A stretch of DNA of 34,746 nucleotides. It comes from Deltaproteobacteria bacterium. GTDB lineage: Bacteria > Myxococcota > JACRCW01. Of the stretch, positions 1 to 34,746 are shown in pieces (position 1 is the first letter of the stretch; the number at the start of each line of letters is the position of its first letter). The translations under genes were made by a program, and so were the position numbers. The stretch spans positions 1 through 34,746 of the forward strand of contig JACRCW010000121.1 of the NCBI GenBank assembly GCA_016218805.1. The letters run 5' to 3'. The notes below the pieces were generated by a model. The model did not search any database. It was given only the letters and a program-made list of their open reading frames with translations, and was not told where the DNA came from.

Positions 1-114
1 AACATTGTCAAGACCGATCCCAGCCGCACCCTGGGCGTCCCCAACACCCGCAAGCGTGCGGGCGGTGACCGCAAGTACTTGATTCACCTCATGACTGGAG
101 CCCTCATCATGTAA
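1..114 (+). CDS. 3' end of a gene entering the window (unknown product)
   Basis: Frame 1 is open from base 1 (NIVKTDPSRTLGVPNTRKRAGGDRKYLIHLMTGALIM) to TAA at 112-114, mostly with G/C third positions. Confidence 0.5.
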   Translation, partial: NIVKTDPSRTLGVPNTRKRAGGDRKYLIHLMTGALIM

Positions 115-265
115 GGCCTGTCAGAATGCGACCGCCCTGGGGTTCAACCCGGGAAACCGCCTGGCGGTTGAACGGAGCGTGGGCGCCCGGTAGAAGCGCC
201 CGGTTTCTTCCGCTCGCCGGTCTCGGGGAATGCCGTGGTCCGCCGGAGCCCTTGCCGGACTGGGA

Positions 266-1282
266 ATGCACGCACCGCTCAACCCCCCACGCAAACAACC
301 TGACCACACGGCTGACCTCCCCGCCCCTGCCTGGGACGCCCCGTTGCGGCGGGCGCAGCAGCGGCTGGACGCGGCGCTGGCCGTGCTGCTGGACGCGCGC
401 TGTGACCCGGAAGACGCCCGGCAGCTGCTGACCGAAGGCTGGCGCCTGGCGGCGGGCGTGGCGCTGGGCCTGATCACGCCCGGCCTGGGGGAGGCGGACG
501 GCGAGCTGGCAGCGCTGCTGCCGCCGCTGGTGGAGCGTGGTGCCCGTGGGTTGCCGCGCCGGGAGGTGCTGGAGGCGCGCCTGGCGCCGCTGCTGGGGTC
601 CGGCACGGCGGTACCGGCCACCGCGGCGGGGCAGCGGCGGATGCTGCTGGGGCAGGCGCACCTGCTGCAGCGGCTGGTGGACGGGCAGCGCGCGGAGTTG
701 CGGCGCCAGCACGGCCGGTGGGCGGGCTATTTCCCGTGGCGGCGGGTGGCCGTGTCCCTGGTGGCGCTGTGCCTGGCGGGCGCCGGTGCCGCGGCGGTGT
801 ACCTGGTGCCGCGCGCGTATGAAACCGGCTGGCGCGCGGAGTACTTCCCCACGCCGGACCTGACCGGTACCTCCGAGGTGCGGCGCGAACACACGCTGGC
901 GTTCTTCTGGAGCGAAGGCCCGCCCATCCCCGGCTTCCCGGCGGACAGGTTCAGTGCGCGGTTTGACACGTGCCTGGACGTGCAGCAGGCGGGCAAGGTG
1001 GTGTTTTCGCTGGGGAGCGACGACGGCGGGCGCCTGTTTGTGGACGGGGAGAAGGTGGCGGAGGACTGGGGCGGGCACGCCATGCGCTTTGTGCCCGCCA
1101 CGCGCGAACTGCGGGCGGGTTTTCACCACCTGCGCGTGGAGTACCAGGAGCTCATCCTGGGCGCGGCCCTGCAGCTGAAGATTGGCCTGGGTGACGCGCC
1201 ACCGGAGACGCCGCAGGCCTGGCAGGTGGTGATGCCGGACCCGGACGCACCCGCGGATGCGCCCTGCGCCGGGCTGGAGTGA
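266..1282 (+). CDS. Membrane-anchored PA14 domain protein
   Basis: One TM segment (VAVSLVALCLAGAGAAAVYLV), then PA14 hallmarks GWRAEYF, DRFSARF, FSLGSDDGGRLFVDG, HHLRVEYQE. Start uncertain (230 or 266). Confidence 0.85.
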   Translation: MHAPLNPPRKQPDHTADLPAPAWDAPLRRAQQRLDAALAVLLDARCDPEDARQLLTEGWRLAAGVALGLITPGLGEADGELAALLPPLVERGARGLPRREVLEARLAPLLGSGTAVPATAAGQRRMLLGQAHLLQRLVDGQRAELRRQHGRWAGYFPWRRVAVSLVALCLAGAGAAAVYLVPRAYETGWRAEYFPTPDLTGTSEVRREHTLAFFWSEGPPIPGFPADRFSARFDTCLDVQQAGKVVFSLGSDDGGRLFVDGEKVAEDWGGHAMRFVPATRELRAGFHHLRVEYQELILGAALQLKIGLGDAPPETPQAWQVVMPDPDAPADAPCAGLE

Positions 1283-1351
1283 CCGCGAGTGACCGCCCTC
1301 GCGTCGTCACCAGCTTGACAACAACGGCGGCGGCGCGCTTTGGGGAGCGCG

Positions 1352-3118
1352 ATGAACACCGCCCTGCTGTCCAAAGCGCGCGCGCTCCTGGCGCCGCACA
1401 GCTTCCGCCTGCACCTGGCAGCGTGGGTGTGCTGCGCGCTGGCCGCGTGGTGGGTCTGGCCGCCCGCCCTCACGGCACTGGTGGAGAAGTCCCCGGACCC
1501 TCGCCCCGTCACCATGCCGCACCAGTTCAAGGTGGGTCAGCCCAGTTACGTGGTGGAAGGAAAGCTGGAGGTGGGCCTGCGGGGCGTGCCGCACCTGACG
1601 GTGGTGGCGGATGACTGCCTGCAGAGTGTCAGCGTTGACGGCGCGTCCGTGTACACAACCAAGTGCAGCCCGTGTGAAACGTGCGCCTACAAGCGCGTGA
1701 AGCTGCCGCCGTTGACGCGCGGCGCCCACGATATCCAGCTGGTGGTGGTGGACTACGGCGTGGCCGCCGCGTTGGACATCCGCCAGGGTGACGGGGTCAC
1801 CACGCTGGCCTTGCTGGTGTGGCTGCTGGGTGGCCTGCTGGTGTTCGTGCTGTCGGCGCGGCGCGGCGTGCCCATGGCGTACGCCTGGCTGGGCGGCCTG
1901 GCCCTGGTGCTGGTGACCTACTACCACCTGTGCACCAGTTCGGACCTGCGCCAGCACGACGTGGGGGGCCACAAGGAATACATCACGCACCTGCTGGCGC
2001 ACGGCACGCTGCCGCGCGTGCAGCAGGGCTGGGAGACCTGGCAGCCGCCGCTCTACTACTGGCTGGCGGCGCAGTTCTCCCGTGCCACCACGTGGCTGTT
2101 GGCCTCCGCGGACGTGCACCGGCGCGTCCAGGTGATGTCCTCGCTGATGTACGTGGCCGTGGTGTGGGGCGGCATCCTGTCCTGGCGGCGGCTGGGGTTC
2201 ACCGGCACGCGCGGCTGGCTGGGCCTGGCGCTGCTGGTGGGGCTGCCGGCGCACGTGTTCCTCTCCGGGCGAGTCAACAATGACGCCATTGGCCCGCTGA
2301 TGGGCATGGTGCTGACGCTGCTGGGCTGGGACTACTGGCAGCGCGGGCGCAAGCGCACCGCGGCGGTGTTGGGCGTGGTGCTGCTGGCGTGCATCATGGC
2401 CAAGACCTCGCAGGTGTCCCTGGCGGCGGCCGTGGGCCTGCTGGTGCTGCTGCGGGACCACCTGGACGCGCGCGGACTGGTGCAGCGCGCGGTGCGCGCC
2501 GCGCTGGTGGGCGTGCCGGGCCTGGCGTGGCTGGCGTTCTGGTTCCACCGCAACAAGGAACAGACCGGCGAATGGATGTACGTGAACGCCAACCTGCAGG
2601 ACTCCCTCAAGGTGACCAACAACGCGTTCAAGTACCTGTGGTTTGATATCCCCTCGTTCCTCTCGGAGGCGTCGTTCACCACCTTCGGCGGCAAGATGCG
2701 GGACAGCTATGCCACCGCGCTGGCGGCCAGTTCGCTGACCGGGGAGTGGGGCCACGAGTGGGTGGGCACCCTGCAGACGTTCCTGCGCGCGGCTTACCTG
2801 CCGGTGCTGGTGCTGCTGGCCCTGGGCCTGATCCTGCGCCCGCGCCCGTGGCAGAAGCGGCCGTGGGCGGTGGCGGTGCTGCTGGTGGGCGTGCACGCCG
2901 TGTTCATGATTTCCTACAACTGGCGCTACAGCTACGCGTGCAACGAAGACGCACGCCTGTGGTCACCGGTGTACTTCCCGCTGGCGGTACTGTGGGGCTG
3001 GGGCCAGGAGGAGGCGCTGGAGCGCACGCGGGGGCGCCTGCGGTCGGCGGTGGTCGCCGCGCCGGTGGTGTTCCTGCTGGTGCTGGCGGGCTTCTGGTGG
3101 CGGTTCCTGCTCCCGTGA
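1352..3118 (+). CDS. GT-C fold (ArnT/PMT-like) integral membrane glycosyltransferase with an N-terminal extracytoplasmic domain
   Basis: HDVGGHKEY...WQPPLYY loop motif, VNND motif, many hydrophobic helices, GGGGAG before ATG 1352, next to wecB. Confidence 0.75.
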   Translation: MNTALLSKARALLAPHSFRLHLAAWVCCALAAWWVWPPALTALVEKSPDPRPVTMPHQFKVGQPSYVVEGKLEVGLRGVPHLTVVADDCLQSVSVDGASVYTTKCSPCETCAYKRVKLPPLTRGAHDIQLVVVDYGVAAALDIRQGDGVTTLALLVWLLGGLLVFVLSARRGVPMAYAWLGGLALVLVTYYHLCTSSDLRQHDVGGHKEYITHLLAHGTLPRVQQGWETWQPPLYYWLAAQFSRATTWLLASADVHRRVQVMSSLMYVAVVWGGILSWRRLGFTGTRGWLGLALLVGLPAHVFLSGRVNNDAIGPLMGMVLTLLGWDYWQRGRKRTAAVLGVVLLACIMAKTSQVSLAAAVGLLVLLRDHLDARGLVQRAVRAALVGVPGLAWLAFWFHRNKEQTGEWMYVNANLQDSLKVTNNAFKYLWFDIPSFLSEASFTTFGGKMRDSYATALAASSLTGEWGHEWVGTLQTFLRAAYLPVLVLLALGLILRPRPWQKRPWAVAVLLVGVHAVFMISYNWRYSYACNEDARLWSPVYFPLAVLWGWGQEEALERTRGRLRSAVVAAPVVFLLVLAGFWWRFLLP

Positions 3119-3125
3119 GGTGGTG

Positions 3126-4304
3126 ATGGCGGCTCCAACGGTGGCCTGCGTGTTTGGCACGCGGCCCGAGGCGATCAAGATGGCGCCGGTGGTGAAGGCG
3201 CTGCAGCGCGAGACCGGCCTGCGCGCGCGCGTGGTGGTGACCGCGCAGCACCGGCAGATGCTGGACCAGGTGCTGGAGACCTTCCGCATTGAGCCGGATG
3301 CGGACCTGGACGTCATGGTGGCCCACCAGACCCTCAGCGGGCTCACCGCGCGGTTGTTTGAAGCGCTGGGAGCGGAGCTGCGCGCGCACCGGCCGGACGC
3401 CGTGCTGGTCCACGGCGACACCACTTCCACCATGGTGGGCGCGCTGGCCGCGTTCTACGAGCGCATCCCGGTGGGTCACGTGGAAGCGGGCCTGCGCACG
3501 CGCGACATCTTCCAACCGTTCCCCGAGGAGGTGAACCGCGGCGTGGTGGCCAAGGTGGCGCGGTGGAATTTTGCGCCCACGGAGCTGAGCCGCCGCAACC
3601 TGCGCGACGAGGCGGTGGATGACGCGCGCATCGTTGTGACGGGGAACACCATTGTGGACGCGCTGGGGCTGGCCAGCGCGCGCCTGGCGGAGCTGGGTGA
3701 CGACGAGTGCGTGCGCCGGGTGCTGGCCGAGACGCCAGGGCAGGAGGAGGCGGCCGCGCACTTCTGCCGCGCGCCCGGGCGGCTGGTGCTGGTGACGGGC
3801 CACCGGCGCGAGAACTTTGGCGGACCGCTGCGGGACGCGCTGGGCGCGCTGCGGCGGGTGGCGGAGGCCAACAGGGACGCGCGCTTCATCTACCCGGTGC
3901 ACCTCAACCCCAACGTGCAGCAGCCCGTGCGCGAAATCCTGGCCGGCCTGGACAACTTCCTGCTGCTGCCGCCGCTGTCCTACGTGCCGTTCCTGTGGCT
4001 GCTCACGCGCGCGTACTGCGTGGTGACGGACTCCGGCGGCATCCAGGAGGAGGCCGCGGTGCTGGGCAAGCCCACCCTGGTCACGCGTGACGTCACTGAG
4101 CGGCCCGAAGCGCTGGAGGCCGGCACCGCGCTGCTGGTGGGGCCGGACCCCGCGCGGCTGGGTGGGGCGCTGCAGCGGCTGCTGGCGGACGCGGCGTTCC
4201 ACGCTTCCATGGCCCGGCCCTCCGGCGTGTTTGGGGACGGTCACGCCGCGGACCGGATTGCCGAGGTATTGCGGCACGACCTGGCGGCGGCACCACCGGC
4301 GTGA
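3126..4304 (+). CDS. wecB: UDP-N-acetylglucosamine 2-epimerase (non-hydrolysing)
   Basis: VFGTRPEAIKMAP, HGDT, GHVEAGLRT, PFPEEVNR, TGHRREN, TDSGGIQEEA, TERPE, FGDGHAA. Confidence 0.96.
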   Translation: MAAPTVACVFGTRPEAIKMAPVVKALQRETGLRARVVVTAQHRQMLDQVLETFRIEPDADLDVMVAHQTLSGLTARLFEALGAELRAHRPDAVLVHGDTTSTMVGALAAFYERIPVGHVEAGLRTRDIFQPFPEEVNRGVVAKVARWNFAPTELSRRNLRDEAVDDARIVVTGNTIVDALGLASARLAELGDDECVRRVLAETPGQEEAAAHFCRAPGRLVLVTGHRRENFGGPLRDALGALRRVAEANRDARFIYPVHLNPNVQQPVREILAGLDNFLLLPPLSYVPFLWLLTRAYCVVTDSGGIQEEAAVLGKPTLVTRDVTERPEALEAGTALLVGPDPARLGGALQRLLADAAFHASMARPSGVFGDGHAADRIAEVLRHDLAAAPPA

Positions 4305-4336
4305 CGCGCGGCCGGGGCGGGAGCTAGAAACCGGCC

Positions 4337-4570
4337 ATGACCACGCAGCACGGGGCCGCAGCGTCGGACGAGCACGCGCTCACCCTGGCGCGCTTCCTCA
4401 AGTTCCACCACCGCGCGGGAACGGGCGGCATGGCCAAGCACCTCATCCGTGAGGGCCTGGTGCAGGTGAATGGCGAGCCGGAGACCCGCCCCGGGCGCAA
4501 GCTGCGCAGTGGGGACGTGGTCACCATGGAAGGCTGGCGCGAGACGGTGCCGGCGCAGGGGGCTGCATGA
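4337..4570 (+). CDS. RNA-binding S4 domain protein (YbcJ/YaaA-like)
   Basis: LARFLK...TGGMAKHLIREGLVQVNGEPETRPGRKLRSGDVV. Confidence 0.9.
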   Translation: MTTQHGAAASDEHALTLARFLKFHHRAGTGGMAKHLIREGLVQVNGEPETRPGRKLRSGDVVTMEGWRETVPAQGAA

Positions 4571-5634
4571 GGGCGCTCATGTGGTGCAGCGCGGTGGCGT
4601 GCGCGGCGGCCTGCGGCCCGGTCCCGGAGCCGCCCAGCGCCATGCCGTGGGACGGCGGAGACCAGCCCTGGTCCTCCTCCGCCTGGTCCTGGCAGCCCAC
4701 CTCGGGCCCGCCGGATGCGGGTCCGGGCAGCAGCAGCAGCAGCAGCAGCAGACGGTCGTCCTCCGCCTCCGCGTCAGCCTCCGCCAGCGGGCCGCGCGTG
4801 CGGGCGGAGACCGCGGTGTCACCGGTGAGCGCGGACCTGCATGCGGTTGCGGCGCTCCCGGACGGCACGGCCTGGGCGGTGGGCGCGGCGGGCACACTGC
4901 TGCGCCAGGACCGCGGGCAGTGGGCCGCCTTCCCGTCACCCACGGGCCACACCCTGTGGGCGGTGGCCGCGGCCGACGACGGCACCGTCCTGGCCGCCGG
5001 GGACAGGGGCACGCTGCTGCGGTTCAACGGCGTGGCATTTGACGCACTGGCCACCGCGGCAAGCCTTCCGCTCAACGGTGCATGGGTGGGCAATGCGCAT
5101 GAGGCGCTGGTGGTGGGCGGGCAGGCCGGCGGCGCCGGCGTGATCCTGCGGGTGGACGGCGAGGTGGTGGTGGATGAAACGCCGCCCAACGCCCCGGCGT
5201 TGTACGGCGTGGCGCGGGACCGCGTGCTCGACCTGGACGTGGCGGTGGGCGAGGGCGGCGCGGTCTACACGCGCGCGGCCGGGGCGTGGAGCCTGGCCCG
5301 CGTGCCGGACTCCGGCGCGCTGCTGCGCGTGGCGGCGGCGCCGGGGGGCGCGGTGGCCTTGGGCATTGGGGGCGCGCTGGTCCAGGTGACCGGACCGGCG
5401 ACGGTGGGGTCCGCGGACGGAACGCCCGGAGCGTTGGGGCTCACCTGGTGGGCGGGCAGCCAGGTGCTGGTGGTGGTGGGCGCCGGCGGGCGGGTGCGCA
5501 CGGGGTTGCCCGGCGGGTTGGCGGACGTGGCGGTGCCCACGGCGGTGGCGCTGTGGGGCGCCGCACCGCTGGGTGACGGGCTGACGGTGGTGGGAGAGCG
5601 CGGGACCATCCTGCGGCTCCGGTGGGAGCCATGA
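4567..5634 (+). CDS. Lipoprotein with Ser-rich linker and beta-propeller (BNR/YCF48-like) repeats
   Basis: Lipobox-like AAAC, repeated LxAV...AVGxxGTLLR units, ATGA overlap with the S4 gene. Confidence 0.75.
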   Translation: MRALMWCSAVACAAACGPVPEPPSAMPWDGGDQPWSSSAWSWQPTSGPPDAGPGSSSSSSSRRSSSASASASASGPRVRAETAVSPVSADLHAVAALPDGTAWAVGAAGTLLRQDRGQWAAFPSPTGHTLWAVAAADDGTVLAAGDRGTLLRFNGVAFDALATAASLPLNGAWVGNAHEALVVGGQAGGAGVILRVDGEVVVDETPPNAPALYGVARDRVLDLDVAVGEGGAVYTRAAGAWSLARVPDSGALLRVAAAPGGAVALGIGGALVQVTGPATVGSADGTPGALGLTWWAGSQVLVVVGAGGRVRTGLPGGLADVAVPTAVALWGAAPLGDGLTVVGERGTILRLRWEP

Positions 5635-6251
5635 CGCCGGAGGAACTGGCGGAGGCGGCCCGGCGCCTGGCGCGCGCGGACACCTCACTGGCTCCCGTCA
5701 TCCGCCGCGTGGGGCCGCCGTCGCTGCGCCCAGCGCGCCGCCGCACGCACTACGAACACCTGGTGGCCTCCATTGCCTACCAGCAGGTGACGGGCAAAGC
5801 GGCCGAAACGATCTTCCGCCGCGTGGCCGCGCTGGGCGAGCACGGCCGGTTCCCTACGCCGGAACGCACGCTGCGGCTGGGCGAGGCGCGCCTGAAGGCG
5901 GCCGGACTGTCACGCCAGAAGGCGGCCGCCGTGCTGGACCTGGCGCGCCATTGCACGCAGGGCACGCTGCGGCTGGCCACGCTGGGCCGGCTGGACGACG
6001 AGGCCGTGGTGGCCGCGCTGACGACGGTGCGCGGCATTGGCCGGTGGACGGCGGAGATGGTGCTCATCTTCCGGCTGGGCCGCCCGGATGTGCTCCCCGC
6101 CACCGACTACGGCGTGCAGAAGGGGCTCATGCGGTTGGACGGCCTGCGCGCGCTCCCCCGCCCGGCGGACGTGCAACGGCGCGGCGCTGTGTGGGCGCCC
6201 TGGCGCAGCGTGGCCAGCTGGTACCTGTGGCGCCTGGCGGAGGGGCAATGA
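5631..6251 (+). CDS. alkA: DNA-3-methyladenine glycosylase II family (AlkA, HhH-GPD)
   Basis: SIAYQQV, GLSRQKA, HhH LTTVRGIGRWTAEM, LPATDYGV, WAPWRSVASWYLW; ATGA overlap upstream. Confidence 0.9.
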   Translation: MTPEELAEAARRLARADTSLAPVIRRVGPPSLRPARRRTHYEHLVASIAYQQVTGKAAETIFRRVAALGEHGRFPTPERTLRLGEARLKAAGLSRQKAAAVLDLARHCTQGTLRLATLGRLDDEAVVAALTTVRGIGRWTAEMVLIFRLGRPDVLPATDYGVQKGLMRLDGLRALPRPADVQRRGAVWAPWRSVASWYLWRLAEGQ

Positions 6252-6823
6252 GCCTGGGCCTGCAGGCGGTCATCTGGGCGGTGCTGGGCTGTGGGTTGGG
6301 AACCGCGCTGGATGCGCTGCACGCGTACAACGGCGTGCTGTCCTACCCGCATGTCGCGTTCGGGTTGCAGGACTGGTGGGTGCCGCCGGAGTTTGCGCTG
6401 GCGGGGGTGGCCATGGGGCTGGGCCACCGGTTCATCGCGGTGAGACTGGGTGGGCGGCCGGTGCCGTCGGCCGCGCCGGTGGAGGTGCTCGTTGGGGCGG
6501 CGGTGTTTGTAGCGGTGTACGCCGCCAGTGGCTGGGTGCAGGACACCGCGCTCGCGTACGGCGTGGCATGCGTGGTCGCGTTCATGGGCCTTGCGTGGTG
6601 GACGCCGCGGGACGCGCGCCCCGCGCTGCTGTGGCACGCGTTGGGAGCGGCGGTCATGGGCCCCGTGGTGGAGGCCACCCTGAGCGGGCTGGGGCTGTTC
6701 CGCTATCACCGGCCGGACGTGCTGGGCGTCCCCGCGTGGCTGCCCGCCATCTACCTGCACGCTGCGGTGGCCACGGCGGCGCTGGACCGCTGGTTCAACC
6801 GCAGCGGCGGCGTGCGGGCGTGA
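6248..6823 (+). CDS. Multi-pass membrane protein (DUF2878/INSIG-like)
   Basis: ATG 6248 overlaps the alkA stop; about 6 hydrophobic helices; GPVVEATL...GLFRYHRPDVLGVPAWLPAIY. Confidence 0.65.
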   Translation: MSLGLQAVIWAVLGCGLGTALDALHAYNGVLSYPHVAFGLQDWWVPPEFALAGVAMGLGHRFIAVRLGGRPVPSAAPVEVLVGAAVFVAVYAASGWVQDTALAYGVACVVAFMGLAWWTPRDARPALLWHALGAAVMGPVVEATLSGLGLFRYHRPDVLGVPAWLPAIYLHAAVATAALDRWFNRSGGVRA

Positions 6824-6905
6824 CCCGGCGCCCGTGCCGCCGCCCGTGGACAGTATTGGCATGTGTCGCGGCTCTGCGGGGCTGACTGGCCCAGCAGTGG
6901 CCTGC

Positions 6906-8777
6906 TCAGAACGCCCACAGCGCAAAGCCCACCTGGTCCCAGTGCACCATGTAGAGCGCCGCCGCGGCGCCAATGACGCACGTGCCCAGCGCCCAGGCGT
7001 GCCAGGCGCGGTGGACCGGGTCCCGCCGCAGCGCGCGCGCGGCCAGCAGCACGCCCGTCACTTCGGCCGCGGCGAACACCACGGGGAGCACAAAGAACCC
7101 GAGCGTGCGCGCGTTCACCGGCGGAGAGAACTGGTAGAGGCCCTTGATGGTGGCCAGCAGCAGCAGGCAGCCCAGCATGGCCAGCCCGCCCACAAACGGC
7201 GGCAGCGTGGAGGGGAGCACGGCAGGCACGCGCCCGCGGCGGCGGCGCCAGACCCAGGTGAGCGGGAGGAACACCGGCACGGTGGCCACCGGCAGGTTGC
7301 CAAACACGAACCACCGCTCCGCCAGCCGCGGCAGTTCGTCCGTGCGTTGGAAGCAACGCGAGCCGGAGAACAGCATCCCGCCCGGCGCCACCGCCAGGCC
7401 GGCCACCCCGTCATCACCTTCCACGCGGAAGCGGTCCGGCCCCACCGGCAGCAGCCGGCGCGGCGTGCGCGCGAATCCCTCCAGCAACAGCTTCCCGTCC
7501 CGCTGCACCACGCGCCGCCACCCCAGCAGGTGGTCCACAAAGTGGAGCATCACCGTGCGCGGGCACGCGCCGTTGTAGAAGCCGGTGAGCCGCTCCACGC
7601 GGCGCGGGTCCAGCGTCACGGTGGATTGGGCCGGCGGGGTCCGCCCGCGCAGCGCAAAGCCCACCAGCGCGCTGACCAGCCGGTCCATGCCGCCGTAGAG
7701 GTTGTTGGCGTTGGTGAGCACCGCCAGCCCGGTGGCCTGCCCGGGGACGTGCGCCCACAGCGCGCTGAACCCGTCCACGTTCCCGCTGTGCCCGGCCAGC
7801 AACCACCCATCCTGCTGCCAGCGCTGGATGCCAATGCCAAACCCGACGGGCAGGTCCACCGGCAGCGTGGTGGTCCGCTGCAGGCGCGCCAGCAGCGCGG
7901 GCGCAAACACCGGCGCGCCGCCCACGCGGCCCTCCGCCACAAACAGCCGTGCCAGCGCCAGCACGTCAGGCAGCGTGGCCACCAGCGCGCCCGCGGGCCG
8001 GTGGAGGATGGGCTGGAAATCCACCGGCACCAGGCGCGCGGAGCCCACGTAGCCCCGCGCCAGCCGCGCCAGGACGTCGCCGGAGGGCGCCAGCGTGGCG
8101 TGCGTCATCCCGGCGGGCCGCAGCACGCGGTCCGCCAGGTGCGCTTCAAACGGTTTGCCGGTGAGGCGCTCCAACAGCAGGCCCGCCATGGTGTAGCCCG
8201 GGTTGGAATACGCGTGCCGTGTGCCCGGCTCCCACCGGCTGGTGCGCGTCACCGGCGCCAACGCCAGCACCTCTGCCAGCGGCGGAGCAGGAGCGCCGTC
8301 CTGCAGGAACTCGCGCGGGTGCGAATCATCAAAGCCCGACGCGTGCTCCAGCAGGTGCACCAGGCGCAGCGGTTGGGACGCCTCCCAGGCATTGGTGAAG
8401 GCCACATCCGGGAGCAGCGTGCGCACGGGCGCCCCCAGGTCCAGGCGCCCCTCCTCCACCAACTGCAGCAGTCCCAGGCCCAGCACCGTCTTGGTGATGG
8501 ACCCCGCGCGGAACGGCGTGTCTGCGGTGACGGGTCTGCGCGTCTCCAGGTCCGCGTAGCCCAGCAGCGCGGTCCACTCGGTGCCGTCCGGCAGGAGCAG
8601 GCCCATGGCGGCACCGGGAATGCCCTCCTCCGCCATGATGCGCGTGAGCTGGGCGCGCAGCGCATCCGGGGACGCGGTAGGGGGCTCCGGCGGGGGCGGG
8701 TCCATGAACGCGCACGCGGCCAGCGCGGAAAGCGCCGCCAGGAGCGCCGGGCGCGTGAGGCGTGGTGCAGCGGGCAT
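6906..8777 (-). CDS. Serine hydrolase (beta-lactamase/AmpC-like family) with lipoprotein signal and C-terminal TM helices
   Basis: FRAGSITK (SxxK), LLEHASG, AYSNPGY (YxN), GHSG; lipobox LAAC; about 4 hydrophobic helices at the C-terminus. Confidence 0.88.
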   Translation of the reverse strand: MPAAPRLTRPALLAALSALAACAFMDPPPPEPPTASPDALRAQLTRIMAEEGIPGAAMGLLLPDGTEWTALLGYADLETRRPVTADTPFRAGSITKTVLGLGLLQLVEEGRLDLGAPVRTLLPDVAFTNAWEASQPLRLVHLLEHASGFDDSHPREFLQDGAPAPPLAEVLALAPVTRTSRWEPGTRHAYSNPGYTMAGLLLERLTGKPFEAHLADRVLRPAGMTHATLAPSGDVLARLARGYVGSARLVPVDFQPILHRPAGALVATLPDVLALARLFVAEGRVGGAPVFAPALLARLQRTTTLPVDLPVGFGIGIQRWQQDGWLLAGHSGNVDGFSALWAHVPGQATGLAVLTNANNLYGGMDRLVSALVGFALRGRTPPAQSTVTLDPRRVERLTGFYNGACPRTVMLHFVDHLLGWRRVVQRDGKLLLEGFARTPRRLLPVGPDRFRVEGDDGVAGLAVAPGGMLFSGSRCFQRTDELPRLAERWFVFGNLPVATVPVFLPLTWVWRRRRGRVPAVLPSTLPPFVGGLAMLGCLLLLATIKGLYQFSPPVNARTLGFFVLPVVFAAAEVTGVLLAARALRRDPVHRAWHAWALGTCVIGAAAALYMVHWDQVGFALWAF

Positions 8778-8823
8778 GCGTGGACCGTGTTCGCCGGGGT
8801 AGCACGCGGTGGCGGAGGTGGGC

Positions 8824-9675
8824 ATGGGATCAGCCGCAAAGCTGGCAGGCGTGATGGTGGGCGGTTGGCTGCTGGTGGGCTGCGGACCCCGGGATGCGTG
8901 CTTTCCCGGGCAGGCGGGCACGGTCACCCGCGCGCGCCGGGACATTGTGGGCGGGCACCTGCGGCGCGCGCACGCGCACAACGACTACGCGCACGCCCGC
9001 CCGCTGGAGGACGCGCTGGCGCAGGGCTTCCACAGCGTGGAGGCGGACACCTGGCTGGTGGGGAATGCGCTGCAGGTGGCGCATTGGCCGTGGGAGGGAT
9101 TCCGCGGGACGCTGCAGGAGCTCTACCTGGACCCGCTGCAGCGCCGCGTGGATGAGCTGGGCAGCGTGCTGGGTGACGGCGAGCCGTTTGTCCTGTGGCT
9201 GGATATCAAGGAGCGCAACCCGGCGTACGTGAAGGCGCTGCGTGACGCGCTGGAGCCCTACAGCATGCTCTCCGTCTTCCATGCGGACCGCGTGGAGGAG
9301 CGCCCGGTGTCCGTGGTGCTCAGCGGGGACCGCGCGGTGAAGCGCCTCGTGGTGGAGTCCTCCGGGCCGGTGCGCGCCTCGCGCGACTCCAACGACTACG
9401 CGCGCGACGACCCTCCCGCGGACACGCGCTGGACGCATTACGCGCTGGAGTGGGACGCCACCGTGGGCTGGGACGGAGAGGGCACCATCCCCGCCGAGGC
9501 GCTGCACCAGCTGCGCTGCACCATGGAGAACGCGCACGCCACCGGGCGGCGCGTGCGCTTCTACGCCGTGCCCGAAAAGCCCGCCGCGTGGGACCTGCTG
9601 TTGGACGTGGGCGCGGACCTGGTGAGCACGGACCGGCTGGAGGAGCTGGGGGCCTTCCTCCGTTCCGCCCCCTGA
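8824..9675 (+). CDS. PI-PLC/GDPD-like phosphodiesterase (Aim6-like), probable lipoprotein
   Basis: AHAHNDY, SVEAD, TLQELYLDPL, LWLDIK, GADLVSTD; GGAGG upstream; LLVGC lipobox. Confidence 0.8.
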   Translation: MGSAAKLAGVMVGGWLLVGCGPRDACFPGQAGTVTRARRDIVGGHLRRAHAHNDYAHARPLEDALAQGFHSVEADTWLVGNALQVAHWPWEGFRGTLQELYLDPLQRRVDELGSVLGDGEPFVLWLDIKERNPAYVKALRDALEPYSMLSVFHADRVEERPVSVVLSGDRAVKRLVVESSGPVRASRDSNDYARDDPPADTRWTHYALEWDATVGWDGEGTIPAEALHQLRCTMENAHATGRRVRFYAVPEKPAAWDLLLDVGADLVSTDRLEELGAFLRSAP

Positions 9676-9767
9676 TGTTTCACGCGCCTTTCACACCGCG
9701 TCCCTACCGGTGACCTGCCGCGGCCCCAGGCTGCGGTGAGCGGCCCCATCTGGCCGCGGAGGACACC

Positions 9768-10397
9768 ATGCACACGGCCACCGCTCCCCGGCATTTCTCC
9801 ATGATCCGCGGTTATTCGCTGGCGGACCTGCTCACGCTCACCAACGCGTCCGCGGGTGTCACCTCCGTGTTCTTGCTGCTGTCCCACGTGGACGCGCCGG
9901 CGCCCTGGAAGGTGTGGGCCGCCGTGGCCACGCTGTGTGCGGCGCTGGTGGCGGACGGCCTGGATGGCTGGGTGGCGCGGCGGCGCGGGACCCACTCCGC
10001 CATGGGGCGCGAGCTGGATTCGCTGGCGGACGTCATCTCGTTTGGCATGGCGCCCGCGGTGCTGGGCTGGGTGCTGGGCCTGCGCGGGCTGCTGGATGCG
10101 CCGGTGCTGATCCTGTTTGTGGGCGCCGCGGTCAGCCGGCTGGCGCGCTACAACGTGACGGCCGCGGGGCTGTCCGGGCCCACGGGCAAGGTGCGCCACT
10201 TTGAGGGCACGCCGGTCACCTTCAACATCCTTGCGGTGGGGACGCTGGCGCTGCTGTTTGGCGCGGGGCTGACGGGAACCGCGCTGCCGCTGGGGGCGCT
10301 GGGCGGCGGCGCCTGGGTCTTCCACCCGTTGGTGCTGGTCTACGCGGTGCTGGCCGCCACCATGGTCAGCCGTACGCTGCACGTCCCCAAGCCGTGA
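9768..10397 (+). CDS. pssA: CDP-diacylglycerol--serine O-phosphatidyltransferase
   Basis: DGLDGWVAR...GRELDSLADVISFGMAP motif, RLARYN, FEGTP; GGAGG RBS. Confidence 0.88.
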   Translation: MHTATAPRHFSMIRGYSLADLLTLTNASAGVTSVFLLLSHVDAPAPWKVWAAVATLCAALVADGLDGWVARRRGTHSAMGRELDSLADVISFGMAPAVLGWVLGLRGLLDAPVLILFVGAAVSRLARYNVTAAGLSGPTGKVRHFEGTPVTFNILAVGTLALLFGAGLTGTALPLGALGGGAWVFHPLVLVYAVLAATMVSRTLHVPKP

Positions 10398-10403
10398 GAC
10401 CGT

Positions 10404-11807
10404 TCAGGCGCGCGGGAGGGTGACCACCACGCGCGCACCGCCACCGGGCGTGTTGCGGCGCAGCAGCTGGCCGCCGCTGGCCCACGTCAGCCGCTCGCAG
10501 GTGTACAGGCCCAGGCCGGAACCGTCCTTCTTGGTGGTGTGGAACCCCTGCGCCGGTGCGGCCACCAGCGCCGGCGGGAAGCCGGGGCCGTTGTCTTCAA
10601 TCTCCAGCTCCACCATCGGTGCGGACCCGTCCAGCCGCGCCCGCACGTTGACCTCGGTGGCGCCGCGCCGGCCGTCACCCTGGCAGGCGTTCTGGACCAG
10701 GTTGAACAGGATCCGGTCCAGCGTGGTTTCACCGCCCACCACCTGCACGCGGAGCTCCGCTGGCACCTGCACGTCAAAGCGCACCCCGTGGTGCCGGCGC
10801 GCCACGTTGCGCACGGCGCCCTCAGCCACCTTCCCCACCGCCACCACCGGGTTGGTGGCGGTGAGGTGGCCGCGCGCCGCACCGCGGCTCTCCTGGTTGA
10901 GCCGCTGCACCCGCTGCACGGACTCCGCCAGGTCATCCAGGATCGCCACCGCATCCGCCGGAGTCCCGCCCGTCTTCCCGGACAGGTGATCGCGCAGGGC
11001 CACCAGGTTGAAGTCCAGCGCCCCCAGCTGGTTGTTCACGTCGTGCCCGCGGCCCAGCTCCGCGGTGAGCAGCTCGCGCGTCCGGTCCAGTTGCGTGCTC
11101 CGGTCATGCATGACCTGGGCGTGCAGGGCCGCCATGGCCGCCGCGCGGCCCGTCACGGCCCGCTGGTGCTCCAGCCCAATGCGGCCCAGGAACAGCATGG
11201 ACCCCACCCCGGACAGCGCCGCCGCGGAAATCACCGCCACCTGCTCGGGCGTGGTGGCCAGGGCCCACGCCACGCCCGCGGCAAGCACCGGGGACAGCAC
11301 CCCCAGCGGTTCGGCCGGGGTGATGCGGTACAGGTAGCCAAACAGCGACGACGCGTTGAGGTAGAACAGCGCAAACAGCAGGGCCCCCGCCAGCGCGGAC
11401 AGCCCCATCAGCGCGCCCACCTGCACCAGCACCAGCGTGTTCCCCACCAGCACCATCCACATCATGCCGTGCAAGTCCAGCTGCTGGTGCACGCCGCGCA
11501 GGCGCATCACCCCGTACCAACCCAGCCAGGGCAGGCACAGCAGGGCGCCCGCGGTGGTGTCCACGCGCAGCGTGGCCGCCAGGCCCGGGATCCACCGGCA
11601 CGCCCCCAGCGTGCACACAATGACCAGCAGGCACAGCGCCACGGCCGTGGCCGAATACGCCACACGCGGCGTGGCTGGGTCCTGGTTGCTCACCCAGCGC
11701 GCGTACATGCTCCCCTGCGGCGCAGCGGCGCCGGAGCCCGCAGCCGGCGCGGCCTCTGCTTCCGGGGCCGTCCTGCTTCCCCCCCGGGGAGCCTGCGAAT
11801 CAAGCAT
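10404..11807 (-). CDS. Membrane-bound sensor histidine kinase
   Basis: About 6 TM helices; H-box GHDVNN, N-box NLVQNA, G1 EDNGPG, G2 TTKKDGSGLGL. Start placed at the ATG preceded by AGGTG. Confidence 0.88.
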   Translation of the reverse strand: MLDSQAPRGGSRTAPEAEAAPAAGSGAAAPQGSMYARWVSNQDPATPRVAYSATAVALCLLVIVCTLGACRWIPGLAATLRVDTTAGALLCLPWLGWYGVMRLRGVHQQLDLHGMMWMVLVGNTLVLVQVGALMGLSALAGALLFALFYLNASSLFGYLYRITPAEPLGVLSPVLAAGVAWALATTPEQVAVISAAALSGVGSMLFLGRIGLEHQRAVTGRAAAMAALHAQVMHDRSTQLDRTRELLTAELGRGHDVNNQLGALDFNLVALRDHLSGKTGGTPADAVAILDDLAESVQRVQRLNQESRGAARGHLTATNPVVAVGKVAEGAVRNVARRHHGVRFDVQVPAELRVQVVGGETTLDRILFNLVQNACQGDGRRGATEVNVRARLDGSAPMVELEIEDNGPGFPPALVAAPAQGFHTTKKDGSGLGLYTCERLTWASGGQLLRRNTPGGGARVVVTLPRA

Positions 11808-11937
11808 GAGTGCACCTGTGTCTTGCCGCCAGACCGGGATGCTGCTTCCCGTCCGGTGGATAGGCAAGGCCGGCGCGGTGCGGCTGGAGCGCCCGGTGCG
11901 AGCATGACGACGGTCACATCCCTGGCCCGGGGCGGTC

Positions 11938-13749
11938 TCACGGGTTGTTCCCCAGCGCGCGGGCCATGGCTTCGTCCAGGTCACGCGGGGTGAAGGGCTT
12001 GGCGAGGAACACCACGTCACTGTCCAGCAGCGCACGGTCGCGGTCCTGCAGCGCGTGACCGGACACGCAGACAATGGGCAGGGATGGCCGGACCTGGCGC
12101 ATGCGTTCGTAGCATTCCGCGCCGCCCACCCGCGGCATGGCCATGTCCAGGACCACCAACTGGAAGTCTTCCGGCGCCGCGGTGAGCCGGGCCACGCCGT
12201 CCGCGCCATCGGTGGCAAAGTCCACCTGGTGCCCCGCCGCGGTCAGCACGCGGCCCAGCGCCCGCCGCATCACCGCCTCGTCGTCCACAATGAGGATGTG
12301 CATGGGGCGCATGGCTGCTGCCGCGGGCGGCGGCGGGGTTGCCGTCTCCGCGGGCGCTTCCCGCGCGGGCAGGAAGCAGGTGACGCGGGCCCCCCCGCCG
12401 GGCGCCGGTTCAATGCGGGCGCTGCCTCCGTGCGCCTTGAGCGTCCCCCACACCATGGCCAGGCCCAACCCGGACCCGGCCCCCACCGGCTTGGTGGTGA
12501 AGAACGGTTCAAAGGCATGCGCCCGCACCTCCTCCGTCATCCCCGGGCCGGTGTCCGACACCGACAACGCGGCGTACTCCCCCGGGGCCAGTTCCAGGGC
12601 CGCCGCGTCGGCACCTGCCAGCACCACGCGCTCCAGCACCAGGTCAATCCGGCCGCTTTCACCCATGGCCTGCACCGCGTTGATGCAGACGTTGACCAGC
12701 ACCTGGACCAGGTGGCCGCGGTCCGCATCCACAAACACCCCGCGGTCCTGGCGGTCCGCCAGCACAATCCCCCGCGGACAGGTCCGGCGGAGGATGGCCA
12801 TGGCCTCGTCCACCACGGAGCCCAACGCCAGGCGCTCCTTCTGGTACTGCGCCCGGCGGCTGAACCCCAGCAGCGCGCGCGTGAGCGACGCCCCGCGCCG
12901 CGCGGAGGCAATGATGATGTCCAGGTCTTCGGCCGCCTGGCCCTTGGCGTCCCGGCGCATCACCTGAGAGACGTTGAGCACTGCCGCCAGCAGGTTGTTC
13001 ATGTCATGCGCCAGCCCGCCGGCCAGGTTGCCCACGGCGTCCATCCGCTGCGCGGCCACAAACTGCTCGCGCAGGTGCTCCCGTTCCTGTTCCGCCACGC
13101 GCCGGTTCTCCAGTTCCCGCCGCGTGGTCTCCAGCGCCCGCGTCAGCTCCTGCGCACGCTGGGTGTCCAGCGCCCGCAGTTCCTCCAGTTCATGCACCAC
13201 GGCGCGGTTGGCGCCAAAGGAGAGGATGGCCACCGCCACCGAGCCCGCAATGCTCACGCCGTGCATCAGCCGGTCCGGCCCGTCCAGCAGGACCACCTGC
13301 GTGGCCCACGTCAGCGCGCCCAATGCAAAGGCCGCGTTGGCCCACCGCGTGTGCAGTTGCATGGCGCCGTACGCCCACAGCAGCAAGGCCAACCAGACCT
13401 CCTGGGTGAGGTGCCCGTATTGCGAATACGCCGAGTGGATGGCCCATTCCGCCATGAGCCACAGCAGGAACGACAGCGGGCCGGCGCGCACGGCGGGCAC
13501 ACGCCCGCTCCGGATGCAGAAGTAGGCCGCCGCCGCCGCCACCTGCGCGGCCACCGACACCGCCGCGGTGGGCCACGCGCCGTCGGCCGCCGCCGCCACC
13601 GTCAGCAGGCCCAGCGACCAGGTCATGGCCACCGACCCCAGCGCGATGCGCTGCAGCAGGATCACGTCCAGGCGCTGCTCCAGCGACGCGGGCGCGGGCG
13701 CCGACGCGTCCCAGACCGCCGTGGCCACGCCAGGTTGCGCCGCCGCCAT
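11938..13749 (-). CDS. Hybrid sensor histidine kinase/receiver (membrane-bound)
   Basis: LAGGLAHDMNN, NVCINA, SDTGPG, FEPFFTTK..GSGLGL; REC domain ILIVDDE, LDMAMP, SG, KP; GGGGAG RBS. Confidence 0.92.
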   Translation of the reverse strand: MAAAQPGVATAVWDASAPAPASLEQRLDVILLQRIALGSVAMTWSLGLLTVAAAADGAWPTAAVSVAAQVAAAAAYFCIRSGRVPAVRAGPLSFLLWLMAEWAIHSAYSQYGHLTQEVWLALLLWAYGAMQLHTRWANAAFALGALTWATQVVLLDGPDRLMHGVSIAGSVAVAILSFGANRAVVHELEELRALDTQRAQELTRALETTRRELENRRVAEQEREHLREQFVAAQRMDAVGNLAGGLAHDMNNLLAAVLNVSQVMRRDAKGQAAEDLDIIIASARRGASLTRALLGFSRRAQYQKERLALGSVVDEAMAILRRTCPRGIVLADRQDRGVFVDADRGHLVQVLVNVCINAVQAMGESGRIDLVLERVVLAGADAAALELAPGEYAALSVSDTGPGMTEEVRAHAFEPFFTTKPVGAGSGLGLAMVWGTLKAHGGSARIEPAPGGGARVTCFLPAREAPAETATPPPPAAAAMRPMHILIVDDEAVMRRALGRVLTAAGHQVDFATDGADGVARLTAAPEDFQLVVLDMAMPRVGGAECYERMRQVRPSLPIVCVSGHALQDRDRALLDSDVVFLAKPFTPRDLDEAMARALGNNP

Positions 13750-13995
13750 CAGTCGCTCCCCGCAACCGGGCCACCGCGGGCCATGACGCCGCTGCCCAGG
13801 GCAGGATGATTTCCCCGCCGGGCACTGACCCACTCCGGATGGTTGGCTTCCCCCGCCATGGCCCCCCCGAAAACGGCGCCTACCCTACTAGTGCGAGCAG
13901 GTATGCCCGGCAAATGCCTCCCGCGGCGCGCGGGAGGTGCGCCGGCTGCCTCGGAGCGCAGTGATGGGCGCTGGGGTGTGGCGCCACCGCGCCCG

Positions 13996-14209
13996 GGGAA
14001 GCCCCCGCCAGCCGTGCGACCCCTTCTCCGTATGCCCTGGGAAGCCGTCGCCAGCCTTGCGACCCCTTCTCCGTATGCCCCGGGAAGCCGTCGCCGGCCT
14101 TGCGACCCCTTCTCCGTACGCTCCGGGAAGCCCTCGCCGGCCTTGCGACCCCTTCTCCGTACGCTCCGGAAGCCCTCGCCAGCCTTGCGACCCCTTCTCC
14201 GTACATCCG
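13996..14209. repeat. Five head-to-tail 43-bp imperfectly palindromic tandem repeats (no spacers)
   Basis: Units start at 13996, 14039, 14082, 14125 and 14168 (the last lacks one G); consensus GGGAAGCCsTCGCCrGCCTTGCGACCCCTTCTCCGTAyGCyCy. Confidence 0.95.
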
Positions 14210-14243
14210 CCGGCCCGCTGCGGCGGCCGTGTCCACCCGCGCC

Positions 14244-14273
14244 TTGACGGCGTGAGGGGGGGTGATGGACGTT
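14244..14273 (+). promoter_or_regulatory. Possible sigma70-type promoter for the 14305 gene
   Basis: TTGACG at 14244-14249; the -10 match is poor (GACGTT at 18-bp spacing); G7 run in the spacer. Confidence 0.2.
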
Positions 14274-14304
14274 CTCCACATACCTGCAACCACTGGAGGA
14301 TACC

Positions 14305-14973
14305 TTGCCGCCCCGGCTGATTGCCTACAACACCGCCATGGACACGCTGTGGAGCGAATGCATCTACACGGAGGCCCGCCTGCAGAAGGACCCCTTGGCT
14401 GCCGCGCACGCACCGGCCTTTGACGCGCTGGCCCAACGCGCCGTGGATACCAAACGCGCCCAGCAGGGCTGTTGGCGCGAGGAGATCATTGCGCAGGCGG
14501 GCGTGGACGCGGCGGATGATCGCCTGGATGACCGCACCGAGGGCCTGTCAGAGGAACTGCTGCGGGCGGTCAAGGGCGACCGGAAGGCGGCGCGGTACAC
14601 GCGGTATTTCAAGCAGGGGCCGCCCTCTTCGGTGGTGAAGCTGGGCGTGGAGTCCCAGGTGGCGGTGGTGAATGATTGGCCCGCGTCCCTCAAGACCGAA
14701 GCGGAGCCCGCGGTGCAGGCGCACGGAACGGGTCTGGAGACGGACGTGGCCGTGGCCAAAGCCGAACTGGCCGCGCGCAGCAAGGCATTTGCCGCCACCG
14801 CGGACCACCGCGCCCGCGAGATTGTGAAGCTGGTGGATGACGTCAACGCCGCGCGGCTGAGCGTGTACGGGTTGCTGGTGGGCCTGGTGGAGCCCAACAA
14901 GCTCCCGCGCGCCTGGCCGGACCGGTTCTTCCGCAAGGAGAGCCGGGAGAAGAAGGCGGCTGGCGTGGGGTGA
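14305..14973 (+). CDS. Hypothetical alpha-helical protein (222 aa) next to the tandem repeat array
   Basis: GGAGGA immediately upstream of a TTG start, host-like codon usage, Ala/charged helical composition. Confidence 0.8.
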   Translation: MPPRLIAYNTAMDTLWSECIYTEARLQKDPLAAAHAPAFDALAQRAVDTKRAQQGCWREEIIAQAGVDAADDRLDDRTEGLSEELLRAVKGDRKAARYTRYFKQGPPSSVVKLGVESQVAVVNDWPASLKTEAEPAVQAHGTGLETDVAVAKAELAARSKAFAATADHRAREIVKLVDDVNAARLSVYGLLVGLVEPNKLPRAWPDRFFRKESREKKAAGVG

Positions 14974-15010
14974 GGCGGGCGTGGATGACTTTGGACGGAT
15001 TGAAAACAGT

Positions 15011-15697
15011 TCACACCGGTCGGGCGTGGCCCTCAAGCACCACCTCGCCCGGGGCTGGTGATTGATGACGCGTGATTTCGAATTCGAAACCACCCGAAGC
15101 AAGCACCACGTAGGTGCCCTGCGGATCGTAGGCGGGACGTCCGATCTGACCGCCGTAGGATCCTCTCAGCGGACCGGGGTTGGTTCGGACCTTCACTGAC
15201 TGCTCTTCGCGGCGCCCCGCAAGTGCGGCTTGCGCGATGGTAGCCTGCGTCTCTCCAGGCACAACGGCGAAGACGTCCTGATCGGGGTTCCCTTCAACTC
15301 GCAGCAACCCGGCTACGTCCTCCGAGCAGCGCTCGGTGTAGTCTTTGAGGGTGGAGGGGAAGTCGCTGTTCTTGAGGAAATCCACCAGAAAGGATTGGAG
15401 CGCCCCTGGTTTGGTGAACTTCTTCGTCTTGCCGCCTTCAACCTCCACGGACCTGCCCGAAAACCAGAAGGTCAACATCACGCTCCGGCTGTTCCTGAGA
15501 TAGCGGGGCCAGGTCACCAGGGCGCGCTGCTCCGGGCGGCTGCCCGGCTCGACCGCCGCGCCGACCAGGTAGTCCTCGTTCTGGTTCAGGAACTCCGCGA
15601 ATTCCTCCAGGACGCTGTCGAACTCATTCGGTGCGCGAACCGGCGGGTTCGCCAGCCCTTCCAAGGTCTTCGTCAGTTGCTGTTTGAAGGGTGACAT
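15011..15697 (-). CDS. Hypothetical protein, partner of the EEP nuclease
   Basis: GAGGTG RBS, start overlaps the EEP gene end, lower GC, protein-like composition. Confidence 0.8.
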   Translation of the reverse strand: MSPFKQQLTKTLEGLANPPVRAPNEFDSVLEEFAEFLNQNEDYLVGAAVEPGSRPEQRALVTWPRYLRNSRSVMLTFWFSGRSVEVEGGKTKKFTKPGALQSFLVDFLKNSDFPSTLKDYTERCSEDVAGLLRVEGNPDQDVFAVVPGETQATIAQAALAGRREEQSVKVRTNPGPLRGSYGGQIGRPAYDPQGTYVVLASGGFEFEITRHQSPAPGEVVLEGHARPV

Positions 15698-16602
15698 CTG
15701 TTCACCTCGTTCACGCGCAGGGCCGCGTACACCGGAAGATGATCGGAGTACCTCGTGCGTTTACCGCCCGCCGTTGTCAACTTCTGCTCGCCGTCTTCAG
15801 CATTCAGGGTTTCCAGGATCTCGGGGGGCGCCAGGTGGTCGGCCAATTCGTCACTCACCAGGATCTGGTCCATGTGATGCCAAAGCTTGGCGGTATGAGG
15901 GCGTTTGTCGTAGGCAAGAGTACCCCAGGGACTGGCGTCCCGGAGCAGGCCCCACATCGGGTTGAACAGTCCCCGGGGGCCGCCGTGGGAACGTCCTGGC
16001 TTATCTTGCCAACATCTCAACCGCTCGCGCTCCCGGAACGCATACCACCCCTCTTCGTGCAACAGCTCCTCCTCGTAAGGGTCGGCGTTCAGGTCTCCAA
16101 GGACCGCGAGGGGGCGGCCACCCGCGAAACGCTCCACGGCTGACCGCAATTCCCGCGCCGCGGCGTGACGGTCGGCGCTCTCTCTCCCGCGCGGGTCCTT
16201 CTTGCTCACGGCGTGCACGCACGCCACGGCCAGATCGCGCCATTCGCCCCTAAGGTCCGCAAAGGCGGCTCCAACAAAACGTCCGTGCTCCTTCTCCTGC
16301 CTCGGTGGTTTCTCCGCCACAAGATCAAGGGTTGAAACGATGCACTTCGCGGAGCGAGTCCTGGCCGGACCTTGCCCCTCCAGGTACGTCACGAGCCCAA
16401 GGGTTCCCTGGGAGCGCGTCCGGATTTGGTCCCCAAGCAGCATTTCCGGGAGGTCCCTAACCGGGACCTCTTGAAGGGCTACGATCCACGGGCCCTGTTG
16501 GCGCGCGCTGAGTTTTCGCGCGATGTGGCCAATCGCCAGCCACAAGGCGTCCACGGAGCGGCCCACGTTCCAAGTCAGCAGGTGAACGGAGCGCGCTTCC
16601 AT
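15673..16602 (-). CDS. Endonuclease/exonuclease/phosphatase (EEP) family protein
   Basis: LLTWNV, ALQEV, VHAVSK, LGDLNADPY, LFNPMW, MDQILVS, YSDHLPV; full catalytic set present. Confidence 0.88.
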   Translation of the reverse strand: MEARSVHLLTWNVGRSVDALWLAIGHIARKLSARQQGPWIVALQEVPVRDLPEMLLGDQIRTRSQGTLGLVTYLEGQGPARTRSAKCIVSTLDLVAEKPPRQEKEHGRFVGAAFADLRGEWRDLAVACVHAVSKKDPRGRESADRHAAARELRSAVERFAGGRPLAVLGDLNADPYEEELLHEEGWYAFRERERLRCWQDKPGRSHGGPRGLFNPMWGLLRDASPWGTLAYDKRPHTAKLWHHMDQILVSDELADHLAPPEILETLNAEDGEQKLTTAGGKRTRYSDHLPVYAALRVNEVNRCHPSNSN

Positions 16603-16729
16603 CAGACGCAACCATCCCGGACGTCGGAGGAGGCACGTCCCCGGCCGTTGCCCTTGCGACACGCCCACGGCGCCATCACACACTCCTGCGCGCGCGAACC
16701 GCGCGCGACCAACCCGCTCGGGGAAACGC

Positions 16730-16880
16730 CTATCACGGCGCGCCTGTGGCCCCGCAAGGGCACGTTGCGGCCGCCTATGCCGATCGCGCCGTGGAGCCAG
16801 GTGCTCCCTGCAGGACTGTCGGCGCAGGGAATCTTGCGCAAGCCGGCGTGGACGCGGCGGATGACAGCCTGGATGACCGC
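16730..16880 (+). pseudogene. Decayed fragment homologous to the 14305-14973 gene
   Basis: 16785-16880 aligns to 14437-14535 with three single-base gaps (shared GGCGTGGACGCGGCGGATGA and GCCTGGATGACCGC); weaker similarity extends upstream. Confidence 0.8.
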
Positions 16881-16909
16881 CGCATGGGCAGGCCCCGCCT
16901 GCTCCCTGG

Positions 16910-19582
16910 TCAACCGGGTTTCTCCTTCAGCACCCCGCGAATGAGCGCCTTGAGGTCATCCGCGTCCACCGGCTTGTGCAGGCGCTTGTGGGGGACCCGC
17001 TCCAGGAAGGCCGCGGCGCGGGGCGTGAACGCTCCACCCGTCATGAAGATCATCTTCGCGGCGTGCTCCGGAAAACGCTGCACCAGCGCTTCGTACAGCT
17101 CCTCGCCTGACATCTCCGGCATCATCACGTCGCACAGGATGAGATCAAAGGGCTCTTCCTCCAGCCGCGCCAGCGCCTCTGCGCCGCTGGCCACCGGGAC
17201 CACGTCGTGCTCGTCCGCCAGCGTGCGGCGGGTGGCGGCGCCCACCAGCGGCTCGTCATCCACCACCAGGATCCGCCCGCGCCGTCCGGGCGCTCCCCCC
17301 GCAGTGACCGCGCTCACGGGCGCCGTGGCCGGTGCCGCCGCGCCGGCCGGCGGCAGGACCAGGCGGAAGGTGGTGCCGTGCCCCGGTGCGCTGGTGAACG
17401 AAATGTCACCACCCAGGCCCAGCAGCGTGGCGCGGCAGATGGAGAGGCCCAGCCCCGTGCCCTGGCCCACTGGCTTGGTGGTGAAGAACGGGTCAAACAC
17501 CCGCGTTTGCAGTTCAGCAGGAATGCCCGCGCCGGTGTCTGAGATTTCAATCACCGCATTGCCACCGTCATCCGCAAAGGTGCGCACCGTGACCAGGTTG
17601 GAGTCCGCCGCGCCCTCCGGGATGGCCTGCGCCGCGTTGAGCAGGACGGCCAGGAACACCTGGCTGAGGCGTGCCTCGTCCGCCTCCACCTCCGGCGGGG
17701 CGCCAAACGCCTTCATGACGCGCGCCCGGTGCCGGATTTCGTTGCCGGCGATCCGCAGCGCCACCTCCAGCAGCGCGTGGACGGACAGCGGTTCGCGGTG
17801 CTCATCCGTCTCCTGGTGCGCCAGGGTCCGCAGGTCCTGCACAATGGTGCGCACGCGCTCCGCGCCAGCCAGCGCGTCCCGCAGCGCATCCTCCACGTCA
17901 CGCAGCCGCGCGGGGCCCAGCGCCTCCGCGGCGGCGGGATGGCCTGCCAGCCGGCGGACCTCCGCCCCCACGTGGTCCAGGTTGGCCAGCACAAACGACA
18001 GCGGGTTGTTGACCTCATGGGCCACGCCGCCCGCCAGCGTCCCCGCGGTCAGCATCCGGTCCATTTGCATGGCCCGGGCCGCCAGCTGCCGCTGTGCGGA
18101 CACGTCCCGCATCACGCCAATGAACATGCGGCGGTCGGAGCGGCGCTCCTCGCTGATGGTGCACTCCACGGGGAACACCGTTGCATTGCGGTGCAACGCC
18201 GTGAGCGTCTGCACACGGCCCAGCATGTTGGACGTCCCGGTGGCCAGGTATCGCGCAAACCCAATGCTGTGCCGGTCGCGCATGTCGCGCGGGATCAGCG
18301 TGGTCAGCGGCAGCCCGGTGATCTCGGCCAGCGCCCAACCAAACATCGTCTCCGCGGCGGGGTTCACATACGTGACCAGCCCCTGCGCATCCGCCAGGAC
18401 GATGGCGTCCGTGGTGTGGTCCACCACCGCGCGGAAGCGCTGCTCCGACGCCCGCACCTCCGCCGCCAGCCGCTCCTCCTCCGCCACGTCTTCCATCACC
18501 AGCAGCAGTTGTCCGTGCTCGCAGCCCCGCATGGGCGTGACTGCCACCCGGCACGCCCGCGGCGCCGCGCCCAGGGCCTCCCAGGTCACCAGCAGCCCGT
18601 GGCGCGTGGCCTGGTGGGACAGCGCGTCCCGGCAGGCGGCCTCCAGCACCTCCACGCCGCGGGCCAGTTCAGCCAGCCGGCGCCCCGCCAGGCGCTCCGC
18701 GGGGGCCCCCGCCATGTCCTCAAACACGGGATTGGCGGCCAGGATGCGGAGTTCAGCATCCAGCGTCACCAGCCCGGAGGGGACGGTGTCCAGGATGGCC
18801 TGGACCTCCCGCCGCCGGTGCTCCAGCGATCCCAGCAGCTCCTGTATCGTCGTCGCCAGCTCATTGAAGGCCAACGCCAGTTCGGCCACCTCACGGGGGC
18901 CGCCCACCGCGGCGCGCGCCGCACGGTCACCGGACCGCAGGCGCACCACCGCGCTGACCAGTTCAGTCAGCGGGCGCGCCGCGTAGCGCCGCGCCAGCAG
19001 CACACCGGCCAGCAGGCAGAGCGCGGCCAGCGCCGAAACGCCCACGCTCCACGCCTCCAGCGTGCGCCGGCGGCCGCGGGCCTCCTCCACCAGCGCCTGC
19101 ACCACGGCGTCACTGTCCGCGGCCAGGCGCGGCAGCTCCGCGTGCAGGCGCGCCGCACCGCGCTCCACCGGAACACCCAGGCCCAGATTGACGATCTCAC
19201 CCCGGAGATCCACCCAGCGCGTGTTCACGGCGGCCAGCGCCGGCCGGGCCGTGGCGGGAGGTGGCGGCAGGGTGTGCCCCCGGTAGGTTCCGCCCGCCTG
19301 GAGCAGCCGCAGCGCGTCCCCAAACTCGCGCTCCCGCGCGCGCAGCTCGGCCTGGTCCTCGGCACGGCCTTCCGCGGCGCCGGCCGCATGGCTGTGGAGC
19401 TCCGCGGCCAGAAAGCGCTGGCGCCCCGCCAGGTCCAGGACGTGCGGCTCGGTTTCCGCCGCGTTCACAAAGGACAGCAGCGCCGTGAACCCAACCCAGG
19501 TGGCCGCAACCGGAACACCCAGCAGCATGGTGACAACAGCGACCAGCCGCGGGCGCGCACCACCCGCACGCGCACCCGTCAC
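16910..19582 (-). CDS. Hybrid histidine kinase: PilJ/NarX-like sensor, HAMP, two PAS, HisKA, HATPase, REC
   Basis: LDLAGRQRFL, PLTELV...EVAELALAFNEL (HAMP), two PAS (ANP, VNPAAETMFGW), AHEVNNPL, DTGAG, GTGLGL, LVVDDE/CDVMMP. Start uncertain (19529-19675). Confidence 0.92.
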   Translation of the reverse strand: MTGARAGGARPRLVAVVTMLLGVPVAATWVGFTALLSFVNAAETEPHVLDLAGRQRFLAAELHSHAAGAAEGRAEDQAELRAREREFGDALRLLQAGGTYRGHTLPPPPATARPALAAVNTRWVDLRGEIVNLGLGVPVERGAARLHAELPRLAADSDAVVQALVEEARGRRRTLEAWSVGVSALAALCLLAGVLLARRYAARPLTELVSAVVRLRSGDRAARAAVGGPREVAELALAFNELATTIQELLGSLEHRRREVQAILDTVPSGLVTLDAELRILAANPVFEDMAGAPAERLAGRRLAELARGVEVLEAACRDALSHQATRHGLLVTWEALGAAPRACRVAVTPMRGCEHGQLLLVMEDVAEEERLAAEVRASEQRFRAVVDHTTDAIVLADAQGLVTYVNPAAETMFGWALAEITGLPLTTLIPRDMRDRHSIGFARYLATGTSNMLGRVQTLTALHRNATVFPVECTISEERRSDRRMFIGVMRDVSAQRQLAARAMQMDRMLTAGTLAGGVAHEVNNPLSFVLANLDHVGAEVRRLAGHPAAAEALGPARLRDVEDALRDALAGAERVRTIVQDLRTLAHQETDEHREPLSVHALLEVALRIAGNEIRHRARVMKAFGAPPEVEADEARLSQVFLAVLLNAAQAIPEGAADSNLVTVRTFADDGGNAVIEISDTGAGIPAELQTRVFDPFFTTKPVGQGTGLGLSICRATLLGLGGDISFTSAPGHGTTFRLVLPPAGAAAPATAPVSAVTAGGAPGRRGRILVVDDEPLVGAATRRTLADEHDVVPVASGAEALARLEEEPFDLILCDVMMPEMSGEELYEALVQRFPEHAAKMIFMTGGAFTPRAAAFLERVPHKRLHKPVDADDLKALIRGVLKEKPG

Positions 19583-19735
19583 GGCGGCACCCCGTGCGGC
19601 CGCGCACGTGCGCCGGGCGGGAGAGCAAAGCGCGCGCCGCTGCGGCGTGGCCCGTGGCGTGTCATTCCGCGGCATGAAGCCACGGAGTGCCCCGCGCCTG
19701 CAACGGCGCCCGTGGGCCGCCGGTGTGAGGTCTGC

Positions 19736-20791
19736 TCAGGGCCAGCTGCGCTCACCCCGGGCCCCGGTCCACCACTCCTCCCAGGCCGCGGCGCAGGCGC
19801 GGCGCTCCACGCGCGTGGCTGACGCGGGCAGCGCGTGGTTGACGCCGGTGATGGCGTGCAGATCCCGGACGGCCTCCCGGGCCAGCTCCCCGTCGTCGCG
19901 GTCCACCGCTTCCATGAGCCACTCAGTGCGGCACGCCGTCTCATGCGCTTCCCACCAGCGCGTCCAGGCGCGCCGTGACCGGCCGGGGCGCTGCCGCGTG
20001 ATGGCCACCAGCGTGTGCTGCGCTTCCTCATCCAGCGGACCACCCAGCAGCCGGATCAGCGGCAGCACAAACAGCCGGTGGGGCAGCATGGCGGCCGCGC
20101 GCATGGCGCCGCGCGCCTGTTCTTCAGTGCCCGCCACCAGCGCGCGCCGCAGCTGGTCCGCCACGTCCGCGGCCGCGGGTGTCTGCAGGTCCGCGCCCAG
20201 CAGGCGGCGCAGCACGGACGCCGCCGTGTAGGCAACGCGCGGATCGGCATCCATCACGCGTTGCACCAGCAGCGAGGGCACGCCGCCCGCGCGCGTGCGC
20301 TCCGCCAGCAGCACGGCGACCAGGCGGGCTTCACGCGTGGGCTTGGAAAGGCCGTGCGCCGCGCCCACGGCCACGGCGTCCGGGCCCAAACGGCCCAGCG
20401 CCTTGGCCACCAGGCTCAGGTCCGCGGCCGTCCAGGGCGGGGCGTCATGTTCAAACGGGTCCTGCAGCAGCGGCCCGGGGAACGCGCGCAGCAGCGCCAC
20501 CACCGCGGGACCGCGGCGCAGGGTGAACAGGTCCAGGGCCGCGTCAAACGCCAGCGTTCCCGCCACCAGCCGCTCCACCACGCGCGTCAGCGTGGCGTCC
20601 GGCGCCAGGGACTCCAGCTGGCGGGCAAGCCGCGCCAGCATGGGGCCGTCCGCCGTGGCGGCGCGTTCCAGCAGCGCCTGCGCTTCCGGGGGACCAGAGG
20701 TGGGGGCGCGCCGCACCGGGAGCACCGGCGGCAGGCCCCAGCTTGCGGGGGGACCGTTGGGCGAGTCGCGCAGGGGAACGTAGGTGGTCAC
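19736..20791 (-). CDS. HEAT-repeat-like hypothetical protein
   Basis: DADPRVAYTAASVLRRL, LIRLLG, AQHTLVAITRQ...WTRWW, REAVRDLHAITG...WEEWW; start uncertain. Confidence 0.65.
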   Translation of the reverse strand: MTTYVPLRDSPNGPPASWGLPPVLPVRRAPTSGPPEAQALLERAATADGPMLARLARQLESLAPDATLTRVVERLVAGTLAFDAALDLFTLRRGPAVVALLRAFPGPLLQDPFEHDAPPWTAADLSLVAKALGRLGPDAVAVGAAHGLSKPTREARLVAVLLAERTRAGGVPSLLVQRVMDADPRVAYTAASVLRRLLGADLQTPAAADVADQLRRALVAGTEEQARGAMRAAAMLPHRLFVLPLIRLLGGPLDEEAQHTLVAITRQRPGRSRRAWTRWWEAHETACRTEWLMEAVDRDDGELAREAVRDLHAITGVNHALPASATRVERRACAAAWEEWWTGARGERSWP

Positions 20792-20948
20792 GACCCTTCT
20801 GTCGGCACGTCCGGCCGCATCCGAAAGGGGCCGCTCCGGTCCGGCTTCCGCCTTACTGATCACGGCCCGCGTGCCGACCCGGAGCCCGTGGGCAGTCGTC
20901 GCCAAACCGGCGGCGGGCCCGGAAGGGAACCTGGCAAACATGACCTCA

Positions 20949-22463
20949 ATGACGGCTAGGAACCAGCTGGTTGGGTTGGCGCTTCTGGTGTCCGGCGCGG
21001 CGTGCGGGCCGGTGGATGAGGACCAAGCGGATGCCGGGGTGGCCTCTGTCCCGACCGATGGCGCCATTGCCCCGGACCTGGATGAACAGGGGGCGCGGGC
21101 CTCCAAGCCGCGCGCAGTCCGTCCCCGGCGCGGCGGCGGCGGCAGTTCCGCCGCCGCCGGCGTGTCCTCATCCGCCGCCTCCGGATCATCCGGCGCCGCT
21201 GCGTCCGCCTCCGCGGCAGAGGCATCTTCCTATGCAGCCGCCAGCGCCAGCGCCGGGATGCCCCTGAGCACGGGTGGGAGCCTGTCGCTGATGTCATCCA
21301 GCGCGCCAGCCACCTCCGCCCACTCCTGCGTGGCGCTGGCGGTGTGCGCCCCCGGAACGTGCGGCACGTTCATTGGCGCGTGCGGCGAAGTGCTGGAATG
21401 CGGCGGCTGCCCGTGGCCGCAGACCTGCGGGGCGGTGTCCCCCGGTGCGTGCGGCGGCGGCGGTGTCATCACCCTGCAATTCTCCGAAGTGGCGCGCCTC
21501 CCGCTGGGGCTGGACCCGCGCGGGTTGGCGCTGCTGGAGCGCACGGACACGCAGACGCGCGTGGTCACCACGCAATCCGGTGCCGGCGATATTGCGACGA
21601 TCCAGATTGCACTGGACGGGTCCGCGCTGTTGCAGGGGACGGTGCCCAGTCCCGGCCTGCCGCTGGCCGCCGCGTCGTCTTCCGGGACGCTGCTGGTGGC
21701 GCGCGCCAACCAGGGCGCCGTGGCGCGGCACGCCGCGTTTGCCACGCAGCCGGACGCCCAGCCGGCGCTGGTGGCAACGGCCGGCGGGCCGCGGTTTGTG
21801 GAGGTGGCGGACCTGGATCATGACGGAGACCTGGACGCGGTGGTGGCGCATGACAGCGGCGTGCTGGCTGCCGTGTGGAACGTGGAATCCGCCGCACCGG
21901 TGGTGGAACGCCTTGCCGAGGAGTGGGGCCGGCTGGGCGGCCTCACCATCGCGGACGTGGACGCGGATGGCCTGTTGGATGTGGCGTATTCGCTGCCGGA
22001 CTTTGACAAGGTGCGCGTGTGGCACGGCGCCGCCGGGCACGCCATCACGGATGTTCCCGTCCGGTATGACCCGGGCTGCCTCCTGCTGGCGGACCTGGAT
22101 GACGACGGGCACGTGGACCTCACGGTGATCCACGCGTTCTACAGCACGCTGGCGGTGTACCCGGGCGCGGCGGGTGGAAGCTTCGGCGAGCCCACGCTCC
22201 TGGGCAGCGGCTCCGTCCCGCTGGCGCTGGTGGCGGGGGACTGGGACGCGGATGGGCGGCGGGACCTGGCGTTCACGGACGCCGCGGGCAACCTGACCGT
22301 CCGGAGCCCCGCGCTGACGGCGGAGCGCACCGCCAGCCCGCGGGTGGGCACGCAGCCGGTGGCGCTGCTGTCCGTGGACATCAACCGTGACGGCGCTGCG
22401 GACCTGGTGGTCCTCAATGGCATCGGCGCGGACCTGGTGGTGCTGCAGAACACCAGCCACTGA
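20949..22463 (+). CDS. FG-GAP/VCBS repeat lipoprotein with Ser/Ala linker and Cys-rich module
   Basis: Lipobox GAAC; DLDHDGDLD, DVDADGLLD, DLDDDGHVD, DWDADGRRD, DINRDGAAD; CGTFIGACGEVLECGGC. Confidence 0.88.
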   Translation: MTARNQLVGLALLVSGAACGPVDEDQADAGVASVPTDGAIAPDLDEQGARASKPRAVRPRRGGGGSSAAAGVSSSAASGSSGAAASASAAEASSYAAASASAGMPLSTGGSLSLMSSSAPATSAHSCVALAVCAPGTCGTFIGACGEVLECGGCPWPQTCGAVSPGACGGGGVITLQFSEVARLPLGLDPRGLALLERTDTQTRVVTTQSGAGDIATIQIALDGSALLQGTVPSPGLPLAAASSSGTLLVARANQGAVARHAAFATQPDAQPALVATAGGPRFVEVADLDHDGDLDAVVAHDSGVLAAVWNVESAAPVVERLAEEWGRLGGLTIADVDADGLLDVAYSLPDFDKVRVWHGAAGHAITDVPVRYDPGCLLLADLDDDGHVDLTVIHAFYSTLAVYPGAAGGSFGEPTLLGSGSVPLALVAGDWDADGRRDLAFTDAAGNLTVRSPALTAERTASPRVGTQPVALLSVDINRDGAADLVVLNGIGADLVVLQNTSH

Positions 22464-22505
22464 CCCGCATGAAGCGTGCCCCGCCGCGTGCTACGCACCC
22501 GGGGC

Positions 22506-23114
22506 ATGCCTTCCGCGGAAACCCCCATCGACCCGATTCGTGCGGTCACCGAGCTGCTGGCGCGCCTGCCCGGCGTGGGTGAGCGCACGGCGCAGCGGCT
22601 GACCTTCCACCTGCTGCGGCAGGATGCGGCGTACACCGCGGCGCTGGCCGCGGCGCTCACCCAGCTGACGCGGGACGTGGCGCTGTGCGCGCGTTGCCAT
22701 GACTTCACGGCGGGCGGCACCTGCGCCATCTGCCGGGATGCGCGCCGGGACCAGGCGCTGGTGTGCGTGGTGGCCACGCCGCAGGACCTGCACGCCGTGG
22801 AGGCCACGGGCGAATACCGCGGGCTGTACCACGTGCTGGGCGGCCTGCTGTCACCGCTGGAGGGCGTGGGGCCGGACAACCTGCGCGTGCGCGAGCTCGT
22901 TGTGCGGTTGGGCGAGTCCGCCCCGCGCGAGGTGATCCTGGCCCTGCGTCCGTCAGTGGAGGGCGAGTCCACCTCGTTCTACCTGCAGAAACTGCTCAAG
23001 CCGCTGGGCGTGGCGGTGACGGTGATCGCCTCGGGCGTGCCCATGGGTGGGGAGATTGAGTACGCGGACCGGATGACACTGGCGCGCGCGCTGACCGGGC
23101 GCCGCCCGGCGTGA
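22506..23114 (+). CDS. recR: Recombination mediator RecR
   Basis: HhH LPGVGERTAQRL, C4 zinc finger CARC...CAIC, Toprim YHVLGGLLSPLEGVGP, EVILA..SVEGEST, GVPMGGEIEYAD. Confidence 0.96.
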   Translation: MPSAETPIDPIRAVTELLARLPGVGERTAQRLTFHLLRQDAAYTAALAAALTQLTRDVALCARCHDFTAGGTCAICRDARRDQALVCVVATPQDLHAVEATGEYRGLYHVLGGLLSPLEGVGPDNLRVRELVVRLGESAPREVILALRPSVEGESTSFYLQKLLKPLGVAVTVIASGVPMGGEIEYADRMTLARALTGRRPA

Positions 23115-23121
23115 GACGGGG

Positions 23122-23721
23122 TCAGTCCTCGGCGGCAAACAGGTCGGACACCGGGACCTCAAGGGGCCACGCGGCTGACCGCGCCAACGTGCCGCGTCCA
23201 AACTCTCCGTGCTCCCGGTAGTCCGCGCCGTCCAGCGTGAGGACACAGACCCGCTCCTGTTGCGGGTCGACAATCCAGTATTCCGGGATGCCGGCGGCGG
23301 CGTAGTCGGCACGCTTGGTGACCCAGTCCCGCTGCGGGTCATCTGGACTGACCACCTCCATGACCAGGTCTGCGCCCGTCCAGTACTCGGGTCCGCGCCG
23401 CGGATCGTGGCGCGAACGGAGGGCGAGAACGTCCGGCTCGCGGAACCGACCCGAGCGCAGGCGCAGCCGAAGCGGGGCGAAGAAGGTGATGCCCTCGCGT
23501 CCAAGGAACGCACGCAACAGGGAGTGGAAGTACCGCACAATGGCCTGGTGCTTCTCGGTGGGCGTGGCACCAAACTCCAGGACGCCGTCATCCAGCTCCA
23601 CGAGGCGGTTGGTGTTACCACTGAGCCAGAGGTAGGCGCCGTCCGACCACTGCCCCTGGGCGGGCAGCACATCCAGCAGGTGCTGGCTCCAGCCGGGTTG
23701 GGCCGGCAGCGGGTTTCCCAT
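23122..23721 (-). CDS. Uma2 family (DUF820) PD-(D/E)XK endonuclease-like protein
   Basis: VELDDG, HQ, REPDV, LVMEVVSP, RDWVTKRADYAAAGIPEYWIVDP; AGGAGG RBS. Confidence 0.92.
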   Translation of the reverse strand: MGNPLPAQPGWSQHLLDVLPAQGQWSDGAYLWLSGNTNRLVELDDGVLEFGATPTEKHQAIVRYFHSLLRAFLGREGITFFAPLRLRLRSGRFREPDVLALRSRHDPRRGPEYWTGADLVMEVVSPDDPQRDWVTKRADYAAAGIPEYWIVDPQQERVCVLTLDGADYREHGEFGRGTLARSAAWPLEVPVSDLFAAED

Positions 23722-23786
23722 GGAACAACCTCCTGGAGAATCGTAGGAAGACACGGCGGGGCCTTCAAGCCCGCAAGGAGGACGCC

Positions 23787-24272
23787 ATGCAGGGACTGGA
23801 CACGGAGGCGAAGGTGCTGCTGGGCGCCGCGCGCTTCGCCGTGCTGTCGACTTGGTCGGTGCAGGAGCCGGGCTACCCGTTTGGAAGCGTGGTGCCGTTT
23901 TTGGCGCTGCCGGACGGGCGCGTGCTGTTGCTCATCAGCGGACTGGCGATGCACACCAAGAACCTGGCCGCGGACGGGCGGTGCAGTCTGATGGTGTTGG
24001 CAGGGGGCGCGGGGCTGGACCTGCAGGAGCAGGGCCGGCTCACGCTGGTGTGTGACGCGGTGAAGCTGCCGGATGCCGACGTGCAGGTGCACAAGGGGGC
24101 ATGGATGGCGCGGCACGCCGGGCAGGAGCGCGTGGTGGCGCTGGGGGACTTCCGGTTCTGGGCGCTGACGGCGCGGCAGAGCCGAATGGTGGCGGGGTTT
24201 GGAAAGATGGGTTGGCTGCCGGGGACGGATTGGCTGAAGGCGCCCGTCGTCACGGAGCCTGACCGGGGCTGA
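23787..24272 (+). CDS. Pyridoxamine 5'-phosphate oxidase-like split-barrel protein (HugZ/CREG-like)
   Basis: VLSTWS..GYPFGSVV, ISGLAMHTKNLAADGRCSL, GRLTL, GDFRF, VAGFG; GGAGG RBS. Confidence 0.85.
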   Translation: MQGLDTEAKVLLGAARFAVLSTWSVQEPGYPFGSVVPFLALPDGRVLLLISGLAMHTKNLAADGRCSLMVLAGGAGLDLQEQGRLTLVCDAVKLPDADVQVHKGAWMARHAGQERVVALGDFRFWALTARQSRMVAGFGKMGWLPGTDWLKAPVVTEPDRG

Positions 24273-24284
24273 CCGGGAAGCAGG

Positions 24285-24696
24285 TCACTGCGGCGTGAAC
24301 TTCGCGCTGACGTGAAAGACGAGCCGGTCGGTGTCGGTGGCCACCCTTGCGGAGGAGGTGGCGCCGTCCACGGCCAGTTTGAGTGTGTAACGTCCCTGGG
24401 CACCCGGAATGGTCACGGTGACGGGGTCCACGCAGCCCGGGCAGGGATGGAAGACAGGTGTGACGTTGGCGCCCTCCAACGTGGCCGAGAATGTCTCCGG
24501 CTTGATGGGTGGCACCGTAGAGCACGACAAGGTGGATTGGGTTGGAGGTGGGCGCCAGGTAGCGCAGGAAGACGTTGACCTCAGCGGGGCTCTGTCCGCC
24601 ACCGGCGAAGGGATTGGCCAGCGTGCCGGGGTACGTGATGGGATCCACCGGGCCAAGGACGTCACGGACTTGGTCGATTTGGAGACGGCTCGTCAC
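24285..24696 (-). pseudogene. Frameshifted remnant of a beta-rich (probably secreted) protein C-terminal domain
   Basis: Two overlapping minus-strand ORFs join into one coherent sequence if one C is removed at ~24507 (CTC TAC GGT GCC ACC [C] ATC AAG). Confidence 0.55.
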
Positions 24697-24959
24697 GTGC
24701 TGTTTGCGTCCGTGGGTCCCAGTCAGGCCTGAGTCCTACTTGGCGCGCTCCGGGCGGGTTCGGGCTTGTCATGCGAATGGTCACCGCCTCACCCGGCAGG
24801 AGCGGCGGGTTCCGATGGGGACACCAATCTGAGTCGAAGACGACGTTCATGGGGCCCAGACGGGTCGCCTGAGCGAGGAGGCCGAGGTGGTGTGCAGCAA
24901 GTTGGCGGAACCTACGCGAGTCGCCGGCCACCCGCAGGGGCCATGCGATTTCGACAGGT

Positions 24960-25856
24960 TCACGCGCAGGTCCAGCCTTGGTCGTTCAGCTTGGCTTGGT
25001 CCTGTCCCCGGTGGTGGATGCTTCCGGGGGTGCCCTCATCTGGCGGGCCACCGAAGGCCACGACGTTGATGTGCTTATCGCCGATCCGCTCCAGGAGTTG
25101 CATCTTCGAGATGAACACGTCCCAATGGTATCCAGCGCCGCCGGGGATGTTGGGTCGGGTCCAGGCGTTGTCCAGGCCATCGACGAACGACGGTTTTCCG
25201 GAACGCGTCTGCACGGCAGCTGTGGCGCCCTTCCACCACTCCGGTGGAGGACAGAACGGATAGCGCGCAGCATCCTCGCATGCCGGCAGGCGCCAGTCGA
25301 ACCGAGCGGTCCACGGAAGCTGAACGTGCCGCGGACGCGCGACGCAGGGAACGGGAACATGGCGGGAAGTTCCTGGTTGGACATAGAGGCGCCACCGCGT
25401 GACTTCATCGATCACGATGTTCCCCGTCTGGTGGCGGCGGATGTTCCTGCCCACCACGGGGCGCGCTATCAACACAATGGGTTCGTTCAAGCTCGCCAAA
25501 CGAAGCACTGACCTCGACATCCTGTCTACCCAAGCCGATGTTGAGAACAAGGCCGCGCAATCGAACATGAGACGAAAGCCCCAGACGCGCGTCACGTCCG
25601 TCAGGGGGGTGATGTGCCTCTGCAAAGCTCGCTTGCGCAACTCGGTAAGCCATGGCCGCACCTCTGGATACCGGTGCTCAATTGGGCGGATCAACTCCAT
25701 CCAAAGCGGTCGCCAGTAATCCTCCACTGCGACCAACTGAGCCTGTGTTTCCTTGAGAAACTCCAGAATCAGCCCAACATCGTGCTGGACCGCGGTTGCG
25801 CGGTCTGGACCATCTGTGCGTGCGGCGAAGAACGCCGGATCGATCAGTGCGATCAC
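24960..25856 (-). CDS. Hypothetical protein with C-terminal Ntox17-like putative RNase domain
   Basis: GTG start overlaps the ATPase TGA (GTGA); C-terminal LP...RYPFCPPPEW...FVDGLDNAW...HWDV...HINV...SIHH. Confidence 0.7.
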   Translation of the reverse strand: MIALIDPAFFAARTDGPDRATAVQHDVGLILEFLKETQAQLVAVEDYWRPLWMELIRPIEHRYPEVRPWLTELRKRALQRHITPLTDVTRVWGFRLMFDCAALFSTSAWVDRMSRSVLRLASLNEPIVLIARPVVGRNIRRHQTGNIVIDEVTRWRLYVQPGTSRHVPVPCVARPRHVQLPWTARFDWRLPACEDAARYPFCPPPEWWKGATAAVQTRSGKPSFVDGLDNAWTRPNIPGGAGYHWDVFISKMQLLERIGDKHINVVAFGGPPDEGTPGSIHHRGQDQAKLNDQGWTCA

Positions 25857-27466
25857 CGTTCCACCTCGGGCTCGCCACCTTCGTCGTGAATGACGGCAGC
25901 GTTGGGACCGGCTTCTTCTGCTGTGGGTCTCTTTGCCATCCCGCCATAGAAGATGGCGCTCTCCTCCTCACTCGACTCGTCCATGAAACCGGCTGGCCAG
26001 TGCTCGGCGATCCCGCCCACGGCCGTGAGCTTGCTGTGCTTGACAGTAGAACGACCCTCGGAGTCCTGTTCGACCTCGAGGATGACCACATTCTCGAGGA
26101 GCCATGTCTCCAGCGCGCTTCCGGCGCCTGAGCGAGCCACCAAGCCCCGCAGCCTGCGAACGAGATGGTCGCTGTGGGTCTCCACGATCAAACGACGGTT
26201 GGACATGGCGAGGCTCACGAGCCAATGGGCGAGAAGGCTCTGCACCTTGGGATGAAGGTGTGCCTCGGCTTCCTCGATAGCAATGTGGGCAAAGCTCTTG
26301 CAGCGCTCCGAATACCTGGCGGGGGTGAGGTCACCTTCCTCGAGGCTCAGGAAGCGGAGCGGGTCCGAATACAACCCGAGTTCCACAAGCGGGAGGAGGT
26401 AGGCCAAGCCTCGCCCAACGTGGAGCAGGCTCGCGCTGCCGAACAGCAGCCTGAATCCAATCTCGCGGATCTCCTCCACCGACAGCGGCGTTTGGATGGA
26501 GAGGGCCTCAAGGACGTCGTTCACCGCGTCCACGAGTGGCCGCTCGCGTAGCGCCTCAGGGATGCTCACGCCGGACGAACCCTGGATGAGTGGCGGGAGA
26601 TAGTGTACGACCTCGCCGCCGCGACGATGAAGAAGCTGTGCGGCGAGCTCCCCGCTGGCGCCAATCTCCTGGGGCGCCACGTTCGATGCCTTGTAAAGAC
26701 TTGGTGGCGTGTGACGGGTAGAGCCTAGATACTGAAACTCGGAAAGGAGCTTCTTGAGGGCTTCAAGGGGTTGCGAGAGAAGAATCAGGTACGCGTTGTA
26801 CCAGGTTCGCTTCTTGTCGCGCGGTCCCCATCCCGACCAGGATAGGTCCGCTTTCAAATAGGGCACAAAGTGGTCCAACTCCACATCGACGTCGAGGGGA
26901 ACCCTGCCGCGCCAAAGGCACGTCCAGCTCCCCTCCTTGAACGACAGAGTGAACAGGGTCTTGTCGTCGGCAAGGTCCGATTGGAGTCGGATGGCGCTAA
27001 TTAGCGTTGTGCCTGATGCGTCCACTGTGTCAATCTGGATGGAGGATGTCGCGGGCTTCATTTCAGCCTGCCAGAACTCGTGATCCTCGAATCGGCTGAT
27101 CCCTGTCCACTTGGCCAGATTGGCCCGATCCGGGCGCCTCGCCTCGTCCGCGGCGCGCTTCATGTCGATCGTCGACTCCCACCGGAGGCCCAGTGTCGGG
27201 CCGGAAACGTCGGCGCCATTGGCGGGCCAGCCGAAGGTTAACTCACGGAGGTTGAAGGCTGAAACCACACCGTCGAGATGGATTGGAATATCGGAACGAG
27301 GCTCGGCCAGCGTCTGCTTCAGCAAGAGAAGGCATTGGATGATGCTGCTCTTTCCGCTGTTGTTGCAGCCCAGAATCACCGTAAGCGGCGCAAGCGGAAT
27401 CTCGGTCCGTGATTCAAAGCTCTTGAACCGTTCGATGGTCACCGACAGGAGCTTGGTGCCACTCAT
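25853..27466 (-). CDS. ABC-type AAA_21/AAA_15 ATPase, DUF3696-like C-terminus
   Basis: IERFKSF, Walker A LTVILGCNNSGKSS, signature-like HVGRGLAYLLP, Walker B IAIEEAEAHLHP, H-loop IVETHSDH, terminal WPAGFMDE; GGAGG RBS. Confidence 0.92.
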   Translation of the reverse strand: MSGTKLLSVTIERFKSFESRTEIPLAPLTVILGCNNSGKSSIIQCLLLLKQTLAEPRSDIPIHLDGVVSAFNLRELTFGWPANGADVSGPTLGLRWESTIDMKRAADEARRPDRANLAKWTGISRFEDHEFWQAEMKPATSSIQIDTVDASGTTLISAIRLQSDLADDKTLFTLSFKEGSWTCLWRGRVPLDVDVELDHFVPYLKADLSWSGWGPRDKKRTWYNAYLILLSQPLEALKKLLSEFQYLGSTRHTPPSLYKASNVAPQEIGASGELAAQLLHRRGGEVVHYLPPLIQGSSGVSIPEALRERPLVDAVNDVLEALSIQTPLSVEEIREIGFRLLFGSASLLHVGRGLAYLLPLVELGLYSDPLRFLSLEEGDLTPARYSERCKSFAHIAIEEAEAHLHPKVQSLLAHWLVSLAMSNRRLIVETHSDHLVRRLRGLVARSGAGSALETWLLENVVILEVEQDSEGRSTVKHSKLTAVGGIAEHWPAGFMDESSEEESAIFYGGMAKRPTAEEAGPNAAVIHDEGGEPEVER

Positions 27467-27756
27467 GCATCCTCCGGAATCCTCGCGCACTTGCGCGATA
27501 GCATGGCCTCGCCACCGGCGTCGCCTCCGCCGCCGCTTTCAGTCGCTCGTCTTGCCTCGAGGGGCGGAGGTCGGAAGACCTCCTCGGCCTGGCGTGGCGG
27601 GTCGAGGTCGAAGAGACCGCCACTTGACCGGTTGGTGACTAAGCGGCCCGCGTTTCCACCGTTGGCTGGCGCACCCGCCCGCTTTACAGCCCATTCCCAC
27701 AAGCGTAAGCCGTGAAGCGTCGCGCGCCCCTTGCGCGCGCGCTGAGGTTGACCGTC

Positions 27757-28824
27757 ATGCCCACGCTGGCCGTGTTGTTCTCCGCTGTCGGGCCCACCGC
27801 CCCGGACGCCACCGCGTCCGCGCCGGAGGGAAGCGCCCCGCCCACCCCCGTACCGGTAAGTCCCCAAGGCGGCGTGCTGCTGTCCCGCGCCGACAACGAA
27901 CGCGTGGCGCACCTGGTGGCCACGGCGCTGCGGGAACGCGGGCACGCGGTCCACGTGCTGGGCGTGTGGGCGGGCGTACCGGTGGAGCGGCTGCGGAACG
28001 TGGACGCGGTGGTGAACCTGCTGGAGGGCCTGGAGGGTGACTCCAGCCGCGAAGCCGAAGCCACCGAGGCCCTGCAGCGCGCCGGCATCCCGTTCAGCGG
28101 CAACGCGGCAGACACGCTGGGGCGCTGCCAGCGCAAGGAGGTGTGCCGCCGGCTGTTGCTGGAGGCGGGCGTGCCGGTCCCCGCGGGGACGGTGTTGCAC
28201 GCGGTGCCCATGGAGTGGCCGGCGGGCGTGCCGGCGCCGGTGATTGTGAAACCCGCGCATGAAGACGCCTCTGAGGGGATTGACGCGCGCGCGGTGGCGC
28301 GGGACCTGGCTGGGCTGCAGGCCGCGGTGCGCCGGGTGGTGGTGGAGATGGGCCAGCCGGCCCTGGTGGAGCAGTTCATTGACGGGCGGGAGATCACCGC
28401 CAGCCTGCTGGGGAGCCCGCCGCAGGTGCTGCCGCTGGGTGAAATAGACTTCAGCACGCTGCCCGCGGGGCGGCCGCGCATTGTGTCCTACGCGGCCAAA
28501 TGGTGCCCGGAGTCGGACGAGTACCAGTGCACGCCGTCCGTGGGCGCGCGGCTGGACGCCACGGTGACGGCGCGCATTGAGACCATTGCCCGGCGGGCGG
28601 CGGCGGCCCTGAAGCTGCGTGACGTGGCGCGCCTGGACCTGCGCGTGGACGCGCGCGGCGGCGCGTGGGTGATTGACGTGAATCCCAACTGTGACCTGGC
28701 GCCGGATGCGGGGTTTGCCAAGGCGGCGGCGCGGGCGGGCCTGTCCTACGGCGAGATGCTGGACCGCGTGGTGGCCCGTGCGGTGGCCGCGCGGCCGGAC
28801 CGGCGCGCGGCGGCTTCCGCCTGA
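27757..28824 (+). CDS. D-alanine--D-alanine ligase-like ATP-grasp enzyme
   Basis: VVNLLEG, GIPFSG, VIVKPAHEDASEGI, LVEQFIDGREIT, SYAAKW, ARLDLR, VIDVNPNCDL. Confidence 0.88.
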   Translation: MPTLAVLFSAVGPTAPDATASAPEGSAPPTPVPVSPQGGVLLSRADNERVAHLVATALRERGHAVHVLGVWAGVPVERLRNVDAVVNLLEGLEGDSSREAEATEALQRAGIPFSGNAADTLGRCQRKEVCRRLLLEAGVPVPAGTVLHAVPMEWPAGVPAPVIVKPAHEDASEGIDARAVARDLAGLQAAVRRVVVEMGQPALVEQFIDGREITASLLGSPPQVLPLGEIDFSTLPAGRPRIVSYAAKWCPESDEYQCTPSVGARLDATVTARIETIARRAAAALKLRDVARLDLRVDARGGAWVIDVNPNCDLAPDAGFAKAAARAGLSYGEMLDRVVARAVAARPDRRAAASA

Positions 28825-28825
28825 G

Positions 28826-29773
28826 TCAGGTGGACGCCGGGGTGGACCGCGACGCCACCCGCAGCGGGAGGACCGCGCGGTAGCACGCGCCGCCCAGCGG
28901 TGAACCGTTGACCTCCAGCCGGCCACCGTGCGCCTCCGCGCACGCCCGTGCGCCCACCAGCGCCAGCGCCGTGTCGCCGGACGCCACCGACCCCAACGCG
29001 TCCGTGGTGCTGCCACGCTCCGCGGGGCTGGCTGCGGCGCCGTCGGTGTGCACCTCCAGGGTGGCTTCGTCCGCGGATTGGGCCAGGCGCAGTTCCACCG
29101 TGCCGCCCGGCGGCGTCCCTTCCGCGGCGTGCAGCAGCAGCGTGGCGGTCATCTGCTTGAGCAGCAGGGGGTGCGCGTCCAGCTGGACGTCATTGTCCCC
29201 GGCCACGCGCAGTTGGCGCGCCCGCAGCGTCCGGTGGTTCCCCAGGGCGTCCACGCACTCCTGCGCCAGCGCCCGCAGGTCCACCGGCTGCGCGTGGTCC
29301 GCCGTGGCGGCGCGCGCGTTCTGCAGCAGCTGCCGGTTGTGGGCAATGAGCCGGTCCAGGGACTCCTTCACGCGCCCGTGGGCCGCCAGCGCCTCCGGGT
29401 CCGCGGCGCCGCGTGGGCGCAACCCCGCCAGGTCCAGCATGGCGGACATCAGCGCGTTGTTGCTGTCATGCGCCAGCAGCGCCGCCACAACGCCGCCAAA
29501 CGCCCGGCGTTCGGCCATCACCAGGGCGCCCTTGAGCTCCAGCAGCGCCGCCGCCGCACGCTCCATGCGCCGCAGCACCCACCACGCCGCCAGCCCCACC
29601 GCGCCGGTGGTCACCACCACAAAGCCAACGTCCACCCACAGCTGCAGGCGCACCAGCTCCGTCTTGTCCTGCGCAAGAAAGAACGCGAGGTGCCCCAGCA
29701 CCTGGGTGGTGACAAAGGCGACGGCAAAGTAGCCGCCGGCCAGCCACAGGGAGTACTTCCAGCGCCGCGCCAT
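28826..29773 (-). CDS. Histidine kinase-like sensor with degenerate ATP-binding domain
   Basis: 2 TM helices, H-box LAHDSNNAL, AEAHGGRLEV; N/G1/G2 boxes substituted. Confidence 0.75.
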   Translation of the reverse strand: MARRWKYSLWLAGGYFAVAFVTTQVLGHLAFFLAQDKTELVRLQLWVDVGFVVVTTGAVGLAAWWVLRRMERAAAALLELKGALVMAERRAFGGVVAALLAHDSNNALMSAMLDLAGLRPRGAADPEALAAHGRVKESLDRLIAHNRQLLQNARAATADHAQPVDLRALAQECVDALGNHRTLRARQLRVAGDNDVQLDAHPLLLKQMTATLLLHAAEGTPPGGTVELRLAQSADEATLEVHTDGAAASPAERGSTTDALGSVASGDTALALVGARACAEAHGGRLEVNGSPLGGACYRAVLPLRVASRSTPAST

Positions 29774-29878
29774 GGCCGCGCAGCTTTGACACGGGCAGGC
29801 GGTGGATTCAACGCAGACGTGACCGCGGACGGGAGACGCAGGACCTGCGCGAGGCCATGGTCCGGCGCCCGTGGGGGT

Positions 29879-30196
29879 TCACTGGCGCGGGCGCATGAAG
29901 ATGAACGCGCTGGTGCCGCCGTTGGCGGTGGTGGTGCCCACCAGGCGCCAGCCGCGCGTGCCCAGTTCGTCCAGTTTGGCGACGATGCGGTCCGCCTTGG
30001 GATAGGCGGGCGGGATGAACAGGTTGTACTCCACCGCGTCCGGTGATTCCGGTGCGGCGCGCGCCGGAGCGGCGGGTTCCTGGTCCACGCGGTCCTGCCC
30101 ATTGGCCCAGGCAGACGGAGTGAGCAGCGGGTGCAGCAGCGCGCCCAGCACCCATCCCACGGCCACCAGGCCAACCTGTCCCATCCGGTTCCTCAT
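29879..30196 (-). CDS. Small exported protein with DUF4177-like C-terminal domain
   Basis: GGAGG RBS, signal-peptide-like N-terminus, EY...LDELGTRGWRLVG...FIFMRP. Confidence 0.65.
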   Translation of the reverse strand: MRNRMGQVGLVAVGWVLGALLHPLLTPSAWANGQDRVDQEPAAPARAAPESPDAVEYNLFIPPAYPKADRIVAKLDELGTRGWRLVGTTTANGGTSAFIFMRPRQ

Positions 30197-30237
30197 GGTG
30201 TTCCTCCGGCCCCCGCGGTGCGGCCCGCGGGGGGTGG

Positions 30238-31791
30238 TCACGGTTTGCCCCCGCTCAGCGCGGTGTAGGTCTCCGCCGGGATCTGCCCGGCCAGGTCCTG
30301 CAGCCGCTCCACGGGTGCCTTGTCCAGGCGGGCCTGCAGGCGTTCGGCGTCTTGGGCAATGAGGCCGGGAAGGAGCATGAGCTGCCAGGCCATGGCGCCG
30401 TTGAGGTTGAACGCCAGCGCCACGGTGCGCCCGTCAGGCAGGGGCACCGCCACCTGCGGCAGGCGCACCATCACGGTGACACCCACCGCGCCGTCCGGGT
30501 AGCGGCTGCCGGACAGGACCTCGTCCGTGACACGCATGGCCATGGCTGCACCGTCCACGCCCTGGGTGCCCTGCATGGTGGCCGTGCGGGCCTGGGTGGC
30601 CTGCAGGAGGGCGCGCTGCACGGCGGGGCGCTCGGTGGGGAACTCAGCGGCGTACGCGTCCAGCAGGTGGTTGATGCCGGGGTAGGCCGGGGCGTCCGCC
30701 AGGTTGAGGCGCCCCAGCGCGGCTTTCAGCAGCTTGAGGCGGAACAGCACGGGGCCGCCCAGCCGGCCGGGCTCAAACCCGGCGGGGAGCGTGCCGGCAT
30801 AGAAAGGGGGGAAGAACTCCCCGGGCGGCACCCCGCCAGCCACCAGCGGGTCGTCCCCCGCCAGCAGCAGCGCCGCGGCGACGACGCCCGGCACCCCGAC
30901 GGCCTGCGTTCCGTTCCACGGCGTACCCTTGGCGGGCGGCTTGCCCGTAGCCCAGGCGCGCAGGAACTCCGCGCGCGCCTCCGGCGTCCGCAGCGGTTCC
31001 GTGGGTTCCGCAGGGCGCCAGTCATAGCGGCGGTGGACCACCGCGGCGGCGCGCAGGTCCACCGCGCTGCGGGCGTTCTCCACGGTCACGGTGGCAGAGA
31101 GCTTGCCGGACACGCTCTGGCGGCGCGCCAGCACCTGCGCGTGCAGGTCAAAGCCCTCCAGCAGGGCGGTGAGCGGGTCCATGGTCAGCCACGGGTAGCC
31201 GGTGAGGGTGGAGCGCGCGTCCGGGCCGGTGCGGTCCAGGGCCCGCTGGATGACCATCCCCAGCGCCAGCCGGGCCACCCGCCCCGGCAGCGCCTGTTCC
31301 AGGGCGCCGTCCTCCTGCGAGGTATCCGCCGCCGGCAGGGAGGTCCACGCAAGCTCCGGGTACGCCGTGAGCCCGCCCTTCTCGTCGCGGACCGCCAGGC
31401 CGCGCGCCCACGGGGTCTCCGGCGCGCCCAGCACCACCGCGGCCGGGGCGCCCGCCGTGGCCAGCGCCGCCGGCCCCACCGATTCCTTGCCGGCGTGCAG
31501 CACCACGTCGCGCGCGCGGTCCAGCAGCAGCACCGCGTCCTTGCCGGAGGGGGAGGCCAGCGCCTCCTCCACCGCTGCGCGTTCGCCCTCGTCCGGAGTC
31601 AGTGCGCGGGCCACCGGCAGCCGCGTCCCCTTCACGGTGGCAAACGCGCCTTCACCGGCCTCCGCGCGCAGTACCACCACGCCCCGCCGGGGCAGGCCCT
31701 TGCCGTCCTTCCGACACGACGCGGCGCCCCCCACGGCCAGCGCCGCCGCTGCGATGACCGCGAGCACCGACCGCATACCTTCGGCTGCCAT
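30238..31791 (-). CDS. Hypothetical lipoprotein with C-terminal helix-hairpin-helix-like domain
   Basis: GGAGG RBS, lipobox AASC, C-terminal FNLNGA...QLMLLPGL...AERL. Confidence 0.7.
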   Translation of the reverse strand: MAAEGMRSVLAVIAAAALAVGGAASCRKDGKGLPRRGVVVLRAEAGEGAFATVKGTRLPVARALTPDEGERAAVEEALASPSGKDAVLLLDRARDVVLHAGKESVGPAALATAGAPAAVVLGAPETPWARGLAVRDEKGGLTAYPELAWTSLPAADTSQEDGALEQALPGRVARLALGMVIQRALDRTGPDARSTLTGYPWLTMDPLTALLEGFDLHAQVLARRQSVSGKLSATVTVENARSAVDLRAAAVVHRRYDWRPAEPTEPLRTPEARAEFLRAWATGKPPAKGTPWNGTQAVGVPGVVAAALLLAGDDPLVAGGVPPGEFFPPFYAGTLPAGFEPGRLGGPVLFRLKLLKAALGRLNLADAPAYPGINHLLDAYAAEFPTERPAVQRALLQATQARTATMQGTQGVDGAAMAMRVTDEVLSGSRYPDGAVGVTVMVRLPQVAVPLPDGRTVALAFNLNGAMAWQLMLLPGLIAQDAERLQARLDKAPVERLQDLAGQIPAETYTALSGGKP

Positions 31792-31821
31792 GACACCTCC
31801 GGATGCGCCGGGTGCAGCGCG

Positions 31822-33069
31822 TCAGCGCCCACGCCGCAGTTCCACCTTCACCTGCCCGGTGGCCTTGCCTCCCAGCGACACCATGGAACGCCAGGGGGTG
31901 TACCCATCCACGGTGACCTCCACGGTCACCTTGGCTTGGGGCTCCAGGCCCACCAACAGCACGCTTCCCACGCCCACCGGTGTTCTCTCCACGGTCACGC
32001 GCGCACCCGCCGGCACGGCCAGCAACAGTTTGCCCACGGCACCGCCCACCCGGTGGGTCCGCACCGGCGGAACTATGGGCGCGGGTTTGAGCACGTCCGG
32101 CAGGGCGGCCTCCGGCGCCGGCGGGCGGGACTTGGGGCCGGAACCTTCCGGTTTGGCGCGCACCGGCGGTGGTGGCGGCGGTGGTGGTGGTGGCGCGGGG
32201 GGTGGCGGAGGCCGAAGCGCCGCGGGCGCGGGGGTCATGCGCGTGCGCAGCGCGGCGCGCGGCGGCGGCGGGGGGGGAGGCGGCGGCTCGTGGTCGTCCA
32301 GGTCAACGGAAAGGTCATCCTCCGGGTTGTCCGGGGGTGCCACACCCAGGTCATCCGACGACGGTGCGTCCACCATGATGGTGCGCGCGGCATCTTCCGC
32401 CGGGGCGGGCGGCCTGGACGGCCGGCGCGTGGTGGGCGGGGGAAGGGTGGGAGCCGGCGGGGGCACTTCGTCCATGGTCGTCGCCACCGGGCCAAACACG
32501 TCGTCCGCGGCCGCGGAGACCGCGCCGCGTGCGCCGTCCCGTTCGTGCTCCTTGTCCGAGGCGAGGATGGCCGCGATGACCGGGTCCTCCGACGGGTCAT
32601 CCCGCGGGGGCGGTTCCTCGTCGTCCAGATGGGTGACCGCCGGCCGGATGCCGCTCTCCGGTGCAAAGGAATCCTCGTCACCCAGGTAGGGGTTGGCCAC
32701 GCCGTCACGGTCCAGCTGCGCGCGCACCTCCTCCACAAAGCTGGGGCCGCCCAGCATGGTGGCGTCCGCCTCCTCCAGCGGGGGCGGGGCGGGGCGCCGC
32801 GCCCGGGACGCTGCCAGCGAGCGCCTGACGTGGGCCACCTCCTCCGGCGTGGACATCATCGTCGCCGCTTCGGGCTCCAGCGTGGCGGGCAGTTCGCGGG
32901 AGGGACGGGACGCTTCGTCCAGGTCCAGCACCATGGTGGAGGCCACCGGGTCCGGCTTGGACGGCGGCGGTGGCGGCGGCCGGGCCGCGGACTTGCCGGG
33001 CGTGATGGGCACCGCGCGGGCCTTGCCCGACGGCGACGGCTTGGGGGGAGGAGGGAGCTTGGCGGCCAT
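31822..33069 (-). CDS. Pro/acidic-rich disordered protein with C-terminal PEGA-like domain
   Basis: Poly-Pro tracts; C-terminal VPAGARVTVE..VG...VEVTVDGYTPW. Confidence 0.7.
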   Translation of the reverse strand: MAAKLPPPPKPSPSGKARAVPITPGKSAARPPPPPPSKPDPVASTMVLDLDEASRPSRELPATLEPEAATMMSTPEEVAHVRRSLAASRARRPAPPPLEEADATMLGGPSFVEEVRAQLDRDGVANPYLGDEDSFAPESGIRPAVTHLDDEEPPPRDDPSEDPVIAAILASDKEHERDGARGAVSAAADDVFGPVATTMDEVPPPAPTLPPPTTRRPSRPPAPAEDAARTIMVDAPSSDDLGVAPPDNPEDDLSVDLDDHEPPPPPPPPPRAALRTRMTPAPAALRPPPPPAPPPPPPPPPPVRAKPEGSGPKSRPPAPEAALPDVLKPAPIVPPVRTHRVGGAVGKLLLAVPAGARVTVERTPVGVGSVLLVGLEPQAKVTVEVTVDGYTPWRSMVSLGGKATGQVKVELRRGR

Positions 33070-33149
33070 GGCGGGCGCCCGGGGGCCGGGCAACGGATGG
33101 GCAGTCTGGCAGCAGGAGCGGGGCCTTGAAAAGGGAGCGGCCCGGCGGT

Positions 33150-34746
33150 TCACCCGCGCCGGGCCAGTGTGGCCTCCGCCAGCAGGGCCAGCGGCAACAG
33201 GAGCAGCAGCAACGACCACAGCGGCTGGCGCGGCACGCCGTCCGTGCCGCCGCGGCCCACCAGTTCAGACCCCGCCGGCAGCCGTGCGGCAATCTCGTCA
33301 TCCGTGAGCGCCACCAGGTCGCTTTCCTCCGGCGGCGGCCAGGCCGCATAGCGCTCTGAGGGGATCTCCGTGGCCGGACCGTCCGCCGGGGCAATGAAGA
33401 CGCGGTGGAGGCCCGTGACGGTGGCGGCCGGGAGGCTGACCTGCGTGTCCTCCGCGCGGATGGGCACCGCCGTGCGCGGCCCACCGGGCGCCTCCACGGC
33501 GACGGAGGAGGCCCCGCGCGGCAGCGGAATCACGCGGGGGACGTGCACCGCCTGGTGGCGCGGACGCCCGTCATCCAACGCGTCCGCCAGGTGCAGCACC
33601 AGTTGCTGCATCAACGGCAGGAAGCCCGGGCGGATGGCCAGGTCAGACCAGTCACGGTCAATGGACGTGGCCCACAGCAGCACCCGCCCGGCGCCCACCC
33701 GGCGCTCCACCAGCGCGGGGGCCTGGTTGGAGAACCGCATCAGCACCTGCCGCTCCGCCCGGCTCCCCGGCTCCAGCAGCAGCACCGTGTGGGTCTGCGC
33801 GCGCGCCAGCCCCTCCGGCCGCTCGCCGTTGAATGGCGCAAACACCGGGTGGCTGGTGTCCACCGCGCCAATGCCCAGCACCTCGCGGTGGGCGGGATCC
33901 TCCAGCTCCACGCGGCTCTTCTCGCCCCGCAGGGGCTGCGGGAGCAGCCCGCCCAGGGCGCCGTTGTAGAAGTCCACGTCCACGCGGTCCCCGCCGCTGA
34001 TGAGCAGCCCGCCGCCGCGCTCAACGTGGCGCTCCAATGCGCCCACCGCTTCGCGCGGGAGGTTGCGCACGTTGCACAACAGGATCACGTCCGCGGCGTC
34101 AATGTCCGCCACCGTGGGGGCGGTGGTCAGCACGCGCTGCTGCAGGGTCCCGCCGCCCGGCGGGGAGGCCGCCAGCGCGCGCTCCAGGTAGAAGACCTCA
34201 TCCCGCCAGGCCACCGTCTGCGGGTCCCCATCCACGACGAGCACCTGCACCTCACGCGGGGCCTGCACCGGCAGCATGAGCACGTCATCCAGCGCGTACG
34301 CGTCCGCGTCCAGGCGCACCGCCAACTCATGGAACGGGTCCGCACCCTTGGGCAGCACGTGCGTGAAGCGCCGCCGCGTGGGGCTGCCGGGAACCAACTC
34401 CACGTCCGCGCGGGCCACCGCGGCGCCGTCCACCCACAACGCCGCGCCCGTGGCTACCGGCGCGGTGGCGCCGAACACCTCCGCCTCCCACTCAATGGCC
34501 ACCGCCCGCGGGCCGGCCTCCGGCGCCGCGCGCGCGGTCAGCGCCCGCACCGCGCGGTTGGGGGGCGCCTGGTCATCCGGCCGCACCACGCGGACCTGCG
34601 CCCCACCCAGCTCCAGCCGCGCCCCGGCGGGCCAGCTGTGCCGCGCGGCGTCCGTGAAGACGGTGATGCGGCCCCCCTCCGGACCCAGCGCGGCGCGCGC
34701 CCGCACCAGGCACGCCGGCAGGTCACCCGCCGCCACGGACGGGCGG
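33150..34746 (-). CDS. BatA/vWA-type membrane protein with glutamine-amidotransferase-like domain (5' end outside window)
   Basis: vWA tail ITVFTD, VLVVDG, HVERGGGLLI, GAGRVLLW..DRDWSDL..PGFLPL, EESDL, terminal LWSLLL...AEATL. Confidence 0.8.
   Translation of the reverse strand, partial: RPSVAAGDLPACLVRARAALGPEGGRITVFTDAARHSWPAGARLELGGAQVRVVRPDDQAPPNRAVRALTARAAPEAGPRAVAIEWEAEVFGATAPVATGAALWVDGAAVARADVELVPGSPTRRRFTHVLPKGADPFHELAVRLDADAYALDDVLMLPVQAPREVQVLVVDGDPQTVAWRDEVFYLERALAASPPGGGTLQQRVLTTAPTVADIDAADVILLCNVRNLPREAVGALERHVERGGGLLISGGDRVDVDFYNGALGGLLPQPLRGEKSRVELEDPAHREVLGIGAVDTSHPVFAPFNGERPEGLARAQTHTVLLLEPGSRAERQVLMRFSNQAPALVERRVGAGRVLLWATSIDRDWSDLAIRPGFLPLMQQLVLHLADALDDGRPRHQAVHVPRVIPLPRGASSVAVEAPGGPRTAVPIRAEDTQVSLPAATVTGLHRVFIAPADGPATEIPSERYAAWPPPEESDLVALTDDEIAARLPAGSELVGRGGTDGVPRQPLWSLLLLLLPLALLAEATLARRG

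Follow-up and report, generated by a model that had tools for sequence, protein, structure and literature searches.

A putative stand-alone ATPase–RNase gene pair related to the NsnB and NsnC proteins of Menshen

In a window of 34,746 nucleotides (the whole stretch of DNA that was analyzed) from a genome of the Myxococcota we found two coupled genes which probably make up a stand-alone anti-phage system. It would belong to the DUF3696-ATPase family and work like NsnB-NsnC of Menshen, but without NsnA. A function of the pair in defence, taken by itself, we consider likely, and slightly more likely still that the pair works without a third gene.

The gene pair and its ATPase

The gene for the NsnB-like ABC ATPase is located at positions 25853..27466 on the reverse strand and encodes 537 amino acids starting from an ATG; the assignment is based on profile matches and motifs. 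The gene for its partner, an NsnC-like effector of 298 amino acids that starts with a GTG, is located on the same strand at 24960..25856. An earlier note, made from the sequence alone, had described two translationally coupled genes, and this was borne out: the genes overlap by the four bases GTGA, so that the stop codon of the ATPase gene shares bases with the start codon of the partner gene. The GC content of the pair is 0.614 compared to a mean of 0.702 (standard deviation 0.027) for the tiles of the genome, and only 0.16% of the 2489 tiles (2.5 kb each) have a GC content as low as that. Of the foreign island that had been proposed, the low-GC patch was thus recovered, but it is a small patch only: no tRNA was found within the window, and the boundary repeats around the pair are short and imperfect, none of them being convincing. 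A match to a sigma-70 promoter was not found for the pair. In the window, the ATPase gene is preceded by a divergent D-Ala-D-Ala-ligase-like gene (identified with Pfam), and the pair is followed directly by the remains of an unrelated gene, which is frameshifted.

The intact Walker A, Walker B and H-loop motifs claimed previously for the ATPase were all located: GCNNSGKS at residues 33-40, HIAIEE at residues 394-399 and ETHSD at residues 429-433 with the histidine H431. The usual aspartate of Walker B is a glutamate in 27/27 aligned ATPases. In addition, a D-loop (HLHP) is present, HVGRGL stands in place of the ABC signature, giving a GxG signature at residues 349-354, and Arg251 seems to occupy the Q-loop position, judged by analogy with NsnB. 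No variation is seen among the 27 aligned relatives in Walker A, E398-E399, H431, R251 and the VG-G-L signature. NsnB has been described with EN in an altered Walker B, with arginine in place of the Q motif and with GxG as its signature (PMC12065111). Further features of the protein are a long insert (residues ~60-240), a DUF3696-like tail (~484-505) and an acidic C-terminus.

Pfam assigned the ATPase to AAA_15/AAA_21. With PADLOC, NsnB of Menshen was the best and the only near-full-length match (E 1.5e-48, residues 8-501), followed by PDC-M55A (E 5.8e-33) and the HEC-03 ATPase, and AriA and GajA matched at short motifs only. DUF3696 was matched by 10 of 27 relatives of the ATPase (best E 3.7e-4) and not by the window ATPase itself; 14 of the 16 plasmid matches obtained with tblastn are annotated as DUF3696. 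A sequence search of solved structures yielded one OLD nuclease motif match for the ATPase. On the basis of these profile matches, we assign the ATPase to the DUF3696-tailed family of NsnB, HEC-03 and PDC-M55. Within this family, ATPases of the type found here are 497-562 amino acids long, compared to ~372-400 amino acids for NsnB proteins linked to NsnA. A quick tree of 65 ATPases (unrooted, with long branches and a narrow Menshen sample) separated the 17 NsnA-linked proteins from all 48 NsnA-less ones with an SH-aLRT of 100; the ATPases of the same type as that of the pair (30 rows) formed one branch, likewise with an SH-aLRT of 100, which is not nested among the 17 sampled Menshen ATPases.

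A search in six frames with an NsnA profile detected no NsnA adjacent to the ATPase gene in 26/26 distinct loci with at least 1.5 kb of upstream sequence, comprising 22 of the 44 partner loci, three further genomes and the window. Of the neighbours analyzed with Pfam, 62 upstream and 75 downstream, none was assigned to DUF262. The NsnA profile is able to pick up unrelated DUF262 genes on which it had not been trained. A DUF262 gene at locus L013 was considered as a candidate NsnA and dropped, being located 6 kb downstream, past DrmC, with no ATPase gene after it. As a control, the 30 best-scoring loci for the NsnB model were taken from a phylum sample of 401 genomes, 58 of which matched. Here NsnA was encoded directly upstream of 16/16 compact NsnB ATPases and of 0/14 long ones; 10 of the 14 long ATPases have HEC-03 PIN proteins as partners.

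The two halves of the partner protein

At full length the effector has no match in Pfam, PADLOC or NCBIfam. The AlphaFold2 model of the whole protein has a pLDDT of 94.8. Residues 1-180 (25317..25856, reverse strand) adopt a PIN-like fold in the model: the nine top structural matches have Z scores of 5.0-5.8, and eight of the nine are PIN-type or RNase P/PIN-like proteins by title, the list being headed by protein-only RNase P and VapC toxins. These scores are modest, of a size described by the tool as common, and the argument lies in the consistency of the match list; for the PIN-like domain of NsnC, Li et al. report a Z of 5.8 (PMC12065111). Conserved acids in this half are confined to D6 (64/65 relatives), the sole conserved catalytic acid, and E151 (55/65); Arg137 and Asn138 are conserved in 59/65. 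At the other three canonical PIN positions, as expected from the secondary structure of the model, no conserved acid is present in the 65 relatives, whereas HEC-03 PIN proteins retain these acids. The N-terminal half is therefore predicted to be an inactive PIN-type fold serving as a docking domain.

Residues 185-298 (24963..25304, reverse strand) were also folded alone, giving a beta-rich domain with a pLDDT of 89, which resembles Ntox17 and colicin E3 and is a predicted RNase. The residues H244, D246 and N264 are each conserved in 64/65 relatives and H282 in 65/65, and among relatives this domain is more conserved (40% identity) than the N-terminal one (26%). The Ntox17-like RNase tail proposed in the earlier note is supported through the relatives but not through the window protein, which itself has no Pfam match to Ntox17. 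Seven of the 65 relatives match Ntox17 (PF15524) at E<=1, the best with 1.4e-5; one of them passes the cut-off (25.7 vs 25 bits), the other six matches being weak, and the passing relative aligns with the C-terminal domain of the window effector at 32% identity (E 4e-17). In a fold search with this domain, the top match was the RNase of colicin E3 (Z 4.1, rmsd 3.2, 69 aligned), a low score of the kind that is common with this tool, and CdiA-CT(ECL) came fourth with a Z of 2.9. The modelled domain may be said to resemble colicin E3 weakly, as a lead. Foldseek searches against the PDB with both models returned nothing at E<=0.001. Both of these toxins cleave 16S rRNA (PMC9086364). Ntox17 is a predicted toxin, and its RNase activity is itself a prediction (PMC3482391). 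The ESM Atlas neighbours of the domain were Ntox17, Ntox21 and Ntox37 clusters (scores 0.85-0.88, leads only); its low-confidence model of the whole effector pointed to Ntox17 and PIN clusters over parts of the protein, with no usable feature match for the whole effector. Searching the sequences of solved structures with the domain returned noise only. As the earlier note had stated, the partner carries no HNH or Toprim motifs: no such family was detected for the full-length protein or its 65 relatives, and one 25-residue Toprim-like match of the isolated domain, with an E of 0.14, is at noise level. The effector family carries an HxD motif (H-W-D) where Ntox17 is described as having ExD, if the two motifs correspond as we infer. 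Altogether, we regard it as likely that the effector is an RNase.

Relatives, genomic setting and alternative explanations

One search identified 58 relatives of the effector besides itself, and a profile search gave 133 matches including fragments. The ATPase gene is located directly upstream of the partner gene at 35/44 loci (33 distinct); at six of the other nine, 125 bases or fewer are available upstream, and three are partner fragments without an ATPase. In the phylum sample of 401 genomes the partner occurs in four genomes including the source, each time behind the ATPase. Both counts (35/44 loci, and 3/3 carriers other than the source) answer the question of linkage in other genomes in the affirmative. 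A four-base (A/G)TGA overlap is kept at 25 of 26 related full-length loci, and at the remaining one (L014) the genes overlap by more. The pairwise identities of the two genes correlate across 26 loci (Mantel r 0.86, 0/2000 permutations; kin are not independent). Both genes are intact, with conserved motifs, among relatives at 40-60% identity. At 22/22 loci with at least 3 kb of flank, the AT content of the pair exceeds that of the flanking DNA, and the spread of the pair is patchy and covers several phyla; for these reasons we read it as a probable horizontally moved cassette. No effector relatives were found in viral contigs or in the plasmids searched, and no longer fused form of the effector was found, which is weak evidence. 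Genome G225 was dropped as a carrier of the pair, its ATPase being of another class.

Neighbouring genes were analyzed in part with PADLOC and for the rest with Pfam. A PADLOC system gene is located within ~5 kb at 10/38 loci examined, which is a raw count; for Menshen a defence-neighbour rate of 27.9% was obtained with another method (Li et al., PMC12065111). At two loci (L013 and L021) DrmMI and DrmA of DISARM flank the pair. Elsewhere it is found near DrmC (L002), a DrmA fragment (L005), DarTG (L006), HNH and type I specificity genes (L008), PDC-M38 (L026), Upx (L027), a methylase (L032) and PDC-M31 (L058). The other 28 of the 38 loci have no clear defence neighbour, and many are housekeeping contexts. 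In the window the sole defence neighbour is a Uma2/PDC-S03 gene at a distance of 1.2 kb.

By analogy with characterized systems, the pair is likely to be an ATPase-gated RNase abortive-infection system. With their DUF3696 tails, ATPase dimers would keep the effector off by clasping its inactive PIN domain, a picture drawn from PARIS, Septu and the published NsnB4-NsnC2 models, in which the DUF3696 tails sandwich the inPIN domain (PMC12065111). Since there is no NsnA, the ATPase itself would sense infection, its long insert being the candidate site. A change of nucleotide state would then free or switch on the C-terminal His/Asp RNase, which would cleave RNA of the translation machinery (rRNA or tRNA), and the infection would be aborted. 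Whether the effector is held and released or is switched on in place we judge to be about even. That 16S rRNA is the target is a tentative idea which we consider doubtful. Slightly more doubtful still is the most specific version, in which a Menshen-family ATPase without a DUF262 sensor senses infection with its own enlarged insert and frees a domain derived from secreted Ntox17 polymorphic toxins to make a colicin-E3-style cut in the 16S rRNA decoding centre.

Several other explanations were weighed against this one. The pair could be a selfish or stress cassette of the toxin-antitoxin kind with the ATPase as antitoxin and the RNase as toxin, without any role against phage; the housekeeping contexts of most loci agree with that, and foreign composition together with patchy spread would suit any mobile addiction module. 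Against it speak the two insertions into DISARM operons, the DarTG, Upx, type I R-M, PDC-M31 and PDC-M38 genes beside other copies, and the protection against phage conferred by both tested systems with this ATPase family, Menshen and HEC-03; we consider such a cassette improbable. We give a similarly low standing to a defence pair with an effector other than a colicin-E3-type RNase, which would cut DNA or act through the PIN-like half. The weak fold matches, the H-W-D of the family at the presumed place of the ExD of Ntox17, and the retention of Asp6, Glu151, Arg137 and Asn138 in the PIN-like half would fit; yet the other three canonical PIN positions lack a conserved acid, unlike those of the HEC-03 PIN proteins, it is the C-terminal domain that holds the invariant His/Asp/Asn residues, and the Atlas neighbours (as leads only) are toxin clusters of the Ntox17, Ntox21 and Ntox37 groups.

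Two further explanations start from three-gene Menshen. A DUF262 sensor could act in trans from elsewhere in the genome, and all four carriers of the phylum sample (G000, G182, G211 and G367) indeed encode an unlinked DUF262 protein of ~530 amino acids. The same protein is found in 78/401 genomes overall, including 65/172 in family f11 (a tally that includes the unpublished G195), and thus mostly in genomes without the pair; it matches NsnA over the first 200 positions only (E 1e-10 to 1e-12), and four carriers, three of them of one family, are a thin sample. Moreover, at each of the 16 compact NsnB loci NsnA has stayed immediately upstream, and the ATPase of the pair groups with NsnA-less relatives, so that we regard a sensor in trans as very unlikely. 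Least credible, and close to negligible, is a decayed, nonfunctional Menshen that has lost NsnA. The effector is frameshifted at L013, only partner fragments are present at L015, L016 and L044, and the gene remnant just downstream of the pair in the window is frameshifted as well, but NsnA is absent across the whole branch, the branch lies outside the sampled Menshen ATPases, and both genes have been kept intact over considerable divergence. A stand-alone defence pair remains our preferred reading.

If the pair is indeed a self-sufficient system with a colicin-E3-style cut, NsnB-NsnC would be the functional core to which NsnA is merely added, and a first activity would be assigned to Ntox17. 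The census of Menshen started from DUF262 genes, so NsnA-less forms could not be part of it, and the way in which NsnA passes its signal to NsnB was left unexplained by its authors (PMC12065111). A conserved branch of NsnB-like ATPases with inPIN-RNase partners that never occurs with NsnA would be a minimal system in which to ask about ATPase sensing and gating. In addition, it provides the uncharacterised Ntox17 group with a member that is compact and regulated. The novelty is limited in that ATPase-gated nuclease pairs are a well-known design and NsnA-less relatives (HEC-03, PDC-M55) exist.

Comparison with known systems

The earlier note had compared the pair with PARIS (AriA/AriB) and Septu (PtuA/PtuB), in which an ABC ATPase controls a separate nuclease. 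This logic probably applies to the pair as well, but the effectors of these systems are a Toprim (AriB) and an HNH protein (PtuB), neither of which the partner is, the ATPase matches are local and confined to motifs, and the comparison missed nearer kin, NsnB being the best match of the ATPase and NsnC having the architecture of the partner. The domain at the C-terminus shares with Ntox17, colicin E3 and CdiA-CT(ECL) a small beta-rich fold with a W-D core and a conserved histidine. In contrast to these toxins, the domain described here is not secreted, has no immunity gene and is fused behind a PIN-like domain, and the glutamate of the Ntox17 ExD appears to be replaced by a histidine.

With Menshen, the pair has in common an NsnB-type ABC ATPase with a DUF3696 tail (as judged by the NsnB match and by DUF3696 in 10/27 relatives) and the layout of NsnC, for which an inactive PIN-like domain followed by an RNase effector is the published architecture (PMC12065111). 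The differences are that in Menshen NsnA (ParB-DUF262) is encoded directly upstream of the ATPase, that the ATPase of the pair is ~150 amino acids longer and forms a separate branch, and that Walker B reads EN in NsnB of S. silvestris (PMC12065111) and EE here. The NsnC models of PADLOC matched 0/65 effector relatives compared to 10/10 control partners, a comparison that covers the PADLOC models; PMC12065111 has its own set of 35 inPIN and 15 effector profiles. The main text of that paper names Ntox18, Ntox21, Gp49, YoeB and PB-BECR1 effectors and not Ntox17, all 15 families being given in its supplement and figure 4. The three-gene form has been redescribed as ptuXYZ (PMC11980606).

Two-gene relatives without NsnA are known. 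HEC-03 consists, like the pair, of a DUF3696-type ABC ATPase gene followed by a gene for a PIN-fold protein, without DUF262; it is a validated anti-phage system that protects E. coli and needs both genes (Payne et al., 10.1101/2024.01.29.577857). Its partner is a lone VapC-like PIN protein of ~165-180 amino acids that keeps the catalytic acids, whereas the 298-residue partner described here combines a degenerate PIN with a second, toxin-like domain, and the HEC-03 partner model matched 0/65 effector relatives compared to 10/14 controls. The A and B labels of HEC-03 in PADLOC are swapped relative to the paper. PDC-M55, a PADLOC candidate, is likewise an NsnA-less two-gene pair, with a DUF3696 ATPase and a partner of ~315-350 amino acids. 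The PDC-M55B model matched 0/65 effector relatives and did match a control partner (L051) at 2.5e-26; a profile-profile comparison of the effector family with one PDC-M55B example gave a probability of 5.6%, and comparisons with NsnC and HEC-03 examples also gave nothing significant.

In the literature available to us, to which most subscription papers do not belong, no description of the pair was found; the supplement of PMC12065111 and a preprint on the classification of BECR (10.64898/2026.08.28.747851) may contain the domain. The proposal of a new sensor-effector system can be upheld in part: PADLOC returned no named system matching both genes, but an architecture of the NsnB-NsnC type has been published and NsnA-less pairs are known from HEC-03 and PDC-M55. 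As classified by sequence, the pair is not a member of Menshen, because no NsnA is adjacent, nor of HEC-03 or PDC-M55, because the partner matches neither model. Taken together, the pair adds a branch to a known family and does not represent a new architecture.

Genes surrounding the pair in the window

Directly after the ATPase-effector pair lies a frameshifted gene remnant (24288-24700, minus strand), both frames of which align with about positions 1731-2063 of contig C136 of G000, a genome that carries the pair, at 45-49% amino-acid identity. A gene for a putative endonuclease of the Uma2 family (23122-23724, minus strand; PADLOC family PDC-S03, E 4.8e-30) is flanked by recR and a pyridoxamine-oxidase-like gene. 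GC is also low (0.62-0.65) in a second patch (about 14500-16700), in which an exonuclease/endonuclease/phosphatase gene lies along with an ORF of 228 aa that has no family assignment.

Defense genes and signs of mobile elements in relatives

At two related loci, a second, PDC-M38-like ATPase pair with a DUF3226 partner is located directly upstream of the ATPase-effector pair (L021:4428-8891 and L026:4155-8888); in L021, both pairs are nested within DISARM. Elsewhere, the pair is adjoined by a capsid-like gene (L009:559-1473, minus strand) and by a phage integrase (L004:4842-6062, minus strand), neighbors that hint at its carriage by mobile elements.

The ATPase and related families

The pair's ATPase family ends in an acidic C-terminal tail with a conserved E-P-E, located past the DUF3696-like motif (window 25856-25990, minus strand). 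We speculate that this tail could shield the basic RNase site of the effector. Further DUF3696 ATPases without NsnA, the DUF262 sensor of Menshen, are encoded at L052:2993-5810, L053:3233-5634 and L100:181-2711; none of their partners (296-335 aa) matches the effector family of the pair, and for two of them, located on plasmids, no PADLOC or Pfam model matched.

DUF262 proteins about 530 aa long that lack DUF1524 form a family common in the phylum (78 of the 401 genomes sampled), with one member encoded in G000 (C133:99036-100637). On contigs G273:C9 and G081:C125, a gene of this family is separated by about 1 kb from a gene for an ATPase resembling NsnB of Menshen.
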